From Thermomicrobiales bacterium (GTDB lineage: Bacteria > Chloroflexota > Chloroflexia > Thermomicrobiales > CFX8), in assembly GCA_041751795.1 (NCBI GenBank), contig JBGSWU010000181.1, positions 4,835 to 68,834 of the forward strand: a stretch of 64,000 bases of DNA, in the 5' to 3' direction. This document shows, piece after piece, positions 1-64,000 of the stretch. The notes beneath the pieces were generated by a model. That model was given only the letters and a program-made list of their open reading frames with translations. It had not been told where the DNA came from and did no database searches. The number at the start of each line of letters is the position of its first letter. Position 1 is the first letter of the stretch. A program made the translations under genes and the position numbers.

Positions 1-700
1 AATCCCGAACGAGGACGAGCGTCTGGTCGACCGCGCTCCAGATGAACGACTTCAACTGTTCGCGGCGTTCCGGATTGAGAAGTATCCAGTAAATCAGAGA
101 CAGCGCTGCCGCAGTCCATGCCACGGTCGCCAGCGTGTCTTTCGCCGCGCTCGTCGACTTCGTCAGCGCGACGTCAGCCTTGGCCGCTGCAGCGGCCTTC
201 ACACCATCTGCAGACGGGCCTGATCGTTCTCGCGCTTCGCCAGCGCGCTCAACGAGCCCAGAAATCGCGACTGATGCGGCTGGCAGGACATCGTCATGGA
301 TCCGCTCTAGAACGGTCGCACCGGTCGCCTTCACCTGCTCTGCGGTTGTGGAGGCGCTCGTGCCCATCTTCGAAGCATGAGGTCGGGCTGACTCAGCTGC
401 ACGCTGCACATGTGGACGCGCCGACTCGGCGGCGCGATGTAGAAGGTCGGCGGCTCCGTCGCGGATATCCGGATACGACGCTGCAAGCGTGGTCGCAGCG
501 GATTTGGCCAGTTCTCGACCCTTGTCGACGTTCTCCTTCGCCATCTTCTGTGTTGCAGCGACGTCGACCGACTCAAACCGATCTTTCGTCGATGTCGCCT
601 GCGAGCGCCCCAGGGCAACGATAACGCCGCCAAGCGCGGCCGCTGACGCAGCAGCAACTCCGACAATCTCCGCAGCGCTGAGTGTTGATGTTCGATCCAT
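1..700 (-). CDS. Hypothetical Ala-rich membrane protein, N-terminal part; the gene runs off the left edge of the window
   Basis: Hand translation of the minus strand from ATG at 700..698 gives MDRTSTLSAAEIVGVAAASAAALGGVIVALGRS..., open to position 1 with no stop. A strong SD (AGGAGGGAG) lies 6 nt upstream. It has an N-terminal TM helix, an Ala/Ser-rich helical region with a duplicated AAESARPH motif, and a second hydrophobic segment (AWTAAALSLIYWILL). It is missing from the ORF track, presumably because no stop lies in the window. Confidence 0.55.
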   Translation of the reverse strand, partial: MDRTSTLSAAEIVGVAAASAAALGGVIVALGRSQATSTKDRFESVDVAATQKMAKENVDKGRELAKSAATTLAASYPDIRDGAADLLHRAAESARPHVQRAAESARPHASKMGTSASTTAEQVKATGATVLERIHDDVLPAASVAISGLVERAGEARERSGPSADGVKAAAAAKADVALTKSTSAAKDTLATVAWTAAALSLIYWILLNPERREQLKSFIWSAVDQTLVLVRD

Positions 701-728
701 GATCGACTCCCTCCTGAATACGATGCCG

Positions 729-965
729 CTATCCTGCGTTCATCCGCAATAACGCTTCCTCAAGACGATCCGACGGAACGACAGTGACGAGTTCCTTGAC
801 GACGGCAGCCAGCGCTTCAACACGCTCGTCTTCACTCATTAGCGCGACAACCTGGCCGGTCACCTCACGAAGGGCTTGCTGTCGCTCATCTGGTGACATG
901 TTTCGTATCGCACTTTCAACGACCCCGCGCATGAAGCTCAATATCATCTCCATTCTGACTGACAT
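729..965 (-). CDS. Small hypothetical protein (78 aa), immediately upstream of the edge membrane-protein gene
   Basis: ORF track. Helical E/R/V-rich sequence. The stop is 29 nt before the next minus-strand start, which is operon-like. No recognisable SD and no recognised family. Confidence 0.35.
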   Translation of the reverse strand: MSVRMEMILSFMRGVVESAIRNMSPDERQQALREVTGQVVALMSEDERVEALAAVVKELVTVVPSDRLEEALLRMNAG

Positions 966-1053
966 CGGGAAAATCGGCTACTGTCCATCATCGAATCGGG
1001 GGTTTGCCACATGTAAACATAGCAGCAACGTCCCGTAACTCTTCGCACGGGCG

Positions 1054-1083
1054 TTGCCGCGAGGGAAAGCGCCCCCCTATACT
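1054..1083 (+). promoter_or_regulatory. Candidate sigma-70 promoter for mnmG (TTGCCG-18-TATACT)
   Basis: -35 TTGCCG at 1054..1059, an 18-nt spacer, and -10 TATACT at 1078..1083. The ATG at 1095 is only 11 nt after the -10, which implies a very short or leaderless 5' UTR. Confidence 0.35.
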
Positions 1084-1094
1084 TCGAGATTGTT

Positions 1095-3140
1095 ATGACA
1101 GAAACTACTCACGATTCCACTGCAACAACGTTCGATGTCGTCGTCATAGGCGCAGGTCACGCTGGCTGTGAGGCGGCGCTGGCGGCCGCACGCTCCGGCG
1201 CGAGCGTGCTAGTTCTAACTCCAAATCTCGACAGGATCGGCTATATGCCATGCAATCCGTCAATTGGCGGGCCGGCAAAAGGACACATCGTCGCCGAAGT
1301 TGACGCGCTCGGTGGCGAAATGGCAAGAGCGATCGATCGCACTGCGCTCCAGATTCGACTCTTGAACGCTTCGAAGGGCCCAGCGGTGCAAGCGATTCGT
1401 GCACAGGCCGACAAGACACTCTACAGCATGGTGATGAAAGAGGCGCTTGAATCCCAGCCACGTTTACAGATGAGGCAGGAATCAGCGGTTCGCGTTAACG
1501 TCCAGACGATCACCGGGACAGTTCGTGTTGTTTCGGTGGACACTGACTTCGGAGTCACTTACGGCTGTGGAGCAGCTGTGATCACGGCAGGGACATTCCT
1601 TCGTGGAAGCATGATCGCAGGTGGCTGGAGAACAGGCGGCGGGCGATCTGGAGAATCGGCGGACACCGGCCTGGCGATGTCGATTGGCGATGTCGGAATT
1701 CGACTACGCCGCCTCAAGACGGGAACCCCGCCACGAATCGACGCTCGTACGATTGACTTCGATCTGACCGAAGTTCAGCCTGGAAGCGACGAGCCGCTCT
1801 GGTTCTCTTTGGACGGGCGCGACGGATGCATCGAGCGGGTCGAACTCCCTCCAATCAAGATTTATCCGGATCAAACACATGGCTGGCGAACGCAACTGTC
1901 CTGCTACCACGTCGAATCGAACGAAGTCGGCCACCAACTCATTGAGGATAACGTTGACCGCTCGCCGATGTACAACGGGTCCATCGAAGGCGTTGGCCCT
2001 CGTTACTGCCCATCAATTGAAGACAAGGTCATGCGCTTCCGTCACAAGACGAGCCACGGGCTGTTCCTGGAACCCGAGGGCTGGCGGACGACCGAAGTTT
2101 ACGTTCAGGGGGCAAACACAAGCCTTCCACATGACGTCCAGCTTGCGTTCCTTAGGACGATCCCCGCTCTTCGAGACGCGCATATCACGAGGTATGGATA
2201 TGCAGTTGAGTACGACGCGATTGAGCCAACCGAACTGACGCCGACGTTCGCGTCGAAGAAAGTCGATGGACTCTTCCTCGCCGGTCAGGTCAATGGCACA
2301 TCTGGATATGAAGAGGCAGCGGGCCAGGGACTTCTTGCGGGAATCAACGCCGCAAGGTTTGTCGGTCGCGTGTCGCCGCTGGTCCTTCGCCGAGATCAAT
2401 CCTATATCGGCGTCATGGCCGACGATCTGGCGACGCAGCAGTTTGTCGAGCCGTATCGAATGCTGACGTCGCGCGCGGAACATCGTCTGCACCTGCGATC
2501 AGATAACGCAGATTATCGGTTGGCCGAACTTGCCCACGAACACGGTCTGATCGATGACCGTCGTTTCCATCGTATCCAAGCGAATGCTAAGGCTATTCAA
2601 TCGTTGCTTTTGACGCTCGAATCGGCGCATGTGAGTCCAAACAGTGCGACAAACGACGTGCTTTTGGAAGCCAATCTACCACCCGTCAATCGCAGCATGA
2701 CCGCGCTCGACTACGCTAGGCGACCCAACCTTCGACTACAACAACTCCTACCAGTTCTGTCGATGATACATCCAACGTTCACTGATTTCAGCAACCTCGA
2801 AGATCAAGTCCTCAACCACGCCGCAATCGAAGCGATGTACCATGCGTACGTGGTGAAGGAGCAACTGCACATCAACCGTACTCGCCGGATGGAAGACGCG
2901 ACGATACCTCCAGACATGAATTACGAAGCGATTCCTGGGTTCCGTAATGAAGGCCGGGAACAACTGATCAGAATTCGACCGACGACAGTTGGACAAGCTT
3001 CGAGGATCGCGGGCGTTACTCCGAGTGATATTGCGGTACTGCTGGTTCATGTGCGTAAAGCCACTCCGAGCGCTATGATGCCCGAGACAGATGGCGAATC
3101 GCGAAAGAGTCGGGCCACAAGCCAGGCGACGGTGGGGTGA
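1095..3140 (+). CDS. mnmG: tRNA uridine 5-carboxymethylaminomethyl modification enzyme MnmG (GidA)
   Basis: 681 aa. N-terminal FAD-binding motif FDVVVIGAGHAGCEAALAAAR, the conserved GPRYCPSIEDK motif, and GidA-typical length and C-terminal domain. Confidence 0.95.
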   Translation: MTETTHDSTATTFDVVVIGAGHAGCEAALAAARSGASVLVLTPNLDRIGYMPCNPSIGGPAKGHIVAEVDALGGEMARAIDRTALQIRLLNASKGPAVQAIRAQADKTLYSMVMKEALESQPRLQMRQESAVRVNVQTITGTVRVVSVDTDFGVTYGCGAAVITAGTFLRGSMIAGGWRTGGGRSGESADTGLAMSIGDVGIRLRRLKTGTPPRIDARTIDFDLTEVQPGSDEPLWFSLDGRDGCIERVELPPIKIYPDQTHGWRTQLSCYHVESNEVGHQLIEDNVDRSPMYNGSIEGVGPRYCPSIEDKVMRFRHKTSHGLFLEPEGWRTTEVYVQGANTSLPHDVQLAFLRTIPALRDAHITRYGYAVEYDAIEPTELTPTFASKKVDGLFLAGQVNGTSGYEEAAGQGLLAGINAARFVGRVSPLVLRRDQSYIGVMADDLATQQFVEPYRMLTSRAEHRLHLRSDNADYRLAELAHEHGLIDDRRFHRIQANAKAIQSLLLTLESAHVSPNSATNDVLLEANLPPVNRSMTALDYARRPNLRLQQLLPVLSMIHPTFTDFSNLEDQVLNHAAIEAMYHAYVVKEQLHINRTRRMEDATIPPDMNYEAIPGFRNEGREQLIRIRPTTVGQASRIAGVTPSDIAVLLVHVRKATPSAMMPETDGESRKSRATSQATVG

Positions 3141-3874
3141 TGTCGAGGATTCTCGTATTTTCAGATGTCCACGCGAATCTGGTCGCGTTGGAGGCGGTAC
3201 TGGAAGAAGCGGGTGACGTCACCGAAGTCTGGAACCTCGGTGACGTCGTAGGCTACGGCCCTAGACCACGTGAGTGCGTCGACCGTGTAATCGGATTGAA
3301 TCCGACGGCTTCGTTGATCGGCAACCACGACTGGGCGGCGATCGGCAGACTCGCGCTTGATGAGTTCAATCCGGTAGCGCGCTTTGCGACGTATTGGACC
3401 ACAGCGCATCTTGGCGCGGATCACATGCAGTACCTGGAAGGGCTTCCCAATCGCGTCATCGAAGATGACTGGATGCTCGTTCACGGAAGCCCGCGCCACC
3501 CCGTATGGGAGTATGTCTATACAGCTCGCGTCGCGCATCAGAACTTTGAGTTTTTCGATTCCCCGGTTTGCTTCCTCGGACATACACACATCCAGCTGTA
3601 TATCTCTGAAGAAATGGCGGCTCGAGGCGTCCCGCCGGTTCAGCCCTCAGACGGCGACCAACTGGATATGACGACGACGCGGTACATCGTGAACCCCGGC
3701 TCGGTTGGTCAGCCGAGAGACAACAATCCAACGGCTGCCTTCGCGATCTACGAACCTGAAAAAGGCATCGTTACGTTTCGGCGGGTTGAGTACGACATCG
3801 CACAAACTCAGGCTCAGATGGAAGAAGCGGGACTTCCGAGGCCGCTCATCACGAGGTTGGCATTGGGAGTATGA
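3137..3874 (+). CDS. Metallophosphoesterase (YfcE/MJ0936-like calcineurin-fold phosphoesterase)
   Basis: Motifs VFSDVHAN, GDVVGYGP, GNHD and GHTH are typical of the family. The start overlaps the mnmG stop (GTGATG); the true start is either GTG 3137 or ATG 3140. Confidence 0.8.
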   Translation: MMSRILVFSDVHANLVALEAVLEEAGDVTEVWNLGDVVGYGPRPRECVDRVIGLNPTASLIGNHDWAAIGRLALDEFNPVARFATYWTTAHLGADHMQYLEGLPNRVIEDDWMLVHGSPRHPVWEYVYTARVAHQNFEFFDSPVCFLGHTHIQLYISEEMAARGVPPVQPSDGDQLDMTTTRYIVNPGSVGQPRDNNPTAAFAIYEPEKGIVTFRRVEYDIAQTQAQMEEAGLPRPLITRLALGV

Positions 3875-3933
3875 TTACTCGCTGTTTGGGCGGAGGGGTC
3901 GCCGAAGACCCCGTCGAACTGGAGTAATTACAG

Positions 3934-4371
3934 GTGCCATACAGGCGAATCTTGGTGCCGATCCACGGCAATGACGGCGATTATCGAGCACTGGAGTTAG
4001 CCGGGATGCTAGCCGCTAAGCGCGGTGCAGATGTCACGTTGGTCTACGTCGTCGAGGTAAAGCAGTCTTTGCCACTGGACGCTGACATGCCTGAGGCGGT
4101 TGCAGTAGGAGAATCTGCGCTAGAGCGCGCCGAGCAGTACTCACGCAGCCGGGCAGAGTTTCGGTTGCAGAAATTGACCCCGGAACTACTGCAAGCGCGG
4201 GCCGCAGGACCGGCGATTGTCGACGAGGCGATCGAACGAGATGTCGACATCATCGTGATGGCGTCACGGAATCGTCAGCATTTCGGCAGAATCACCGTCG
4301 GCGATACCGTCCCCTACATTCTCAAGAATGCTCCATGCGAAGTGCTTCTTGAGCGCGCAGGCTACGATTAG
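3934..4371 (+). CDS. Universal stress protein (UspA family)
   Basis: 145 aa. Usp-like pattern: ILVPIHGND..., DIIVMASRNR, GDTVPYILKNAPCEVLL. GTG start preceded by GGAG. Confidence 0.8.
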   Translation: MPYRRILVPIHGNDGDYRALELAGMLAAKRGADVTLVYVVEVKQSLPLDADMPEAVAVGESALERAEQYSRSRAEFRLQKLTPELLQARAAGPAIVDEAIERDVDIIVMASRNRQHFGRITVGDTVPYILKNAPCEVLLERAGYD

Positions 4372-4408
4372 CCGGGTATCGCACGCACCGAATCAGATTG
4401 GAACCAAT

Positions 4409-4813
4409 GTGAATGTCGTGATCGTCGGCTGTGGTCGGGTAGGGGCGAGAATCGCCGCAACGCTTGACCAGGCCGGACATCGTGTCAGCGTCGTAGACGT
4501 GAGCTCAGCCTCGTTCAGGCGTTTGCCGCAGGATTTTTCCGGCAAAGCGATCGTTGGAACCGGAATTGACGAGGATGTCCTGAAATCTGCCGACATCGAA
4601 GAAGCGGATGCGTTCTTTGCGGTGACCAATGGGGACAATACCAACATCATGACGGCTCAGGTCGCCCAAACCGTGTTTGAGGTGCCGCGCGTCGTCGCAC
4701 GTATTTATGATCCCGTCCGCGAAGATACCTACCGCCGGATGGGCATCCACACCGTCTGCCCAACGACGACAATCGCAGGGCTGATGCTCGACGCGGTTCC
4801 GGGCGCGACGTAG
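4409..4813 (+). CDS. TrkA-N (RCK N-terminal, NAD-binding) domain protein
   Basis: Rossmann motif VVIVGCGRVGARIA. I placed the start at in-frame GTG 4409, after the Usp stop, rather than the track ATG at 4328, which overlaps usp. Only the N-terminal RCK domain is present. Confidence 0.75.
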   Translation: MNVVIVGCGRVGARIAATLDQAGHRVSVVDVSSASFRRLPQDFSGKAIVGTGIDEDVLKSADIEEADAFFAVTNGDNTNIMTAQVAQTVFEVPRVVARIYDPVREDTYRRMGIHTVCPTTTIAGLMLDAVPGAT

Positions 4814-4854
4814 GCCTTGCGCTACGGCGCGAATGAAAGGAATGGGCCGGGCCC

Positions 4855-5514
4855 ATGTACATCATCGTCGTTGGCGGTGGCAAAGTCGGCTACTATCTCA
4901 CTAAGACGCTCGTACACGAGGGGTATGAAGTCCTACTGATTGAAAAGAACCCCGCCAAATGTGAGACGTACACCGAGCGATTCGGCGCAGTTGTCATGAA
5001 CGGCGATGGGGCCGAAGCTTCGACGCTTGCAGCGGCTGGAGCTGGCCGTGCGGATGTCGTTATCTCAGTAACTGGTCATGACGAGGACAACCTGGTCATC
5101 TGTCAACTCGCGATGCATCGATTCAAGGTGAAACGAACGATCGCGCGCGTGAATAATCCGAAGAACGAGGAACTATTTCGACGCCTGGGCATCGACGTCA
5201 CCGTTAACCCCACGAGCGTGATCCTGAGCCTGATTGAGCAGCAGATTCCTGACCGGCACTTCGTCCATCTGCTCGCGCTGCGCCATGCCAAACTCGCCGT
5301 CGTAGAGGCGAGCGTCTCACCCGAATCGTCGATCAGCGGTCGGACAGTGTCTGAAGTTCGCCTGCCTCCGGAAACGTCGCTCATTGCAATTCTGCGAGCG
5401 AGTGACGTGATTATCCCAACCGGTCAAACGCAAATCATGGCTGGTGACGAGATTATCGCGATTACCCGTCGCGAAAGCGAGGAACAACTCAGAGATCTAC
5501 TCGTCACGAACTGA
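4855..5514 (+). CDS. trkA: Potassium uptake regulatory protein TrkA/KtrA (RCK N plus C domains)
   Basis: 219 aa. MYIIVVGGGKVGYYL Rossmann motif plus a C-terminal TrkA-C-like segment (GRTVSEVRLPPETSLIAILR...IPTGQTQIMAGDEI). Confidence 0.85.
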   Translation: MYIIVVGGGKVGYYLTKTLVHEGYEVLLIEKNPAKCETYTERFGAVVMNGDGAEASTLAAAGAGRADVVISVTGHDEDNLVICQLAMHRFKVKRTIARVNNPKNEELFRRLGIDVTVNPTSVILSLIEQQIPDRHFVHLLALRHAKLAVVEASVSPESSISGRTVSEVRLPPETSLIAILRASDVIIPTGQTQIMAGDEIIAITRRESEEQLRDLLVTN

Positions 5515-5545
5515 CGCCATCGCCAACCAACTGGTTACCACAAGT

Positions 5546-5575
5546 ACGGCCGACAGCATTGGTGCTGCCGGCCGT
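5546..5575. terminator. Hairpin between convergent trkA and gdh (likely bidirectional terminator)
   Basis: ACGGCCG...CGGCCGT stem with inner CAGC/GCTG pairing, followed by TTACTT. It sits between two convergent stops. Confidence 0.5.
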
Positions 5576-5596
5576 TTACTTACTTCATGACGACCG

Positions 5597-6871
5597 TTAC
5601 GGGTAGATGCCTCGGATACGAGTGAAGTCCGCCACCCGCTGGATTGCGAGAGCAAGTGCAGCAGTCCGCATGTGGACATTGTAGCGCTGTGACGTCTCGT
5701 AGACAGCGTTGTACGCACGCGTCATGATCCGGTGCAGGCGCTCGTTGACCTCGGACTCCGTCCATGGGAACGCCTGGAGGGCCTGGACCCACTCGAAGTA
5801 CGACACGGTTACTCCACCGGCATTCGCCAGGATGTCCGGTGCGACGACGATTCCACGGTCAAAGAGAATGCGGTCGGCTTCAGGCGTCGTCGGGCCGTTG
5901 GCAGCCTCCGCGATCAACTTCGCCTTCACTCGAGCGGCATTCTCTTCAGTGATCACCTCTTCGAGCGCTGCCGGGATCAGCACATCGCACTTCAGCTCAA
6001 TCAACTCGGCGTTTGTGCAGTTCTCGGCTTCGGGGAAGCCGACCACAGAACCTGTTCGGGCTTTATGTGCGATGACGGCGGTAATATCGAGACCGTCCGG
6101 ATTCTGGATGCCTCCCGTTGAGTCGCTGACGCCAACAATCTTCGAACCGAGTTCCCACATCAAGCGAGCCGCAACCGACCCCGCGTTGCCAAAGCCCTGA
6201 ACGACGCAGGTCGACTTCGACAGATCGATGCCAAGCTTTGGCGCGGCTTCCTGAACGGTGAACACCGTCCCTCGTCCGGTCGCTTCGGATCGTCCTTCGG
6301 AGCCGCCGAGAATCAGCGGCTTGCCGGTTACGACACCCGGAATCGAGTAGCCATGATGCATCGAGTACGTGTCCATCAACCACGCCATGACCTGCGGATT
6401 GGTGTTGACGTCCGGCGCTGGGATATCCCGGTTCGGGCCGATAATGCCGGAGATTTCGCTCGTGAACCGGCGTGTCAGGTTCTGCAGCTCATTCTGGGAC
6501 ATCAACTTTGGGTTACAGGTGACGCCACCCTTGGCACCGCCGTATGGAAGACCAACGACCGCACATTTCCACGTCATCCACATCGCGAGGGCTTTCACCT
6601 CTTCGACGGTCACGTCCGGATGGTAGCGAATGCCACCCTTCGTTGGGCCAGGACCCGAATTGTGATGAACGCGGTGACCGGTGAATACTTGAACCGATCC
6701 ATCGTCCATCTCGACTGGGAAATTGACAGTAAACTCACGTTTACACACGCTGAGAATCCGTCGCATATCATCATCTAGTCCGATGACATCCGACGCGATG
6801 TTGAACTGCTCCACAGCGACATCAAACAGGCTCTGGGAATGGGCGACATGTGTACTCGTGTCAACTGCCAT
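5597..6871 (-). CDS. gdhA: Glutamate dehydrogenase (Glu/Leu/Phe/Val dehydrogenase family)
   Basis: 424 aa. Catalytic-region motif GGAKGGV, NAD(P)-binding VVQGFGNAGS, and full-length similarity to hexameric GDHs. Confidence 0.9.
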   Translation of the reverse strand: MAVDTSTHVAHSQSLFDVAVEQFNIASDVIGLDDDMRRILSVCKREFTVNFPVEMDDGSVQVFTGHRVHHNSGPGPTKGGIRYHPDVTVEEVKALAMWMTWKCAVVGLPYGGAKGGVTCNPKLMSQNELQNLTRRFTSEISGIIGPNRDIPAPDVNTNPQVMAWLMDTYSMHHGYSIPGVVTGKPLILGGSEGRSEATGRGTVFTVQEAAPKLGIDLSKSTCVVQGFGNAGSVAARLMWELGSKIVGVSDSTGGIQNPDGLDITAVIAHKARTGSVVGFPEAENCTNAELIELKCDVLIPAALEEVITEENAARVKAKLIAEAANGPTTPEADRILFDRGIVVAPDILANAGGVTVSYFEWVQALQAFPWTESEVNERLHRIMTRAYNAVYETSQRYNVHMRTAALALAIQRVADFTRIRGIYP

Positions 6872-6982
6872 TGTTGTCCTACCGACCTTTCAATCCGGGC
6901 GATGCAGCCGCCCGCTCCACCTCTACACCGGTCGTCTTTCGCGTCGCGCGGTTCCGGCAAACCCGCGGACGGACAAACACAA

Positions 6983-7008
6983 TCCGGGCCACCATTTGGT
7001 GGCCCGGA
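6983..7008 (-). terminator. Intrinsic terminator after gatB
   Basis: Perfect hairpin TCCGGGCCACC-AAAT-GGTGGCCCGGA on the minus strand, followed by TTGTGTTTGT. Confidence 0.6.
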
Positions 7009-7010
7009 CG

Positions 7011-8459
7011 TTAATCGTCGATTTCACGTAGCATCTGCGTCACGGTTTGCCTGACGATCGCTGGGTTTCCTGTGCCGCGCATGTTCCTCATCGTCTGGCC
7101 GATAAGGAAACCGATCGCCGCCTGTTTCCCAGCGTGAAAGTCAGCGACTGCGCTGGGATTCGCCGCGAGGACCTCGCTGACAACTGCCCGCACTTTCCCT
7201 TCGTCAGTTTCCTGTCGGAGGCCACGTTCCTCGACAATCATCCGTGGGGCAGTACCTGACTCGTTGGCTTCGGCCAGCACCTGATTACCGACCTGCGCGT
7301 TGATCTCGCCCGAACGCACCATGACAACGACTTCGGCGAGATGGTCAGGAGACAACGACAAATGATCAAATCCACCACGCGATCGAGCGAGCGCGAACAA
7401 ATCGCCAACAAGCCAGTTGGCAACATCGCGGTGATGCCCACCTGCGGCCGCGACCGCTTGCTCATAAAAATTTGCTACGGCAGGCTCGTCGATAATAACA
7501 GCTGCATCTTGAATCGAAAGTCCGTATGACGACATCAGGCGGCTGTATCTAGCGTCGGGTAGTTCCGGCATCTGATTTCGAATGTTGTCAACGACCGACG
7601 ATTCGAGTTCAACTGGCGGAAGATCAGGCTCAGGAAAGTAGCGGTAGTCGTGTGCCTGCTCTTTGCTGCGCTGCCCGACGGTGATTCCCTGATCATCAAC
7701 CCAGCCGCGCGTTTCTTGCGTCAGCACTTCACCATTTCGAAGCGCATGTCGCTGCCGCTGCTCCTCGTATAAAAGCGCCCGCTCGACGGCCCTGAACGAG
7801 TTCATGTTCTTTATCTCGACCTTTGGGCCAACGACCGAGCCATCGAGAGTCCTCTGCGAGATGTTCGCGTCGCACCGGAACGATCCTTCCTCCATATTCG
7901 CAGCAGACGCTCCGATGTAGCGAAGGATGCGGCGCAACGCAATCAGATACTCGCGGGCTTCCTGAGCGGAACGAAGGTCCGGGTCTGAGACGATCTCCAT
8001 TAACGGCACGCCGCCCCGGTTGACATCGACAAGGCTTCGATCACCGTTGACATCAATTCGATGGACAAGCCGAGCGGTATCTTCTTCAAGGTGAACGCGG
8101 GTGATACCGATCCGTTTCTGCTGACCGTCGACATCGAACATCAGTTCACCACCGTTCGCCATTGGAAGGTCGTATTGTGAGATCTGGTAGCCCTTCATCA
8201 GATCCGGGTAGATGTAGTTCTTTCGGTCGAACTTGTTGTATGGAGGAATATCGCTACCGAGTGCCAACCCCGTTGAAATCGTCTTCTCGACAGCAGCGCG
8301 ATTGATAACTGGCAACACTCCAGGAAGCCCAAGGCACACCGGACACACGTGCGTGTTGGGCGGCGCGTTGAAGTATTCGGCTGAACACCCACAGTACATC
8401 TTGCTGGCTGTGAGAACCTGCGCGTGTACTTCCAGGCCGATGATGGTTTCGAACTCCAC
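7011..8459 (-). CDS. gatB: Aspartyl/glutamyl-tRNA(Asn/Gln) amidotransferase subunit B
   Basis: The canonical N-terminus (V)[14 protein letters not shown] begins at GTG 8459. The 43-codon upstream extension in the track (to 8588) has no GatB similarity. GatB/YqeY C-terminal domain is present. Confidence 0.9.
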
Positions 8460-8830
8460 GCGACACTCCCAGTCAGGCGTTCTCGCGGACCGATTTAGCC
8501 GCGAGAGTATAGCACGACGACCGCGAAAGGTCGCGGTCCAATTGACGCATGGAACGAACGCTGTGGCAACATCGGAATGCCAAACCATCTCGCCACTCTC
8601 ATCCGATTTGATGCGCGATATTCCGCGTCAGATTGTGAAAAATGTGGCGAAGCGTGCTACCATTCCGAGGGTCATATGCGCGTCATCATCGGACGCGTTG
8701 AAACATTCCAGCCAACGTCGCTTGCGTCTTTTCACGATTGGCACATGAGGGCTGACAACCCGATCGACGGAGGCAGTCCTGCCTTTGTGTCGGGTATCGT
8801 CATGGAGCACTGGGAGGCGAATCGCCACCG

Positions 8831-11209
8831 ATGGTCGCAACACGAAATGAAACCAGGCTCGTTACTCTGACAATTGACGGCAAAGAGGTCACCGTCCCAG
8901 CTGGGACGACGATTCTCCAGGCGGCAGAAGCAAATGGCATCGAGGTGCCAAACCTTTGTTTCCAGCCGTTGCTTCGCGCATGGGGATCCTGCCGGCTCTG
9001 CACCGTCGAAATCCTTGGTTCCCGCGGTGGGTTAATTGAATCCTGTGCGACACCGGTCCGCGAAGGTCAGGAGATTTCCACTATCTCCGCTCCTGTCGTT
9101 GAGGCGCGTCAGTTCATCCTCCAGATGTATCTGATCGACCATGCGCTCGACTGCCCAACATGTGACAAATCCGGTGAGTGCTACCTTCAGGACAACACGT
9201 ATCTTCATAATGTCAGTGCCAACCCGTTTCGCAGGCCAAAACTCGCGCAGCCGTACAAGCATCTTCGTGAAACAATCGACTACAAATGGGATCGCTGCAT
9301 CATCTGTGCGCGATGCACTCGCGTCTGCGAGGAAATGATCGGTGTGACGGCAATTACTGTTGCCGGTCGCGGCCTTGAGGCCGAAATCACCTCCTCGTAT
9401 GGCGTCGATCTCCGAGACACATCGTGCACGAACTGCGGTATGTGTATCGCCGTTTGCCCAGTCGGAGCACTGACCGACCGGCACTTCGGCCATCATCCGT
9501 GGGAACTCGATGCCGTGGAAACCGTTTGCGGGTTTTGCGACGTCGGCTGCACGCTCAACGTCGAACACAACCGCGGGATCGTCCGGCGCGTGTCGCACCT
9601 ATGGGATCGTGGCGTCAATCTCGGTTACACCTGCGAACGCGGCAAGTGGGGACATGAGCAGGTCCAGGACCCAATGCGGCTGCGCTACGCTCGTATTAGC
9701 GAAGGCGGAGAGCAACTAGAAGTCGACCTGGATGAAGCACTAGATTTGGTCGCAGATAAGCTCCGGCATTACCAGGGAGCATCATTTGCCGCCCTCGCCT
9801 CTCCGGACAACACGAACGAAGATAACTATTCGCTTCAGCAGTTCACTCGTGCGGTTATGGGTTCCAACAATATCGACCGACTAATCTCTCATGCACAGTC
9901 TGGCGTTGATCGCGCCATGCTCCAGTCGTTCGGCGTCTCGGCCAGTACTGCGAGCATGCAGGAGATGCGAACCGATTCGCACTGCGCGCTGATCGTTGGA
10001 CCCGACATTGGATACAACGAGCCGATTGCCTCGTACTGGCTCTATTGGGCTTTACGCTATCGTGAAGCGAAGATGATCGTCGTTACGAACGACCATCAGT
10101 TCCTCTGCGATCGCAGCGACCGATGGATTCAGGCTCAGCCTGGCAGAGAGGCCGACGTCCTCAACGCGATGTCGAAGATCATCATTGCCAACGGTCTGGC
10201 GCAACCCGGTCCCCAGCTGGCGGAACTGACAAACAAGGTATCGTCAGTTGATGTTGCCGCGGTTGCAGCCGCAGCCGGAGTTTCGACGGCAATGCTCGAA
10301 GAATCGGCGATTCTCTATGCAACGGGTGGGCGTGGCATTGAAGAAGGCGTCACCGAGTATCCCACCAGCACGATCTGGCACACCGTTGCAGCTGGGTCTC
10401 CAAACGCAGAAGCCGCCGCGCTGGCAGCAAACAACCTAGCAGTCATCTGCGGCCACGTCGGCAAGCCCGGTGGCGGAGTCCTCGCCCTTCGCCAGAACGC
10501 GAACGCGCAAGGCAGTCTCGACGTCGGCTGTCACCCCGACCTCCTCCCAGGCGGCTTGAACGCGTCCGACGAGACGTCGCGGGCGATGTTCGCCGAACTG
10601 TGGTCACAGCGATGGAACGAATCGGGAGTTGCGCAAAACGGTTTCAAGCCGCTTCACGACCTCCCTTCGGCTGCTGGCGTCGGCGTCACAGATCTGACTG
10701 CAGCGATCGAGAGTGGTTCGATCAAGGCGATGTATGTCAGTGCTCAGTCACACAAGTGGTCTGCGTCAATCGATCCTGCGTTGCTGGCAGCTCTTGGCAC
10801 CCTGGAATTCCTAGTCGTCGAAGATTCGTTCAACAGCGAACTAACGAAAATGGCGCACGTCGTCCTGCCGACGGCTATGTATCTGGAGAAAGACGGTTCA
10901 TTCACGAACCTCGATCGAACCGTGCAACGCGTCCGATTCGCTGTATCGGCACCGGGAGATGCTCACGCGACCGTCTGGTACGTTGCAGAGATCGCGAAGC
11001 GACTGGGATACTCCCTCGAAGCCGACAACGCATCGACAATTATGGACGAGATTTCAACAGTGGTTCCTGCGTACTCAGGTGTCAGCTTCCCGCGTCTGGA
11101 ACGCGGCGGCATGCAGTGGCCGGTAACGAGTTTTGGCGCAGAACAGACGGTGTATCTGTCGGTGGGTCGAGGTCTGGCGCCAGACGACATTCGGATTGTT
11201 GCCGACTAG
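8831..11209 (+). CDS. NuoG/Nqo3-like Fe-S protein (2Fe-2S plus 4Fe-4S plus molybdopterin-oxidoreductase-like domain)
   Basis: 792 aa. N-terminal 2Fe-2S ferredoxin fold (LTIDGKEVTV...CRLCTVEI), His/Cys cluster motifs (HALDCPTCDKSGECYLQ; CIICARCTRVC; CTNCGMCIAVCPVGAL; CGFCDVGCTLNV), then a molybdopterin-type domain. Confidence 0.8.
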   Translation: MVATRNETRLVTLTIDGKEVTVPAGTTILQAAEANGIEVPNLCFQPLLRAWGSCRLCTVEILGSRGGLIESCATPVREGQEISTISAPVVEARQFILQMYLIDHALDCPTCDKSGECYLQDNTYLHNVSANPFRRPKLAQPYKHLRETIDYKWDRCIICARCTRVCEEMIGVTAITVAGRGLEAEITSSYGVDLRDTSCTNCGMCIAVCPVGALTDRHFGHHPWELDAVETVCGFCDVGCTLNVEHNRGIVRRVSHLWDRGVNLGYTCERGKWGHEQVQDPMRLRYARISEGGEQLEVDLDEALDLVADKLRHYQGASFAALASPDNTNEDNYSLQQFTRAVMGSNNIDRLISHAQSGVDRAMLQSFGVSASTASMQEMRTDSHCALIVGPDIGYNEPIASYWLYWALRYREAKMIVVTNDHQFLCDRSDRWIQAQPGREADVLNAMSKIIIANGLAQPGPQLAELTNKVSSVDVAAVAAAAGVSTAMLEESAILYATGGRGIEEGVTEYPTSTIWHTVAAGSPNAEAAALAANNLAVICGHVGKPGGGVLALRQNANAQGSLDVGCHPDLLPGGLNASDETSRAMFAELWSQRWNESGVAQNGFKPLHDLPSAAGVGVTDLTAAIESGSIKAMYVSAQSHKWSASIDPALLAALGTLEFLVVEDSFNSELTKMAHVVLPTAMYLEKDGSFTNLDRTVQRVRFAVSAPGDAHATVWYVAEIAKRLGYSLEADNASTIMDEISTVVPAYSGVSFPRLERGGMQWPVTSFGAEQTVYLSVGRGLAPDDIRIVAD

Positions 11210-11241
11210 CGGCTACGGCAACCTGAAAGGCGAACACAACG

Positions 11242-11697
11242 ATGCTAGATGAGTTCAAGGGGTTCGCAGTCACGCTGCGACGAATGGTGAAGAAGCCGGA
11301 AACGTTCGAGTATCCCGACGAAAAGCGTCAGTTCGCACCGCGATTCCGTGGACTGCCCTCGTTGCGCGCTGATCCGGAGACGGGCGAAGCGCTGTGTGTC
11401 GCCTGTGGTCTCTGCGCTCGAATCTGCCCAACGTCGTGCCTTGAAATGCACGTCGTCCCGTCCGAGGAAGGCGACCGTGAACTCGGCGAGTTCATCCTCC
11501 GCTCCGGACGCTGTCTATTCTGCGGGTTCTGCGCACAGGTGTGCCCGGTGGACGCGATTACGATGAGTGGAGCTTTCGAACGCTCCGTACTCGAGCGCGA
11601 CGGGCTGATCTACACGAAGACCGAACTGGCCGCATTCGGAGCTCAGAACGAAACCTGGTGGGGCGCCGACAGTCCCCCACGAGTGACGACACCGTAG
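11242..11697 (+). CDS. NuoI-like 2x[4Fe-4S] ferredoxin subunit
   Basis: 151 aa. Two CxxCxxCxxxCP motifs (CVACGLCARICP, CLFCGFCAQVCP) and a NuoI-like N-terminus (FKGFAVTLRRMVKKPETFEYPDEK). Confidence 0.75.
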   Translation: MLDEFKGFAVTLRRMVKKPETFEYPDEKRQFAPRFRGLPSLRADPETGEALCVACGLCARICPTSCLEMHVVPSEEGDRELGEFILRSGRCLFCGFCAQVCPVDAITMSGAFERSVLERDGLIYTKTELAAFGAQNETWWGADSPPRVTTP

Positions 11698-11722
11698 TTC
11701 GTCGATCCAGCAATCAAACAGT

Positions 11723-11752
11723 GGGGCGCCGTTGAGATGGCGTCCCATTTTT
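11723..11752 (+). terminator. Intrinsic terminator after the nuoI-like gene
   Basis: GGGGCGCC-loop-GGCGTCCC stem followed by ATTTTT. Confidence 0.65.
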
Positions 11753-11893
11753 GCTGTACCCAGAAGATCTACTGAGCCTACTCCGTACGAGGATTTGCGC
11801 AGGGTGTTTCAGGCTTGCCGGATCGGACGAGAGCGCCGATGATAGCCTTTGAGAAAATCGACTCGATCCGCCTTAAATCGAGAGGATCACACA

Positions 11894-13327
11894 ATGAGCG
11901 ACGCGAAACAGTATCCGTTCTACTGTGCCGGTGGCTGGCGCACGTCGGCCAACGAATTGAAGGTACAGAACCCTCACGACGACTCGATCGTTGGTGTCAC
12001 ATCGTTCGCTACAGATGCCGACCTCGAAGATGCCATCGCCGCTGCTGAAGATGCGTTCGAAACGATGAAGATGATGCCGACCTACGAGCGCGCCGGTGCA
12101 CTCACCAAGCTCGCCTCGCTCATGGAGGACCGGCAGGAAGAATTGGCTCTCCTGATCGCGAAGGAAGCCGGTAAACCACTACGCGATGCACGAGTTGAAG
12201 CGATGCGCGGCGTGTTCACCGTCCAGATCGCCGCCGAAGAAGCGAAACGAATCGGCGGCGAGATGATGCCGCTTGATCTTCTCCCATCGTCGAAGGGGCG
12301 ATTCGGCATCACGAAGAAAGTACCAATCGGCCCGATCGCGGGAATTTCTCCATTCAACTTTCCGCTGAATCTCGCACTGCATAAGGTCGCCCCGGCGATC
12401 GCCTCGGGCAATCCGATTTTGCTCAAGCCGCCCACACACGATCCGCTGACGATGCTCACCGTCGCGGAGATGATCGACGAGATTGGCTTGCCAAAGGGCG
12501 CGGTCTCGATCATGCCGATGGACCGGACACTCGGCGACAAACTCGTTACCGACGAGCGGTTCAAGCTTCTCTCTTTCACCGGATCGCCCGACATCGGCTG
12601 GGACATGAAGGCACGAGCTGGAAAAAAGAAAGTCGTCCTTGAACTGGGCGGTAACGCCGGAGTGGCAATCGACCGCGACGCTGATATCGACTTCGCCGTC
12701 TCGCGAGTCCGAATGGGGGCTTTTGCGTACGCAGGACAGGTCTGCATCTCCGTGCAACGAGTCTTCGTCCATCAGGACGTCTATGACGAGTTCTGCGATA
12801 AACTGGCTGCGGCGGTCGCAACCATCAAGGCCGGAGATCCTCTCGATCCGGATACCGAACTCGGCCCGATGATTGACGACAAGGCTGCCAAGCGAATTGA
12901 CGACTGGGTAAGCGCAGCAGTCGACGAAGGCGCTCGTGTGCTGGCCGGCGGCAAGGCGAATGGACGGTTTTACGAACCAACCGTTCTCGTCGACGTGCAG
13001 CGCGAGTCGTTTGTCTGCTCCAGAGAAGCATTCGCGCCGATCGTCAGCGTCTTCAAAACGACAGACTGGGACGACACGCTGTCGAAGATCAACGACTCAG
13101 TCTTCGGGTTACAGGCTGGCGTCTTCACCTCAAGCCTGGAGCACTCCCTACAGGCCTTCGAACGACTCGATGTCGGCGGCGTCATCTTGAACGATGTGCC
13201 AGTCTACCGGATCGATCATATGCCGTATGGTGGGGTCAAGGATTCCGGGTTGAGCCGTGAGGGGCTCCGCTACGCAATCGAAGACATGACCGAAACGCGC
13301 TTGCTGGTCATCAACCGAATATCGTGA
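11894..13327 (+). CDS. Aldehyde dehydrogenase, GapN/lactaldehyde dehydrogenase-like
   Basis: Start moved to ATG 11894 (MSDAKQYPFY...), preceded by GAGAGGA. Motifs ISPFNFPLNL, ELGGNA, catalytic-Cys region GQVCISVQRV and MPYGGVKDSG resemble non-phosphorylating GAPDH-type ALDHs. Confidence 0.85.
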   Translation: MSDAKQYPFYCAGGWRTSANELKVQNPHDDSIVGVTSFATDADLEDAIAAAEDAFETMKMMPTYERAGALTKLASLMEDRQEELALLIAKEAGKPLRDARVEAMRGVFTVQIAAEEAKRIGGEMMPLDLLPSSKGRFGITKKVPIGPIAGISPFNFPLNLALHKVAPAIASGNPILLKPPTHDPLTMLTVAEMIDEIGLPKGAVSIMPMDRTLGDKLVTDERFKLLSFTGSPDIGWDMKARAGKKKVVLELGGNAGVAIDRDADIDFAVSRVRMGAFAYAGQVCISVQRVFVHQDVYDEFCDKLAAAVATIKAGDPLDPDTELGPMIDDKAAKRIDDWVSAAVDEGARVLAGGKANGRFYEPTVLVDVQRESFVCSREAFAPIVSVFKTTDWDDTLSKINDSVFGLQAGVFTSSLEHSLQAFERLDVGGVILNDVPVYRIDHMPYGGVKDSGLSREGLRYAIEDMTETRLLVINRIS

Positions 13328-13334
13328 GCGAATC

Positions 13335-13359
13335 GGGGCGGTGGCAGTGCTACCGCCCC
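13335..13359. terminator. Hairpin between convergent ALDH and nfo (bidirectional terminator)
   Basis: GGGGCGGT-loop-ACCGCCCC followed by TGTTT. Confidence 0.6.
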
Positions 13360-13363
13360 TGTT

Positions 13364-14212
13364 TCACGCAACGAGTGACCGCAACAGGATCAACGCATCA
13401 CGATCTTCAGCCAGATCCTCGCCCTTATCCGTTTCCAGCAGCGCCGGTTTGCCTGCAAATCGGGAATCGTTCATGAAGTTTCGGAAACCTTCTACGCCGA
13501 TGTACCCGGCACCGATATGAGCGTGACGATCACGCTTCGACCCAAACTCCGTCAATGCGTCGTTGAAATGAAACGCCTCGACCTGATCCGTTCCGATCAA
13601 CTCGTCGAACTTCTCAATCGTTTCAGCATAGGTCTCCGGCGTTCGAATGTCATATCCGGCGACGAACGTGTGACATGTGTCGTAACAGATGCCCAAGCGT
13701 TCTGGTGCAGCGACGCCTGTTAGCATGGCTGCAAGTTCCTCGAACGTTGCTCCAAGCGTCGTCCCCTGTCCAGCAGTTGTCTCCAGCAACGTCCTGACGG
13801 TATAGCCCGGTAGTTCATCGTGAACGCGATTGAGGGCGGCAATGACGCGCGTTATCCCCTCCTCGGTGCCTGAACCAGTATGCGCGCCCGGATGCGTTAC
13901 CAGGAACGGGATTCCAAGTTGCTCACACCGTTCGAGTTCGATCCGGAACGCGTCGATCGATTTTCCCCACATTTCGTCGTTCGGCGACGCGAGGTTGATC
14001 AAATACGAGTCGTGTGCCACGACTGGCGCGATCGAGCAGTCCAGACACGTCTGACGGAACAGCGCGGCGTCGTCGTCTGCGATCGGCTTCGCTTTCCATT
14101 GCTTCTGGTTCTTGGTGAAGATCTGCAACGCGTCTGAGTCGACGCTCTTTGCTCGGTGGACAGACTTATCGAGCCCACCAGCAATGGACATGTGCGCGCC
14201 AAGTTTCAGCAT
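13364..14212 (-). CDS. nfo: Endonuclease IV (AP endonuclease)
   Basis: 282 aa. MLKLGAHMSIAGGL N-terminus and TIM-barrel Nfo motifs (HDSYLINLAS, CYDTCHTFVAGYD, HFNDA). Confidence 0.9.
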   Translation of the reverse strand: MLKLGAHMSIAGGLDKSVHRAKSVDSDALQIFTKNQKQWKAKPIADDDAALFRQTCLDCSIAPVVAHDSYLINLASPNDEMWGKSIDAFRIELERCEQLGIPFLVTHPGAHTGSGTEEGITRVIAALNRVHDELPGYTVRTLLETTAGQGTTLGATFEELAAMLTGVAAPERLGICYDTCHTFVAGYDIRTPETYAETIEKFDELIGTDQVEAFHFNDALTEFGSKRDRHAHIGAGYIGVEGFRNFMNDSRFAGKPALLETDKGEDLAEDRDALILLRSLVA

Positions 14213-14218
14213 CAGTCG

Positions 14219-14587
14219 TTACTCTTTCCCGTTGTCGACACCCGTCAGCACCTGCAATCCGGCGCGGTCAAAACCGACGACAATTGCTCCACCAGCGACG
14301 ATCATTGGCCGGCGAATCAATGTCGGTTCTTCGACCATTGCAAGAAGCAGTTCGTCCTCGCTCAACACGTCAAACGCTGCCGGGGCAGATCGATACGCCT
14401 TCGAACGCGTCGACAGGACATCTCGGGCCGTCACGCTTGATGCCGTGAGGATCGACCTCAATTCTTCGACTTCGAATTTGGCCCTGAAGTAATCGCGGCG
14501 TTCGAATTTCACACCGTTGGAGGCGAGGAACTCCTCAGCCTTTTTGCAACTCGTTCAGGTCGGGTGAACGTAAACGGTTATCGCCAC
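14219..14587 (-). CDS. Spx/ArsC/YffB-family thioredoxin-fold protein with an in-frame TGA at the first Cys of CXXC (candidate selenocysteine; alternatively a pseudogene)
   Basis: The track ORF (14219..14512) lacks the family N-terminus. Reading upstream in the same frame gives GTG(14587) AITVYVHPT-TGA(14557..14555)-TSCKKAEEFLASNGVKFERRDY.... This aligns with Spx (TLYTSPSCTSCRKA) and YffB (TLYGIKNCDTCKKA), so the TGA replaces the first Cys. GGAGG lies 4 nt upstream of the GTG. The reconstructed length of 122 codons is typical for the family. Confidence 0.6.
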
Positions 14588-14676
14588 ACAGCCTCCGCAA
14601 CGTGTACGTACATTTGTTCGCGGATTGTATCATCACTGTTGGTCGCGAACTCGTCAGAACTGCGAAAGGCCGTCGG

Positions 14677-15522
14677 TTGGATCAGACAAAAAGACGTGTC
14701 GCCGTCACGGGAACGACAGGGCAACTAGGTCGAGCACTCGTAGCCAGTCAATCCGGACACTGGGACATTCTGCCCATCAACCGGCACGATACGGATATGT
14801 TGGATTGGGATGCCCTCTGTCGGCAGATCACTGGCTTCGAACCTGACCTGGTCATTCACGCTGCCGCCGCGACCGATGTTGACGGCTGCGAGCGCGACCC
14901 CGCCATGGCATTTCTCGGAAACGCAGTATCGACGCGTCACGTGTCTCAAGCTGCTGCCGAGGCGAACGCCGATCTCGTTTACGTCTCGACGAACTTCGTC
15001 TTCGATGGAATGAAACCATCTCCATACCATGAGTTTGATTTTCCCGCGCCGATCAGCGCCTATGGATTGTCGAAGTTCGCGGGGGAACTGGAAGCGCGAA
15101 ACGCCACTAACCGGTGCTTTGTGATTCGCACTGCAATGGTGTTCGATAACGAAGGACGCAACTTCGTTCGAACGATGCAGAGATTGATGACAGAACGAGA
15201 TCGATTGACTGTCGTCGACGATCAGTTTGGAAATCCAACCTACGCAGCCGACCTCGCTACCGCAATTGCCAACCTCGTCAACTGCGCGCCATACGGAACG
15301 TACCACGTGACCAATTCCGGAAGTACATCATGGCACGGCTGGGCGCAGGAGATTGCAACCCTCATTGGAGCAACATCGGTTGTCGAACCGATTCCTGCAG
15401 CAAGCTATCAACGCGACGCGACGCCGCCGTCAAATGGTGTGCTCGAATCGCTGATGTTATCTCGTCTAGGCATCGAACTACCCGATTGGCGCGACGCACT
15501 TCGACGCTGCCTGTCTCGATGA
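14677..15522 (+). CDS. rfbD: dTDP-4-dehydrorhamnose reductase
   Basis: VAVTGTTGQLGRAL Rossmann N-terminus and RmlD-like body. The start is uncertain: TTG 14677 is preferred over the track start at 14602, which would leave only 14 bp to the divergent Spx-like gene. Confidence 0.8.
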   Translation: MDQTKRRVAVTGTTGQLGRALVASQSGHWDILPINRHDTDMLDWDALCRQITGFEPDLVIHAAAATDVDGCERDPAMAFLGNAVSTRHVSQAAAEANADLVYVSTNFVFDGMKPSPYHEFDFPAPISAYGLSKFAGELEARNATNRCFVIRTAMVFDNEGRNFVRTMQRLMTERDRLTVVDDQFGNPTYAADLATAIANLVNCAPYGTYHVTNSGSTSWHGWAQEIATLIGATSVVEPIPAASYQRDATPPSNGVLESLMLSRLGIELPDWRDALRRCLSR

Positions 15523-16535
15523 CGAGAGTCGATGTCGTAATACCAACATTCAATGGTGTCGATTTGCTAGCACGGTGCCTCGATACGCTTGTCATCTCGA
15601 CGTTCACCGATTTTCGGCTTTTCGTGTTCGACGATGGGTCGGTGGAAGCGATCGCTCCGGTCGTCCATAAGCGATTCCCTGACGCAACAGTAATTCGGGC
15701 TGATACCAACATCGGCCTGGCTCGTGCATTCAATCGATCGATTGCACAAAGCAACAGCGAGTTCGTTGTCCTACTCAACAACGACACCGAGGTCGAAGCC
15801 GACTGGCTGGCCGAACTTGTCAACTGTGCAGACCGGCATCCCAAGTCTGGTAGCGTTGCCAGCAAGTTGCGTTTGCTATCAGAACGTTCTCGGCTCCATT
15901 CAGCTGGTGATGTCTGGTCAGTGCGTGGCATGCCAGGAAACCGGGGCGTCTGGCTTGAAGACGTTGGCCAGTACGATGACGAGAACGAAGTCTTCTCCGC
16001 GTGTGGTGGCGCGGCGCTGTATCGTCGGGAAGCGCTCGAAGCGGTTCAGGCCCGCGACGGTCATGTCTTCGACGAGCGATTGTTCATGTACTGTGAAGAT
16101 GTCGACCTCGGCTGGCGATTACAGGCAGCTGGATGGCGTTGCGTATTCGCTCCCTCAGCGATCGTCTACCATGCGCTGTCTGCAACCGGAGGAGGAACGC
16201 TCGCCAGCTATTATGTTTCACGCAATGTCTGGATGGTTCTGGCCCAAAGTGTTCCTCGCGAGTTCACAAAGCCGTATCGCATGCGAATTTTCGCCTTTCA
16301 TCTTGGCCGCATCGTGCGAGGGCTGCGCCATCTCTGTGAACCCGCCGCTCGAGCATCGCTGCGAGGAACCGTTGTTGGCATCGCTCGATCGACGTTCGCT
16401 CGACGCCGCCGACAGGAACTGCCGAAGGGCGAACGAGCGCGAATTGCCGCATTACTCGTCGGCGACTCATGGCATCAATGTGCAGGCGAACGTTGCTACA
16501 CTTCCATCCAACAAGTTGACGGAAGAACTCGCTAA
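15519..16535 (+). CDS. Glycosyltransferase family 2 (rhamnosyltransferase-like)
   Basis: The true start ATG 15519 overlaps the rmlD stop (ATGA). MTRVDVVIPTFNGVDLLARCLDTL, DDGS and NNDTEV motifs are typical of GT2. The upstream part of the track ORF lies inside rmlD in another frame. Confidence 0.8.
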   Translation: MTRVDVVIPTFNGVDLLARCLDTLVISTFTDFRLFVFDDGSVEAIAPVVHKRFPDATVIRADTNIGLARAFNRSIAQSNSEFVVLLNNDTEVEADWLAELVNCADRHPKSGSVASKLRLLSERSRLHSAGDVWSVRGMPGNRGVWLEDVGQYDDENEVFSACGGAALYRREALEAVQARDGHVFDERLFMYCEDVDLGWRLQAAGWRCVFAPSAIVYHALSATGGGTLASYYVSRNVWMVLAQSVPREFTKPYRMRIFAFHLGRIVRGLRHLCEPAARASLRGTVVGIARSTFARRRRQELPKGERARIAALLVGDSWHQCAGERCYTSIQQVDGRTR

Positions 16536-16580
16536 CGGCGAATGTGCCAGTTAGCGTCCTGATCTGGAGCAGACACGCGG

Positions 16581-17342
16581 TTGAACGACATGAAGAGGCC
16601 GGATCTGACGATTGTCGTACCGGCCTACAACGAGTCGGCCCGGCTGCCACGGACGTTGACGGATATCGACCGATTCGTCGTCGACGCAAACCTCAGCGCG
16701 GAGGTGTTGATCGTCGACGACGGCAGTAGCGACGACACGCTTAAGATCGCAAGAGCACACTCATCCCAGGCTGATCGCTATGAAGTTCTTGGTCTCCCCC
16801 ACCGTGGCAAGGCAAGCGCCGTTCGAGCAGGCGTCCTCGCCGCGAATGGGAATTATGTCTTGTTTACAGATGCTGATCTCTCGACGCCGATTGACTACGC
16901 AACGAAACTTATCGCCGCGCTCGACGGCGGTGCTGAGGTCGCTATCGGGTCAAGAGAAGGCATTGGGGCGACCCGCGTCGGCGAGCCTGGGTATCGTCAC
17001 CTCATGGGACGGGTTTTCAACGCTGTCGTACGCTTGGTCGCTGTTCCCGGAATCAACGACACACAGTGCGGTTTCAAAGCGTTTCGACGCACTGCAGCCC
17101 AGGAGATCTTCTCCCGCACGATACTACATATTGGTGACGGCCCTGTTCGAGGTCCGCGGGTCACCGGATTCGATGTTGAAGTGCTATACATAGCACGACG
17201 GCGAGGCTATAACATTGTGGAAGTCCCAGTATTCTGGAAACACGTTGCTGGGAGTAAGGTCCAGCCGTTTCCGGACTCGGTTCGGATGTTTGCCGATGTA
17301 CTTCGAGTCCGTTGGAACGCGATCCGCGGTCATTATCAGTAA
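16581..17342 (+). CDS. Glycosyltransferase family 2, polyprenyl-phosphate glycosyl synthase-like (DPM1/DPG-like)
   Basis: 253 aa. LTIVVPAYNESARLP, IVDDGSSDDT, FTDADLSTP and INDTQCGFKAF motifs. Confidence 0.8.
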   Translation: MNDMKRPDLTIVVPAYNESARLPRTLTDIDRFVVDANLSAEVLIVDDGSSDDTLKIARAHSSQADRYEVLGLPHRGKASAVRAGVLAANGNYVLFTDADLSTPIDYATKLIAALDGGAEVAIGSREGIGATRVGEPGYRHLMGRVFNAVVRLVAVPGINDTQCGFKAFRRTAAQEIFSRTILHIGDGPVRGPRVTGFDVEVLYIARRRGYNIVEVPVFWKHVAGSKVQPFPDSVRMFADVLRVRWNAIRGHYQ

Positions 17343-17369
17343 CAGACGGTCGTCCGTAGCAGCCGAAAT

Positions 17370-18065
17370 GTGTCGCCCATGCAAGGTAGCCTTTCCGAAT
17401 TCACGCTCGCGCAACTCCTGCAATTCTTCGCGCTCGCTGAGCGATCGGGAACGGTTGTCGTTCGCGCCGATGGCCGTGAGTCGCGCTTGCTCGTCGAAGG
17501 AGATCGAATCATCGGCTGGGGCATGGATGACTTCGACGTTCGTGAACCGCTGTTGTCCTGTGAGATGATTTCCTCTCCGGCGAAACAATCGATCGACGAG
17601 TTGCTGCCTCGCGCCGACACCCCGGGACTCTCGTTCATCGTACGCAATCTCGTCGAACCCCAACGCTGGGAAGCGTTCGCGCACCGGCAGCTCGAGCAGG
17701 ACATCTACCCCCTGCTGAGCGTTGAAGAAGGTGATTTCGAGATTCAGATTCTTCGAAATCCGCCCGCCCCGCTGCGAGTCTCAATTCCAATCAACTCGAT
17801 GATTCTCGACGGCTCACGCTGGGAATCTGAGATGGAAGCCGCTGCGCTGGAAGGCTACGATCTCGATGGTGTCTGGCGTCGAACACCGGGAATGGTGCCG
17901 CCCGAGCCAGTTCGCTTCTCAGGACTCGAGTGGCTTGTCTGGGCGATCCTGACGGAACCGATGAAGATCGGAGACATCGCCCGGCGGCTTTGCATCCCCG
18001 ATCTCGAGACGATCGGCGTCATCAGACGACTGCAATCAGTTGGCGTGATCGAAGAGGCCGACTGA
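17370..18065 (+). CDS. DUF4388-like domain protein with a possible C-terminal winged-helix segment
   Basis: The N-terminal GSLSEFTLAQLLQFFALAERSGTVVV pattern is typical of DUF4388. C-terminal IGDIARRLCIPDLETIGVIRRLQSVGVI looks HTH-like. Function unknown. Confidence 0.6.
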   Translation: MSPMQGSLSEFTLAQLLQFFALAERSGTVVVRADGRESRLLVEGDRIIGWGMDDFDVREPLLSCEMISSPAKQSIDELLPRADTPGLSFIVRNLVEPQRWEAFAHRQLEQDIYPLLSVEEGDFEIQILRNPPAPLRVSIPINSMILDGSRWESEMEAAALEGYDLDGVWRRTPGMVPPEPVRFSGLEWLVWAILTEPMKIGDIARRLCIPDLETIGVIRRLQSVGVIEEAD

Positions 18066-18725
18066 CGTTCCCACGAGTTCGGTCAATACGCTTCCGACGA
18101 TGCCGTTCGCAAGCATCACCGGCTTGTTCGTTGCCGATCGAGCATCTAGCAGCATCTGACGGCTGAAACCCATGCAATCGAGAACGACCGCATCTGCACC
18201 GGTCTCAACGAGCCGACGGACTTCCTGAGCCACTGACTCAGAAGCCGTGCAGGGAGATGCGTCTGCCGTCACCGCGTTTCTTTCGTCCGTGGACCATTTC
18301 TGCACCATTCCTGCTTGTTGACCTTGATGTGGCATCAAGACGCCAAGTGTCCCCGCCGGAAGCAGTGCTTCGATCAGGTGAACGTTTACCCTGTCGGGGT
18401 AGACAATCATCCCAGTCTCACCAAGCTCAGGAAACTCTCCGGTACTTAAGACGCATATCATCGAACATCCGGCGTCCTCCAGGCCCGATATGGCCCGGCG
18501 CAGGTGCGGCAGCATTTTCTACTTCCCGATCACCACCTCTGAGCCATCTCGGCGACGAGTGACGAGCGGTTGATCTCCAGGTTCTGGATAGAGTTCAGCG
18601 ATCTCACTGAAATCAAGTTCATCCAGGGCGCCAGCTTCGATGACGGAAGCAGGAACAGAATCACCAAACATGGACACTACGACGTCTTCTCGCGGCGATT
18701 GTCCAATTGTGACGAGACTGATCAT
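18036..18725 (-). pseudogene. aroM: AroM-family (DUF1355) gene interrupted by an in-frame TAG
   Basis: Track ORFs 18519..18812 and 18036..18515 are in the same frame, separated by TAG (18521..18519), AAA, then ATG (18515). Joined from ATG 18725 (SD AGAGGG 5 nt upstream) they give about 229 codons, matching full-length AroM (about 225 aa). N-terminus MISLVTIGQSPRED, and C-terminal DAVVLDCMGF...VMLANGIVGSVLTELV. Confidence 0.6.
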
Positions 18726-18917
18726 ACATGCCCTCTTTTCTGAACCATCCTCGAGGAGTGTCGAGACGGAAACCACGTCTGTTATACTCGCAAGAGCGAT
18801 AATTGGACTCAACCGAGGCCCGAGTTCATCGATCTAAGGGCATTAGGTCAACCAGCACGGACCGCCCTGGCCGCTGCATGCGAGTCGGCCTGCGAGTCAG
18901 ATGATGGGAAGTATTTC

Positions 18918-19994
18918 GTGCCGACCCCACCGGGTCGAAGTCTTGATGATCTGGCCAAAGCAGCGGCTAAAGCGACTCAGGCGTTCGAAAATCGCCTTGC
19001 AACGCTGGCAGCGACTGCCGAGCATATCAAGCTCGACCTAGACGCAACTCGCGCTCAGATTCAACGCGACCGCGAAGAGATGGATATCGAGTATTCACTC
19101 GATTCCGGCTCATCGTATGTCATCGAATCCCCCGACACCGGAGAATTGCGCGAGCAGGAGCGGCTGTACACACGGGAAACCATTCGTGCCGCAGCACTCC
19201 AACGTCAACTCAGTGAATTCACGACACTCATTTCGGTGACCTCACGACAACTTGGCTCAGACGGCGATGTTCCGGGAGTCGATGCTCAGACTCAAGCAGC
19301 AATCCGGTCGGCTGGCGTCGAAGCGCAGGAAAGCGAACGACACCGACTCGCCCGAGAAATCCACGACGGACCGGCTCAGGCGCTCGCGAACGCGATTATC
19401 GCGCTGGAGTTTGTCGAACGAGCGATTCGGGCAGGCGGTGAGGGTTCGACAGCGCGAGCGCAGGAAGAAGTCGAGCGAATTAAGTCGACGCTGCGCGAAG
19501 GTCTGACAGAAATTCGTCGCTTCATTTTCGACCTTCGTCCGACTATGCTGCAGGACCGCGGCCTGGTCGCGACGGTCGAGCATTACATAGCAACGTATCA
19601 GTCGCTCTTCCCGATGGCAATTGAATTTGTTTCGACCGACGATGTGTCTCGCTTGAGTGTCGATCAGGAATTGACAGCTTTCCGCGTCATCCAGGAGTCG
19701 ATTCAGAACGCGCGCAAGCATGCGCGAGCCAATCGAGTCACCGTCGGTGTTCAAACAGAAGAACAATCACTTGTGGTAACGATTGAAGACAACGGTCGGG
19801 GATTTTCTCCTGAACGTGTGACAAGCCACATGATGGGTGGCGCTGGGCTGCGAGGAATGCGGGAGCGTGCAGCACTCGTCGGCGGAGAAATCGTCATCAA
19901 CAGCGCGCCCGGAGAGGGCACTCGCATCGAGTTAGTGCTGCCATTGTCTGGAACAGATGCCAGCGGCAGCGCATTCGCCGACGAGATTGCATGA
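18918..19994 (+). CDS. Cytoplasmic sensor histidine kinase, HisKA_3/NarL-type (DegS-like)
   Basis: 358 aa with no TM segment. Coiled-coil N-terminus, H-box ERHRLAREIHDGPAQALANAI, and HATPase_c motifs (NARKHA, DNGRGF, GLRGMRERAALVGG). Confidence 0.85.
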   Translation: MPTPPGRSLDDLAKAAAKATQAFENRLATLAATAEHIKLDLDATRAQIQRDREEMDIEYSLDSGSSYVIESPDTGELREQERLYTRETIRAAALQRQLSEFTTLISVTSRQLGSDGDVPGVDAQTQAAIRSAGVEAQESERHRLAREIHDGPAQALANAIIALEFVERAIRAGGEGSTARAQEEVERIKSTLREGLTEIRRFIFDLRPTMLQDRGLVATVEHYIATYQSLFPMAIEFVSTDDVSRLSVDQELTAFRVIQESIQNARKHARANRVTVGVQTEEQSLVVTIEDNGRGFSPERVTSHMMGGAGLRGMRERAALVGGEIVINSAPGEGTRIELVLPLSGTDASGSAFADEIA

Positions 19995-20091
19995 CATTAT
20001 CCCGTTCAGACACGAATCGAATCAGTACGACAGTACGTTGGAACCGCTCTAAACTCCGGGTATGCTACCGATCGAAAGACAGGTAGGACAA

Positions 20092-20814
20092 ATGCATCCA
20101 TTGCAACGTGTTCAAATTCTAATCGTCGACGATCACCCACTGTTTCGGCGGGGGATTCGCTGGAGTTTGGAAAGCGAGTCCGACCTCGTTGTTTCCGGCG
20201 AAGCAGCAGATGGCCATGAAGCATTGTCGATGGCAGACCGAATCAGCCCTGATATCGTGCTGCTCGATATCAACCTGCCGGGGATGAGTGGGATTGAGGT
20301 CGCACGTCTGCTCAAGCGCCGCCATCCACGTTTGGGCATCGTCATTCTGACGATGCACGAAGATGACGAACAGTTGTTCAATGCCATTCGCGTCGGTGCA
20401 GCGGCGTACTGCACGAAGGATGTCGATCCATCGCTCATCGTGGGAATCATTCGTCGCGTCGCTCGGGGTGAGTACCTCATCAACGAAAATGTGCTTTCAC
20501 ACCCGTTCGTCGCATCGCGTGTCCTCGATCAGTTCCGCGAACTTGCTCGAATGGACCAGGAATCCGACTCGGTCTTCTCACCGCTCACGCCCCGGGAAGT
20601 TGAGATCCTTGATTGCGTGGCACGCGGTAACAGCAACAAGGAGATTGCCGTCTTCCTCGGAATTTCGGATCAGACAGTGAAGAATCACATCACGCCGATC
20701 TTGAGAAAACTACAGGTGAACGACCGCACGCAGGCAGTGATTTACGCCCTGCGACATGGATGGATCAAACTTGAAGGCGACGAGGCTCAGGCGGGATCGA
20801 CGCCCCGGCCTTAA
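20092..20814 (+). CDS. Response regulator, LuxR/NarL family (DegU-like)
   Basis: Receiver domain (ILIVDDHPLFRRGI...VLLDINLPGMSG) plus LuxR HTH (LTPREVEILDCVARGNSNKEIAVFLGISDQTVKNH). Start moved to ATG 20092. Confidence 0.85.
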   Translation: MHPLQRVQILIVDDHPLFRRGIRWSLESESDLVVSGEAADGHEALSMADRISPDIVLLDINLPGMSGIEVARLLKRRHPRLGIVILTMHEDDEQLFNAIRVGAAAYCTKDVDPSLIVGIIRRVARGEYLINENVLSHPFVASRVLDQFRELARMDQESDSVFSPLTPREVEILDCVARGNSNKEIAVFLGISDQTVKNHITPILRKLQVNDRTQAVIYALRHGWIKLEGDEAQAGSTPRP

Positions 20815-20923
20815 CCCGTCGCACGCCCATGCTTGATCTTCATCCGGGAGATGCAGGGTCCGGAGTGTTTCTCGGGAGCATGCTCAACCAGATCGCTGAT
20901 TCGATCAGTCTGCCGAAGGTCGA

Positions 20924-22663
20924 TCAACGGCGCGAAAACTGCCGTTCGAGTTCGTCAGCCGTCATCCTGAGCATTGTTGGGCGGCCATGCCCACAGGCAA
21001 GCGGCGACGAGCACTGTTCGAGCTGAGTTACCAGTTCACGCATTTCCAGCAGCGACAGCGCCTGTCCGGCGCGAATCGAGGTGTGACAGGCGGCACTGAT
21101 CGCCAGTGACTCCAGCCGCGTCGTTCCGCGCCCTCCTCCGGCCATCTCGTCAACCATCATCTGAAACACCTTGCCAGGCTCTCGGATCTTCAACACGGCT
21201 GGGACGGCTCGAATGAGGACCGTCGAACCGCCAAATTCATCAATTTCGAATCCAACTGACATCAGTTCATCCCTGCACGTGACGTAGGTCTCCCATTCAC
21301 GAGCGGAAAGCGTAACTTGAAGCGGTTGTAGCATCATCTGCTTGTCCGATGACCGAGTTTCGAATCCAGGCATAAGGGACTCAAAGAGGATTCTCTCGTG
21401 AGCCGCGTGCTGATCGATGAGATACATCCCGTCTGGCCCCTCAGCAACGATGAACATCGACGCTATCTGCCCGAGAACCCGCAGTACAGGCAACGACTTA
21501 CCACCGACGAGTGGTGTCGATCCATCCTCTCTCGACGGCGGCGATTCCGGGCTACCGACTCGTTCGGGAAGCACAGAAGGCTGTTCAGGATGCGCGAGCG
21601 ACAGTCTCCGCTGGATCGTCCAGTCGTCCAGCGGAGACGAGACAATTGTCGGAATCGATGGGGGTGCCGCACGACCGATGATTGCTTCACGGGTAGAACG
21701 TTGCACCATCGAGAACACGAGCCGGTCGTCAGCGAATCGAACCTCGGCCTTCGTGGGATGAACGTTGACGTCGATCCGATCAGCAGGGACGTCGATCTGG
21801 ATACAACCGATCGGGTGCCGCCCCACCATCAACAACGTGTGATAGGCCTGTTCAAACGCCGTCGCCAGTTGGCGGGATGTAATCAATCGTCCCTGAGCGA
21901 ACAGAAACTGCTGCTGGCGCGTCGCGCGATCGAGATCCGGAGTCGATACGACACCACTGATTGCAAATCCTTCGGCAAGATCTTCGGGTTGCTGCAAAGG
22001 CACGAGTTCACCTGCGACTTCGGATCCCCAGATCGAGACAGCCGCGCCAATCGCGTCGCCATTTCCGTCGGTCGACAGCACGCGCCGTCCGTCGATATCA
22101 AGTGAGAATGCGATGAATGGGTAGGCGAGTGCATATCCACCGACCATTCGCGCGACGTAGTTGGCCTCTGTCTGTGGCTGGCGCAGAAATTTTCGCCTGG
22201 CGGGCAGGTTGGCGAACAGATCGCGCGCTGTGACCGCAGTGCCGCCACCCCAGCCTATGTGGCTGGTCTGCTGCGCGTCTCCAAATGCAACGCGCAGTTG
22301 ACCGCCGGATTCTGCTCCTGCGACGATCGATCGTATTCTCAAGTCCGAAACGGTGGCTAGTGAGGCGAGTGCCTCACCACGGAAGCCGAGCGTCGTAAGT
22401 GCCTTCAGGTCCTCGATCGACGTGATCTTCGATGTCGCATGAGGCTCAATCGCGAGAGCAAGATCGGCGAATGCGATCCCCTTTCCGTTGTCTCGAACTT
22501 CGAGCGCGTCAACGCCGCCGCCAGAGATAGCGACATCGATCCGTCGAGCTCCAGCGTCGATCGCATTCTCGACGAGTTCCTTAACAGCAGCAGCGGGCCG
22601 TTCGATCACTTCCCCCGCGGCGATTTTTCCAACGGTGTCCTGCGTCAGGCGATGAATGTTCAT
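20924..22663 (-). CDS. mutL: DNA mismatch repair protein MutL
   Basis: 579 aa. N-terminal GHKL ATPase motifs (IAAGEVIERPAAAVKELVENAIDAG, DNGKGI, TLGFRGEAL) and a C-terminal dimerisation domain with ACHTSIRAG. Confidence 0.95.
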   Translation of the reverse strand: MNIHRLTQDTVGKIAAGEVIERPAAAVKELVENAIDAGARRIDVAISGGGVDALEVRDNGKGIAFADLALAIEPHATSKITSIEDLKALTTLGFRGEALASLATVSDLRIRSIVAGAESGGQLRVAFGDAQQTSHIGWGGGTAVTARDLFANLPARRKFLRQPQTEANYVARMVGGYALAYPFIAFSLDIDGRRVLSTDGNGDAIGAAVSIWGSEVAGELVPLQQPEDLAEGFAISGVVSTPDLDRATRQQQFLFAQGRLITSRQLATAFEQAYHTLLMVGRHPIGCIQIDVPADRIDVNVHPTKAEVRFADDRLVFSMVQRSTREAIIGRAAPPSIPTIVSSPLDDWTIQRRLSLAHPEQPSVLPERVGSPESPPSREDGSTPLVGGKSLPVLRVLGQIASMFIVAEGPDGMYLIDQHAAHERILFESLMPGFETRSSDKQMMLQPLQVTLSAREWETYVTCRDELMSVGFEIDEFGGSTVLIRAVPAVLKIREPGKVFQMMVDEMAGGGRGTTRLESLAISAACHTSIRAGQALSLLEMRELVTQLEQCSSPLACGHGRPTMLRMTADELERQFSRR

Positions 22664-23187
22664 TCACGCGCCTCCTGACTAGCATTTCCGACGAACCTCC
22701 ACAGCGCGTCTATGCCACGAGTGATCCCGATTCGTGGCGTCTCATCAATAAATAATGCTTTCCGATGTTGTGTAATCCGAAATCGAGTGCCGTAGACATC
22801 GGCTCCATGGTCATCACCGGTGATACCCATCGCCTTCGCCACACGCCCTGGCCCGCTGGTTGGCCGAAGATCGCCGCTCAACCAGACTCCACGGATCAGA
22901 ACCGCGGCCGCTTTCCCCTCGACGCCGGTGACGATGTTGAAGCACGGATACATCCCATATGCTGCATACACGTAAACTCGCCCTGGTGTATCGAACATCA
23001 TCGCGGCGCGCCCCCCTGGGCGAAACGCCGCATGGGATGCAGGATCATCCGATCCGCCATACGCTTCCGTCTCGACGATTAGTCCCGAGCGCTGGTCTTC
23101 CGGACCAATGACAACCAGCGTTCGACCGATGAGATCGCGTGCAATCGACGCGACCTCACCGGCGAAGTACTCACAGTCCAGGTACAT
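22660..23187 (-). CDS. mpg: DNA-3-methyladenine glycosylase (Mpg/AAG family)
   Basis: ARDLIGRTLV, IVETEAYGG.DDPASHA and YGMYPCFNIV motifs. The start is placed at ATG 23187, 5 nt after the valS stop. The upstream part of the track ORF overlaps valS. The stop overlaps the mutL start (ATGA). Confidence 0.85.
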   Translation of the reverse strand: MYLDCEYFAGEVASIARDLIGRTLVVIGPEDQRSGLIVETEAYGGSDDPASHAAFRPGGRAAMMFDTPGRVYVYAAYGMYPCFNIVTGVEGKAAAVLIRGVWLSGDLRPTSGPGRVAKAMGITGDDHGADVYGTRFRITQHRKALFIDETPRIGITRGIDALWRFVGNASQEARE

Positions 23188-23191
23188 GATC

Positions 23192-25870
23192 TCAGTCAAG
23201 ATCGGCCAGGCGAGCTTGCAGGAGCGAGCGCCGATCCTGTGCCGCCGCGAGCTTCGTCCTATGACCTTCAACAACCTGAGCCGGAGCACGTGCGACAAAC
23301 TGTTCGTTGGCGAGCATCGCGTTTGCGCGGCTGATTTCAGCGTCCGCAAGTTCGACCTCGCGCGAGATTCGCCCGCGCTCGGCTTCGACATCGATCATTC
23401 CGGCCAGTGGCAGGAAGATCGATGCTGTGCCCGTCAAAATCGAGACACTTCCGTCCTGAGCTTCAGGTTCGCCAGACCTGAGTTCAAGCAGATCGCCGTC
23501 GAGTCGGGCGAGAGACACGAGTTCAGATCGAAGCGATTCATAGACAGCACTCGCGCTCCCAGCGTAGACAATCGCCGGGATGCGTCGAGCCATCTCAACG
23601 CCCTGTTCTGCTCGAGCATTTCGAATAAGGCGGACGGCCTCCATCATCGCCTGGAAGCCTTTGGTCTGCTCCGAGAACTCCGGCCCCGGTTCGGGCCACG
23701 ATGCAACGATCAGCGCGTCGCCCGGATGCGGGAGATGCTGCCACAATTCTTCAGTGACGAACGGCATGAATGGATGGAGAAGACGAATCGACCGTTCAAG
23801 CACGTACGCCAGGGTTTGCGACACGACTGGATCAGGTGTGTCAGCGTACAACCGCACTTTCGCTGCCTCGATGTACCAGTCACAGAACTCCGACCAAATG
23901 AACTCATACAGCGTCCGCCCAGCCTCATGTAGCTGATACTCATCGACCAGCCGGGTGACTTCTCCGATCGTGGCGTGTAGCCGGCTGATGATCCAGGCAT
24001 CCGCAACGGCCAGCGTCGCGGCATGGGGCATGATCGGTGCACCGTCAGCGTCGATATGAATGTCGGCACCATCGATCGCCCGAAGTGCGAACTTGGTCGC
24101 GTTGAAGATCTTGTTCGCAAAGTTACGGGCTGCCTCGACCCGTTCAGTTGACATCTTCAAATCGTTCCCGGGGCCAGATGCCGTGATCAATGCGAAGCGC
24201 AACGCGTCTGTTCCGTATTCAGCCGTAATCGTTGTCGGATCGAGGACGTTGCCCTTCGTCTTGCTCATCCGCTGACCATGTGCATCTCGGACGGTGCCGT
24301 GCAGGTAGACATCCTTAAATGGAACCTCTCCCATGAACTCGATGCCCAGGAAGATCATTCGCGACACCCAGTGAAAGATGATGTCATACCCGGTCTCCAT
24401 CAAATGGCCCGGATAGAACCGCTCCAAATCCGGCGTCTTCTCGGGCCACCCGAGGGTCGAGAATGGCCACAACCCGGACGAGAACCATGTGTCTAGCACA
24501 TCAGGATCCTGACGGATGTTCGTCGACCCACACGCCAAACAGGTAGAAATGACCTCCTCGGACGTCGCGGTGACGTCGCCGCAGTCGTCGCAGTACCAGA
24601 TAGGAATTCGATGTCCCCACCATAACTGACGCGAGATGCACCAGTCGTGGACGTTTTCCATCCAGTTCAGGTACGTGGTGGTGAATCGCTCAGGAACGAA
24701 TCGGACAGTGCCGTCACGAGCGACGTCGATCGCAGGTGCAGCCAGCGGTTGCATGTTGACAAACCACTGCTTCGATATCATCGGCTCGACCACCGTACCG
24801 CAACGGTCACAGTGTCCGACCGAATGCGTGTGAGGTTCCGTTCGCACAAGTGCGCCGTCGTCATCGAGTCGCTTGACGACGTTGCGGCGCGCCTCCTCGA
24901 TCGTCTGACTTTCGAATGGCCCGGCCTCCGCATTCATTGTTCCATCGAGATTCATAACGGTGATGGCCGGGAGATTCGCTCGCCTGCCAATTTCAAAGTC
25001 GTTGGGGTCGTGAGCCGGAGTCACCTTGACGGCCCCGCTTCCGAACTCAGGATCGACTATGTCGTCCGTCACGATCGGAATACGGCGACCGAGAATCGGC
25101 AGTACCACCTCCTTGCCGATCAGGTGAGCGTAGCGCTCGTCTTCTGGATGGACGGCAACACCGGTGTCCCCTAGCATCGTTTCTGGCCGCGTTGTCGCGA
25201 CATCGACCGCGCCGCTACCATCTGCCAACGGGTACCGTAGATGCCAAAGAAACGATTGTTCGTCATCATGAACGACTTCGAGATCGGATAGCGCCGTCAT
25301 ACACCTTGGGCACCAGGAGATCATCCGTTCGCCGCGGTAGATCAACCCTTTGTCATACAGGTGCTTAAACGCGACTCGAACGGCGTGCGCTGGGCCAGGA
25401 TCCATCGTGAAGACGTAGCGCGACCAGTCGCAGGATGCACCCAGCGAGCGCAACTGACCCTTGATCCGCTCCTGGTACGTTTCCATCCAGTCCCAGATGC
25501 GATTAACGAATGCGTCTCGCCCCAAATCCTGGCGGGTCTTACCTTCGCGTGCGAGTTCCTTTTCCACAACCCACTGACCGGCGATTCCGGCATGGTCGGC
25601 ACCCGGCAGCCAGAGTGCAGCAAAGCCCTGCATGCGTTTGTAGCGGGTCATGATGTCTTCGACGGCGGTGAACAGCGCATGACCCATATGCAACTCGCCG
25701 GTCACATTTGGCGGCGGCATGACGATCACATAGGGACCGCGCCCGCGATCGACGGCTTTGAAATGCCCGCCTGACTGCCAGAAGTCGTACCAGTGTTGCT
25801 CAGACGCGGCTGGCTCGTACGCCCTACCCAGTTCGCGCGCGTGGTTGCTCGATGGTGGTCTGGCTGCCAT
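23192..25870 (-). CDS. valS: Valyl-tRNA synthetase
   Basis: 892 aa. Class I HIGH (PNVTGELHMGHA) and KMSKS (RMSKTKGN) motifs, an editing domain, and a C-terminal coiled coil. Confidence 0.97.
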   Translation of the reverse strand: MAARPPSSNHARELGRAYEPAASEQHWYDFWQSGGHFKAVDRGRGPYVIVMPPPNVTGELHMGHALFTAVEDIMTRYKRMQGFAALWLPGADHAGIAGQWVVEKELAREGKTRQDLGRDAFVNRIWDWMETYQERIKGQLRSLGASCDWSRYVFTMDPGPAHAVRVAFKHLYDKGLIYRGERMISWCPRCMTALSDLEVVHDDEQSFLWHLRYPLADGSGAVDVATTRPETMLGDTGVAVHPEDERYAHLIGKEVVLPILGRRIPIVTDDIVDPEFGSGAVKVTPAHDPNDFEIGRRANLPAITVMNLDGTMNAEAGPFESQTIEEARRNVVKRLDDDGALVRTEPHTHSVGHCDRCGTVVEPMISKQWFVNMQPLAAPAIDVARDGTVRFVPERFTTTYLNWMENVHDWCISRQLWWGHRIPIWYCDDCGDVTATSEEVISTCLACGSTNIRQDPDVLDTWFSSGLWPFSTLGWPEKTPDLERFYPGHLMETGYDIIFHWVSRMIFLGIEFMGEVPFKDVYLHGTVRDAHGQRMSKTKGNVLDPTTITAEYGTDALRFALITASGPGNDLKMSTERVEAARNFANKIFNATKFALRAIDGADIHIDADGAPIMPHAATLAVADAWIISRLHATIGEVTRLVDEYQLHEAGRTLYEFIWSEFCDWYIEAAKVRLYADTPDPVVSQTLAYVLERSIRLLHPFMPFVTEELWQHLPHPGDALIVASWPEPGPEFSEQTKGFQAMMEAVRLIRNARAEQGVEMARRIPAIVYAGSASAVYESLRSELVSLARLDGDLLELRSGEPEAQDGSVSILTGTASIFLPLAGMIDVEAERGRISREVELADAEISRANAMLANEQFVARAPAQVVEGHRTKLAAAQDRRSLLQARLADLD

Positions 25871-25933
25871 TGACGATCTCCTCTTGCGACACAGATCTGC
25901 TTGTCGTCAGGTTTAGCGGGTTGATGAAACGAC

Positions 25934-26151
25934 AAAACCCGTCCTGACAAGGACGGGCTAACCCGCGGTACCACCTCGATTCGACGGCGATTGCCGTCGC
26001 TCTCAATCGCAATAACGGGCGAACCCGCGGGTACTTACCTCGTCGTTCAGTACCCGGCCCTCCGGACGACTTCCGCCGTGCTGACGGATCGAGGCTTTCA
26101 ATCGATGACCCCGACTTCCTGTCCGTTGCGAACGGCCTACTCCTTCCGGAG
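25934..26151 (-). promoter_or_regulatory. T-box riboswitch leader, Val specifier (GUC), with terminator
   Basis: On the minus strand, the Stem I base CTCCGGA (26151..26145) pairs with TCCGGAG. It is preceded by a specifier-loop GAA-GUC-G (GUC at 26070..26068). AGGAGUA GA-motif follows the 5' strand. The canonical T-box sequence GGUGGUACCGCG is at 25975..25964. A terminator CCCGTCC-TTGTCA-GGACGGG-TTTT is at 25957..25934, 63 nt before the valS ATG. Confidence 0.8.
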
Positions 26152-26171
26152 ATTGGCAATCTCAGCGTATA

Positions 26172-26200
26172 ATTGTAGGTCGTGCCGGGCGGCGCGTCAA
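26172..26200 (-). promoter_or_regulatory. Sigma-70 promoter for the valS T-box leader (TTGACG-17-TACAAT)
   Basis: Minus strand: TTGACG (26200..26195), a 17-nt spacer, then TACAAT (26177..26172), about 20 nt upstream of the Stem I base. Confidence 0.55.
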
Positions 26201-26284
26201 TCGCCGGAGGTAGGCAAAATGCAATTGACTGTAAGTCACGGCAGGGGCTGTCGAATCTGCCAATCGGCTGCTACAATCTCCATG

Positions 26285-26298
26285 CGAATAGATGTTCT
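26285..26298 (+). promoter_or_regulatory. Candidate Cheo-type LexA (SOS) box at the uvrA promoter
   Basis: CGAATAGATGTTCT matches GAAC-N4-GTTC with one mismatch (GAAT). It lies 8 nt downstream of a TACAAT hexamer (26272..26277) and about 60 nt upstream of the uvrA start. Confidence 0.3.
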
Positions 26299-26358
26299 AC
26301 GTACGGACACTTACGTCTACCTGCTGCTAGACCGACCGATGTAATGACCGGAGACGAG

Positions 26359-29238
26359 ATGCCCATCGACCGAATCGTCGTCCGCGGCGCCCGCGAGCAC
26401 AATCTCAAGAATATCGACGTCGAAATTCCACGCGACAAAATGGTCGTACTAACTGGTCTATCTGGTTCCGGCAAGTCGTCGCTCGCATTTGACACGATTT
26501 ACGCAGAGGGCCAGCGAAGGTACGTCGAATCCCTTTCGGCCTACGCGCGTCAGTTCCTTGGCCAAATGGAAAAGCCAGACGTCGATCAGATCGACGGCCT
26601 TTCGCCCGCGATCTCAATCGACCAGAAGGGGTCGAGTCGCAATCCGCGATCGACCGTCGGGACAGTCACCGAAATCTACGATCATCTTCGACTGTTGTAT
26701 GCGAGGATCGGACATCCGCACTGCCCGACCTGCGGTCGAGAGATTTCACGCCAGTCGCCCCAGTTGATGGCTGAGCAGGTCCTTGGCTATGAGGACGGCA
26801 CGCGCATCCTCGTTCTCGGCCCGGTCATTCGCGACCGAAAGGGCGAGCATCTGGGTATCTTCGACCAGATCCGGAAGTCTGGCTTCGTCAGGGTGCGCGT
26901 CGACGGCGAACTCCGAGAACTTGACGAGCAGTTCACATTGGCAAAGACGAAAAAGCACACGATCGAGGTCGTCGTCGACCGACTCGTCATCCGCAATGAG
27001 TCGCCCGAAGATCACGACGCATTGCGCATTCGACTCATCGATTCGCTTGAAACAGCATTGAAGCTCGGCGGTGGATACATCACCGTGCAGGTCGTTGATG
27101 GTCCGGAGATCATGTTCTCCGAACACTACGCTTGCCCACTCGGACACGGATCGATTGGTGAAATCGAACCCCGTTCTTTCTCGTTCAACAGTCCACACGG
27201 GGCCTGCCCAGCGTGTCACGGCCTCGGCATCGCCATGGAGTTCGACCCTGAGATGGTGGTCGCTGACTCGTCGCTTTCGATCGAGGGTGGCGCAATCACA
27301 CCTTGGTCACGTCCAGGACGTGAGGGCAATGTCTGGTATGGAGCGATGCTGGCTGCGGTTGCCGAGCGCTTCGAAATCCCGGTGGATGTTCCTTTCCGCG
27401 AGCTGACCGACGAACAACGCACGATCATTCTGCACGGGAAGGGTTCGCCGACGGTCACTGTCCGCTACACGTCGCGCATCGGAAGACGAAGACAGTACAC
27501 CGTCAAATATGAGGGTGTCATTCCATTCCTGAAGCGACGGCTGGAGCAGACATCGTCCGATTACATTCGTGAAGAGATCCAGCAATATATGTCTTCTCGA
27601 CCGTGTCCCGTGTGTAAAGGGGCAAGGCTCAAACCAGAGATTCTGGCTATTACTGTCGCCGATACATCAATCATCGACGTGACGACGATGTCTATCTCCG
27701 AGGCGCTTGATTTTGCCGAACGTCTCCAAGACGGTTCTCTCACCGACCGAGAGCAGTTGATCGCACGCCAGGTATTGAAGGAAATACGCGAGCGGCTGGG
27801 GTTTCTTGTCGATGTCGGTCTTGAATATCTCACGCTTGACCGAGCGGCCGCGAGTTTGTCGGGCGGAGAAGCGCAACGAATTCGATTGGCTACGCAGATC
27901 GGTAGCCGGTTGATGGGCGTCATGTATGTTCTTGACGAACCATCGATCGGTTTGCACCCGCGTGACAACGCCCGACTGATCCACACACTCCTTTCGCTTC
28001 GCGATATTGGAAACACCCTCCTCGTTGTCGAGCACGACGAGGAAACGATGCGAGCCGCCGACTGGATCATCGATATTGGCCCAGGTGCTGGTGAACTTGG
28101 GGGACACATCGTCGCAGCGGGTACCTTCGACGATATCTACAATCATCCCGATTCAATTACCGGTCAGTACCTGAGCGGTCGGAAAGCAATTCCGATCCCC
28201 GACGAGCGCCGGGCAGGAAACGGTAAGCGGCTTGTTCTGAAGGGCGCAACTGAAAACAATCTGAAGAACGTCACCGCAGAGTTCCCGCTAGGCACCTTCA
28301 TTTGTGTGACGGGTGTATCTGGTTCCGGAAAAAGCACGTTGATCACTGACACGCTCTATCGTCGGCTCGCGCAGATCCTCTACCGGGCACATGACAAGCC
28401 TGGGAAGTTCAGCGACCTGAAGGGTGTTGAGCATATCGACAAGGTCATCGACATCGATCAAAGCCCAATCGGACGCACGCCCCGGTCGAATCCTGCGACC
28501 TATACCGGAGCCTTCACCCACATTCGTGAACTCTTCGCCGCGATGCCTGAAGCTAAAGCACGCGGCTACAAGGCAGGTAGATTCTCATTCAACGTTAAAG
28601 GCGGGCGTTGCGAAGCGTGTTCTGGCGAGGGCATCGTCAAGATTGAGATGAACTTCCTGCCCGATGTTTACGTGCCGTGTGAGGTATGTCACGGAAAGCG
28701 GTATAACCACCAGGCGTTGGAGATCCTCTACAAGGGGAAGTCGATAGCGGACGTCCTTGACATGACGGTTGCCGAAGGCCTCGAATTCTTCGAGAACGTT
28801 CCGAAGATCGCCAACAAGCTGCGGACGTTGAACGATGTCGGTCTGGGGTACATCCATCTTGGCCAACCGGCGACGCAACTGTCCGGAGGCGAGGCGCAGC
28901 GCGTCAAACTGGCAACGGAGCTGAGCAAGCGCGCAACCGGAAAGACGATGTATATCCTCGATGAACCAACGACCGGTCTCCACTTCGCCGACATCGAACG
29001 GCTGCTTGGCGTCCTGCAACGGCTGACGGATGCAGGGAACACGATCCTCGTCATCGAGCACAATCTGGACGTCATCAAGTCAGCAGACTGGATCATCGAC
29101 CTCGGTCCTGAAGGTGGCCATCGGGGCGGGGAGATTGTCGCAATAGGTACTCCTGAACAGATTGCGGAAAATGAACGCTCGTATACCGGCCATGCGCTCC
29201 GGGAGGTTACTCGTGAGCTAGCGATGGCTGCAGACTGA
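26359..29238 (+). CDS. uvrA: Excinuclease ABC subunit A
   Basis: The start is placed at ATG 26359 ([55 protein letters not shown]), which matches the canonical UvrA N-terminus. GGAGA lies 4 nt upstream. Two ABC modules and zinc-finger Cys motifs are present. Confidence 0.95.
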
Positions 29239-29349
29239 TGCGTTGACGGTAACGTAACTGGGAATCGCCATGCGTCCGGTAGTGATCCTACGCGCGCAGT
29301 ATTGAAGACTTGATCGTACGAACCGAGCGTCCGATTTCGTGCAGTCTGG

Positions 29350-29379
29350 TTGCGTAGGCGCGTAGCCGCTTGCTATGAT
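29350..29379 (+). promoter_or_regulatory. Candidate promoter for the HNH gene (TTGCGT-18-TATGAT)
   Basis: TTGCGT at 29350..29355, an 18-nt spacer, and TATGAT at 29374..29379. Confidence 0.35.
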
Positions 29380-29449
29380 GAATCAGGTGTCAGCATACCC
29401 GCCGTCCGAGCTATGCGCGCTCAGTGCGAGAGCGGCCTGGAAACGCATC

Positions 29450-30037
29450 ATGACTGAGCCACTGGAGCCCCACCAACGTACGGTCGTCCACCGACCGGTT
29501 CTGGTCCTCAACCAGAACTATGAGCCGCTCAATGTCTGCAACATGAGACGCGCAATGGGTCTCGTGTTCGGTGAAAAGGCAGAGGTGCTGGAGGTCTATC
29601 CTGCGCCGCTATCGAGCGCGACTCGATCATACGACGCTCCGTCGGTCATTCGCTTGATCTACATGATTCGTCGCCCACGCCCCAGGGTGAAACTCACGCG
29701 ACGTGAGATTTTTATCAGGGACGAGTACATGTGTCAGTACTGCGGCATTCGAGGGGGCGATCTGACGATTGATCACATCATTCCCCGCTCCCGAGGCGGA
29801 CAACACACGTGGGAGAACCTTGTTTCGGCGTGTCGCGGCTGTAATCACCGCAAAGGTGGTAAAACCGTCGTCGAAGCACGGATGCGCCTGCGACGAGATC
29901 CCTACGAGCCAAAGGCCGGACTGTATTACGCCATCTCACGTCGTCTGAACGCCGCTGCACACGACAACTGGTCGAAGTTCATTCCGGGATTTGAAGGACT
30001 TCAGGCAACCGCGTCTGTCAGTATTGCAAGCGATTAG
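29450..30037 (+). CDS. HNH endonuclease family protein
   Basis: CQYCG...DHIIPRSRGGQHTWENLVSACRGCNHRKG is an HNH motif. The N-terminal VLVLNQNYEPLNVC pattern is typical of the conserved stand-alone HNH family. Start moved to ATG 29450. Confidence 0.8.
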   Translation: MTEPLEPHQRTVVHRPVLVLNQNYEPLNVCNMRRAMGLVFGEKAEVLEVYPAPLSSATRSYDAPSVIRLIYMIRRPRPRVKLTRREIFIRDEYMCQYCGIRGGDLTIDHIIPRSRGGQHTWENLVSACRGCNHRKGGKTVVEARMRLRRDPYEPKAGLYYAISRRLNAAAHDNWSKFIPGFEGLQATASVSIASD

Positions 30038-30074
30038 CGATCGGCTGACTTGCACCGTTTACAGCCGATCGCGA

Positions 30075-30101
30075 CGCCCTACGGATGTGTAGGGCGTTTT
30101 T
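30075..30101 (+). terminator. Intrinsic terminator after the HNH gene (preceded by a second 11-bp hairpin at 30037..30072)
   Basis: CGCCCTAC-GGATGT-GTAGGGCG followed by TTTTT. Confidence 0.75.
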
Positions 30102-30272
30102 GTTGCCTACAATCTATCGTGCAGGAAAGAGTTGAGATTGATGTTGATGACACGACGAACGGAAGCGCTGCAGGGAACGTGCGGCGGAGTATCCAGAAGT
30201 ACAGGGATGTAACGAAGCGCAATGCAACGACATGATGACGACTGACATTCAACAGGTGATGGGAGACGCTCG

Positions 30273-31544
30273 ATGTTAGATCTGCGATTGATTCGGGATC
30301 AACCGGACTTTGTAAAGGCCGAGATTGCCAAACTGCACACAACTGCTCCGATCGACGACATCCTTGCACTCGACGAACGACGCCGTTCGATACTGACAAA
30401 GGTCGAATCGCTGAAAGCGCAACTCAACGTGGGTTCCCGCGAAACCGGTCGGAAAGCTGCTGGACCGGAGCGCGAAGCACACATCGCTGCAATGCGATCA
30501 CTTGGGGACGAGATTTCGAAACTTGACGCTACCGCAGCCGAGGTCGACAAAAGCCTGACGTCGCTTCTTCTTGAGATTCCAAACCTTCCGTCTCCGGATG
30601 CACCCGTCGGGGCGGACGAGTCGGAGAACGTCGTTACAGAATCCTGGGGCGTCCAACGGAAATTCGACTTCATGCCAAAGCCCCACTGGGAAGTGATGGA
30701 GGACCTCGGCATTGTCGACTTTGAGCGCGGAGTCAAGGTGTCAGGCTCACGCTTCTACTTCCTCAAGGGGCATGGGGCTCGACTCCAGCGTGCGCTGATC
30801 ACCTGGATGCTCGATCTCCGTATCGAGCAGGGTTACGAAGAGGTCTACCCACCGTACATCGTCCGTGAAGAAGCGCTGGTCGGAACAGGAAACCTGCCAA
30901 AGTTTGCTGACACCTTGTTCAAGGACCGTGAAGAAGGAATGTGGATGATTCCCACAGCGGAAGTTCCAGTCACGAACATGTACCGCGACGAGATCATCGA
31001 CGGAGCGCTACTGCCGATCAACCACTGCGCCTACTCAGCCTGCTTCCGAAACGAAAAGGCAAGCGCTGGTCGCGACGTTCGTGGCATCAAGCGAGGATTT
31101 CAGTTCGACAAGATCGAGATGGTCAAGTTCGTCGCACCTGAGAACTCGGCTGCCGAACATGCAAAACTGATTAACGACGCTGCCGAAACGCTACGACGTC
31201 TTGAGATTCCATTCCGACATCTCGAAATCTGCACCGGTGATCTGTCGTTCGTCGCGGCACGAAAGGTCGACCTCGAAGCGTGGGCACCAGGTTCAGAAGA
31301 GTGGTACGAGGTCTCGTCGTGCTCCAACTTTCACGATTTCCAGGCCCGCCGCGCAAACATTCGATTCCGCCCATCCGAAGGTGCACGGGTCCAGTTCGTT
31401 CACACGTTGAATGGCTCAGGACTTGGCCTGCCCCGGACACTGGCAGCCGTTATTGAGAACAACCAGCAGGAAGATGGATCGGTCACGATTCCAGGGGTTT
31501 TGCGTCCATATATGGGTGGCCTAACGCAGATTTCGCGCGGTTAG
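30273..31544 (+). CDS. serS: Seryl-tRNA synthetase
   Basis: 423 aa. MLDLRLIRDQPDFVK N-terminal coiled-coil arm and class II motifs (FRNE...AGRDVRGIKRGFQFDKIEM, TLNGSGLGLPRTLAAVIEN). Confidence 0.97.
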   Translation: MLDLRLIRDQPDFVKAEIAKLHTTAPIDDILALDERRRSILTKVESLKAQLNVGSRETGRKAAGPEREAHIAAMRSLGDEISKLDATAAEVDKSLTSLLLEIPNLPSPDAPVGADESENVVTESWGVQRKFDFMPKPHWEVMEDLGIVDFERGVKVSGSRFYFLKGHGARLQRALITWMLDLRIEQGYEEVYPPYIVREEALVGTGNLPKFADTLFKDREEGMWMIPTAEVPVTNMYRDEIIDGALLPINHCAYSACFRNEKASAGRDVRGIKRGFQFDKIEMVKFVAPENSAAEHAKLINDAAETLRRLEIPFRHLEICTGDLSFVAARKVDLEAWAPGSEEWYEVSSCSNFHDFQARRANIRFRPSEGARVQFVHTLNGSGLGLPRTLAAVIENNQQEDGSVTIPGVLRPYMGGLTQISRG

Positions 31545-31598
31545 ATCAGTACTTTCGGCGCGGCACGCGATGCTATACTTGCGTGACCGCGCCACATT

Positions 31599-31681
31599 GG
31601 AGAGGTGGCCGAGCGGTTTAAGGCGGCTGTCTTGAAAACAGTTGAGGGAAACCTCCGGGGGTTCGAATCCCTCCCTCTCCG
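31599..31681 (+). tRNA. tRNA-Ser (anticodon UGA), CCA not encoded
   Basis: Hand-folded. Acceptor GGAGAGG/CCTCTCC, anticodon arm GCTGT-CTTGAAA-ACAGT, a long variable arm, T-loop GGGGG-TTCGAAT-CCCTC, and discriminator G followed by CA. Confidence 0.9.
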
Positions 31682-31694
31682 CAGCATTCGACCT

Positions 31695-31722
31695 GAACGG
31701 CCCCGAATGAACGGGGCCGTTT
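31695..31722 (+). terminator. Hairpin after tRNA-Ser(UGA)
   Basis: GAACGGCCCC-loop-GGGGCCGTTT, with only a short T run after it. Confidence 0.45.
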
Positions 31723-31843
31723 CAATGCCCTATCAACATTGGCTCAGAAATCGATCTGGTAGAATTACCCCTGCGTTTCGTTGTGGATTTGTCGATGCAT
31801 CGTGCGTGCTTCGATACATGCTCACACTGATTCGCTGGCCCCT

Positions 31844-31936
31844 GGGAAGGTGCCAGAGTGGTCGAATGGGGCCGCCTGCTAAGCGGTTGTGGGCTGTTAA
31901 GGTCTACCCAGGGTTCGAATCCCTGCCTTCCCGCCA
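31844..31936 (+). tRNA. tRNA-Ser (anticodon GCU), CCA encoded
   Basis: Hand-folded. Acceptor GGGAAGG/CCTTCCC, anticodon arm GCCGC-CTGCTAA-GCGGT, a long variable arm, T-loop GGTTCGAATCC, and discriminator G plus CCA. Confidence 0.9.
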
Positions 31937-31939
31937 ATC

Positions 31940-31968
31940 AGCGCCGGGCGTTCCAGCCCGGCGCTTTT
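31940..31968 (+). terminator. Intrinsic terminator after tRNA-Ser(GCU)
   Basis: AGCGCCGGGC-GTTCCA-GCCCGGCGCT followed by TTT. Confidence 0.7.
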
Positions 31969-32027
31969 GCGTGCGCGCAAATGGAATCACGGCAGCAACC
32001 GTGCGTTATAGACGGTGAGAGGAGGCT

Positions 32028-32444
32028 GTGATGTCCACAACCTGTCGCAGTCAACGTGAAATTATCCACGAGGCGGTCAATAAGAAGGTCTGGGCAATCA
32101 TCGGTGCGACTGAGAACACCGAGAAGTTCGGCAATCGCATCTACCGGAACTTGAAGCAGGCTGGCTACGAGGTCTACGGCGTTAATCCCAATGCGGAAAC
32201 CGTCGATGGTGATCCTGTGTATCCAAGCCTTGGCGATCTGCCGGTCAAGCCGGACGTCGTCGATGTCGTCGTGCCGTCATGGGTTGGACGTGGTGTCGCC
32301 GACGATGCCGCCCGCGAGGGAATTCAGATATTCTGGCTCCAGCCAGGGGCTGAGAGCAAAGAACTGATCGACTACGCGACGTCGCTGGGGCTCGACGTCA
32401 TCCACGACGCCTGCGCGATGGTCGAAAAGCGACGCTGGGAATAG
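32028..32444 (+). CDS. CoA-binding domain protein (YccU/YneT-like)
   Basis: KVWAIIGATENTEKFGNRIYRNLKQAGYEVYGVNPN pattern. GGAGG upstream of GTG 32028 and ATG 32031. Confidence 0.8.
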   Translation: MMSTTCRSQREIIHEAVNKKVWAIIGATENTEKFGNRIYRNLKQAGYEVYGVNPNAETVDGDPVYPSLGDLPVKPDVVDVVVPSWVGRGVADDAAREGIQIFWLQPGAESKELIDYATSLGLDVIHDACAMVEKRRWE

Positions 32445-32456
32445 CATCACCGGGTT

Positions 32457-32493
32457 CGGTGTGAGAACGAGCAACGCTAGCGTTCTCACACCG
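32457..32493. terminator. Strong hairpin between convergent genes (bidirectional terminator)
   Basis: Perfect 13-bp stem CGGTGTGAGAACG...CGTTCTCACACCG. Confidence 0.7.
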
Positions 32494-32521
32494 CAATGTT
32501 GTGCCTAAATGTTGTTGGGCG

Positions 32522-34024
32522 TTACGGCGCCATGCCGTTTTCGCCAACCTCGTCGATCTGCGCTCGCTGCAGCTTGCCGCTGTAGTCGACGTAGATAGAC
32601 TGCCACTCGGTAAAGACATCCAGCGCAGCCTGTCCAGCTTCGCGGTGACCGTTGCCGGTTGCCTTCGTGCCACCAAACGGAAGTTGAATTTCTGCGCCGA
32701 TTGTCCCAGCGTTGACGTAGAGAATACCTGTGTAGATATCCTGCATCGCCCGAAATGCGCGATTGACATCCCTCGTATAGATCGACGCGGAGAGTCCGTA
32801 CTGGACACCGTTTGCGACATTGATTGCTTCTTCAATGTCGGCCACTGGGATGACAGCGGTGACCGGCCCGAAGATCTCTTCCTGGGCAATCCGCATGTCA
32901 GCCTTCACATTCCCGAAGACCGTCGGTTGGTGGAAGTGCCCTCGGCCAAGATCACCATCGGATGCGATCTGACCACCGACGGCTAATTCAGCACCTTCGT
33001 TTCGGCCGATATCCATGAACGAGTGAATCCGTTCAAGTTGAGAACCACTGACCACCGGACCAACATCGGTTGCGTCGTCGAGACCGTTGCCAAGTACCAT
33101 CTTCCCGGCTCGCTCAGCCAATTTGCCGGTCAACTCGTCTGACAGGCCACGGTGAGCGATTACGCGGCTGGCTGCGGTGCAACGCTGTCCGGATGTGCCA
33201 AACGCGCTCCAGACAATCCCATCGACAGCAAGGTCGATATCCGCGTCGTCCATGACAATGATCGCGTTCTTGCCGCCAAGCTCAAGAGAAACTCGCTTCA
33301 GTGACTTCGCGCCTTCGACACTGATCAGCGTTCCAGTTTCAGTCGAACCGGTAAACGAGATGAGGGAGACGTCTGGATGCTTCAGGAGTGTGTCTCCGGT
33401 GTCTGGGCCACTTCCAAGAACGAGGTTGAGAACGCCCGCTGGCAGACCCGCCTCTTCAAAGATTTCCACCAGTCGAACCGCCATGCGTGGCGTGTACGAG
33501 GCTGGCTTAAAGACAACTGTATTACCGGTGATAAGCGCCGGCATGATCTTCCAGGTCGGAATCGCCAGCGGGAAATTCCACGGAGTGATGGCAGCGACAA
33601 CTCCTAGAGGTTTGCGGACCGACATCGCCCACTTGTTCGGCATCTCGGCCGGGACGGTTTGGCCAGCCATACGGCGCCCCTCACCGGCCATGTAGAAGGC
33701 CATGTCGATGCCTTCCTGGACATCCCCGCGTGCTTCGGCGACCACCTTGCCCATCTCCTCGGTCATCTCTCGGGCAAGTTGCTCCTTGCGTTCGATCAGG
33801 AGCTGGCCGACTTTGAAAAGAATCTCGCCACGCTTCGGAGCCGGATAGAGCCTCCAGCGATTGAATGCCGCCGACGCGGCATCTACAGCTGCAAGCACGT
33901 CTTCCTGGCCACTCTTGGAAAAGGTGCCGATTGTCTCGCCGGTAGCGGGATTCTTTCGGTCGAATTCCTGTCCGCTTTTGGCACCAACCCACTTACCATT
34001 GATGTAGTTCTGAAACTGAGCCAT
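32522..34024 (-). CDS. NAD(P)-dependent aldehyde dehydrogenase
   Basis: Start moved to ATG 34024 (MAQFQNYINGKWV), preceded by GGGAAGGGA. Motifs ITPWNFPL, ELGGKNA, and catalytic Cys in GQRCTAASR. The 78 upstream codons in the track have no ALDH similarity. Confidence 0.9.
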   Translation of the reverse strand: MAQFQNYINGKWVGAKSGQEFDRKNPATGETIGTFSKSGQEDVLAAVDAASAAFNRWRLYPAPKRGEILFKVGQLLIERKEQLAREMTEEMGKVVAEARGDVQEGIDMAFYMAGEGRRMAGQTVPAEMPNKWAMSVRKPLGVVAAITPWNFPLAIPTWKIMPALITGNTVVFKPASYTPRMAVRLVEIFEEAGLPAGVLNLVLGSGPDTGDTLLKHPDVSLISFTGSTETGTLISVEGAKSLKRVSLELGGKNAIIVMDDADIDLAVDGIVWSAFGTSGQRCTAASRVIAHRGLSDELTGKLAERAGKMVLGNGLDDATDVGPVVSGSQLERIHSFMDIGRNEGAELAVGGQIASDGDLGRGHFHQPTVFGNVKADMRIAQEEIFGPVTAVIPVADIEEAINVANGVQYGLSASIYTRDVNRAFRAMQDIYTGILYVNAGTIGAEIQLPFGGTKATGNGHREAGQAALDVFTEWQSIYVDYSGKLQRAQIDEVGENGMAP

Positions 34025-34194
34025 TGACAGATCCCTTCCCAACCAACAGCGCGCCGACTTTGTCAAACTGACAGCGTGCGTGCAAATGTCGCGCGGCAGT
34101 GTAACAGAGCCGGTTCTACGTTCCAATTCCGACGACCTGCCGCTGTTGCTATACTCCACGGTCACGTAGACCGTCGCCTGATTCAACCACGCCG

Positions 34195-34458
34195 GTGCGC
34201 GTAGGGGCCCCAATGCGAAATTCGATCGAGACAAATTCGCCCACTCGTCGCACACCAAACAGCGATAGGGCGATCGCTATTGCGATCGCTTTCTCCATCC
34301 TCATCTGTTTGGCGGCGTTTGCCTGGATCTTCGTCCAATTGGAACCGTTAATGGATGACTTTACGGGCACGGATGTTGTTGTTACTCCGGAAGTCGTCGA
34401 CCCGGGAGCCACTCCTAACGCAGGGGGCGGCAATGTCGATGCGGATGCGGCTCCATAG
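34195..34458 (+). CDS. Possible small single-pass membrane protein
   Basis: 87-aa ORF in an otherwise 526-bp intergenic gap. It has one clear TM helix (AIAIAIAFSILICLAAFAWIFVQL) and coding-like codon usage. A TATACT hexamer at 34150..34155 lies upstream. No family recognised. Confidence 0.3.
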   Translation: MRVGAPMRNSIETNSPTRRTPNSDRAIAIAIAFSILICLAAFAWIFVQLEPLMDDFTGTDVVVTPEVVDPGATPNAGGGNVDADAAP

Positions 34459-34549
34459 TCCGGGGATTCGATCGCACGGCTGGCGCTGATATACTGATCT
34501 GTCAATGATACCGGCGCAACCGTGCCTCCAGCGCCTCGAAAGGAACACC

Positions 34550-35593
34550 ATGCAGAAAGTAACGATCGTCGGGCTTGGCTTGATCGGGTCGTCGATCGGC
34601 CTCGGTCTACGTAACTGGGCCTCGAACGAAGGCAAACGAGCGGCAGTCCTTGAAGTTACCGGCTTCGATCTTGACCTGGACCACCAGAACTACAGCAAGA
34701 AGATCAAAGCTGTTGACCACACCGAGTGGGACCTCACGAAGTCGGTCCGCGACGCAGACCTCGTTGTTCTCGCCGTCCCGCCTCTCGCTGTGCGTGACGT
34801 CATGGAATCAATCGCTCCGCATTTGAAAGAGAATGTCGTCGTCACCGATACAACGTCGACCAAGGTACAGGTCATGGAATGGGCGCAGCAGATCCTGCCA
34901 CGGTCGGCTCATTTTGTCGGCGGCCATCCGATGGCTGGAAAATCTCAGAGCATCGAGGGAGCTGAAGCTGATCTGTTCAAGGACGCTACGTGGTGCATCG
35001 TGCCAGCAGTCCAAGCCGACGAAGCAGCGGTCCAAACCGTCCTCGGCATGGTCAGTGCGCTCGGAGCCGAACCGATGTTCGTCGATGCTCATGAGCACGA
35101 CAGCTTCGTCGGAGGCATCAGCCATCTGCCGTTCGTATTGTCGATTGCATTGATGCGATCAGTCAGTTCTGACCCAGCATGGCGCGACATGAAGTTCCTG
35201 ACGGCAGGAGGCTTTCGGGATGCCTCCCGGCTCGCGGCTGGTAGCCCTGAGATGCACCGTGATATTACCGCGACGAACCGAGAGGCCGTCGCTCGCTGGA
35301 TCGATACCTGCATCGGCGAACTTCAGCACGTGCGCTCACTGGTCGCCGCAAACACCGACGAAGCGGACGAAACGCTGCTCGCTCGGTTCCGGGAAGCGCG
35401 CGACGCCCGAGCAGAATGGGCCACCGCTGAGCGCAGGCAGGGCCAACTCGTCCAGGACACCGAGAGCGAACTATCGAAGTCCAGCGTTGGTGAGCAGATG
35501 GGCCAGATGTTCGTCGGAGGCATGTTCCGTCGAAAACCCCGGATGAATGGATCCTCACGTGATCGCGACAGCCGGGGCCGCGACCGCAGTTAG
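34550..35593 (+). CDS. tyrA: Prephenate dehydrogenase
   Basis: Start moved to ATG 34550 (MQKVTIVGLGLIGSSIGLGL) with AAAGGA upstream. Conserved HPMAG motif. It carries a charged, low-complexity C-terminal tail of about 50 aa. Confidence 0.85.
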   Translation: MQKVTIVGLGLIGSSIGLGLRNWASNEGKRAAVLEVTGFDLDLDHQNYSKKIKAVDHTEWDLTKSVRDADLVVLAVPPLAVRDVMESIAPHLKENVVVTDTTSTKVQVMEWAQQILPRSAHFVGGHPMAGKSQSIEGAEADLFKDATWCIVPAVQADEAAVQTVLGMVSALGAEPMFVDAHEHDSFVGGISHLPFVLSIALMRSVSSDPAWRDMKFLTAGGFRDASRLAAGSPEMHRDITATNREAVARWIDTCIGELQHVRSLVAANTDEADETLLARFREARDARAEWATAERRQGQLVQDTESELSKSSVGEQMGQMFVGGMFRRKPRMNGSSRDRDSRGRDRS

Positions 35594-35609
35594 TTCCAAC
35601 TATCAGTTG

Positions 35610-35639
35610 ACGCCCGCCGATCTAACCGATGGCGGGCGT
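35610..35639. terminator. Hairpin between convergent tyrA and a hypothetical gene
   Basis: ACGCCCGCC-12 nt loop-GGCGGGCGT followed by CTCGTTGTGT. Confidence 0.6.
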
Positions 35640-35682
35640 CTCGTTGTGTCGGCCTTAAAAGAAACCTTGACCTGTACGGGTG

Positions 35683-36330
35683 TTAGGGAACGAGCGCCCA
35701 TTCCTTCGGCAGATCGTAGTGATACAGGATACGGGTCGGTTTGCCGTCAGAACGAATGCGGCCGCGATCGCGTCGCTGGATCTCTTCGTAACTGTTCTGC
35801 ACCTGAATGATGCGCTTCGCCGCGAGATTGATCACGATCAGTCCCCCGCGGCCTGGCTGCGTGCAGGCGCGTCGTGTAACGTCGTTGTACACGCGAAATG
35901 GTGGCCACTCTTCCGGACGTTGTCGTTCGAGTTTCTGGTCAATAGAAACTGTATTCTCACGAACGTTGTGTTCATCGAATACGGCGAGTCCGTTGATGAC
36001 ATCGGTCGCGAAGTGTTCGTCATATGAGCGCGTGTGTTCGAGTAATTCCCGAACGGTGCGCGGCCCCTTGGCACACGCTGCAACGAGCATCTTTATTGCG
36101 TGGCCAGGCCCAGTAAAACTTGTTGTCGAATCGCCATCGGTTACTGTGAATCGGATGAGAGTACCCACGTCGTCCTCGGAACTATCCTGTCTGAAACTCT
36201 TGTCGCTACCGCCGGCGACGTTCGCTGCATCCCCTTCAACGGTACGGCGAAAAACTTTATCATAGCGACCACATTCGACTGGAACACTCAATGGTCCTGA
36301 CCACAACGAAATGACTCCGCGACAACCCAT
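35683..36330 (-). CDS. Hypothetical protein, no recognisable domain
   Basis: 215-aa ORF with coding-like codon usage. No SD is visible at the annotated ATG, so the start is uncertain. I recognise no family or motif. Confidence 0.5.
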   Translation of the reverse strand: MGCRGVISLWSGPLSVPVECGRYDKVFRRTVEGDAANVAGGSDKSFRQDSSEDDVGTLIRFTVTDGDSTTSFTGPGHAIKMLVAACAKGPRTVRELLEHTRSYDEHFATDVINGLAVFDEHNVRENTVSIDQKLERQRPEEWPPFRVYNDVTRRACTQPGRGGLIVINLAAKRIIQVQNSYEEIQRRDRGRIRSDGKPTRILYHYDLPKEWALVP

Positions 36331-36505
36331 TGGAGAGCGCAGTTGAGCGGGTCGTGTCGTACACTAGTCACCAGTCAATCAGGATGAAATTTCGTCCAAC
36401 CGATTGGCCATGTCATCAACGTTGTCACTTTCGCGTTACCACCACTCTCCGCCGCCCGTGCGCTCTGCTACTGACTCGCTCCGCTAGCAGCGGGAGGAAC
36501 CGAAG

Positions 36506-36985
36506 ATGCCTGACAAGCGGTACACCAAAGTCGAAGAAGAAGTGCTCCAGATCCTTGATCGTCTCGAAAGCGAGAAACCAGCTCCCTCCCGCCCGAATCT
36601 CCGGCTCGTCGAATCCGGTCGTCCTCAAAAGCGTCACGGCCGGAAACGGTCGTTCAAGCCATCGCTGAATCTCGGCCGATTTGCTACCGGACGTCCATGG
36701 ATCTTTATTGCTGGGGCGATCGGCCTTGCGTTTGTAGCCATCCTCGTTCGCGACACCTCGCAGAACCTGGCGTTCGCGTTCGCGATGGCCAGCATCGTCG
36801 CGTTCTTCGCACCGATCTTTCTGGGTCGCGGCGGTCGAGGATCGGCAGGGCCAATCGGTTCTAGCGGAGAAATTAGGCAATGGCGAGGTCGGGACGTATC
36901 GTTTGAACCACCATCTGGTCCATCGCCCGCAGAACGCCTCAGCCGATGGTTCCAGAAACGTCGAGGCGGCGGACCTCGCCTCTAG
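36506..36985 (+). CDS. Hypothetical membrane protein (basic N- and C-terminal regions, two TM helices)
   Basis: 159-aa ORF. Central hydrophobic segments WIFIAGAIGLAFVAILV and LAFAFAMASIVAFFAPIFL. No family recognised. Confidence 0.5.
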   Translation: MPDKRYTKVEEEVLQILDRLESEKPAPSRPNLRLVESGRPQKRHGRKRSFKPSLNLGRFATGRPWIFIAGAIGLAFVAILVRDTSQNLAFAFAMASIVAFFAPIFLGRGGRGSAGPIGSSGEIRQWRGRDVSFEPPSGPSPAERLSRWFQKRRGGGPRL

Positions 36986-37045
36986 TACGGTTCCTCGTGA
37001 GCATGTTACGATCGCAGCCGTGTTCGACGCGCCGAAACGCGAACG

Positions 37046-37525
37046 GTGGAGATTGGCAGGCGCTTGATGCCCAGGATCGTGTCGGATCTGGTCGATACGT
37101 ACCTGTTTCGAAAAATCAACGCTAGACCCCAGTTTCTCGTCCTTCGTCGCCGATCCGATTCACCGCAGGGAGATCTGTGGCAATCGATACACACTCGGGT
37201 TGCTAATGGAGAAACGGCCATCGACGCAGCGCGGCGCGACGTCCAGTCATCGACCGGGCTCGTACCTGTCCAGTTCTATTCGGCGGATTACATCGCTCAG
37301 TTCTACGATCACGCATCTGATTCAATCATTCTCGCGCCAACGTTGGCTGCGCTGATCAACCCCAAATCGACCGTCAGTGTCGGAGCGGAATTCAGCGACT
37401 ACGCTTGGTGCGATCTGGAAGAGACAACATCGCGATTGATGTACTCGGCCCAACGATGGGCTGTTCGTCACATCTATGAGCTGATTGCGATGGGTGGCGA
37501 GGAATCTGACATCTATGCCATTTGA
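37046..37525 (+). CDS. Nudix-fold protein (NudB-like) with a degenerate Nudix box
   Basis: [42 protein letters not shown] aligns with the NudB-type region (FWQSVTGSLEEGETAPQAAMREVKEEV). The REUXEE glutamates read RDVQSS here. The start is ambiguous (GTG 37046 or ATG 37067). Confidence 0.6.
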
Positions 37526-37632
37526 CGTCCATTTACGGGCGTCCGGACGCGGAAAACGGTATACTTAGAATCGTTCGCCGGCCCCAATCGGAGGCCGGCT
37601 CGTTTGTCGCAAGACGGACGGAGCACCTGTCT

Positions 37633-39627
37633 ATGGCACCTCTACAGATCGTCTCCGATCTTAAACCGACCGGCGACCAACCTAAGGCAATCGAAGCGCT
37701 CGTTCAAGGACTCCAGCAAGGGCACAAGCATCAAACGCTGCTGGGTGTGACTGGTTCCGGCAAGACGTTCACGATGGCAAACGTCATCGAGGTCCTTCAA
37801 CGACCTACGCTCGTGCTTGCCCATAACAAGACACTCGCCGCGCAACTGTACAGCGAGTTCAAAGAATTCTTTCCTGAAAACGCGGTCGAGTACTTCGTGT
37901 CCTACTATGACTACTACCAACCCGAAGCCTATATTGCCCGGACCGATACCTACATCGAGAAAGACGCCCAGATCAACGATGAGATAGACAAGCTCCGACA
38001 CGCGGCGACTCGAGCGCTGCTATCGCGGGACGATGTCATCATCGTTGCGTCTGTGTCGTGCATTTATGGCCTTGGCTCGCCGTCCGATTACGAGGAACAG
38101 GTCGTCAAACTCAAGCGCGGACAAGCCGTGCGCCGTGACCGCGTTCTTCGTCACCTCATCGACGTTCAGTACGATCGCAACGACATGACGCTCGTTCGTG
38201 GGACGTTTCGGGTGCGCGGTGACACCGTCGAGATCTACCCCGTCTACGACGAGATCGCAGTCCGGATCGAGTTCTTTGGCGACGAAGTTGAGCGAATCGT
38301 CGAACTCGACCCGCTGACCGGAGAAATCCTCGTCGAGAGGATGGAGATCGACATCTACCCGGCCAAGCACTTTGTAACGACTGACGAGAAACTCAAGGTC
38401 GCGATCAAAGACATCGAGGTCGAGCTGGAAGAACGGCTCGAAGAGCTGGAAGAGCGTGGAAATGTTCTCGAAGCAGCCAGACTTAAGCAACGAACGCGTT
38501 ACGACATCGAAATGCTCCAGCAGGCCGGCTATTGTTCAGGTGTTGAGAATTATTCGATGCATCTGGGGAGGCGTCTGCCGGGGCAAACGCCCTGGACGTT
38601 ACTGGACTATTTCCCCTCTGACTTCCTGTTGTTCGTCGACGAGTCGCACATCTCGCTCCCACAGGTACGCGGGATGTACGCGGGCGACATGGCACGAAAA
38701 GATGTTCTCATCGAGCACGGATTCCGACTTCCGTCAGCCCGTGATAATCGCCCGTTGACGTTCGACGAGTTCCAGGCACATCTCAACCGGGCGATTTATG
38801 TTTCGGCGACGCCGGGACCGTACGAGATGGAACACTCGGTCCAAGTCGTCGAGCAGATCATACGCCCAACCGGCCTGATCGATCCTCCAATCTCGGTTCG
38901 CCCAACGAAGGGCCAGGTCGACGACCTGATGCACGAGATCAACGAGCGCGTAAACCGTGGCGAGCGAACTCTTGTCACGACGCTGACGAAGAAGATGGCC
39001 GAAGATCTCTCTGATTACATGAAAGAACTCGGGATTCGAACGCACTACCTCCACTCGGAGATCGAGACGCTGGAACGAATCGAAATCCTTCGAGACCTGC
39101 GGTTAGGCATCTACGACGTCGTCGTCGGAATCAACCTCCTTCGAGAAGGACTTGACCTGCCGGAAGTCACACTGGTAGCGATCCTCGACGCCGATAAAGA
39201 AGGGTTCCTGCGTTCAACCGGGTCGTTAATTCAGACGGTTGGACGGGCGGCTCGACACGTCGACGGCATGGCGATCATGTACGCCGACAACATGACGCGT
39301 TCGATGCAAACGGCGATCGACGAAACCTACCGACGACGTGAAAAACAGATCGCCCACAACGAATCCAACGGCATTTCACCTCGCTCAATCGTCAAAGAGA
39401 TCAAGGATCTCACCGAGCGAGTCAAGATGGCCGCGGAAGAATCGCACGCATACGATGCAAGTGTTCCCGACGGGGCGATCGCGCATATCCCTCCAGATGA
39501 GTTGGCCCGATTGATCTTCGACCTTGAGCGGCAGATGAAGGATGCCGCCAAGATGCTCGAGTTTGAAAAGGCCGCCCTTCTTCGAGATCAGATCGTTCAA
39601 CTACGCCGCATTCAGGAAGTGGTGTAG
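37633..39627 (+). CDS. uvrB: Excinuclease ABC subunit B
   Basis: Start moved to ATG 37633 ([23 protein letters not shown]), matching the canonical UvrB N-terminus. Walker [13 protein letters not shown] box, and C-terminal UVR domain ([11 protein letters not shown]). Confidence 0.95.
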
Positions 39628-39716
39628 GCTTCTGCACCGACAGCGCGCCCAAGCGTCCTTGACTCGCGTACGAGGGGCGCGCTGATGGTATGGGGCGAAG
39701 GAAGGACTGACTCGAT

Positions 39717-41036
39717 TTGGGTGACCGCCGATCCTACGGCAATGGACGCAGTGGCGTTCCGAATGGCCGTGAACGGGTTGTGCGCGACGGTGAACGCTCA
39801 CAGCGAAATCTGTTCGTTGGTGTAGCGTTCTTCGTTTCTGCACTACTCATCATCGCCGTAATCGTATTCGCTCGCCGCGACAACAACGATGATGATCAGC
39901 AGGGCATTGTCGTTAGTCAGTCGACGAGCACGGTTCCTGCGACGAGTGCGCAGAATTCGCCTACTGAGACGAATACGACTGAAACTGGACCGACGACATC
40001 AGCGAACACCGCGACGACGACGACTGCCTCGACAACATCAGCCTCAACGGCCACGGAAACGAATACCGATCCATCAGCGCCGACGCCTGACGCCGACGAG
40101 CCCGAACCGACAGCAACTGAGGAAGAAGTTGTAGACGTCGAAGACCCGACTGAAACGACTGGCTCAAACGAACCACTTCCGACAGAAGAACCGCCGTTTA
40201 TCGGCGAGTTTGGAACTCTACCGCCTGCGCAGATCGTATCTGGAGGTCTCGCCCGTCCGCTAAACCTGGACTACGATCTTGCAACGTCACTCGACGTTCC
40301 CGAGTCAGCGCCAGTCTATCGACTTGAATGGCCTGTCTGGACCGAAGAAGATGTCGCAACTATCTCCGCCAATCTCGATCTCGACGGCGAAATCGAAGGT
40401 GGTCCGGGGAACTATCAGGTGTTCGGATCTGCCAGCGAGATTTACTTCAACGGTCCAACGATCCAATACGTCTATACGGGTAGCCTGCCGCCGCTACCTC
40501 TCGGGACCGATGGGAGCGTCATTGAATCTGCCCGTTCATGGATCTACGCGAATGGGTTTATTAGCGACGATCTCGATGGCGGCGTCGTCATCGGAAGAGA
40601 CGATGATGCTGGTCGCGCGATCGTTCTTTTCAAGCCTGCCCAGGTGTCTCCGGTCCTATCGTTTCTTCCGTCGGCAACGGTGACCATTGGCCCGGGCGGG
40701 TCCGTCATCGAAGCAAACATCCGGTGGCCTTCTAACTATGTCGGAGCTGATTACGGCCTCTGGTCCGGCGATACCCTATGGAACAAGGTATTGGCCGGGG
40801 AAGCATCGATACAAGCCGATCTTTCAGAGATCGGCGGTAGTGGGACGCTTACCGGCACTCTGTCGGTTTACGACGTGTCGATAGCCTACTCCTACGCTAG
40901 CAGCTCGGGAGGCAGCGAGTATCTTGTCCCGCTCATCGTCTTTTCTGGTGAAGCTACCCTCAATGAGACCGGAGATGTTGTGTCCGTCTCTATCTACGTA
41001 TCGGCTATCGCCGGCCAGGCGACGCCGCAAGGATGA
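39717..41036 (+). CDS. Hypothetical membrane-anchored extracytoplasmic protein with a T/A/S/E/P-rich linker
   Basis: 439 aa. TTG start after GAAGGAAGGA, one N-terminal TM helix (LFVGVAFFVSALLIIAVIVFA), an approximately 100-aa low-complexity linker, and an approximately 280-aa globular region with no recognised family. Confidence 0.6.
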   Translation: MGDRRSYGNGRSGVPNGRERVVRDGERSQRNLFVGVAFFVSALLIIAVIVFARRDNNDDDQQGIVVSQSTSTVPATSAQNSPTETNTTETGPTTSANTATTTTASTTSASTATETNTDPSAPTPDADEPEPTATEEEVVDVEDPTETTGSNEPLPTEEPPFIGEFGTLPPAQIVSGGLARPLNLDYDLATSLDVPESAPVYRLEWPVWTEEDVATISANLDLDGEIEGGPGNYQVFGSASEIYFNGPTIQYVYTGSLPPLPLGTDGSVIESARSWIYANGFISDDLDGGVVIGRDDDAGRAIVLFKPAQVSPVLSFLPSATVTIGPGGSVIEANIRWPSNYVGADYGLWSGDTLWNKVLAGEASIQADLSEIGGSGTLTGTLSVYDVSIAYSYASSSGGSEYLVPLIVFSGEATLNETGDVVSVSIYVSAIAGQATPQG

Positions 41037-41040
41037 AGAA

Positions 41041-42675
41041 ATGAAGCAGCGACGGATCGCGATTCCGTTGGTCGTCGGACTATTGTTGCTCACCGTTTTC
41101 AGCGCGCTGGCGATTGGACGTGGCGATCAGGCCGCGGACGCGAGTGCTGTTCTTCGCTGGGGATACTATGTCAACTACGACGCAACGTCGCGGACGTCGC
41201 TGGATGCAAACCTCACGAAACTCGATATCGTCACCCCGTACTGGTATCACATCACTCCGGCTGGCGACACGAATTCGTTTTCACAGCCAACTGTGACGGC
41301 GATGCTGCAAGCCAATGGCATCAAAGTCCTGCCGCTGGTCCAGAATGAGTCGAAGTGGAACGAGTTCACGAAGACGATCGAGACGCCCGAAAAACGGGAT
41401 GCGATTGTGGCGAAGCTGGTCACCGTCGTCAGTTCGAATGGCTACGATGGCATCCAGATCGACTTCGAAGGGGTGAATGCCAGCGACGCAGATAAACTCA
41501 CCGATTTCATGAAGCGCCTCCATAGCGCGTTCAAGCCGCGCGGTTGGATGGTCAGCCAGGCGGTGATCGCACGTTCGAGCGACGCGTCCAGTTACTGGGG
41601 CGGCGCGTACGACTACCGCGAACTTGCGAAGTACAACGACTACATCGCAATCATGGCCTACGACTATGGCTACGCTGGACGACCGGACCCAATCGCCGTT
41701 GCCCCGATCTGGTGGGTAGACGATGTTTCCGACTACGCAATCTCTAGGATTCCTCGCGAGAAGGTGATTCTCGGCGTTCCGTTCTATGGCTACGATTGGA
41801 ACGTCACAAAGGGACCACCAGCGTCATCGGTAAGCTACGCAAAAGCCATGGATCTCGCGAAGCATGACGGTGCAATCCTTGAATACGATCGGGAACATGA
41901 AGCCAACCGGCTTCGCTATAAAGACGACAACGGCGACGACCACGAAGTCTGGTTCGAAAGTGCCGACAGTTTCGAAGCAAAACTGCGAATCGTTACGGAC
42001 AAGCGCATGGCTGGCTTCGCGAGTTGGCGATTAGGCCATGAGGATCCTGAAACGTGGACCGTCATCGGATCGATTCAAACACCAGCGACACGCATTCCAC
42101 CGCTCGACGACTCAGCGAATCGGATCTACTTCCCGGAAACCGGACATTCGCTTGCTTATGGATTTCTCGAATACTGGCGTGAAAACGGCGGGCTTGCTCG
42201 CTTTGGCTATCCCAGGACAGAAGAGTTTACTGAAACTGACCCGATGGTCGGTATCTCCTACACCGTTCAGTATTTTGAACGAGCACGGTTTGAGTACCAC
42301 CCCGAGTTTGCCGACACGGAGTTCGAAGTATTGATTGGTCACACCGGTCGATGGGCACTCGCAACACGAGGACTCGACCCTTGGGACACGGCGACTGGTC
42401 CTAAGCCGGGCGCGAAATACTTTCCGGAGACCGATCACAACCTGGGCGGAACTTTCCTCAGGTATTGGGACGCGAATGGCGGACTGATGACCTACGGTTA
42501 CCCGATCAGTGAGGAAATAACAGAAGTCAATCCTGAGGACGGAAACACATACGTCGTTCAATATTTTGAGCGCGCCCGCTTTGAGTACCATCCCGAGTAC
42601 GCTGGGACGAAATCCGAAGTCTTGCTGGGGCTACTTGGCAATGAAATCCTTCGAGAACGAGGATGGGTCAGATGA
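41041..42675 (+). CDS. Secreted glycoside hydrolase family 18-like protein with two C-terminal repeat domains
   Basis: Start at ATG 41041 (MKQRRIAIPLVVGLLLLTVFSALA signal/anchor), AAGGA upstream. GH18 catalytic motif YDGIQIDFEG. The upstream 39 codons of the track ORF overlap the previous gene. Confidence 0.8.
   Translation: MKQRRIAIPLVVGLLLLTVFSALAIGRGDQAADASAVLRWGYYVNYDATSRTSLDANLTKLDIVTPYWYHITPAGDTNSFSQPTVTAMLQANGIKVLPLVQNESKWNEFTKTIETPEKRDAIVAKLVTVVSSNGYDGIQIDFEGVNASDADKLTDFMKRLHSAFKPRGWMVSQAVIARSSDASSYWGGAYDYRELAKYNDYIAIMAYDYGYAGRPDPIAVAPIWWVDDVSDYAISRIPREKVILGVPFYGYDWNVTKGPPASSVSYAKAMDLAKHDGAILEYDREHEANRLRYKDDNGDDHEVWFESADSFEAKLRIVTDKRMAGFASWRLGHEDPETWTVIGSIQTPATRIPPLDDSANRIYFPETGHSLAYGFLEYWRENGGLARFGYPRTEEFTETDPMVGISYTVQYFERARFEYHPEFADTEFEVLIGHTGRWALATRGLDPWDTATGPKPGAKYFPETDHNLGGTFLRYWDANGGLMTYGYPISEEITEVNPEDGNTYVVQYFERARFEYHPEYAGTKSEVLLGLLGNEILRERGWVR
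42127..42672 (+). repeat. Tandem duplication of an approximately 97-aa domain within the GH18-like protein
   Basis: Repeat 1 starts at 42127 (YFPETGHSLAYGFLEYWRENGGLARFGYPRTEEFTE...YTVQYFERARFEYHPEF). Repeat 2 starts at 42418 (YFPETDHNLGGTFLRYWDANGGLMTYGYPISEEITE...YVVQYFERARFEYHPEY). The offset is 291 nt. Confidence 0.7.
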
Positions 42676-43157
42676 GCGAATCGGAATCCGAATACGGAAA
42701 GCGAACCATTCTCGTCATCCACGGTCCGAATTTGAACCTCCTCGGTCGTCGTCAACCTGAGATCTACGGCACGACCACGCTAAGTGAAATTGATGAGGCT
42801 CTGACTCAGGCGGCGGCCGAACGTAATTTCGAACTCGTCATTACTCAATCGAACTACGAAGGGGCGCTGATCGACCAGATCCAGCGAATGGGCTGGATAG
42901 CCTCTGGTATCATCATCAATCCGGGCGCGTTGACGCACTACAGTATTGCGCTGCGTGACGCGCTGGCTGCCGTACCTGCTCCAGCGATCGAGATTCATCT
43001 GTCGAACATCGCCGCACGGGAGACGTTTCGACATCACTCGGTCATATCAGCCATCGCGCACGGTACGATTGCCGGACTTGGACCCAGCGGGTATATGCTC
43101 GCGCTGCATTACCTGATGGATCTAGTTGATCTTGAGGAGGCGACTTCCGTTGAGTGA
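42672..43157 (+). CDS. aroQ: 3-dehydroquinate dehydratase, type II
   Basis: ILVIHGPNLNLLGRRQPEIYG and HLSNIAARE motifs. ATG 42672 overlaps the GH18 stop (ATGA), with GAGGA 8 nt upstream. ATG 42663 is also possible. Confidence 0.9.
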   Translation: MSESESEYGKRTILVIHGPNLNLLGRRQPEIYGTTTLSEIDEALTQAAAERNFELVITQSNYEGALIDQIQRMGWIASGIIINPGALTHYSIALRDALAAVPAPAIEIHLSNIAARETFRHHSVISAIAHGTIAGLGPSGYMLALHYLMDLVDLEEATSVE

Positions 43158-44253
43158 GACGAGCGAGCGCGTTGATCGCGTCCGTGCTTTGATGGCCGAA
43201 CAGAACCTCGACTGTCTGCTCATCACCCATCCCAGCAACCGCGTGTATCTGACCGGCTTCACCGGTGAGGATATTGCGCCCAACGAGTCAACCGGTCATC
43301 TCTTCATCACGAAGTCCGACGCTGTCCTCGTTACCGGGACCGTAAACGTCACCCAGGCTGAGGCACAGGCTCCGCACATTCGCATTATCAAGCGCGAGGG
43401 TGGTTGGCCGAAGGCTGACGCAAACATCGTTGTCGAACTGGGTGCTCAACGAATCGGCTACGAAGCCGAGGCGATGCTCGTCGGAACCTTTCACGGAATC
43501 ACAGCCCAACTCAACGAGCAAAAACACCACCACGAATGGGTCGTTGCGGACGGTCTCGTCGAATCATTGCGAATTGTGAAATCCGAATCCGAAATCGCCC
43601 TCCTCCGGAAAGCGTTCGAAATCACGAGCGAAGCGTTTGAGCGCGTCAGGCCAACGATTGAAGCGGGACAGACCGAATGGGACGTGGCGTGGCGAATCCA
43701 TCAGGCATTCGTTGAACTTGGGTCGGATGGACCTGCTTTCCCGACTATCGTCGCCGCTGGAACCCATGCGGCACGGCCACACCATGAACCAGGCAGCCGG
43801 GTGATCCGCGAGGGCGAACCAATCGTCATCGACATGGGCGCTCGATATCACGGCTACTGCGCGGATCTTACGAGAACCGTCTGGGTTGGCGAACCCGACG
43901 AAAAACTACGCGAGATATACCCCATTGTCGCTGCAGCCGTCGAAGAAGCGATCGAGCGTGTACAGCCCGGCATGACCGGGGCCGATATGGACGCAGCCGC
44001 GCGCGGATACATCGACGCTCGTGGTTACGGCGAAGCGTTCGGTCATGGACTCGGTCACGGCGTTGGCGTGCGCGTCCACGAGGGTCCGTCGGCATCGAAA
44101 GAATCAAAGGATATCCTGGCTATTGGTCATGTGATCACTGTCGAGCCAGGCATATACCTGCCCGAGTGGGGCGGCGTCCGAGTCGAAGACGTTATCCTCA
44201 TCACCGAAGAGGGCATAGAAGTCCTCACAACGGCGTCGAAACAACAGATCTAG
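43126..44253 (+). CDS. pepP: Xaa-Pro aminopeptidase (M24B)
   Basis: Creatinase-like N-domain and pita-bread fold metal ligands (DMGARYHGYCADLTRT, HGLGHGVG, EPGIY, VRVED). The start is uncertain (ATG 43126 or TTG 43150); both overlap the aroQ end. Confidence 0.85.
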   Translation: MILRRRLPLSETSERVDRVRALMAEQNLDCLLITHPSNRVYLTGFTGEDIAPNESTGHLFITKSDAVLVTGTVNVTQAEAQAPHIRIIKREGGWPKADANIVVELGAQRIGYEAEAMLVGTFHGITAQLNEQKHHHEWVVADGLVESLRIVKSESEIALLRKAFEITSEAFERVRPTIEAGQTEWDVAWRIHQAFVELGSDGPAFPTIVAAGTHAARPHHEPGSRVIREGEPIVIDMGARYHGYCADLTRTVWVGEPDEKLREIYPIVAAAVEEAIERVQPGMTGADMDAAARGYIDARGYGEAFGHGLGHGVGVRVHEGPSASKESKDILAIGHVITVEPGIYLPEWGGVRVEDVILITEEGIEVLTTASKQQI

Positions 44254-44275
44254 CAGGGAACGGAAAAGCTAAGCG

Positions 44276-44836
44276 ATGATCGACACAGGCGAACTTCGAA
44301 AAGGCATCATCATTGAATACGAAGGCGCGCTCCAGCGCATCATTGAGTACAACCATGTGAAGCAGGGGCGAGGAAGCGCATTCGTCCGATTGACGATGCG
44401 GAATCTTCGAACGGGCTCAACTACGCAACAGACGTTCCAGGCGGGGAGCAAGTTCCCACTGGTTCGGCTGGAACGACAGCGAGCGCAGTACCTGTATCCT
44501 GAGGACGAACGCTACAACTTCATGGACCTCGACTCATTCGAGCAGTTTTCACTAGACAAGGAAACGCTCGGTAACGCACTCAACTACATCAAGGAGCAGG
44601 ACACGATCGATCTCCTCACCTATCAGGGCGAGGCAATCGACATCGAGATCCCGATCACCGTAAACCTCGTTGTGACGCAGACTGATCCTGGGCTTCGTGG
44701 CGATACCGCGACTGGTGGGACAAAACCCGCTACACTCGAAACAGGTGTCACTGTCACCGTCCCGTTGTTCGTCAACGAAGGCGATACGTTGAAGATCGAT
44801 ACGCGCACGAATCAGTATCTTGAACGCGTCACCTAA
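44276..44836 (+). CDS. efp: Elongation factor P
   Basis: 186 aa. MIDTGELRKGIIIEYEGALQRIIEYNHVKQGRGSAFVRLTMRNLRTG is a canonical EF-P N-terminus. Confidence 0.95.
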   Translation: MIDTGELRKGIIIEYEGALQRIIEYNHVKQGRGSAFVRLTMRNLRTGSTTQQTFQAGSKFPLVRLERQRAQYLYPEDERYNFMDLDSFEQFSLDKETLGNALNYIKEQDTIDLLTYQGEAIDIEIPITVNLVVTQTDPGLRGDTATGGTKPATLETGVTVTVPLFVNEGDTLKIDTRTNQYLERVT

Positions 44837-44864
44837 GCAAGCATCAACGAAGGAGCGAATACGC

Positions 44865-45383
44865 GTGAGCAGCGACGTACGGTCCAGCGGTTCAAACGAG
44901 CAGGGACAACCTGACGCGTCTGCGTCCGATTTCGGGCAGTTGGCTGCGCTGGTTCACGCGTTCATCGGCATGATGCAGGCTGGCGGAATCGCGCGGATGG
45001 ACGTCGAGCACGGCGAACTCCGATTGTCGTTGCGTGCCCACGAAGCCGCAGGATCGCCGGTCCAGTACGTTGCCCGATCGGATGGCGGCGTCCAGGTGAT
45101 CGCCAACGGTGCCGACGGGCCGACAGAATCCTCTGGCGATCATGTTGTTCGAGCGCCGATGATTGGCACGTTCTACGTCGCATCTGCGCCGAACGAGCCA
45201 CCATTTGTACAACCTGGCGATGCTGTAGAAGAAGGTCAAACGATCGGTATCATCGAGGCGATGAAGATCATGAACGAGATTGCGTCTGACCGCGCGGGAA
45301 CTGTAGTCGAAGTCCTCGCCCAGGACTCTCAAACCGTCGAGTATGGCAGCCCACTCATTCGTATCACCCCTGCCACCGATTAG
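44865..45383 (+). CDS. accB: Biotin carboxyl carrier protein (AccB)
   Basis: Biotinylation motif IEAMKIMNEI in a lipoyl-like C-terminal domain. The start is placed at GTG 44865, 9 nt after AAGGAG. The track start at 44820 overlaps efp. Confidence 0.85.
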   Translation: MSSDVRSSGSNEQGQPDASASDFGQLAALVHAFIGMMQAGGIARMDVEHGELRLSLRAHEAAGSPVQYVARSDGGVQVIANGADGPTESSGDHVVRAPMIGTFYVASAPNEPPFVQPGDAVEEGQTIGIIEAMKIMNEIASDRAGTVVEVLAQDSQTVEYGSPLIRITPATD

Positions 45384-45392
45384 GTCGACATC

Positions 45393-46598
45393 GTGCGAGT
45401 CTTATCTGTTTTCGAGATCACCAGTTACATTCGAGAACTCGTTGAGTATGATCCGATCCTCAGCGACATTTGGATACGAGGGGAAGTCCGCAACTTTTCC
45501 CGCTCTGCCGCTGGACACATGTACTTCTGCCTGACCAGCGAAGGCATTCAGATCAACTGCGTTCTCTTCCGCGGAAACCAGCATGGGATCCTGGCAATGC
45601 CCCGCAACGGTGACGCTGTCCTCGCACATGGACGGGTCGCGATTTACGAGGCGCGCGGCCAGTATCAACTCATGGTCGACAACGTTGCGCCTGAAGGTAT
45701 CGGAATACTCCAACTTCAATTCGAGGAAGTGAAACGAAGGCTGGAAGCCGATGGGCTGTTCGCTGACGAGCGCAAGCGATCTCTTCCCGAGATGCCATCG
45801 ACGGTTGGTGTCGTTACGTCAAGCCAAGGCGCGGTTTGGCACGACATTCAGACGGTGGTGGCACGCCGCTTTCCGCTCGTTGAACTCGTTCTCGCTCCGA
45901 GCGCTGTTCAGGGTCCGAACGCCGCCGACGAACTCGTCGATGGTATCGAGGCACTGCAAAGGCTGGGGAGATGTGACGTCATCATAATCGGGCGCGGAGG
46001 CGGAGCAGCAGAAGACCTCGCCGCCTTTAATGACGAGCGCGTCGCCCGAGCGATATTCGCTTCTACAATCCCAATCGTGAGTGCTGTCGGCCATGAAACC
46101 GACACCTGCATCGCTGATCTGGTTGCAGACATGCGGGCGCCCACGCCGAGCGCTGCTGCTGAAATGTGCGTGCCAAACGGACGCGATCTCCTGGCGGCAA
46201 GCGGCTATCTGGTTTCGAGAGCAAGAACGCGTACGCTAGATCATTTCCGCGACGCGCGAAACGAACTCGGAGTGATGATTTCCAGGATCGATCGCCGTCA
46301 TCCGAGATCACGAATCTCCGCAGCTCGTCAGGACATCGACCAGCAAAACGTCGTGACGCGAAGAGTGATCGACCAGTTTCTGAACGAACGTCGCGGCCAC
46401 ATCGCGATGCAGCAAGCCCAAGCAGCCCTGCTCGATCCACGTGAGGTCCTCCGGAGAGGTTACGCAATCGTGACGGCAGCCAACGGTGCTGGCGGTCGAA
46501 GAATCTCGACCGCCAGCGCCGCGTCTCAACAACCTGACCTCATGCTTACATTCAGTGACGGATCGATTCCGACTCGAGTGACGTCCAAACAGGAGTAG
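45393..46598 (+). CDS. xseA: Exodeoxyribonuclease VII large subunit
   Basis: 401 aa. OB-fold N-terminus (VFEITSYIRELVE...IWIRGEVRNFS) and catalytic core (GVVTSSQGAVWHDI, IIIGRGGGAAEDL). Confidence 0.9.
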   Translation: MRVLSVFEITSYIRELVEYDPILSDIWIRGEVRNFSRSAAGHMYFCLTSEGIQINCVLFRGNQHGILAMPRNGDAVLAHGRVAIYEARGQYQLMVDNVAPEGIGILQLQFEEVKRRLEADGLFADERKRSLPEMPSTVGVVTSSQGAVWHDIQTVVARRFPLVELVLAPSAVQGPNAADELVDGIEALQRLGRCDVIIIGRGGGAAEDLAAFNDERVARAIFASTIPIVSAVGHETDTCIADLVADMRAPTPSAAAEMCVPNGRDLLAASGYLVSRARTRTLDHFRDARNELGVMISRIDRRHPRSRISAARQDIDQQNVVTRRVIDQFLNERRGHIAMQQAQAALLDPREVLRRGYAIVTAANGAGGRRISTASAASQQPDLMLTFSDGSIPTRVTSKQE

Positions 46599-46910
46599 AT
46601 GGTGACGAAGAAGAAAAAGTCCAGCACGTTTGAAGACCTACTACATCAGTTGCAGGAAACCGTCACACGCCTGGAAACAGAAGAATTGACATTGGAGGAC
46701 GCGATCGCTGCCTACGAACAGTCAGTCGGGATCGCAAACACGTGTGCTCGAATGCTTGACGACGCAGAGTTGCGGATCACCACCATCGACGCGCAATCCA
46801 GTGAACTTCGCGAGGTAACCGCTGTCTACAACGTCGGATCGCGACGCGCAGCCGCGCTGTTGCTCGGAGATGACGATGACGATCTCTCAGACCTGCTCGA
46901 CGACGAATAG
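46599..46910 (+). CDS. xseB: Exodeoxyribonuclease VII small subunit
   Basis: The ATG immediately follows the xseA stop. FEDLLHQLQETVTRLETEELTLEDAIAAYEQSV is XseB-typical. It has an acidic C-terminal tail. Confidence 0.85.
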   Translation: MVTKKKKSSTFEDLLHQLQETVTRLETEELTLEDAIAAYEQSVGIANTCARMLDDAELRITTIDAQSSELREVTAVYNVGSRRAAALLLGDDDDDLSDLLDDE

Positions 46911-46963
46911 CTCAACGCCTACGATCGAGAGACGCGAGCGGAGATCGAAACACGGTGTTCCAG

Positions 46964-47002
46964 GTAGCGGATGGTGACGTTGTCGGTTCCACCATCCGCT
47001 AC
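46964..47002. terminator. Hairpin between convergent xseB and proS
   Basis: Perfect 13-bp stem GTAGCGGATGGTG...CACCATCCGCTAC. Confidence 0.65.
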
Positions 47003-47017
47003 TGAATCAGTTGGCCG

Positions 47018-48493
47018 TCAGTATGCTCGCGAAAAAACCGCGTGAGCGATGGCCTGCTTGCCGCAAACAATGCACGACCCTTTTTCGTCGGGCTGCTCAA
47101 ATGGCAGGCAACGAATTGTGGCCCGTGACTCGTTCTTGACAGTCGCCTCACACGCTTCATCCCCGCACCATCCAGCAACCGAAAAACCAGCGTTGCTCGT
47201 TGCGCGATCGTAGAGTTCACGCAGTGACGACACCACGACTGTGTTGTCGCGAAGGTGCGTCTGAGCTGCCGCGTACATATCCTGTTGAATCGTCATAAGT
47301 AACTTTTCGACCGTCGCCGGAAGATCGTCGATCGCGACTGTCTGCTTTTCACGAGTGTCTCGCCGAACGACGACTACCTGTTGATTCTGAACATCGCGAG
47401 GTCCAACTTCAATTCGGAGCGGCACGCCGCGAAGTTCCCACTCGTTGAATTTCCAGCCTGGGGTCTTGTCATCGCGTGTGTCGACATGGGTGCGGACGTC
47501 CTCAAGATCGCTGATGACACGATTGACCCAGTTTCCGACCGGCTCGCGTTCGGCCTCTTTGCGCCAGATTGGAACGACGACAGCCTGGATCGGAGCGACT
47601 CGCGGCGGCATCTTCAATCCTGAGTCATCACCGTGGACCATGACGATCGCGCCGATCACGCGCTGACTCAGACCCCAACTCGTGGACTGCGCGAACTTCC
47701 GGTCACCATCCGCATCGAGGAAATTGATGTCAAACGCCTTGGCAAAGTTCTCTCCGAGATAGTGCGATGTGCCGGACTGCAATGCCCATCGTTTGCCACC
47801 CATCATCGCCTCGATGGTGTACGTTCTCACCGCGCCGGCGAACTTCTCGCTCTCGCTCTTCGTACCAGGAATTACCGGAATTGCCAGTTCGTTCTCAACG
47901 AAGTCTCGGTATACATCCAGCATCTGAAGTGATCTGGCTTCGGCTTCCTCCGCGCTGGCGTGTGCCGTGTGCCCTTCCTGCCAGAGAAATTCCGAGGTTC
48001 TCAGGAACGCACGTGGTCGGTTCTCCCACCTGACCACAGAGCACCACTGGTTTATGAGGATCGGCAGATCGCGATACGATTGGACCCACTGAGCGTACAT
48101 GTGGCAAATCATCGCTTCAGACGTCGGACGAATGACTAGCGGCTCTTCAAGTTCATTCCGCCCGCCGCGAGTAACCCACGCGACTTCTGGCGCGAAGCCT
48201 TCGACGTGCTCCGCTTCCTTCTCCATGAATGACTGCGGGATCAGCAATGGGAAATATGCGTTTTGGACTCCGGTCTTCTTGAAGCGGCGGTCGAGTGCTG
48301 ACTGAATGTTCTCCCAAAGGCCGTAGCCATACGGTCTAATGACTTTGCAGCCACGAACGGGGGCATCGTCGGCCAGTTCCGCCCGTTTCACGACATCGAC
48401 GTACCACCGGTCGAAATCATCATCCTGATCAATCAAGTCCTCAACGTATCCACGTTGGCGTTCGTCGGCGCTGCCCTGCATCAGTGCTCCCAT
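47018..48493 (-). CDS. proS: Prolyl-tRNA synthetase (archaeal/eukaryote-like type lacking the INS editing domain)
   Basis: 491 aa. FDRWYVDVVKRAELADDAPVRGCKVIRPYGYGLWENIQ N-terminus, class II motifs, and a C-terminal Zn-binding domain ending ...FSRAY. Confidence 0.92.
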   Translation of the reverse strand: MGALMQGSADERQRGYVEDLIDQDDDFDRWYVDVVKRAELADDAPVRGCKVIRPYGYGLWENIQSALDRRFKKTGVQNAYFPLLIPQSFMEKEAEHVEGFAPEVAWVTRGGRNELEEPLVIRPTSEAMICHMYAQWVQSYRDLPILINQWCSVVRWENRPRAFLRTSEFLWQEGHTAHASAEEAEARSLQMLDVYRDFVENELAIPVIPGTKSESEKFAGAVRTYTIEAMMGGKRWALQSGTSHYLGENFAKAFDINFLDADGDRKFAQSTSWGLSQRVIGAIVMVHGDDSGLKMPPRVAPIQAVVVPIWRKEAEREPVGNWVNRVISDLEDVRTHVDTRDDKTPGWKFNEWELRGVPLRIEVGPRDVQNQQVVVVRRDTREKQTVAIDDLPATVEKLLMTIQQDMYAAAQTHLRDNTVVVSSLRELYDRATSNAGFSVAGWCGDEACEATVKNESRATIRCLPFEQPDEKGSCIVCGKQAIAHAVFSRAY

Positions 48494-48627
48494 CGGCGAA
48501 TTGGTGTCGTGCCCGTGTAGAATCGCGACGGGAGTGTCCTTGCCATCGTCCGTCGCGCCGACCGTCGATTATAGCAATACACCCCGTCTAGGCATTTCCG
48601 AGACCGATTGAAGGGTTAGCGATCACC

Positions 48628-49713
48628 GTGACGAAGACTATCGCAGTGATGACTGGTGGCGGCGACTGTCCAGGGATGAACGCTGCGCTCCGAAGCGTCG
48701 TTCGGTCAGCCACGAACCACTTTGGTTCTCGCGTCGTCGGAATCGCTGATGGCTTCGAAGGGTTGATCGAGAAGCGATATCGCGAACTGACCTCCAACGA
48801 TATGCGAGGCATTCTCCGAATAGGAGGAACAGTCCTTGGTTCGTCTAACCGGACGAATCCTTGGAAGTACGTCCCACATGGCCAATCGGAACCCATCGAT
48901 GCATCGGTAATCGCATCTGAAACGCTTCAGGAAATTGGCGCTGACGCGCTGATCGTTATCGGTGGCGATGGAACGCTATTCTTGGCGCATAAGTTTGCGG
49001 CTGGACGGATCCCAGTAGTTGGCATTCCGAAAACGATCGACAACGATGTCCACGGGACGGATCAAGCGATTGGTTTTGACACGTGTGTGGCGACCGTCAC
49101 CGACGCGATTGATAAATTGCATACCACCGCTGAATCACATCACCGTGTCATGATAATTGAGGTCATGGGTCGAACCGCAGGCTGGGTCGCTCTGTATGGG
49201 GGGGTAGCTGGCGGTGCGGACGCTATCCTCATTCCTGAGCGCGGGGATCTGCGACCTTACGAAATTTCTGCCTTAATCGAAACGATCAATGTGCGCCGGC
49301 AAGCCGGAACAAATTTCACGATGATCGTCGTTGCCGAGGGCGTTTCCAGTCCGACCGGGGAAAAGATCTTCTGGTCACGATCTGGTGAAGAACACGGCCA
49401 CCGACTCGGAGGTGTTTGTCACCCACTTGCGCGCGAACTTGAGCGACAAACCAATCGCGAGGTGAGATCTCTTGTTCTTGGGCACCTTCAACGGGGTGGC
49501 GATCCAACGCCCGCCGACCGGATACTCGCGACGAAGCTTGGTCACGCCGCAACGGTCGCCGCTCACGATGGTCGCGATGGAACGATGGCAGGTATCCGCG
49601 GACAGCACGTCGATCTCGTACCGTTGTCCCACGCAGCGTCAGGACCACGTCGAGTCCCTGAAGACGAACCGCTTCTTCTCGCTGCCGAGGCGATGGGAAT
49701 GTTCGTTGGCTAA
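48628..49713 (+). CDS. pfkA: 6-phosphofructokinase
   Basis: GTG start. IAVMTGGGDCPGMNAALRSVV, GGDGT, PKTIDND and MGR motifs. Confidence 0.9.
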   Translation: MTKTIAVMTGGGDCPGMNAALRSVVRSATNHFGSRVVGIADGFEGLIEKRYRELTSNDMRGILRIGGTVLGSSNRTNPWKYVPHGQSEPIDASVIASETLQEIGADALIVIGGDGTLFLAHKFAAGRIPVVGIPKTIDNDVHGTDQAIGFDTCVATVTDAIDKLHTTAESHHRVMIIEVMGRTAGWVALYGGVAGGADAILIPERGDLRPYEISALIETINVRRQAGTNFTMIVVAEGVSSPTGEKIFWSRSGEEHGHRLGGVCHPLARELERQTNREVRSLVLGHLQRGGDPTPADRILATKLGHAATVAAHDGRDGTMAGIRGQHVDLVPLSHAASGPRRVPEDEPLLLAAEAMGMFVG

Positions 49714-50806
49714 TTGCAACACGTTCCTCCCTCCCGGAAAGCTCCCACACGACATCCTGAGCCGGTTGATCAACTCCTATGTAACTCCCGATCAGGACGT
49801 TCTGATCGGACCAGGCGTGGGACGCGACGCCGCAGCGATCCGAGTTGGCGATCGAGCGATTGTCGTCAAGACCGATCCGATCACATTCGCTACCCCGGAC
49901 GCTGGCAGGTACCTCGTCAACGTCAATGCCAACGACATCGTCTGCATGGGTGCTTCACCTCGCTGGTTACTGGTGACTGCGCTGTTTCCTGAAGCTGGAA
50001 CGACAGAAGCGCTCGTCGAGGACGTTTTTTCGTCGCTGGCAGACGCGGCGTCCGAACTCGGTATCGCCCTTGTCGGCGGACATACGGAAATCACGATTGG
50101 GCTCGATCGCGTCATCCTCGTCGGCCAGATGCTTGGAGAAGCCGATCCTGACCGATTACTCGACATTCGTACTGCCCAAGAGGGAGATGCGGTTCTGCTG
50201 TGTTCGGGGATCGCGATCGAAGGCACGTCCATCCTGGCGGCTGAAGCCGGGGATCGGCTCAAACACCTGGACCCTGTGCTACTGGAACATGGTCGACGGT
50301 TCGGCGTATTTCCTGGCATCTCGGTGGTTCCCGCTGCAACAGCGCTGATGGCATCTAGTGCGACCATTCGCGGCATGCACGACCCTACCGAGGGCGGACT
50401 GGCGAGCGCTCTCGTAGAACTCGCGATTGCTGCTGAACTAGGGATTGAAATTGTCGAAGCGACGATCAAGGTATATCCAGAAACGACAGCAATCTGCACT
50501 GCACTGGACATTGACCCACTTGGACTTATTGCAAGTGGAGCGCTTCTGGCTGTTGTGGCTGAATCGGATGTACAGAATGCAATAGAAAGCGTTCGTCGCG
50601 CTGGAATTGACATCGCCCAAATCGGCAAGATGACCCATCGAGATTCAGGTCACGTTCTTATTCGAAAGGGCTGCCGCGAATCCCTACCGACGTTCGCAGT
50701 CGATGAAATCGCCCGATTCCTTGCATCGCACGGTACGTCCGCAACGAACGAGTCGAACGAGTCGAACGAGTCGAACGCACGATTGAAGTCGGCCGGATTC
50801 GCTTGA
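49706..50806 (+). CDS. AIR synthase-related (PurM superfamily; HypE/ThiL/SelD-related) protein of unknown function
   Basis: LPPGKLPHDILSRL N-terminus, DAAAIRVGDRAIVVKTDPITF, and GGHTEIT. A start at TTG 49706 is proposed, with an 8-nt overlap with the pfk end. The earlier part of the track ORF lies inside pfk in another frame. Confidence 0.7.
   Translation: MANCNTFLPPGKLPHDILSRLINSYVTPDQDVLIGPGVGRDAAAIRVGDRAIVVKTDPITFATPDAGRYLVNVNANDIVCMGASPRWLLVTALFPEAGTTEALVEDVFSSLADAASELGIALVGGHTEITIGLDRVILVGQMLGEADPDRLLDIRTAQEGDAVLLCSGIAIEGTSILAAEAGDRLKHLDPVLLEHGRRFGVFPGISVVPAATALMASSATIRGMHDPTEGGLASALVELAIAAELGIEIVEATIKVYPETTAICTALDIDPLGLIASGALLAVVAESDVQNAIESVRRAGIDIAQIGKMTHRDSGHVLIRKGCRESLPTFAVDEIARFLASHGTSATNESNESNESNARLKSAGFA
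50754..50785 (+). repeat. 9-bp tandem repeat (GAACGAGTC x3 plus a partial copy) encoding (NES)3
   Basis: Read directly from the sequence. It lies in the C-terminal tail of the PurM-superfamily gene. Confidence 0.8.
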
Positions 50807-50813
50807 ACGAGAA

Positions 50814-50840
50814 AGAGAGTGGCTGTTGCCACTCTCTTTT
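50814..50840. terminator. Bidirectional intrinsic terminator between convergent genes
   Basis: AGAGAGTGGC-TGTT-GCCACTCTCT, flanked by GAAA upstream and TTT downstream. Confidence 0.7.
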
Positions 50841-50866
50841 CAACCTCACTGGTTAATGAGGTCGGG

Positions 50867-52822
50867 TTACATGTCCTTGGTCAATGTCACCAGGAACTCA
50901 GCGTTCGTCGGCGTCTTTGCGAGCCGGGCAAGAACCAACTCAGTGCCTTCAGTTCCACCAAGCATCGACACCATGCGACGCATTGTATACACCTGACGTA
51001 GTGCATGTTCATCGAGCAACAAGTCCTCACGACGCGTACCGGATCGCTGGATGTCGATCGACGGGTAGATGCGACGCTCGGCCAGTTTCCGGTCAAGGTG
51101 CAACTCCATGTTGCCGGTTCCCTTGAACTCCTCATAGATGACATCATCCATTCTGGAGCCGGTATCGACAAGGCATGTTGCAACGATCGTCAGACTGCCA
51201 CCGCCTTCGATGTTACGAGCGGCACCGAAAAAGCGCTTCGGTGGGTAGAGCGCGATTGGGTCGATACCACCGGAAAGCGTTCGTCCACTTGGAGGAACGG
51301 CAAGGTTGTACGCACGAGCCAACCGCGTAATCGAGTCGAGGAGAATAACGACATCGCGTCCGCCCTCGACGAGCCGCTTCGATCGCTCGAGAACCATCTC
51401 TGCGACCTTGGTGTGATCCTCGACCGGCTCGTCGAACGTCGACGATATGACTTCGCCGTCCACCGATCGCTTCATGTCCGTCACTTCTTCTGGCCGCTCA
51501 CCGATGAGACAAACCATCAGATGGATGTCCTGGTAATTGGACGTGACACCGTTCGCGATTGCCTTGAGAATGATCGTCTTGCCAGCCTTTGGCGGCGACA
51601 CGATGAGTCCTCGCTGGCCCCTGCCAATCGGCGCGACAAGATTCAGCAGCCGCGTCGAGATGATATTCGGCTGGGTTTCAAGGTCGATCATTTCCAGCGG
51701 GAAAATCGGCGTCAACGTGTCGAAGTTAGGTCGCCGTCGTGCTATCTCTGGATCGACACCGTTCACGGCCTCAACACGGAGCAGCGAATGAAACTTTTCG
51801 CTTTCCTTCGGCGGTCGGATCTGGCCGGAAATCTTGTCACCTGTGCGCAGTCCGAACCGGCGAATCTGCGATTGCGACACATAGATGTCGTCAGGACCAG
51901 GCAGGTACCGCTCACCTCGCAGGAAGCCGAATCCATCTTCGATTATATCGAGGACACCTTCTCCATATTTGTACCCAGCCGCTTCCGACTGCGCCTGGAG
52001 GATTCTCCCGATTAGATCGATCTTCTTGTATCGCTGGTAATTCGCAATTTCAAGGTCGCCCGCGATCTTGTGCAGCTCGTCAAACTGCTTCGCATCAAGG
52101 TCACTAACGCTCAGCATCGGCGTATCACGCAGAATCAGATCGGCGTTTCGATCGCGATCTCGATCACGCTGGGGCCGATTTCTGAAGTTCCGATCCTGGC
52201 CCTGATGCCGCTGATGGTCGGACGAACCGTTCGAGTCTGATCGCTGATGTCCACTATCACGTCGATCTCGCGGACGGTCCTGGCGCTGCTGCCGCGGCTG
52301 TTGCTGTTGTTGTGGTGGTGGTGGTGGCTGCGGATTCTGTTGCGTCTGTGACTGAGACTGTTGCGGAGCGGGTTCAGCAGGTTGCGACTTTTCTGCTGGC
52401 GCCGGTGCCTGAGCAGACGCTGATGTCTGAACCTGTGCCGCTACCTGGGAAGTTTCGGATGGCACCGACGGCTGATCAGGTACCGCAGACGATTCCTGTA
52501 GTTCAACCGCCGCAGCAGGGACGCTGGCAGCGTCCTTCGCGCCGTTTGAGGCAATGTCCGGAGCCTGCTCAGCGGACTGAACGGCAGGCGCAGTCTCGCT
52601 CGCTGCCTTCGGCGACTGACGTCGTGCAGTCGACCGAGCGGCTGCCACAACCGGAGCATCTGCCGACTGCATTGTGCTGTCAGGTGACACAGATTCGCCA
52701 GGTTGTTCGGCAACGTCCGTCGCTTTGGGCGTGCGCTTCCTCGGAGCGCGCGTTCGCGGCTTCGGCGCTTCGTCCTCAGGCTGATCGCTTGCGATTTTTG
52801 CGCTCTGTTCTTGGGACTCCAT
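50867..52822 (-). CDS. rho: Transcription termination factor Rho with an approximately 235-aa N-terminal extension
   Basis: The C-terminal approximately 415 aa are canonical Rho: a Rho_N-like [18 protein letters not shown], the RNA-binding [32 protein letters not shown], and P-loop [12 protein letters not shown]. The upstream 235 codons are in frame, stop-free, and A/P/Q/S- then R/D/Q-rich. Confidence 0.9.
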
Positions 52823-53031
52823 TACTCACCGTACTGTTTATCTGCGCGCCAACGCGACGCGCACGCGGCCCGGGGACACCCGGACATCCGAACACTGACT
52901 TTCGTCTCCATCTAATCGAGACACGAATGGGTACGGACGCGGAAGGATCAGTCACACGGATGGGTCTTCAATCAATTGTGTTGCTGATATACATCCGAGG
53001 TTGGAGCGTGGGAAACCCACTACTCGTCGTC

Positions 53032-53060
53032 ACTATACCAGCATTAGAGAATCTAGTCAA
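53032..53060 (-). promoter_or_regulatory. Sigma-70 promoter for rho (TTGACT-17-TATAGT), overlapping the glpX stop
   Basis: Minus strand: TTGACT (53060..53055), a 17-nt spacer, and TATAGT (53037..53032). This predicts an approximately 200-nt rho leader. Confidence 0.5.
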
Positions 53061-54048
53061 ACCTCGTCGCTGAAAACGCGGCCAACTTGTCGAGCCGGTG
53101 CGTCGCATCTATCCTTCGCACCGTTCCGGACTTCGAGCGCATCACCAGAGACTCGGTGGTTGCACCATGCGCGGAATAGTGCACACCTCGCAACAACTCG
53201 CCATCGGTAATTCCAGTCGCGGCAAAGAACACATTGTTAGAGCTGACGAGATCGTGTAATCCGTACACCTTGGTCGTATCCAGATTCATCTCGTGGACGA
53301 TCTGTCGTTCTTCATCGTTCCGTGGCCAGATTCGACACTGCAGGTTGCCTCCAATGCACTTGAGTGCACATGCGGAGACCGTTCCTTCGGTGGCGCCGCC
53401 GATACCGACGAGAAGATCGATACCGGTGTCTGGCATAGAAGCCATCAACGCGCCAGCAACATCGCCGTCAGTGATGAACTTGATTCGAGCACCGGCCCTA
53501 CGAATCTCATCGACGATATCAGCGTGGCGAGGGCGGTCGAGAACGACAACGGTGAGGTCACGAACCCCCATTCCCTTCGCTTTCGCGACACGCTCTAGAT
53601 TTTCAGTTAGTGGTCGTTCGATGTCGATCGCGTCGGCTGCTTCTGGACCAGTTGCGAGTTTTTCCATGTAGGCGATCTTGGCTGGGAAATGCATCGTCCC
53701 GCGCTCAGACAACGCCGCGACCGAAAGCGCGTTCGGCATTCCGTTCGACAACAAACTCGTCCCTTCGACAGGGTCCACCGCGATATCAACCCGAGGTTCT
53801 TTGCCCTTACCAACTTCTTCTCCGATGTAGAGCATCGGAGCCTCGTCCTTTTCGCCTTCACCGATGACGACAACGCCGTCCATTTCAATCGTCGCGAGAG
53901 CCGTTCGCAATCCGTCGACGGCTGCCTGATCGGCAGAGATTTTGTCTCCTCGACCCATCCAGCGCGCTGCGGCCAGCGCGCCCGCTTCGGTCGCACGAAC
54001 GAGTTCCATTCCGAGGTTTCGATCCGGTTGTGTCCTCTGGGCGCTCAT
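53053..54048 (-). CDS. glpX: Fructose-1,6-bisphosphatase class II
   Basis: 331 aa. ELVRATEAGALAAARWMGRGDK, DPVEGT and GIGGATEG motifs. Confidence 0.92.
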   Translation of the reverse strand: MSAQRTQPDRNLGMELVRATEAGALAAARWMGRGDKISADQAAVDGLRTALATIEMDGVVVIGEGEKDEAPMLYIGEEVGKGKEPRVDIAVDPVEGTSLLSNGMPNALSVAALSERGTMHFPAKIAYMEKLATGPEAADAIDIERPLTENLERVAKAKGMGVRDLTVVVLDRPRHADIVDEIRRAGARIKFITDGDVAGALMASMPDTGIDLLVGIGGATEGTVSACALKCIGGNLQCRIWPRNDEERQIVHEMNLDTTKVYGLHDLVSSNNVFFAATGITDGELLRGVHYSAHGATTESLVMRSKSGTVRRIDATHRLDKLAAFSATRFD

Positions 54049-54065
54049 TGGCTGAACTCCTGTCG

Positions 54066-56996
54066 CTAATCCTCGTCAAAACGGCTATCGCCGAATACCA
54101 CAGTTCGCTGGTTCAGAAAATCGCCGACGCGAGTTGAGACCAGATGGGTCGATCCAACAGTAAACTCGCAACTCGGAAGTGAGTTCACAAACGCATCCCC
54201 GTATCGCCTGCTGACGATCCGGCGATCAAGAACGACACACGCACCACGATCCTCCGCACTTCGGATTAAACGTCCAAAGCCCTGTTTGAACCGGAGAATC
54301 GCCTGTGGCACGGCGTACTGCGAAAACGGATCGTCAAATTGTTCGCTTCTTGCGGCAAATACTGGGTCCGAAGGAACCGGGAACGGAAGTTTCGTGATAA
54401 CTAGCAGACTAAGGGCATCACCGACGATGTCAACTCCTTCCCAGAACGAGTTGGTCCCAAGAATCACCGTACTCGGATTAGCTTTCAGTCGGTCGATGAG
54501 TTGGCGAGGCGATCCGTCTATGCGTTGGCCAAGGACGAGAATGTTGCGCGATTCCAACGTCCGCTTGATCGCCCGGTACGTCGATTGCAGGGCACTGTGC
54601 GATGTGAACAGCACCATCGCCCGGCCACCGGAAGCGCCGCAGACTTCAATGATGGACTCCTGAAGCTTTTTCTGGTGTCCTGGTTGACCAGGTTCCGGAA
54701 CATCGTCTGTGACAGCAAGCAACGCGCTGCGCTCGTAATTAAATGGCGACGCGACTCGGAGTTCGTCGGCGTCGTCCAGAGAGAGCCGGTCGCGAACGTA
54801 ATCAAATGAGCCATCCGTCGTCAACGTCGCGGATGTCAACGTTACGCTTTCGCATCGATCGAACAATCGCTCGTTGAGGATCGCTCCCACGTGTAGCGGT
54901 GCTGCATGACCAGACGTTTCGTCAGTCGTAGGACGACGGGAAAGCCAATAAATCATCTCGTTGCTCGGTGTCGAAACGAACTGCGTCATACGTTCACGGA
55001 GGACTTCAATATCCTGTTCGAGAACTTCGAACTCGGTCCGCATCTCCGGACGCGTCGGCAATTCGTCGTCGGTGAACCCATCAATCGAGCGATTAAAGAA
55101 TCGCAGATCGTCGATGAGGCGACCGAGCGGTTGCATCAGGTCATCCCACTCGATTTCCAGTTGTGACCAGCCCGGATCACGGCGTGCTGCCGACGTCACG
55201 CGTAGTTGGCGATCGTAACCTGTACTTTCATGCTCATAGCGCTCCATGAAATCGCCTAGAGCGATAAAGAACCGGTCGACCCCGTCTCCGCAAGCTTTCG
55301 CATTCGCATGGGCTTCGACGAGTCGAGGCTGAAGGATCGCCGCCGTGGATCTGCTTCGATCGCCACCTTGCCCCGCAACAGAACGAAATGTTAGTCCCAG
55401 AGCACCTCCAATCCCGAGCACGTCCGATTCTGTAACCACTCTATGGATGAGGTCAACCGCGTTGCCGCGGGTAAGAGCAAAACCGACCCGTTCAGTCGCC
55501 TCCGCTTCGAGATGTTGTGCCTCGTCGATAACCAGTTGTCGATACGGTGGAATCACGGAATGTCTTGCCAATAGATCCGAGATCAACAGCGAATGATTGA
55601 CGATGACGATATGGGCCGACTCCGCTTCTTGCCTGGCACGGAAAAGGAAGCACTGATTCCGACGATGAAAGACGCATTGACCGGGAATACAGGCGCCTTC
55701 TTCTTCAGCCAGGCGGCCCCAATATCCGCGCTGGTCCGGCGACAAGTGCAGCTCCGCGCTGTCTCCAGTCTGAGTCTGCTGCAACCAGGCGATGATCTTG
55801 GCGTATAACTGCGCTTGAGCCGGGGACGTCGCATCCTCACGCTGTGCGATAAACCAGCGACGAAGACAGAGGTAGTTCGCTCGACCCTTCAGCACTGCGA
55901 CCTTGAGATCACGAAGTGGGATCAGCGCAGCATCTGGGCCATTCGCATCCGCCTCCTCGGCGGCAGCGATCAGCGCGGGAACGTCTTTCTTCAAAAGTTG
56001 ATCCTGCAACGCGATCGTTGCAGTGGACACGATCACTCGGTCGCCCTGCTCGACTGCGTGGAGCGCGGCAGGTAAAAGGTAACCGAGAGATTTGCCAGTC
56101 CCTGTACCTGCTTCTACAAGCAGTTGGCCGCCGTCGTTCAGCGTCTCCGCAACGCGCTGCGTCATCTGAAGCTGTTGAGAACGTTGTTCGAAACCAGGTA
56201 CTGACCGTGAAAACGGTCCGTTCGCAGCCATCGCAGAATCGAGCGTTTCTGGCTCGATGTGGTTACTGCTTCCAGTTACCTCAAGTCGTTCAGAGCGCTC
56301 ACGTGGCATCAGGAACATCGCCTCGGAACCAAGTTCCGGAGCCGACGAGAGTTGAGCGAGGAGTTTCTCACCCAGAGATGTTCCAATAAGGTTGGCGTCT
56401 GATTGCCGCTCGCGCAGCAGCCCGCCGAAGAATCGAGTCAAGTGAGACCCAGACAAGCGTGTAACGTGGATGAGCCGCTCAAGCGTCGCGTCATCGAACT
56501 CGTCGGCACGTTCAACCAGGCGATTGAACACTGCCATCGTCGTCTCAGCATCCGCAACAGCCCGGTGCTTCGACGGAACCTCAACCCCAAGTGTCGTAGC
56601 GATTGTCCCCAGGTTATAGGCCGGCAACTCTGGCAACAGGACCGTTGCCAGTTCAAATGTGTCATATCGAACATTCGGAAAGCGCAGCCCAGCCGCCTGC
56701 AGCATTTCGATGTCCATCTCGACGGACTGACCCACGATTGGCGCCTGTCGGACGAAATCACGCAGTCGTGGAGCAACCGTCGCGAACAATGGTGCGCGCT
56801 TGAGTTCGTCATTTGTCAAACCGGTGAGTGTCTGGATTCCGAGAGAAATCGAACGTGTTGGCCGCACGAGTTCCTCAAACCGATCGATGATCTTATCCCC
56901 GCGAAACTTTACGGCGCCAATCTCGATAACTTCGTCACGGTTTGGGTCCATCCCGGTCGCTTCGAGATCAAGTGCGACGCAAACGTCACTCAGCAT
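54066..56996 (-). CDS. dinG: DinG-family ATP-dependent helicase fused to an N-terminal DnaQ-like 3'-5' exonuclease domain
   Basis: 976 aa. Exo motif ALDLEATGMDPNRDEVIEIGA, helicase motif I EAGTGTGKS, DEAQHL box, and C-terminal helicase motifs (GSFWEGVD, QGFGRLIR). The architecture matches Bacillus-type DinG. Confidence 0.9.
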   Translation of the reverse strand: MLSDVCVALDLEATGMDPNRDEVIEIGAVKFRGDKIIDRFEELVRPTRSISLGIQTLTGLTNDELKRAPLFATVAPRLRDFVRQAPIVGQSVEMDIEMLQAAGLRFPNVRYDTFELATVLLPELPAYNLGTIATTLGVEVPSKHRAVADAETTMAVFNRLVERADEFDDATLERLIHVTRLSGSHLTRFFGGLLRERQSDANLIGTSLGEKLLAQLSSAPELGSEAMFLMPRERSERLEVTGSSNHIEPETLDSAMAANGPFSRSVPGFEQRSQQLQMTQRVAETLNDGGQLLVEAGTGTGKSLGYLLPAALHAVEQGDRVIVSTATIALQDQLLKKDVPALIAAAEEADANGPDAALIPLRDLKVAVLKGRANYLCLRRWFIAQREDATSPAQAQLYAKIIAWLQQTQTGDSAELHLSPDQRGYWGRLAEEEGACIPGQCVFHRRNQCFLFRARQEAESAHIVIVNHSLLISDLLARHSVIPPYRQLVIDEAQHLEAEATERVGFALTRGNAVDLIHRVVTESDVLGIGGALGLTFRSVAGQGGDRSRSTAAILQPRLVEAHANAKACGDGVDRFFIALGDFMERYEHESTGYDRQLRVTSAARRDPGWSQLEIEWDDLMQPLGRLIDDLRFFNRSIDGFTDDELPTRPEMRTEFEVLEQDIEVLRERMTQFVSTPSNEMIYWLSRRPTTDETSGHAAPLHVGAILNERLFDRCESVTLTSATLTTDGSFDYVRDRLSLDDADELRVASPFNYERSALLAVTDDVPEPGQPGHQKKLQESIIEVCGASGGRAMVLFTSHSALQSTYRAIKRTLESRNILVLGQRIDGSPRQLIDRLKANPSTVILGTNSFWEGVDIVGDALSLLVITKLPFPVPSDPVFAARSEQFDDPFSQYAVPQAILRFKQGFGRLIRSAEDRGACVVLDRRIVSRRYGDAFVNSLPSCEFTVGSTHLVSTRVGDFLNQRTVVFGDSRFDED

Positions 56997-57009
56997 CCTG
57001 ACGACCAGA

Positions 57010-58161
57010 TCATGATTCGTTTCCCGCCACGATTGACGCGGCTGCTATCGTCAACATCCCGAGTTGCGCCATTCCTGTCGCAATTGGCGGTACTTCGATG
57101 AATTCACCAATCGTATGACCCTGTCCACCGTGCGTAATTCCGATACAAACAGACGGGATGCCGACACTGATCGGCATATTCGCGTCAGTGCTTGACGCGT
57201 CAAACACCGGATCAAACCCCAAGTTCTGAAGAATCGTTCCGGCGTTCTGCACCAGCGGATGTGTTCGTGGACAGACACCTGCCGGACGTTCGCCCAGCAC
57301 CTCAACGTCGGCTCGAAGTCCATCTCCAGCTGCAGTCGCGACGATGGTGCCAACACGATCGACAAGCCGCTTCAGTGCTGTCGAATCGGACGACCGCATG
57401 TCGACGAGCGCGCTCGCCTCGGCCGCGATCGTATTGACTGATGTGCCGCCCTGAATTGTTCCAATGTTGTACGTCGTTTTCGGTTCAGTCGGAACTTCAA
57501 GACTTGCGATCTGAGAAACAATCCGTGACAGCCCATGAATCGCGTTAGGCTGGCCGAACGCTCCCCAGGAGTGTCCGCCGGGTCCCGTGACACGCACTCG
57601 CCAACGGGTAGATCCGACTCCAGCGTGTGTCACTCGACCCAGATTGTGACCTTCAACCGCGATCACTGCGCCGAGGTCGGACCCAAAGTGCTCCACAGCA
57701 TCGCGGATTCCGCGTAAATTTCCCAAGCCCTCTTCACCGACGGTCGCAGCGACAATCACATCAACGTCTGTCTCATGCGAGAGGGCGTCAAGCAACTGCA
57801 GCGTTCCGAGCATTGAGGCGACACCAAGGCTGTTATCGCCGATTCCGGGGCCAAACAGTCGATCGCCATCTCGTCGCACGTTCAGATTGGTTCCGGCAGG
57901 AAACACCGTGTCAGTATGGGCAGCCAGCATGACCGCCTTGCCTCCACGGCTGCCGCGCCGAGCGTAGACGTTGCCGATGTCGTCGACGTCCGCCACGTAA
58001 CCAATGCGTGCAAGCAAACTTGCTACAAATAGACTACGTTCCTGCTCAGCGCCAGTAGGCGCAGGGACCTCGCAGATGGCAACCGAACGCTCTACGACCT
58101 CGTCGAGCAATTGATCGGCAGCAGAACGCACACGTTGAAGTTGGCGCTGGGTTGGCGTCAA
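57010..58161 (-). CDS. M20 family metallopeptidase (ArgE/DapE/PepT-like)
   Basis: 383 aa. AHTDTVF, GIGDNSLG and VGEEGLGNLRG motifs. TTG start preceded by GGAGGA. Confidence 0.8.
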   Translation of the reverse strand: MTPTQRQLQRVRSAADQLLDEVVERSVAICEVPAPTGAEQERSLFVASLLARIGYVADVDDIGNVYARRGSRGGKAVMLAAHTDTVFPAGTNLNVRRDGDRLFGPGIGDNSLGVASMLGTLQLLDALSHETDVDVIVAATVGEEGLGNLRGIRDAVEHFGSDLGAVIAVEGHNLGRVTHAGVGSTRWRVRVTGPGGHSWGAFGQPNAIHGLSRIVSQIASLEVPTEPKTTYNIGTIQGGTSVNTIAAEASALVDMRSSDSTALKRLVDRVGTIVATAAGDGLRADVEVLGERPAGVCPRTHPLVQNAGTILQNLGFDPVFDASSTDANMPISVGIPSVCIGITHGGQGHTIGEFIEVPPIATGMAQLGMLTIAAASIVAGNES

Positions 58162-58332
58162 TCGTCCTCCAGGGACAGACAGGATCGGCGAGATTGCAGT
58201 TGACGGCGTATCGAGGCGTGCGGTTGCACAGATTCGCGCGAATCCGGGACTGCCGTCAAGATTGCCAGTATAGCACGCAGACGGCCCCGAATGGCCGTAA
58301 GGACGCGGAATCTTTGAATCCGGCGGTTCTCC

Positions 58333-58361
58333 TTGACACCCGTTCTCAGGCTCCGTACAGT
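58333..58361 (+). promoter_or_regulatory. Sigma-70 promoter for sdhCDAB (TTGACA-17-TACAGT)
   Basis: TTGACA at 58333..58338, a 17-nt spacer, and TACAGT at 58356..58361, about 95 nt upstream of sdhC. Confidence 0.5.
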
Positions 58362-58454
58362 GACACCGGCTTTGCGCGCATTCTGCCGGTCATTCCCTCG
58401 ACTACTCCACCTCCGCTGTGCGCGCTTTTCACCAGGTGTTGAGGAGGAGGGTTG

Positions 58455-58811
58455 ATGCAGCGAATTTATCGAGGCCGAGAAGGCATGATTTCATGGGCGC
58501 TCCACCGATTGACCGGACTTGGAGTGCTACTCTTTCTGCTTATTCACATCGCCGACATATATGTCGTCGGGTATGGTCCCGAAGAGTTTGATTCTCTGTT
58601 ATTCATTTACAACACCCTCGGCTTCCGGTTAATGGAAGTCATGCTGGTCGCTGCGCTGTACTACCACGCGATCAATGGCGTCCGCATCATTATGATCGAC
58701 TTCTGGGAAGGTGCCGTCCTAATCCAGCGTCAGTTGTGGTATGGCGGGATCGTCGTCTTCTTCCTGACGTTTATCCCAACAGCCTTGCTGATGTTGCGGC
58801 CACTGTTCTAA
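58455..58811 (+). CDS. sdhC: Succinate dehydrogenase cytochrome b subunit
   Basis: Three TM helices with a heme-ligand His context (HRLTGLGVLLFLLIHI). GAGGAGGAGGG SD lies upstream. It is the first gene of the sdh operon. Confidence 0.8.
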   Translation: MQRIYRGREGMISWALHRLTGLGVLLFLLIHIADIYVVGYGPEEFDSLLFIYNTLGFRLMEVMLVAALYYHAINGVRIIMIDFWEGAVLIQRQLWYGGIVVFFLTFIPTALLMLRPLF

Positions 58812-58838
58812 AACGATGAGTCGACGGGGGAATGGTTC

Positions 58839-59249
58839 ATGCTGAGTCGCGGAGGTGGCCGGGCACGACCGGCTGAGGGCAGTAGTTTCGAAGTCTTTTC
58901 CTGGTATTTTTTCCGAGTCAGCGGATTACTGCTGATCTTCTTTGCCATCGCACACGTCGTTATCATGCACGTCATCAACACCGTCGACGAGATCGACTAT
59001 GCCTTTGTCGCGGACAGGTGGGGTTCTCCATTCTGGAAGGTCTACGACTTTCTCCTGCTGACGCTGGCGCTGCTTCATGGCATCAATGGCGCACGACTTA
59101 GCATTGAAGACTATATTCAGAGTAGTGGTTGGCGCACATTTGCGATGACAACGCTCTGGGTGACAGCTTTCGTCTTCATGGTCATCGGCGCCATGGCAAT
59201 CGTTACATTCGATCCTGCGGCATTTGAAGCCGCTCATGCAGGGAGATAG
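58839..59249 (+). CDS. sdhD: Succinate dehydrogenase hydrophobic membrane anchor subunit
   Basis: 136 aa with three TM helices, located between sdhC and sdhA. Confidence 0.7.
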
Positions 59250-59253
59250 CGCG

Positions 59254-60984
59254 ATGTATCACCGATATGATGCGCTCGTCATAGGCGCTGGTGGCGCGGG
59301 GCTGATGGCCGCGGCACAACTTTCCAACGTCTGCAGCACCGCCGTCATCTCCAAGCTATATCCTCCACGTTCACACACTGGTGCAGCGCAAGGCGGCATC
59401 GGTGCTGCACTGGGGAACGTCGAGGAAGATAACTGGCTCTGGCATATGTTCGACACCGTCAAGGGTGGCGACTATTTAACCGATCAGGACGCTGCGGAGG
59501 TTCTGGCACGCGAAGCAATCGACGCTGTTTTCGAGCTTGAACATATGGGACTACCTTTCAACCGCACGCCGGACGGGAAGATTGACCAGCGGCGATTCGG
59601 TGGACACACCCGCAACTACGGCGAAGGTCCTGTCCGTCGAGCATGCTACTCCGCTGACAGAACCGGCCACATGATCCTGTACACGCTGTATCAACAGGGC
59701 ATCAAAAACGATGTCGAGTTTTATGACGAGTACATGATGCTCGACCTACTTATTACAGAGGACGGAATCTGCAACGGGATTGTTGCGCTGAATGTTGCCG
59801 ATGGCGAAATTCACATCTTCCATGCCAAGGCGGTCATTCTCGCGACTGGCGGATTCGGACGTGTCTTCAAGATCACTTCAAACGCAATGGCAGCAACCGG
59901 TGATGGAGTCGCCGTTGCCTTCCGGCGCGGCATTCCGCTCGAAGACATGGAGTTTTACCAGTTCCATCCGACGGGAATTAACAAACTCGGTATTCTGCTT
60001 ACCGAAGGCGCTCGTGGAGAAGGCGGCATCCTCCGCAACTCTTCGGGTGAGCGCTTCATGGAACGTTACACGCCAACCCTGAAAGACCTGGCGCCACGCG
60101 ACATGGTCTCACGTTGTATCTGGCAGGAGATTCGAGAGGGTCGCGGAATCGGACCGGACAAAGACTACATTCATCTCGATCTGACACACCTTCCGCCAGG
60201 CGCGCTCGAAGCGAAACTTCCCGACATTACCGATTTCGTACGGACATACATGGGAATCGATCCAGTCACCCAACCGATTCCGATCCAACCAACTGCCCAC
60301 TATGCGATGGGCGGCGTTCCAACTGACATCGACGGGCGCGTCACCATCGACCCTGAAAACACTGTCCTCCCGGGCTTGTATGCAGCAGGTGAGGTGGCCT
60401 GCGTATCCGTCCATGGAGCGAACCGGCTTGGAACCAACAGCCTCGTCGACCTCGTCGTCTTCGGGCGTAGGGCTGGCAAGCACGCTGCGGAGTTCGTCAA
60501 GACCACGGACCTTGCTCCGCTGCCGCCGGAACCAGACTTCCGTGCTCGCGCTGAGATCAGCAACCTCATAGAGCGCTCAAAGGGCGAGAACGTTGCCGAT
60601 ATCCGAGCGTCAATGCAGTCCGAAATGATGGACAAATCCAGCGTGTTCCGGACCGGGGAGGGACTCCAGGATGTTCGGGGCACACTTGGAAACCTCAGGG
60701 ACCGCTACTCCCAGGTCGCAATCGACGACAAGGGCAAGATTCACAACATGGACCTCGTCGAAGCGCTGGAACTCGGCTACATGCTCGATTGCGCCGAGGC
60801 TCTGGTTGAGGGAGCAGTCACGCGAACCGAGAGTCGTGGCGCGCATCTCCGTGAAGACTACCCAGAGCGGGATGACGCGAACTGGTTGAAGCACACACTG
60901 GCCTACAAGACATCCGGTGGTATTCAAATGCAATACAAGCAGGTCGTCTTGACACGATTCGAGCCGAAGGAGCGCAAGTACTAA
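59254..60984 (+). CDS. sdhA: Succinate dehydrogenase flavoprotein subunit
   Basis: Start at ATG 59254 ([20 protein letters not shown]) after GGGAGA. FAD attachment [10 protein letters not shown], and HPTG and HGANRLG motifs. Confidence 0.95.
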
Positions 60985-61685
60985 TGCAGGTCAAGATAAA
61001 GATCCTCCGGTTCAATCCTGAGAAGGACACGAAAGCCCATTACGAGACGTATACCGTCGAGCAGGAACCAACCGATCGCGTTCTTGACGCGCTGAACAAG
61101 ATCAAGTGGTACACCGACGGCACGCTCACCTTTCGGCGCTCCTGCGCGCACGGCGTTTGTGGCTCCGACGCGATGCGGATCAATGGCCGCAACCGTCTGG
61201 CCTGCAAACTGTTGATTCAGGACGTTGGCGCGAACATCACTGTTGAGCCGATCATGGGGTTCAGGGTCATCAAAGATCTCGTTGTTGACATGGAGCCATT
61301 CTTCGCCGGGTATCGCGCTGTGAAGCCGTTTTTGATCACCAACGATCAGGCGCCATCGGGACGCGAGCGATACCAGTCCCCAGAGGACCGAGAGCGCATC
61401 GACGACACGTCCAAGTGCATCATGTGCGCTTGCTGCACGACTGCGTGTCCAATCACCTGGACCAATCAGGACTTTATCGGTCCGGCAGCGATCGTCCAGG
61501 CTCACCGATTCATTTACGACAGCCGCGATCAGGGAGCCGACCAGCGACTATCAATCATGAACGACAAATCCGGCGTCTGGCGCTGCCGAACGATCTTCAA
61601 TTGCACCGATGCCTGCCCAAGAGACATCAAGATCACGAAGGCAATCGAACAGGTCAAACGGACTCTTCTATACGACCGCGTGTAA
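60984..61685 (+). CDS. sdhB: Succinate dehydrogenase iron-sulfur subunit
   Basis: 2Fe-2S (CAHGVCGSDAMRINGRNRLAC), 4Fe-4S (CIMCACCTTACP) and 3Fe-4S (CRTIFNCTDACP) motifs. There is a 1-nt overlap with the sdhA stop. Confidence 0.95.
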   Translation: MQVKIKILRFNPEKDTKAHYETYTVEQEPTDRVLDALNKIKWYTDGTLTFRRSCAHGVCGSDAMRINGRNRLACKLLIQDVGANITVEPIMGFRVIKDLVVDMEPFFAGYRAVKPFLITNDQAPSGRERYQSPEDRERIDDTSKCIMCACCTTACPITWTNQDFIGPAAIVQAHRFIYDSRDQGADQRLSIMNDKSGVWRCRTIFNCTDACPRDIKITKAIEQVKRTLLYDRV

Positions 61686-61781
61686 CGCGTTCGACTACCC
61701 CAGAAATCACCGGCGACTGGCGACCTTCAACCTGTTATACTCCCGTATTCAGTGAAGGCCGCTATCGCCGGAGGATGAATC

Positions 61782-62279
61782 GTGGAGAACCCCTTTAGTT
61801 GGGACTACCTGACCGCGCCAGTCAGAGAAACCGCATTGTTCGGACCGTTTTCAATCGGGTATCTGGTCCTATTCAGTCTGGTGTTCTTCGTCAGCGCATT
61901 TCTGTTTATCGACGCTGGTCGGCGATTCGCCAACCATAAGCTCAACCGGGATACATTCCGAAGGTTTGCGACCTGGATGATGTGGGTCAGCGTAATCGCG
62001 CTCTTCTTCTTTGGTGTCCGGGCGACGCAAACGCCGATGCTCACCCTGGAAAAACGCATCTGGATGTACCTGACGTTTCTCGCGTTCCTGATCGTCATCG
62101 GATTAATCGTTCAGTACATGCGAACGACGTATCCGGCAAAACTTGCGGCGTTCGAGAAGAGCCGGGAGCGCCGAGCTTGGCAACACGCTGCACGCCGTCC
62201 GGGTGGACAAACTTCGGTTCGAGCCGGCCAGCGAACGCAGCCGCGGCCAGCGGCTCGTAAACGTCGGGCGACTCGATAA
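61782..62279 (+). CDS. Hypothetical membrane protein (three TM helices, basic C-terminal tail)
   Basis: GTG start after GGAGGA. Hydrophobic helices, followed by a strong terminator. No family recognised. Confidence 0.55.
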   Translation: MENPFSWDYLTAPVRETALFGPFSIGYLVLFSLVFFVSAFLFIDAGRRFANHKLNRDTFRRFATWMMWVSVIALFFFGVRATQTPMLTLEKRIWMYLTFLAFLIVIGLIVQYMRTTYPAKLAAFEKSRERRAWQHAARRPGGQTSVRAGQRTQPRPAARKRRATR

Positions 62280-62303
62280 CCCGAAGCGCAAACACGGCAA
62301 AAG

Positions 62304-62338
62304 AATACCGGGCCAGGCGATGTGCCTGGCCCGGTATT
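62304..62338. terminator. Bidirectional intrinsic terminator shared by the membrane-protein gene (+) and the SRP RNA (-)
   Basis: Perfect 15-bp stem AATACCGGGCCAGGC-GATGT-GCCTGGCCCGGTATT. An A-tract on the left gives a U-tail for the minus-strand transcript. Confidence 0.75.
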
Positions 62339-62349
62339 GTGTTCAAGGA

Positions 62350-62621
62350 GTGGCCGTGCACCCTCCAGTCGATCTGCGATCCTCCAGCTTGCGTCAGCTA
62401 GTTAGCTCCAGTCAGGCAGCCCCACGTCACCCACGGGTAACCGTTTATGGCTGCTTCCTTCCGGACCTGACCAGGTTCGCGGGTCCGCGCCGCGCAGGAC
62501 CTAACCTTCATCACCACTTAGCCGAGCAGTCCCAAAGGGTCGGACCTCAGGAGGGAATTCCGTCCCGCTAAAGCGGATTGCGGGTGCAGGGCACCGCTAG
62601 CTCCCCACCTAGCACGACCAC
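62350..62621 (-). ncRNA. ffs: Signal recognition particle RNA, large (Bacillus-type, with Alu domain)
   Basis: The minus strand reads GGTCGTGCTAGGTGGGGAGCTAGCGGTGCCCTGCACCCGCAATCCGCTTTAGC... This closely parallels the 5' Alu domain of B. subtilis scRNA as I recall it. It then contains the universally conserved domain IV motif GGTCAGGTCCGGAAGGAAGCAGCC and ends ...GGAGGGTGCACGGCCAC. That end pairs with the 5' GTGGTCGTGC. A TATAAT lies at 62631..62626 just upstream. Confidence 0.85.
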
Positions 62622-62749
62622 GACAATTATACACCCTTCGACGAGCGCAATCAGCGGTTGAATGTCCGTGAACCAACAGCGAAAATCGACGCGGGTAATG
62701 TCCATACCGGTTCGAGCCTGACCTACAACTGAGCGGTACAATTCGGGCG

Positions 62750-64000
62750 ATGAATACTTTGTCGTTTCGCCCACCACGATCAGTTGCAGGTTTTAACCTC
62801 CTTGCAGCCCTCCTCGTTGCTCTCACGATCTCAGGCATGTGGTTTTCAGTTGGCTTCGCACAATCGGAAGACATCGGAGTCGTTACCGGCACCGTCCGAA
62901 ACGAAACGACCGGTGAAACGATTCCCGGGGCCGAAGTGACGATCTCGAAGTTCGCCGACCAATCAGGGGCCAGCGAGGACACAACGACGACGGCGGACGA
63001 CGCTGGCGTATTCACGTTCGAGAACCTCGACGTTTCAGATGGCTTCGCATACGCAGTGTCGACGCGATATATGGGAGTGCTGTACGCATCGACGATGATC
63101 CTCCTTAGCAACGACAGCGAGCAGGGGGTTGACATCGTCGTCTTCGACTCGACGACCGATCAATCGGTCATCAGTATTCCGACTCGAGGACTCATCGTCA
63201 GCGGACTCGATCCTGAAATCGGTGTGCTCTCTGTGACTGATGCCTACACGTTCGAGGTCTCCGGCAACCAGACAGTCGTTGAAGGCGGCGACGGTTACAG
63301 CGTCAAGTTTCCGGTTCCTGAGAACGTCGAAGAAATCACTCCACGTCCAGGGTTCAATTTCGGAACTGCCCGGGTCGAAGAGACGAGTGTCCTAGTAACG
63401 ACGGCGCTCAAGCCCGGGCAAACAAACGCGTCGTTGGAATACGATTTCAACTACACAGGAACTTCCATCGAAGTGCCGATCGACGCTGCTTACCCGACGC
63501 GAACATTTCAGATACTCATCCCCGTTTCTTTGAGCGACGATGACATCAGTGTGTCGGCAGCTGGTGTTCAGATTCTCGACGCCGGTCTCGTTCCAATCAA
63601 TGGACGGGATTACCATGTCTGGCGAGCGGACGTCCTCCCAATAGACTCGACGATGACGTTGACGATAGCCGGACTTCCAAGTCCACCGACCGTGAACAGC
63701 TTGAGCACGCTGGAGCCAGCAATCCTCGCCGGACTCGCCGTGCTCGCCGCCGCCGCGATCACCGGCTGGGTCGTTGTATCGAGAGGACTCCACAGACCTC
63801 GACCGGTCGAACTTGCTCCAGCGGCCGCAGCTCCGCTCGACGAACGTCGAGAAGAGCTCTCGGCAGATCTACGGGCACTCGAATCCGCCTGGTTCGCCGG
63901 GAATGTTCCTGAACCGGAGTACCGATCGTCGAGAAAGCTCATCCTCGAAGAACTTCGGAGCATCTCGCGACAGTATCGAGGACTGGGCGACGACGAATAG
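62750..64000 (+). CDS. Exported protein with a carboxypeptidase-regulatory-like (CarboxypepD_reg) domain, a C-terminal TM helix and a short cytoplasmic tail
   Basis: 416 aa, with the stop at the window end. Signal/anchor LLAALLVALTISGMWF, then VVTGTVRNETTGETIPGAEVTISKF (CarboxypepD_reg-like), TM AILAGLAVLAAAAITGWVVV, and a tail with a SHOCT-like pattern (GNVPEPEYRSSRKLILEEL). Confidence 0.6.
   Translation: MNTLSFRPPRSVAGFNLLAALLVALTISGMWFSVGFAQSEDIGVVTGTVRNETTGETIPGAEVTISKFADQSGASEDTTTTADDAGVFTFENLDVSDGFAYAVSTRYMGVLYASTMILLSNDSEQGVDIVVFDSTTDQSVISIPTRGLIVSGLDPEIGVLSVTDAYTFEVSGNQTVVEGGDGYSVKFPVPENVEEITPRPGFNFGTARVEETSVLVTTALKPGQTNASLEYDFNYTGTSIEVPIDAAYPTRTFQILIPVSLSDDDISVSAAGVQILDAGLVPINGRDYHVWRADVLPIDSTMTLTIAGLPSPPTVNSLSTLEPAILAGLAVLAAAAITGWVVVSRGLHRPRPVELAPAAAAPLDERREELSADLRALESAWFAGNVPEPEYRSSRKLILEELRSISRQYRGLGDDE

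What the first reader, a model, noticed from the sequence alone, without database searches (positions are those of the whole stretch)
14219..14587. Spx/ArsC-family gene with UGA at the first Cys of CXXC plus a downstream hairpin with a bulged U and GU loop: candidate selenoprotein
**Seen in sequence**
- The track ORF (14219..14512) starts inside the family fold.
- Extending the same frame upstream gives GTG(14587)-AITVYVHPT-TGA-TSCKKAEEFLASNGVKFERRDY.
- GGAGG lies 4 nt upstream of the GTG.
- The in-frame TGA is at 14557..14555.
- 14 nt after the TGA, the mRNA can fold as GGC-U(bulge)-GAGG-AGUU-CCUC-GCC (14540..14522). That is a stem with a bulged U and an apical loop containing adjacent G and U, and the loop G/U sits 27-28 nt from the U of UGA.

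**Established knowledge**
- The N-terminus aligns residue for residue with Spx (TLYTSPSCTSCRKA) and YffB (TLYGIKNCDTCKKA), so the TGA falls on the redox-active first Cys.
- Cys/Sec pairs at CXXC positions of thioredoxin-fold proteins are the commonest class of bacterial selenoproteins.
- As I recall it, SelB recognition in E. coli fdhF depends on a bulged U and loop G/U a defined distance downstream of UGA.

**Inference**
- This is either UxxC Sec recoding or a very recent nonsense mutation.
- The window shows no sel genes, so it cannot discriminate between the two.
Basis: partly seen in the sequence, partly recalled or inferred. Interest (0 to 1): 0.75.

Follow-up and report, generated by a model that had tools for sequence, protein, structure and literature searches.

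The report
Selenocysteine ArsC/Spx-like gene, mis-called truncated
This is a real gene for a small redox protein that uses the rare amino acid selenocysteine, encoded by a UGA 'stop' codon read with the help of a conserved RNA hairpin; it belongs to a selenoprotein family already described, but databases routinely record it as a shortened protein.

Summary
The 122-codon ORF (GTG 14587 to TAA 14219, minus strand) is an ArsC/Spx-family protein with UGA at the first Cys of CXXC.

The same UGA is found in 34 of 57 Thermomicrobiales/Chloroflexota species-representative genomes and in five metagenomic lineages. The four residues before the UGA are essentially invariant while their third codon positions vary freely. 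An AGUU-loop hairpin sits at a fixed distance and shows compensatory base changes. The Cys-encoding relatives, 13 of which share the same gene neighbourhood, lack this hairpin.

Cultured relatives with the UGA (Nitrolancea hollandica, Sphaerobacter thermophilus) are published as SelA+/SelB+/SelD+. The source genome's own Sec machinery could not be checked. The "bulged U" is not conserved.

UxxC ArsC-family selenoproteins ("Arsenate reductase 2", cd03032) were described in 2008 and 2016, so this is a new member of a known kind. The practical point is that public records, including a RefSeq protein, carry only the truncated product. The gene forms a conserved operon with nfo behind a conserved palindrome.

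The parts
14219..14587 (-). Full-length CDS of a 122-residue UxxC ArsC/Spx-family selenoprotein (GTG start 14587..14585; Sec codon 11; Cys14; TAA stop 14221..14219). Gene callers report only 14219..14512 (97 aa).
   Evidence: (P0001 is the 97-aa truncated call).
14555..14557 (-). In-frame UGA, read as selenocysteine. It occupies the first position of the U-T-S-C redox motif, equivalent to Spx Cys10.
14546..14548 (-). TGC codon for Cys14, the resolving Cys of the UxxC motif. It is invariant as Cys (TGC 28, TGT 9) in all 37 TGA forms.
14522..14540 (-). SECIS hairpin, mRNA +18..+36 counted from the U of UGA. It has a 4-bp upper stem GAGG/CCUC, an AGUU tetraloop (14532..14529) and a lower stem GGC/GCC with U14537 bulged. 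There are 22 nt between the UGA and the loop.
14592..14596 (-). Shine-Dalgarno GGAGG, 4 nt before the GTG start.
   Evidence: equivalent purine-rich boxes in orthologues.
14624..14632 (-). Extended -10 promoter box TGATACAAT. It is identical in L001, L002, L006/7, L017 and L022.
   Evidence: inference from conservation; the simple promoter scan, did not call it because there is no good -35.
14603..14612 (.). Perfect 10-bp palindrome TGTACGTACA between the -10 box and the RBS. It is a candidate operator and the only copy in the window.
13364..14212 (-). nfo (deoxyribonuclease IV). Its ATG lies 6 nt after the selenoprotein's stop, so the two genes are probably co-transcribed.
   Evidence: TIGR00587, 294 bits against a cutoff of 129.65; synteny.

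Best explanation
The gene at 14587..14219 (minus strand) encodes a 122-residue thioredoxin-fold protein of the ArsC/Spx family. Its first redox-motif residue is selenocysteine (U11-T-S-C14). During translation, the hairpin 14 nt downstream of the UGA (AGUU tetraloop on a 4-bp stem, extended by a lower stem) acts as a bacterial SECIS element. It recruits SelB-GTP-Sec-tRNA(Sec) to the ribosome, so that UGA 14557..14555 is decoded as Sec instead of terminating. The full-length protein then uses the Sec11/Cys14 pair as a selenol/thiol redox centre that forms a selenenylsulfide. It is co-transcribed with the DNA-repair endonuclease gene nfo, from a promoter followed by a conserved palindromic operator. 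What is shown: the UGA, its conservation, translation of both flanks in one frame, the conserved and covarying hairpin, Sec/Cys interchange among relatives that share the nfo neighbourhood, family membership, and operon synteny. What is inferred: SelB dependence, actual Se incorporation, the chemistry of the UxxC centre, and the cellular role, most likely a thiol/selenol oxidoreductase or redox sensor in an oxidative-damage response.
For: (a) Every gene call that appeared truncated among the homologues hides the same TGA. That covers five metagenomic or MAG clusters and 34 of 57 Chloroflexota species representatives, including Nitrolancea hollandica Lb, Thermalbibacter longus CFH 74404 and Sphaerobacter MAGs. 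S. thermophilus DSM 20745 has a truncated record in the same 90%-identity cluster. (b) At codons -4 to -1 the residues V-H-P-T are invariant or nearly so in the 37 TGA forms, while third positions vary freely (Val 4 codons, His CAC 18 / CAT 18, Pro 4, Thr 4). The segment before the UGA is therefore translated in frame. (c) Hairpin: 25 of 37 TGA forms have 6-7 of 7 fixed-register pairs, against 0 of 21 Cys forms. The loop at +26..+29 is AGUU in 31 of 37 TGA forms and 0 of 21 Cys forms. AGUU persists under different peptides (EEFL, QQLL, VQLH). A26, G27 and U28 are invariant in the 33-sequence alignment. (d) Covariation: 84.8% of cells are paired, against 39-55% for slid registers. There are 16 double-sided changes against 1.9 expected (0 of 500 shuffles). 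Pair 21-34 occurs as UA 12, CG 10, UG 8 and GC 1, and RNAalifold finds the same stem. (e) The element meets the published bSECIS model: 4-nt loop, G then U at loop positions 2-3, 22-nt spacing, MFE -12.6 kcal/mol or lower. (f) The strict signature (AGUU plus 4 bp at that register) occurs at only one of all TGA triplets in the window, and it is this one. (g) Cys forms that share the nfo neighbour (13 of 21) are interleaved with Sec forms on the tree, the usual Sec/Cys exchange pattern. (h) Peng et al. 2016, Tables S1 and S2: N. hollandicus Lb, S. thermophilus and T. roseum are SelD+ SelA+ SelB+ with 8, 9 and 5 selenoproteins. (i) TGA is otherwise an ordinary stop here, for example in nfo and about 25 other long ORFs.
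Against: No selA, selB, selD or tRNA-Sec is present in the window or in about 1.3 Mb of related loci. The source assembly could not be identified, so Sec machinery in this particular genome is unverified. No second selenoprotein candidate exists in the window. No Rfam family matches the hairpin, although I believe Rfam has no model for short bacterial in-ORF SECIS elements. The generic bSECIS model is permissive: 35% of true TGA stops in the window pass it. There are no experimental data (75Se labelling, mass spectrometry) for any member of this clade. The window's own lower stem deviates from the majority, with a bulge instead of the 21-34 pair.
Confidence: 0.9

Rival explanations
1. Recent nonsense mutation or pseudogene. 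The TGA is a TGC/TGT-to-TGA point mutation that inactivated the gene in this genome, and the hairpin is coincidental.
For: Most full-length database homologues have Cys at this position. A single transition-type change converts TGC/TGT to TGA. No sel genes are in the window.
Against: The same TGA occurs in 37 distinct sequences spanning about 45-60% protein identity. The reading frame is intact on both sides. Synonymous-only variation occurs upstream of the TGA. The hairpin covaries. The only visibly disrupted TGA-form copy among the loci read is L054, and that is a long-read MAG.
Confidence: 0.01
2. Translation starts downstream of the TGA (GTG 14512 or equivalent). This gives the 97-aa product that databases list, and the upstream segment is an untranslated leader or a short upstream ORF.
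For: This is what gene callers and public records show (P0001, 97 aa; CCF82664.1 79 aa, WP_012872139.1 93 aa, MCM8748972.1 97 aa).
Against: The internal start positions differ between orthologues (products of 72-104 aa), so no conserved start exists. The truncated product would lack strand beta-1, the CXXC motif and helix alpha-1 of the thioredoxin fold, which align to Spx residues 2-30. The upstream codons are under amino-acid-level selection, and a strong GGAGG precedes GTG 14587.
Confidence: 0.03
3. SECIS-independent read-through or a reassigned UGA. The UGA is decoded as Trp, Cys or Gly by a suppressor or near-cognate tRNA, and the hairpin merely slows the ribosome or release factor 2.
For: The source genome's Sec machinery has not been seen. 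Stimulatory downstream hairpins are known for stop-codon read-through in general (background knowledge).
Against: TGA ends many ordinary genes in the window, so the codon is not reassigned. The UGA aligns precisely with a redox Cys, the classic Sec/Cys pair. The hairpin has the SelB-type signature, G-U at loop positions 2-3 at an allowed spacing. Cultured clade members possess SelA, SelB and SelD.
Confidence: 0.04
4. The hairpin is only a by-product of the conserved peptide KKAEEFL and has no RNA function.
For: 31 of 37 TGA forms encode E-E-F-L or Q-E-F-L there, which with GC-rich codon usage tends to give GAGGAGTTCCTC.
Against: The AGUU loop and the stem persist where the peptide is QQLL or VQLH. 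The Glu/Gln third positions in the stem and loop are almost frozen: G24 in 32 of 33 sequences, the one exception carrying a compensating change, and G27 in 33 of 33. By contrast, synonymous sites just upstream vary freely. The wobble base of the preceding Ala/Thr codon covaries with a base 13 nt away in a different codon (UA, CG, UG, GC). Cys forms in the same neighbourhood do not keep this peptide or the hairpin.
Confidence: 0.02

Closest known systems
'Arsenate reductase 2' UxxC selenoprotein family (CDD cd03032), Zhang & Gladyshev 2008 (PMC2398784); counted in 14 sequenced bacteria by Peng et al. 2016 (PMC5029168, Table S3)
   Same: ArsC-family thioredoxin fold with Sec at the first position of a UxxC motif and many Cys homologues. 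By my recollection cd03032 is the Spx subfamily, which fits this protein's best hits (TIGR01617 and Spx structures).
   Different: CDD could not be scanned here, so identity with that family is inferred rather than tested. The original description came from marine metagenomes, whereas this clade is terrestrial or thermophilic Thermomicrobiales. The papers held do not describe the nfo operon, the AGUU SECIS or the upstream palindrome.
NCBIfam NF041106 'ArsC family (seleno)protein' (ArsC_rel_Se_1), listed as 'Arsenate reductase-like protein, UxxC' in PMC9312934 and PMC13188914
   Same: Same superfamily, same UxxC position, also a selenoprotein or Cys-homologue family.
   Different: The window protein scores 33.7 bits against a cutoff of 85, so it is a different subfamily.
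Spx / MgsR of Firmicutes (PDB 1z3e, 3l78, 6ghb, 7f75)
   Same: Closest solved structures (E = 7e-16 to 4e-13; ungapped alignment over about 106 residues). N-terminal C10-x-x-C13 redox switch at the same position. Conserved STRSK and LxRRP motifs. Passes the TIGR01617 cutoff.
   Different: Sec replaces Cys10. Spx Gly52, which I recall as critical for binding the RNA polymerase alpha-CTD, aligns to Thr53. The Spx C-terminal tail (about residues 115-131) is absent. This clade has its own near-invariant R-R-D-Y-F motif where Spx has E-R-N-I-F. No evidence here bears on RNA polymerase binding.
E. coli fdhF SECIS (SelB-binding minimal hairpin)
   Same: A 4-bp upper stem capped by a tetraloop with G-U at loop positions 2-3, plus, in this window only, a single bulged pyrimidine below the upper stem. 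Located in the ORF just after the UGA (the fdhF sequence is recalled from memory).
   Different: The loop G/U sits at +27/+28 rather than +23/+24. The loop is AGUU, not GGUC. The bulge is not conserved in the clade.
Glutaredoxin-coupled arsenate reductase ArsC (R773 type, TIGR00014; PDB 1i9d)
   Same: Same Pfam family PF03960, with the nucleophilic Cys12 at the equivalent position.
   Different: Scores 52.9 bits against a cutoff of 106. ArsC has a single catalytic Cys rather than CXXC. There is no ars operon context; the neighbour here is nfo.

Membership tests
Bacterial SelB/SECIS-dependent selenoprotein gene | In-frame UGA aligned with a conserved (redox) Cys in homologues | tested here: met
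   UGA aligns to the first Cys of CTSC in 21 Chloroflexota Cys forms and to Spx Cys10.
Bacterial SelB/SECIS-dependent selenoprotein gene | Coding conservation on both sides of the UGA, with the UGA itself conserved in other organisms | tested here: met
   37 distinct TGA forms. V-H-P-T before and T-[STG]-C-[KR] after are conserved, with synonymous variation.
Bacterial SelB/SECIS-dependent selenoprotein gene | bSECIS hairpin per the model in PMC13188914 Fig. 2A: 3-9 nt loop, 4-16 bp upper stem, G in the first two loop positions, 16-37 nt from the UGA, MFE no higher than -7.5 kcal/mol | tested here: met
   Loop AGUU, 4-bp upper stem plus 3-bp lower stem, 22-nt spacing, -12.6 kcal/mol. 32 of 37 TGA forms pass. 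Covariation supports the stem. Caveat: the model alone is permissive, since 6 of 17 true stops also pass.
Bacterial SelB/SECIS-dependent selenoprotein gene | selA, selB, selC (tRNA-Sec) and selD present in the same genome | not testable with these tools
   None found in the 64-kb window or the fetched loci, and the source assembly was not retrievable. At lineage level, N. hollandicus Lb, S. thermophilus and T. roseum are listed SelD+/SelA+/SelB+.
Bacterial SelB/SECIS-dependent selenoprotein gene | Demonstrated selenium incorporation (75Se labelling or mass spectrometry) | not testable with these tools
   This needs an experiment. None was found in the papers searched.
Spx/MgsR family (NCBIfam TIGR01617) | HMM score above the curated cutoff | tested here: met
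   88.1 bits against 75.05, with U replaced by C. The narrower Spx models (NF002459, NF009210, NF009885) fall below their cutoffs.
Spx/MgsR family (functional Spx: RNA-polymerase-binding redox regulator) | Residues for alpha-CTD binding (Gly52) and the C-terminal regulatory tail | tested here: not met
   An ungapped alignment puts Thr53 at Spx Gly52, and the protein ends at 122 aa without the Spx tail. The role of Gly52 is recalled from the literature, not re-verified here. Sequence alone cannot exclude RNA polymerase binding.
'Arsenate reductase 2' UxxC selenoproteins (cd03032; PMC2398784) | CDD cd03032 membership plus a UxxC motif | tested here: inconclusive
   UxxC is met. CDD is not available here; the proxies (TIGR01617 pass, Spx as nearest structures) agree.
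NF041106 ArsC family (seleno)protein | HMM score above the cutoff (85 bits) | tested here: not met
   33.7 bits.
Glutaredoxin-dependent arsenate reductase ArsC (TIGR00014) | HMM score above the cutoff (106 bits) | tested here: not met
   52.9 bits. There are no ars genes nearby.

The most novel reading that the evidence does not exclude
The protein is a genuine Spx-type regulator, that is, an RNA-polymerase-binding redox switch whose sensing residue is selenocysteine. It would control an oxidative-damage regulon that includes its own nfo operon. That would make it the first selenoprotein acting as a transcription regulator rather than an enzyme, with expression gated by selenium supply. My evidence does not exclude this: it passes the Spx/MgsR family model and Spx is its nearest structure. 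Nothing positively supports it either: Gly52 is not conserved, the C-terminal tail is missing, and selenoproteins are, as far as I know, almost always catalytic.
Probability: 0.1. Interest if true: 0.7.

Novelty: new member of a known kind. Interest (0 to 1): 0.3.

Why it matters
The main value is corrective. A widespread Thermomicrobiales gene is recorded in public databases only as an N-terminally truncated 'arsenate reductase-like' or 'hypothetical' protein of 72-104 aa that lacks its active site (the look-up could not search for U-containing records). It is in fact a 115-125-aa UxxC selenoprotein. The 37-sequence set also gives an unusually clean, covariation-supported SECIS (AGUU tetraloop, +26..+29) for a phylum whose SECIS elements are, to my knowledge, little characterised. 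That could seed a clade-specific model for finding further Chloroflexota selenoproteins. The conserved pairing with nfo and the upstream palindrome offer a testable lead to the function of the still-uncharacterised 'Arsenate reductase 2' selenoprotein family. None of this overturns current understanding.

Tried and rejected
(1) I looked for selA, selB and selD by tblastn with the E. coli proteins, and for tRNA-Sec with ARAGORN, in the window and in 1.3 Mb of related loci. Nothing was found. The one weak SelD-like hit (window about 49.7-50.8 kb) is a generic AIR-synthase-family protein below every NCBIfam cutoff (HypE 109 vs 252, SelD 67 vs 125).

(2) I tried to identify the source assembly through exact-product look-ups of two window proteins. 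Neither is on record. The genome is not among the GTDB species representatives, where the best match is 57%.

(3) Rfam found no SECIS family at gathering or permissive thresholds.

(4) I scanned every long ORF for N- or C-terminal extension through a single TGA. Only this gene is convincing. The 792-aa molybdopterin/NuoG-like protein has no interrupting TGA.

(5) The raw MFE difference between TGA and Cys forms is only modest (-12.0 vs -9.7 kcal/mol, p = 0.01), and the generic bSECIS filter is permissive. I therefore relied on fixed-register pairing, loop identity and covariation.

I dropped it because the fold is already clear from sequence.

(7) The exact-sequence look-up does not accept 'U', and X-substituted full-length forms are not in the collection. 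I therefore cannot exclude that some database holds a correctly annotated U-containing record.

(8) I considered a LexA-box reading of the upstream CGAAC-N4-GTAC. It is not conserved beyond the window and L001, so I did not pursue it.

Full report
**Observation**

On the minus strand the sequence reads GGAGG (14596..14592), then 4 nt, then GTG (14587). The peptide is V-AITVYVHPT, then TGA (14557..14555), then TSCKKAEEFLASNGVKFERRDYF..., ending at TAA (14221..14219). Mechanical ORF listing gives only 14219..14512, 97 aa. This is also the only product that the public protein collection holds for this locus (P0001).

With the TGA read as Cys, the 122-residue product matches Pfam ArsC (PF03960, 2e-19). 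It also passes the NCBIfam Spx/MgsR subfamily model TIGR01617 (88.1 bits against 75.05). The nearest solved structures are all Spx (3l78 at 6.8e-16, plus 7f75, 6ghb and 1z3e). They align without gaps from residue 2-3, so the TGA corresponds to Spx Cys10 and Cys14 to Spx Cys13.

The hairpin GGC-U-GAGG/AGUU/CCUC-GCC at 14540..14522 is the RNAfold optimum (-12.6 kcal/mol, z = -1.9). Every coordinate in the finding is correct.

**Is it more than chance?**

Taken alone, only marginally. I applied the published bacterial SECIS model: 3-9 nt loop, at least a 4-bp upper stem, G in the first two loop positions, 16-37 nt from the UGA, MFE no higher than -7.5 kcal/mol (PMC13188914). It is passed by 6 of 17 ordinary TGA stop codons and 96 of 600 random TGA triplets in this window. 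The decisive evidence is comparative.

**Comparative evidence**

- *Truncated calls.* Full-length database homologues carry YVHPT-C-TSCKKA. Every homologue cluster with a shortened product hides the same in-frame TGA once the DNA is read. These are P0037-P0041, from JGI, Logan and an NCBI MAG.
- *Species representatives.* A scan of one genome per species returned 57 Chloroflexota loci, almost all Thermomicrobiales. Of these, 34 have TGA at this codon, 22 have TGC or TGT, and one is cut by a contig end. The TGA set includes the cultured Nitrolancea hollandica Lb (L035) and Thermalbibacter longus CFH 74404 (L047), plus Sphaerobacter MAGs.
- *Distinct sequences.* Counting distinct sequences gives 37 TGA forms and 21 Cys forms.
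- *Selection upstream of the UGA.* In the 37 TGA forms, the four residues before the UGA are essentially invariant (V 37, H 36, P 37, T 37) while third codon positions vary freely: GTT/GTC/GTA/GTG, CAC 18 / CAT 18, four Pro codons, four Thr codons. The segment upstream of the UGA is therefore translated, in the same frame as the segment downstream.
- *Conclusion.* This excludes a recent nonsense mutation and an internal start as the explanation.

**The RNA element**

- *Fixed register.* Numbering from the U of UGA, pairs 19-36 to 25-30 are formed at 6-7 of 7 positions in 25 of 37 TGA forms and in none of 21 Cys forms. The loop at +26..+29 is AGUU in 31 of 37 TGA forms and 0 of 21 Cys forms.
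- *Independence from the peptide.* The loop survives changes of the encoded peptide: EEFL (GAG-GAG-UUC-CUC), QQLL (CAG-CAG-UUG-CUG) and VQLH (GUG-CAG-UUG-CAC).
- *Covariation.* In a gap-free alignment of 33 TGA forms, A26, G27 and U28 are invariant. 84.8% of cells pair, against 39-55% when the 3' arm is slid by 1-3 columns. Four of seven pairs show double-sided changes. There are 16 such cells against 1.9 expected, with 0 of 500 shuffles reaching that. Pair 21-34 occurs as U-A (12), C-G (10), U-G (8) and G-C (1). RNAalifold independently returns the same five inner pairs.
- *Other variants.* Five sequences (the Nitrolancea/Sphaerobacter group) use a register shifted by one, with a GUU or GUA triloop. 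A few divergent lineages (L008, L009, L012, L059, L063) have a different hairpin with a G-containing loop.
- *Uniqueness.* The strict signature, AGUU on four pairs at that distance, occurs at exactly one TGA triplet in the whole 64-kb window, and it is this one.
- *The bulged U.* The window's bulged U is column 21, which is paired in 31 of 33 sequences. In L001 and L022, which fold with a bulge like the window's, the bulged base is C and G respectively. The bulge is therefore not a conserved determinant, whereas the G-U at loop positions 2-3 is.

**Sec/Cys relationship and context**

The gene is followed 6 nt later by nfo (deoxyribonuclease IV; TIGR00587, 294 bits against 129.65). It is preceded divergently by rmlD. 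The nfo neighbour is present in 34 of the other 36 TGA forms and in 13 of 21 Cys forms. Many Cys forms are therefore probably orthologues at the same locus. The non-syntenic 'AQAWLDE' Cys forms look like paralogues. On a neighbour-joining tree, Sec and Cys forms are interleaved. This is the pattern of repeated Sec/Cys exchange described for bacterial selenoproteins (PMC1794560).

**Sec machinery**

The window has no tRNA-Sec. Neither the window nor 1.3 Mb of fetched loci contains selA, selB or selD. A weak SelD-like hit near 50 kb is a generic AIR-synthase-family protein.

At lineage level, Peng et al. 2016 list Nitrolancetus hollandicus Lb, Sphaerobacter thermophilus DSM 20745 and Thermomicrobium roseum DSM 5159 as SelD+, SelA+ and SelB+, with 8, 9 and 5 selenoproteins. 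N. hollandica carries the TGA form (L035). S. thermophilus has a truncated record in the same cluster as the Sphaerobacter TGA form. TGA otherwise terminates many ordinary genes in the window, so the codon is not reassigned.

**Mechanism, most likely**

SelB-GTP-Sec-tRNA(Sec) binds the AGUU hairpin as the ribosome reaches UGA 14557..14555 and inserts Sec at position 11. This gives a thioredoxin-fold protein with a U-T-S-C centre that cycles between selenol/thiol and selenenylsulfide. The steps shown are the recoding signals and their evolutionary constraint. SelB dependence, Se incorporation and the chemistry are inferred from established knowledge of bacterial Sec decoding and CXXC proteins.

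The cellular role is unknown. The conserved operon with an oxidative-damage repair nuclease suggests a redox-stress function. Whether the protein is an oxidoreductase or an Spx-like regulator cannot be settled from sequence. Spx Gly52, which I recall as needed for alpha-CTD binding, aligns to Thr53. The Spx C-terminal tail is absent, and the clade has its own near-invariant RRDYF motif.

**Comparison with what is known**

UxxC selenoproteins of the ArsC family are already catalogued:
- 'ArsC-like' (PMC1794560);
- 'Arsenate reductase 2, cd03032, UxxC', with 42 sequences in the GOS data (PMC2398784) and 14 sequenced organisms in 2016;

The window protein fails NF041106 (33.7 vs 85) and the true ArsC model TIGR00014 (52.9 vs 106). 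It fits the Spx-like branch, which by my recollection is what cd03032 denotes, so it most likely belongs to 'Arsenate reductase 2'. CDD could not be scanned, so that assignment is inferred.

Public records for the cultured relatives are all truncated. They are CCF82664.1 (79 aa, 'Arsenate reductase-like protein', N. hollandica), WP_012872139.1 (93 aa, 'ArsC/Spx/MgsR family protein', S. thermophilus) and MCM8748972.1 (97 aa, 'hypothetical protein', T. longus). The look-up cannot take 'U', so a correctly annotated record elsewhere cannot be excluded.

**Verdict**

This is a genuine selenocysteine-encoding gene (confidence about 0.9) and a new member of a known selenoprotein kind. It would not surprise a specialist. 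Its value lies in correcting annotation, in providing a well-supported Chloroflexota SECIS, and in offering an operon and operator lead to function. Interest is 0.3.

Noticed in passing
window 14603..14612 and 14624..14632 (minus-strand promoter region); L001, L002, L006/7, L017, L022, L052 and others: An extended -10 box TGATACAAT is followed about 11 nt later by a perfect 10-bp palindrome, TGTACGTACA. The pair is conserved upstream of the selenoprotein-nfo operon in several lineages. Variants (TGTCCGTACA, GCGTACGTAC, TGTACGGACA) occur upstream of other Sec forms and of syntenic Cys forms. It is probably an operator overlapping the transcription start, and the regulator is unknown. In the window and L001 it overlaps CGAAC-N4-GTAC, close to a LexA/Cheo box.
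   Followed up: partly
window 13364..14212 (-): nfo (deoxyribonuclease IV) starts 6 nt after the selenoprotein's stop. The ArsC/Spx-like + nfo pair is conserved in 34 of the other 36 TGA forms and 13 of 21 Cys forms across Thermomicrobiales. I do not know of a described functional link between these two families.
   Followed up: partly
L054 (CAVXOL010000024.1, long-read MAG), about 10001-10367: This TGA form has the normal N-terminus and SECIS (MPVTAYVHPT*TSCKKAEEFLSDHGV...) but then loses the frame (...TLRASRLLSGSVHR instead of ...RRDYF...). This is either a long-read indel error or a real frameshifted copy.
   Followed up: no
L059 and L063 (Chloroflexota MAGs), about 10001: A more distant branch of the family also has TGA at the same codon (IYIKPG*TSCRKSLDLL). 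Its hairpin is different (CUGCUG-GAGA/GACA-CAGCAG) and lies farther downstream. Sec use in this family therefore extends beyond Thermomicrobiales, with a second SECIS type.
   Followed up: partly
window 50867..52822 (-): The sequence reads as transcription terminator Rho (P-loop [12 protein letters not shown]). It carries an N-terminal extension of about 230 residues that is low-complexity and rich in Q, P, S, R and D (...[24 protein letters not shown]...).
   Followed up: no
window 49700..50806 (+): AIR-synthase-family protein that falls below the cutoffs of HypE, ThiL and SelD alike (best is HypE, 109 vs 252 bits). It ends in an NESNESNESN repeat. It is not SelD, and its function is unassigned.
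   Followed up: partly
window 8831..11697 (+) and L001 12765..15631: A 792-aa NuoG/formate-dehydrogenase-like molybdopterin protein plus a 151-aa 4Fe-4S ferredoxin are syntenic between the window and the soil-metagenome contig L001. The large subunit has no in-frame TGA, so it is not a second selenoprotein.
   Followed up: partly
window 62354..62617 (-); 31599..31682 and 31844..31936 (+): Bacterial large SRP RNA (196 bits) and two tRNA-Ser genes (anticodons UGA and GCU). These are ordinary housekeeping RNAs.
   Followed up: no
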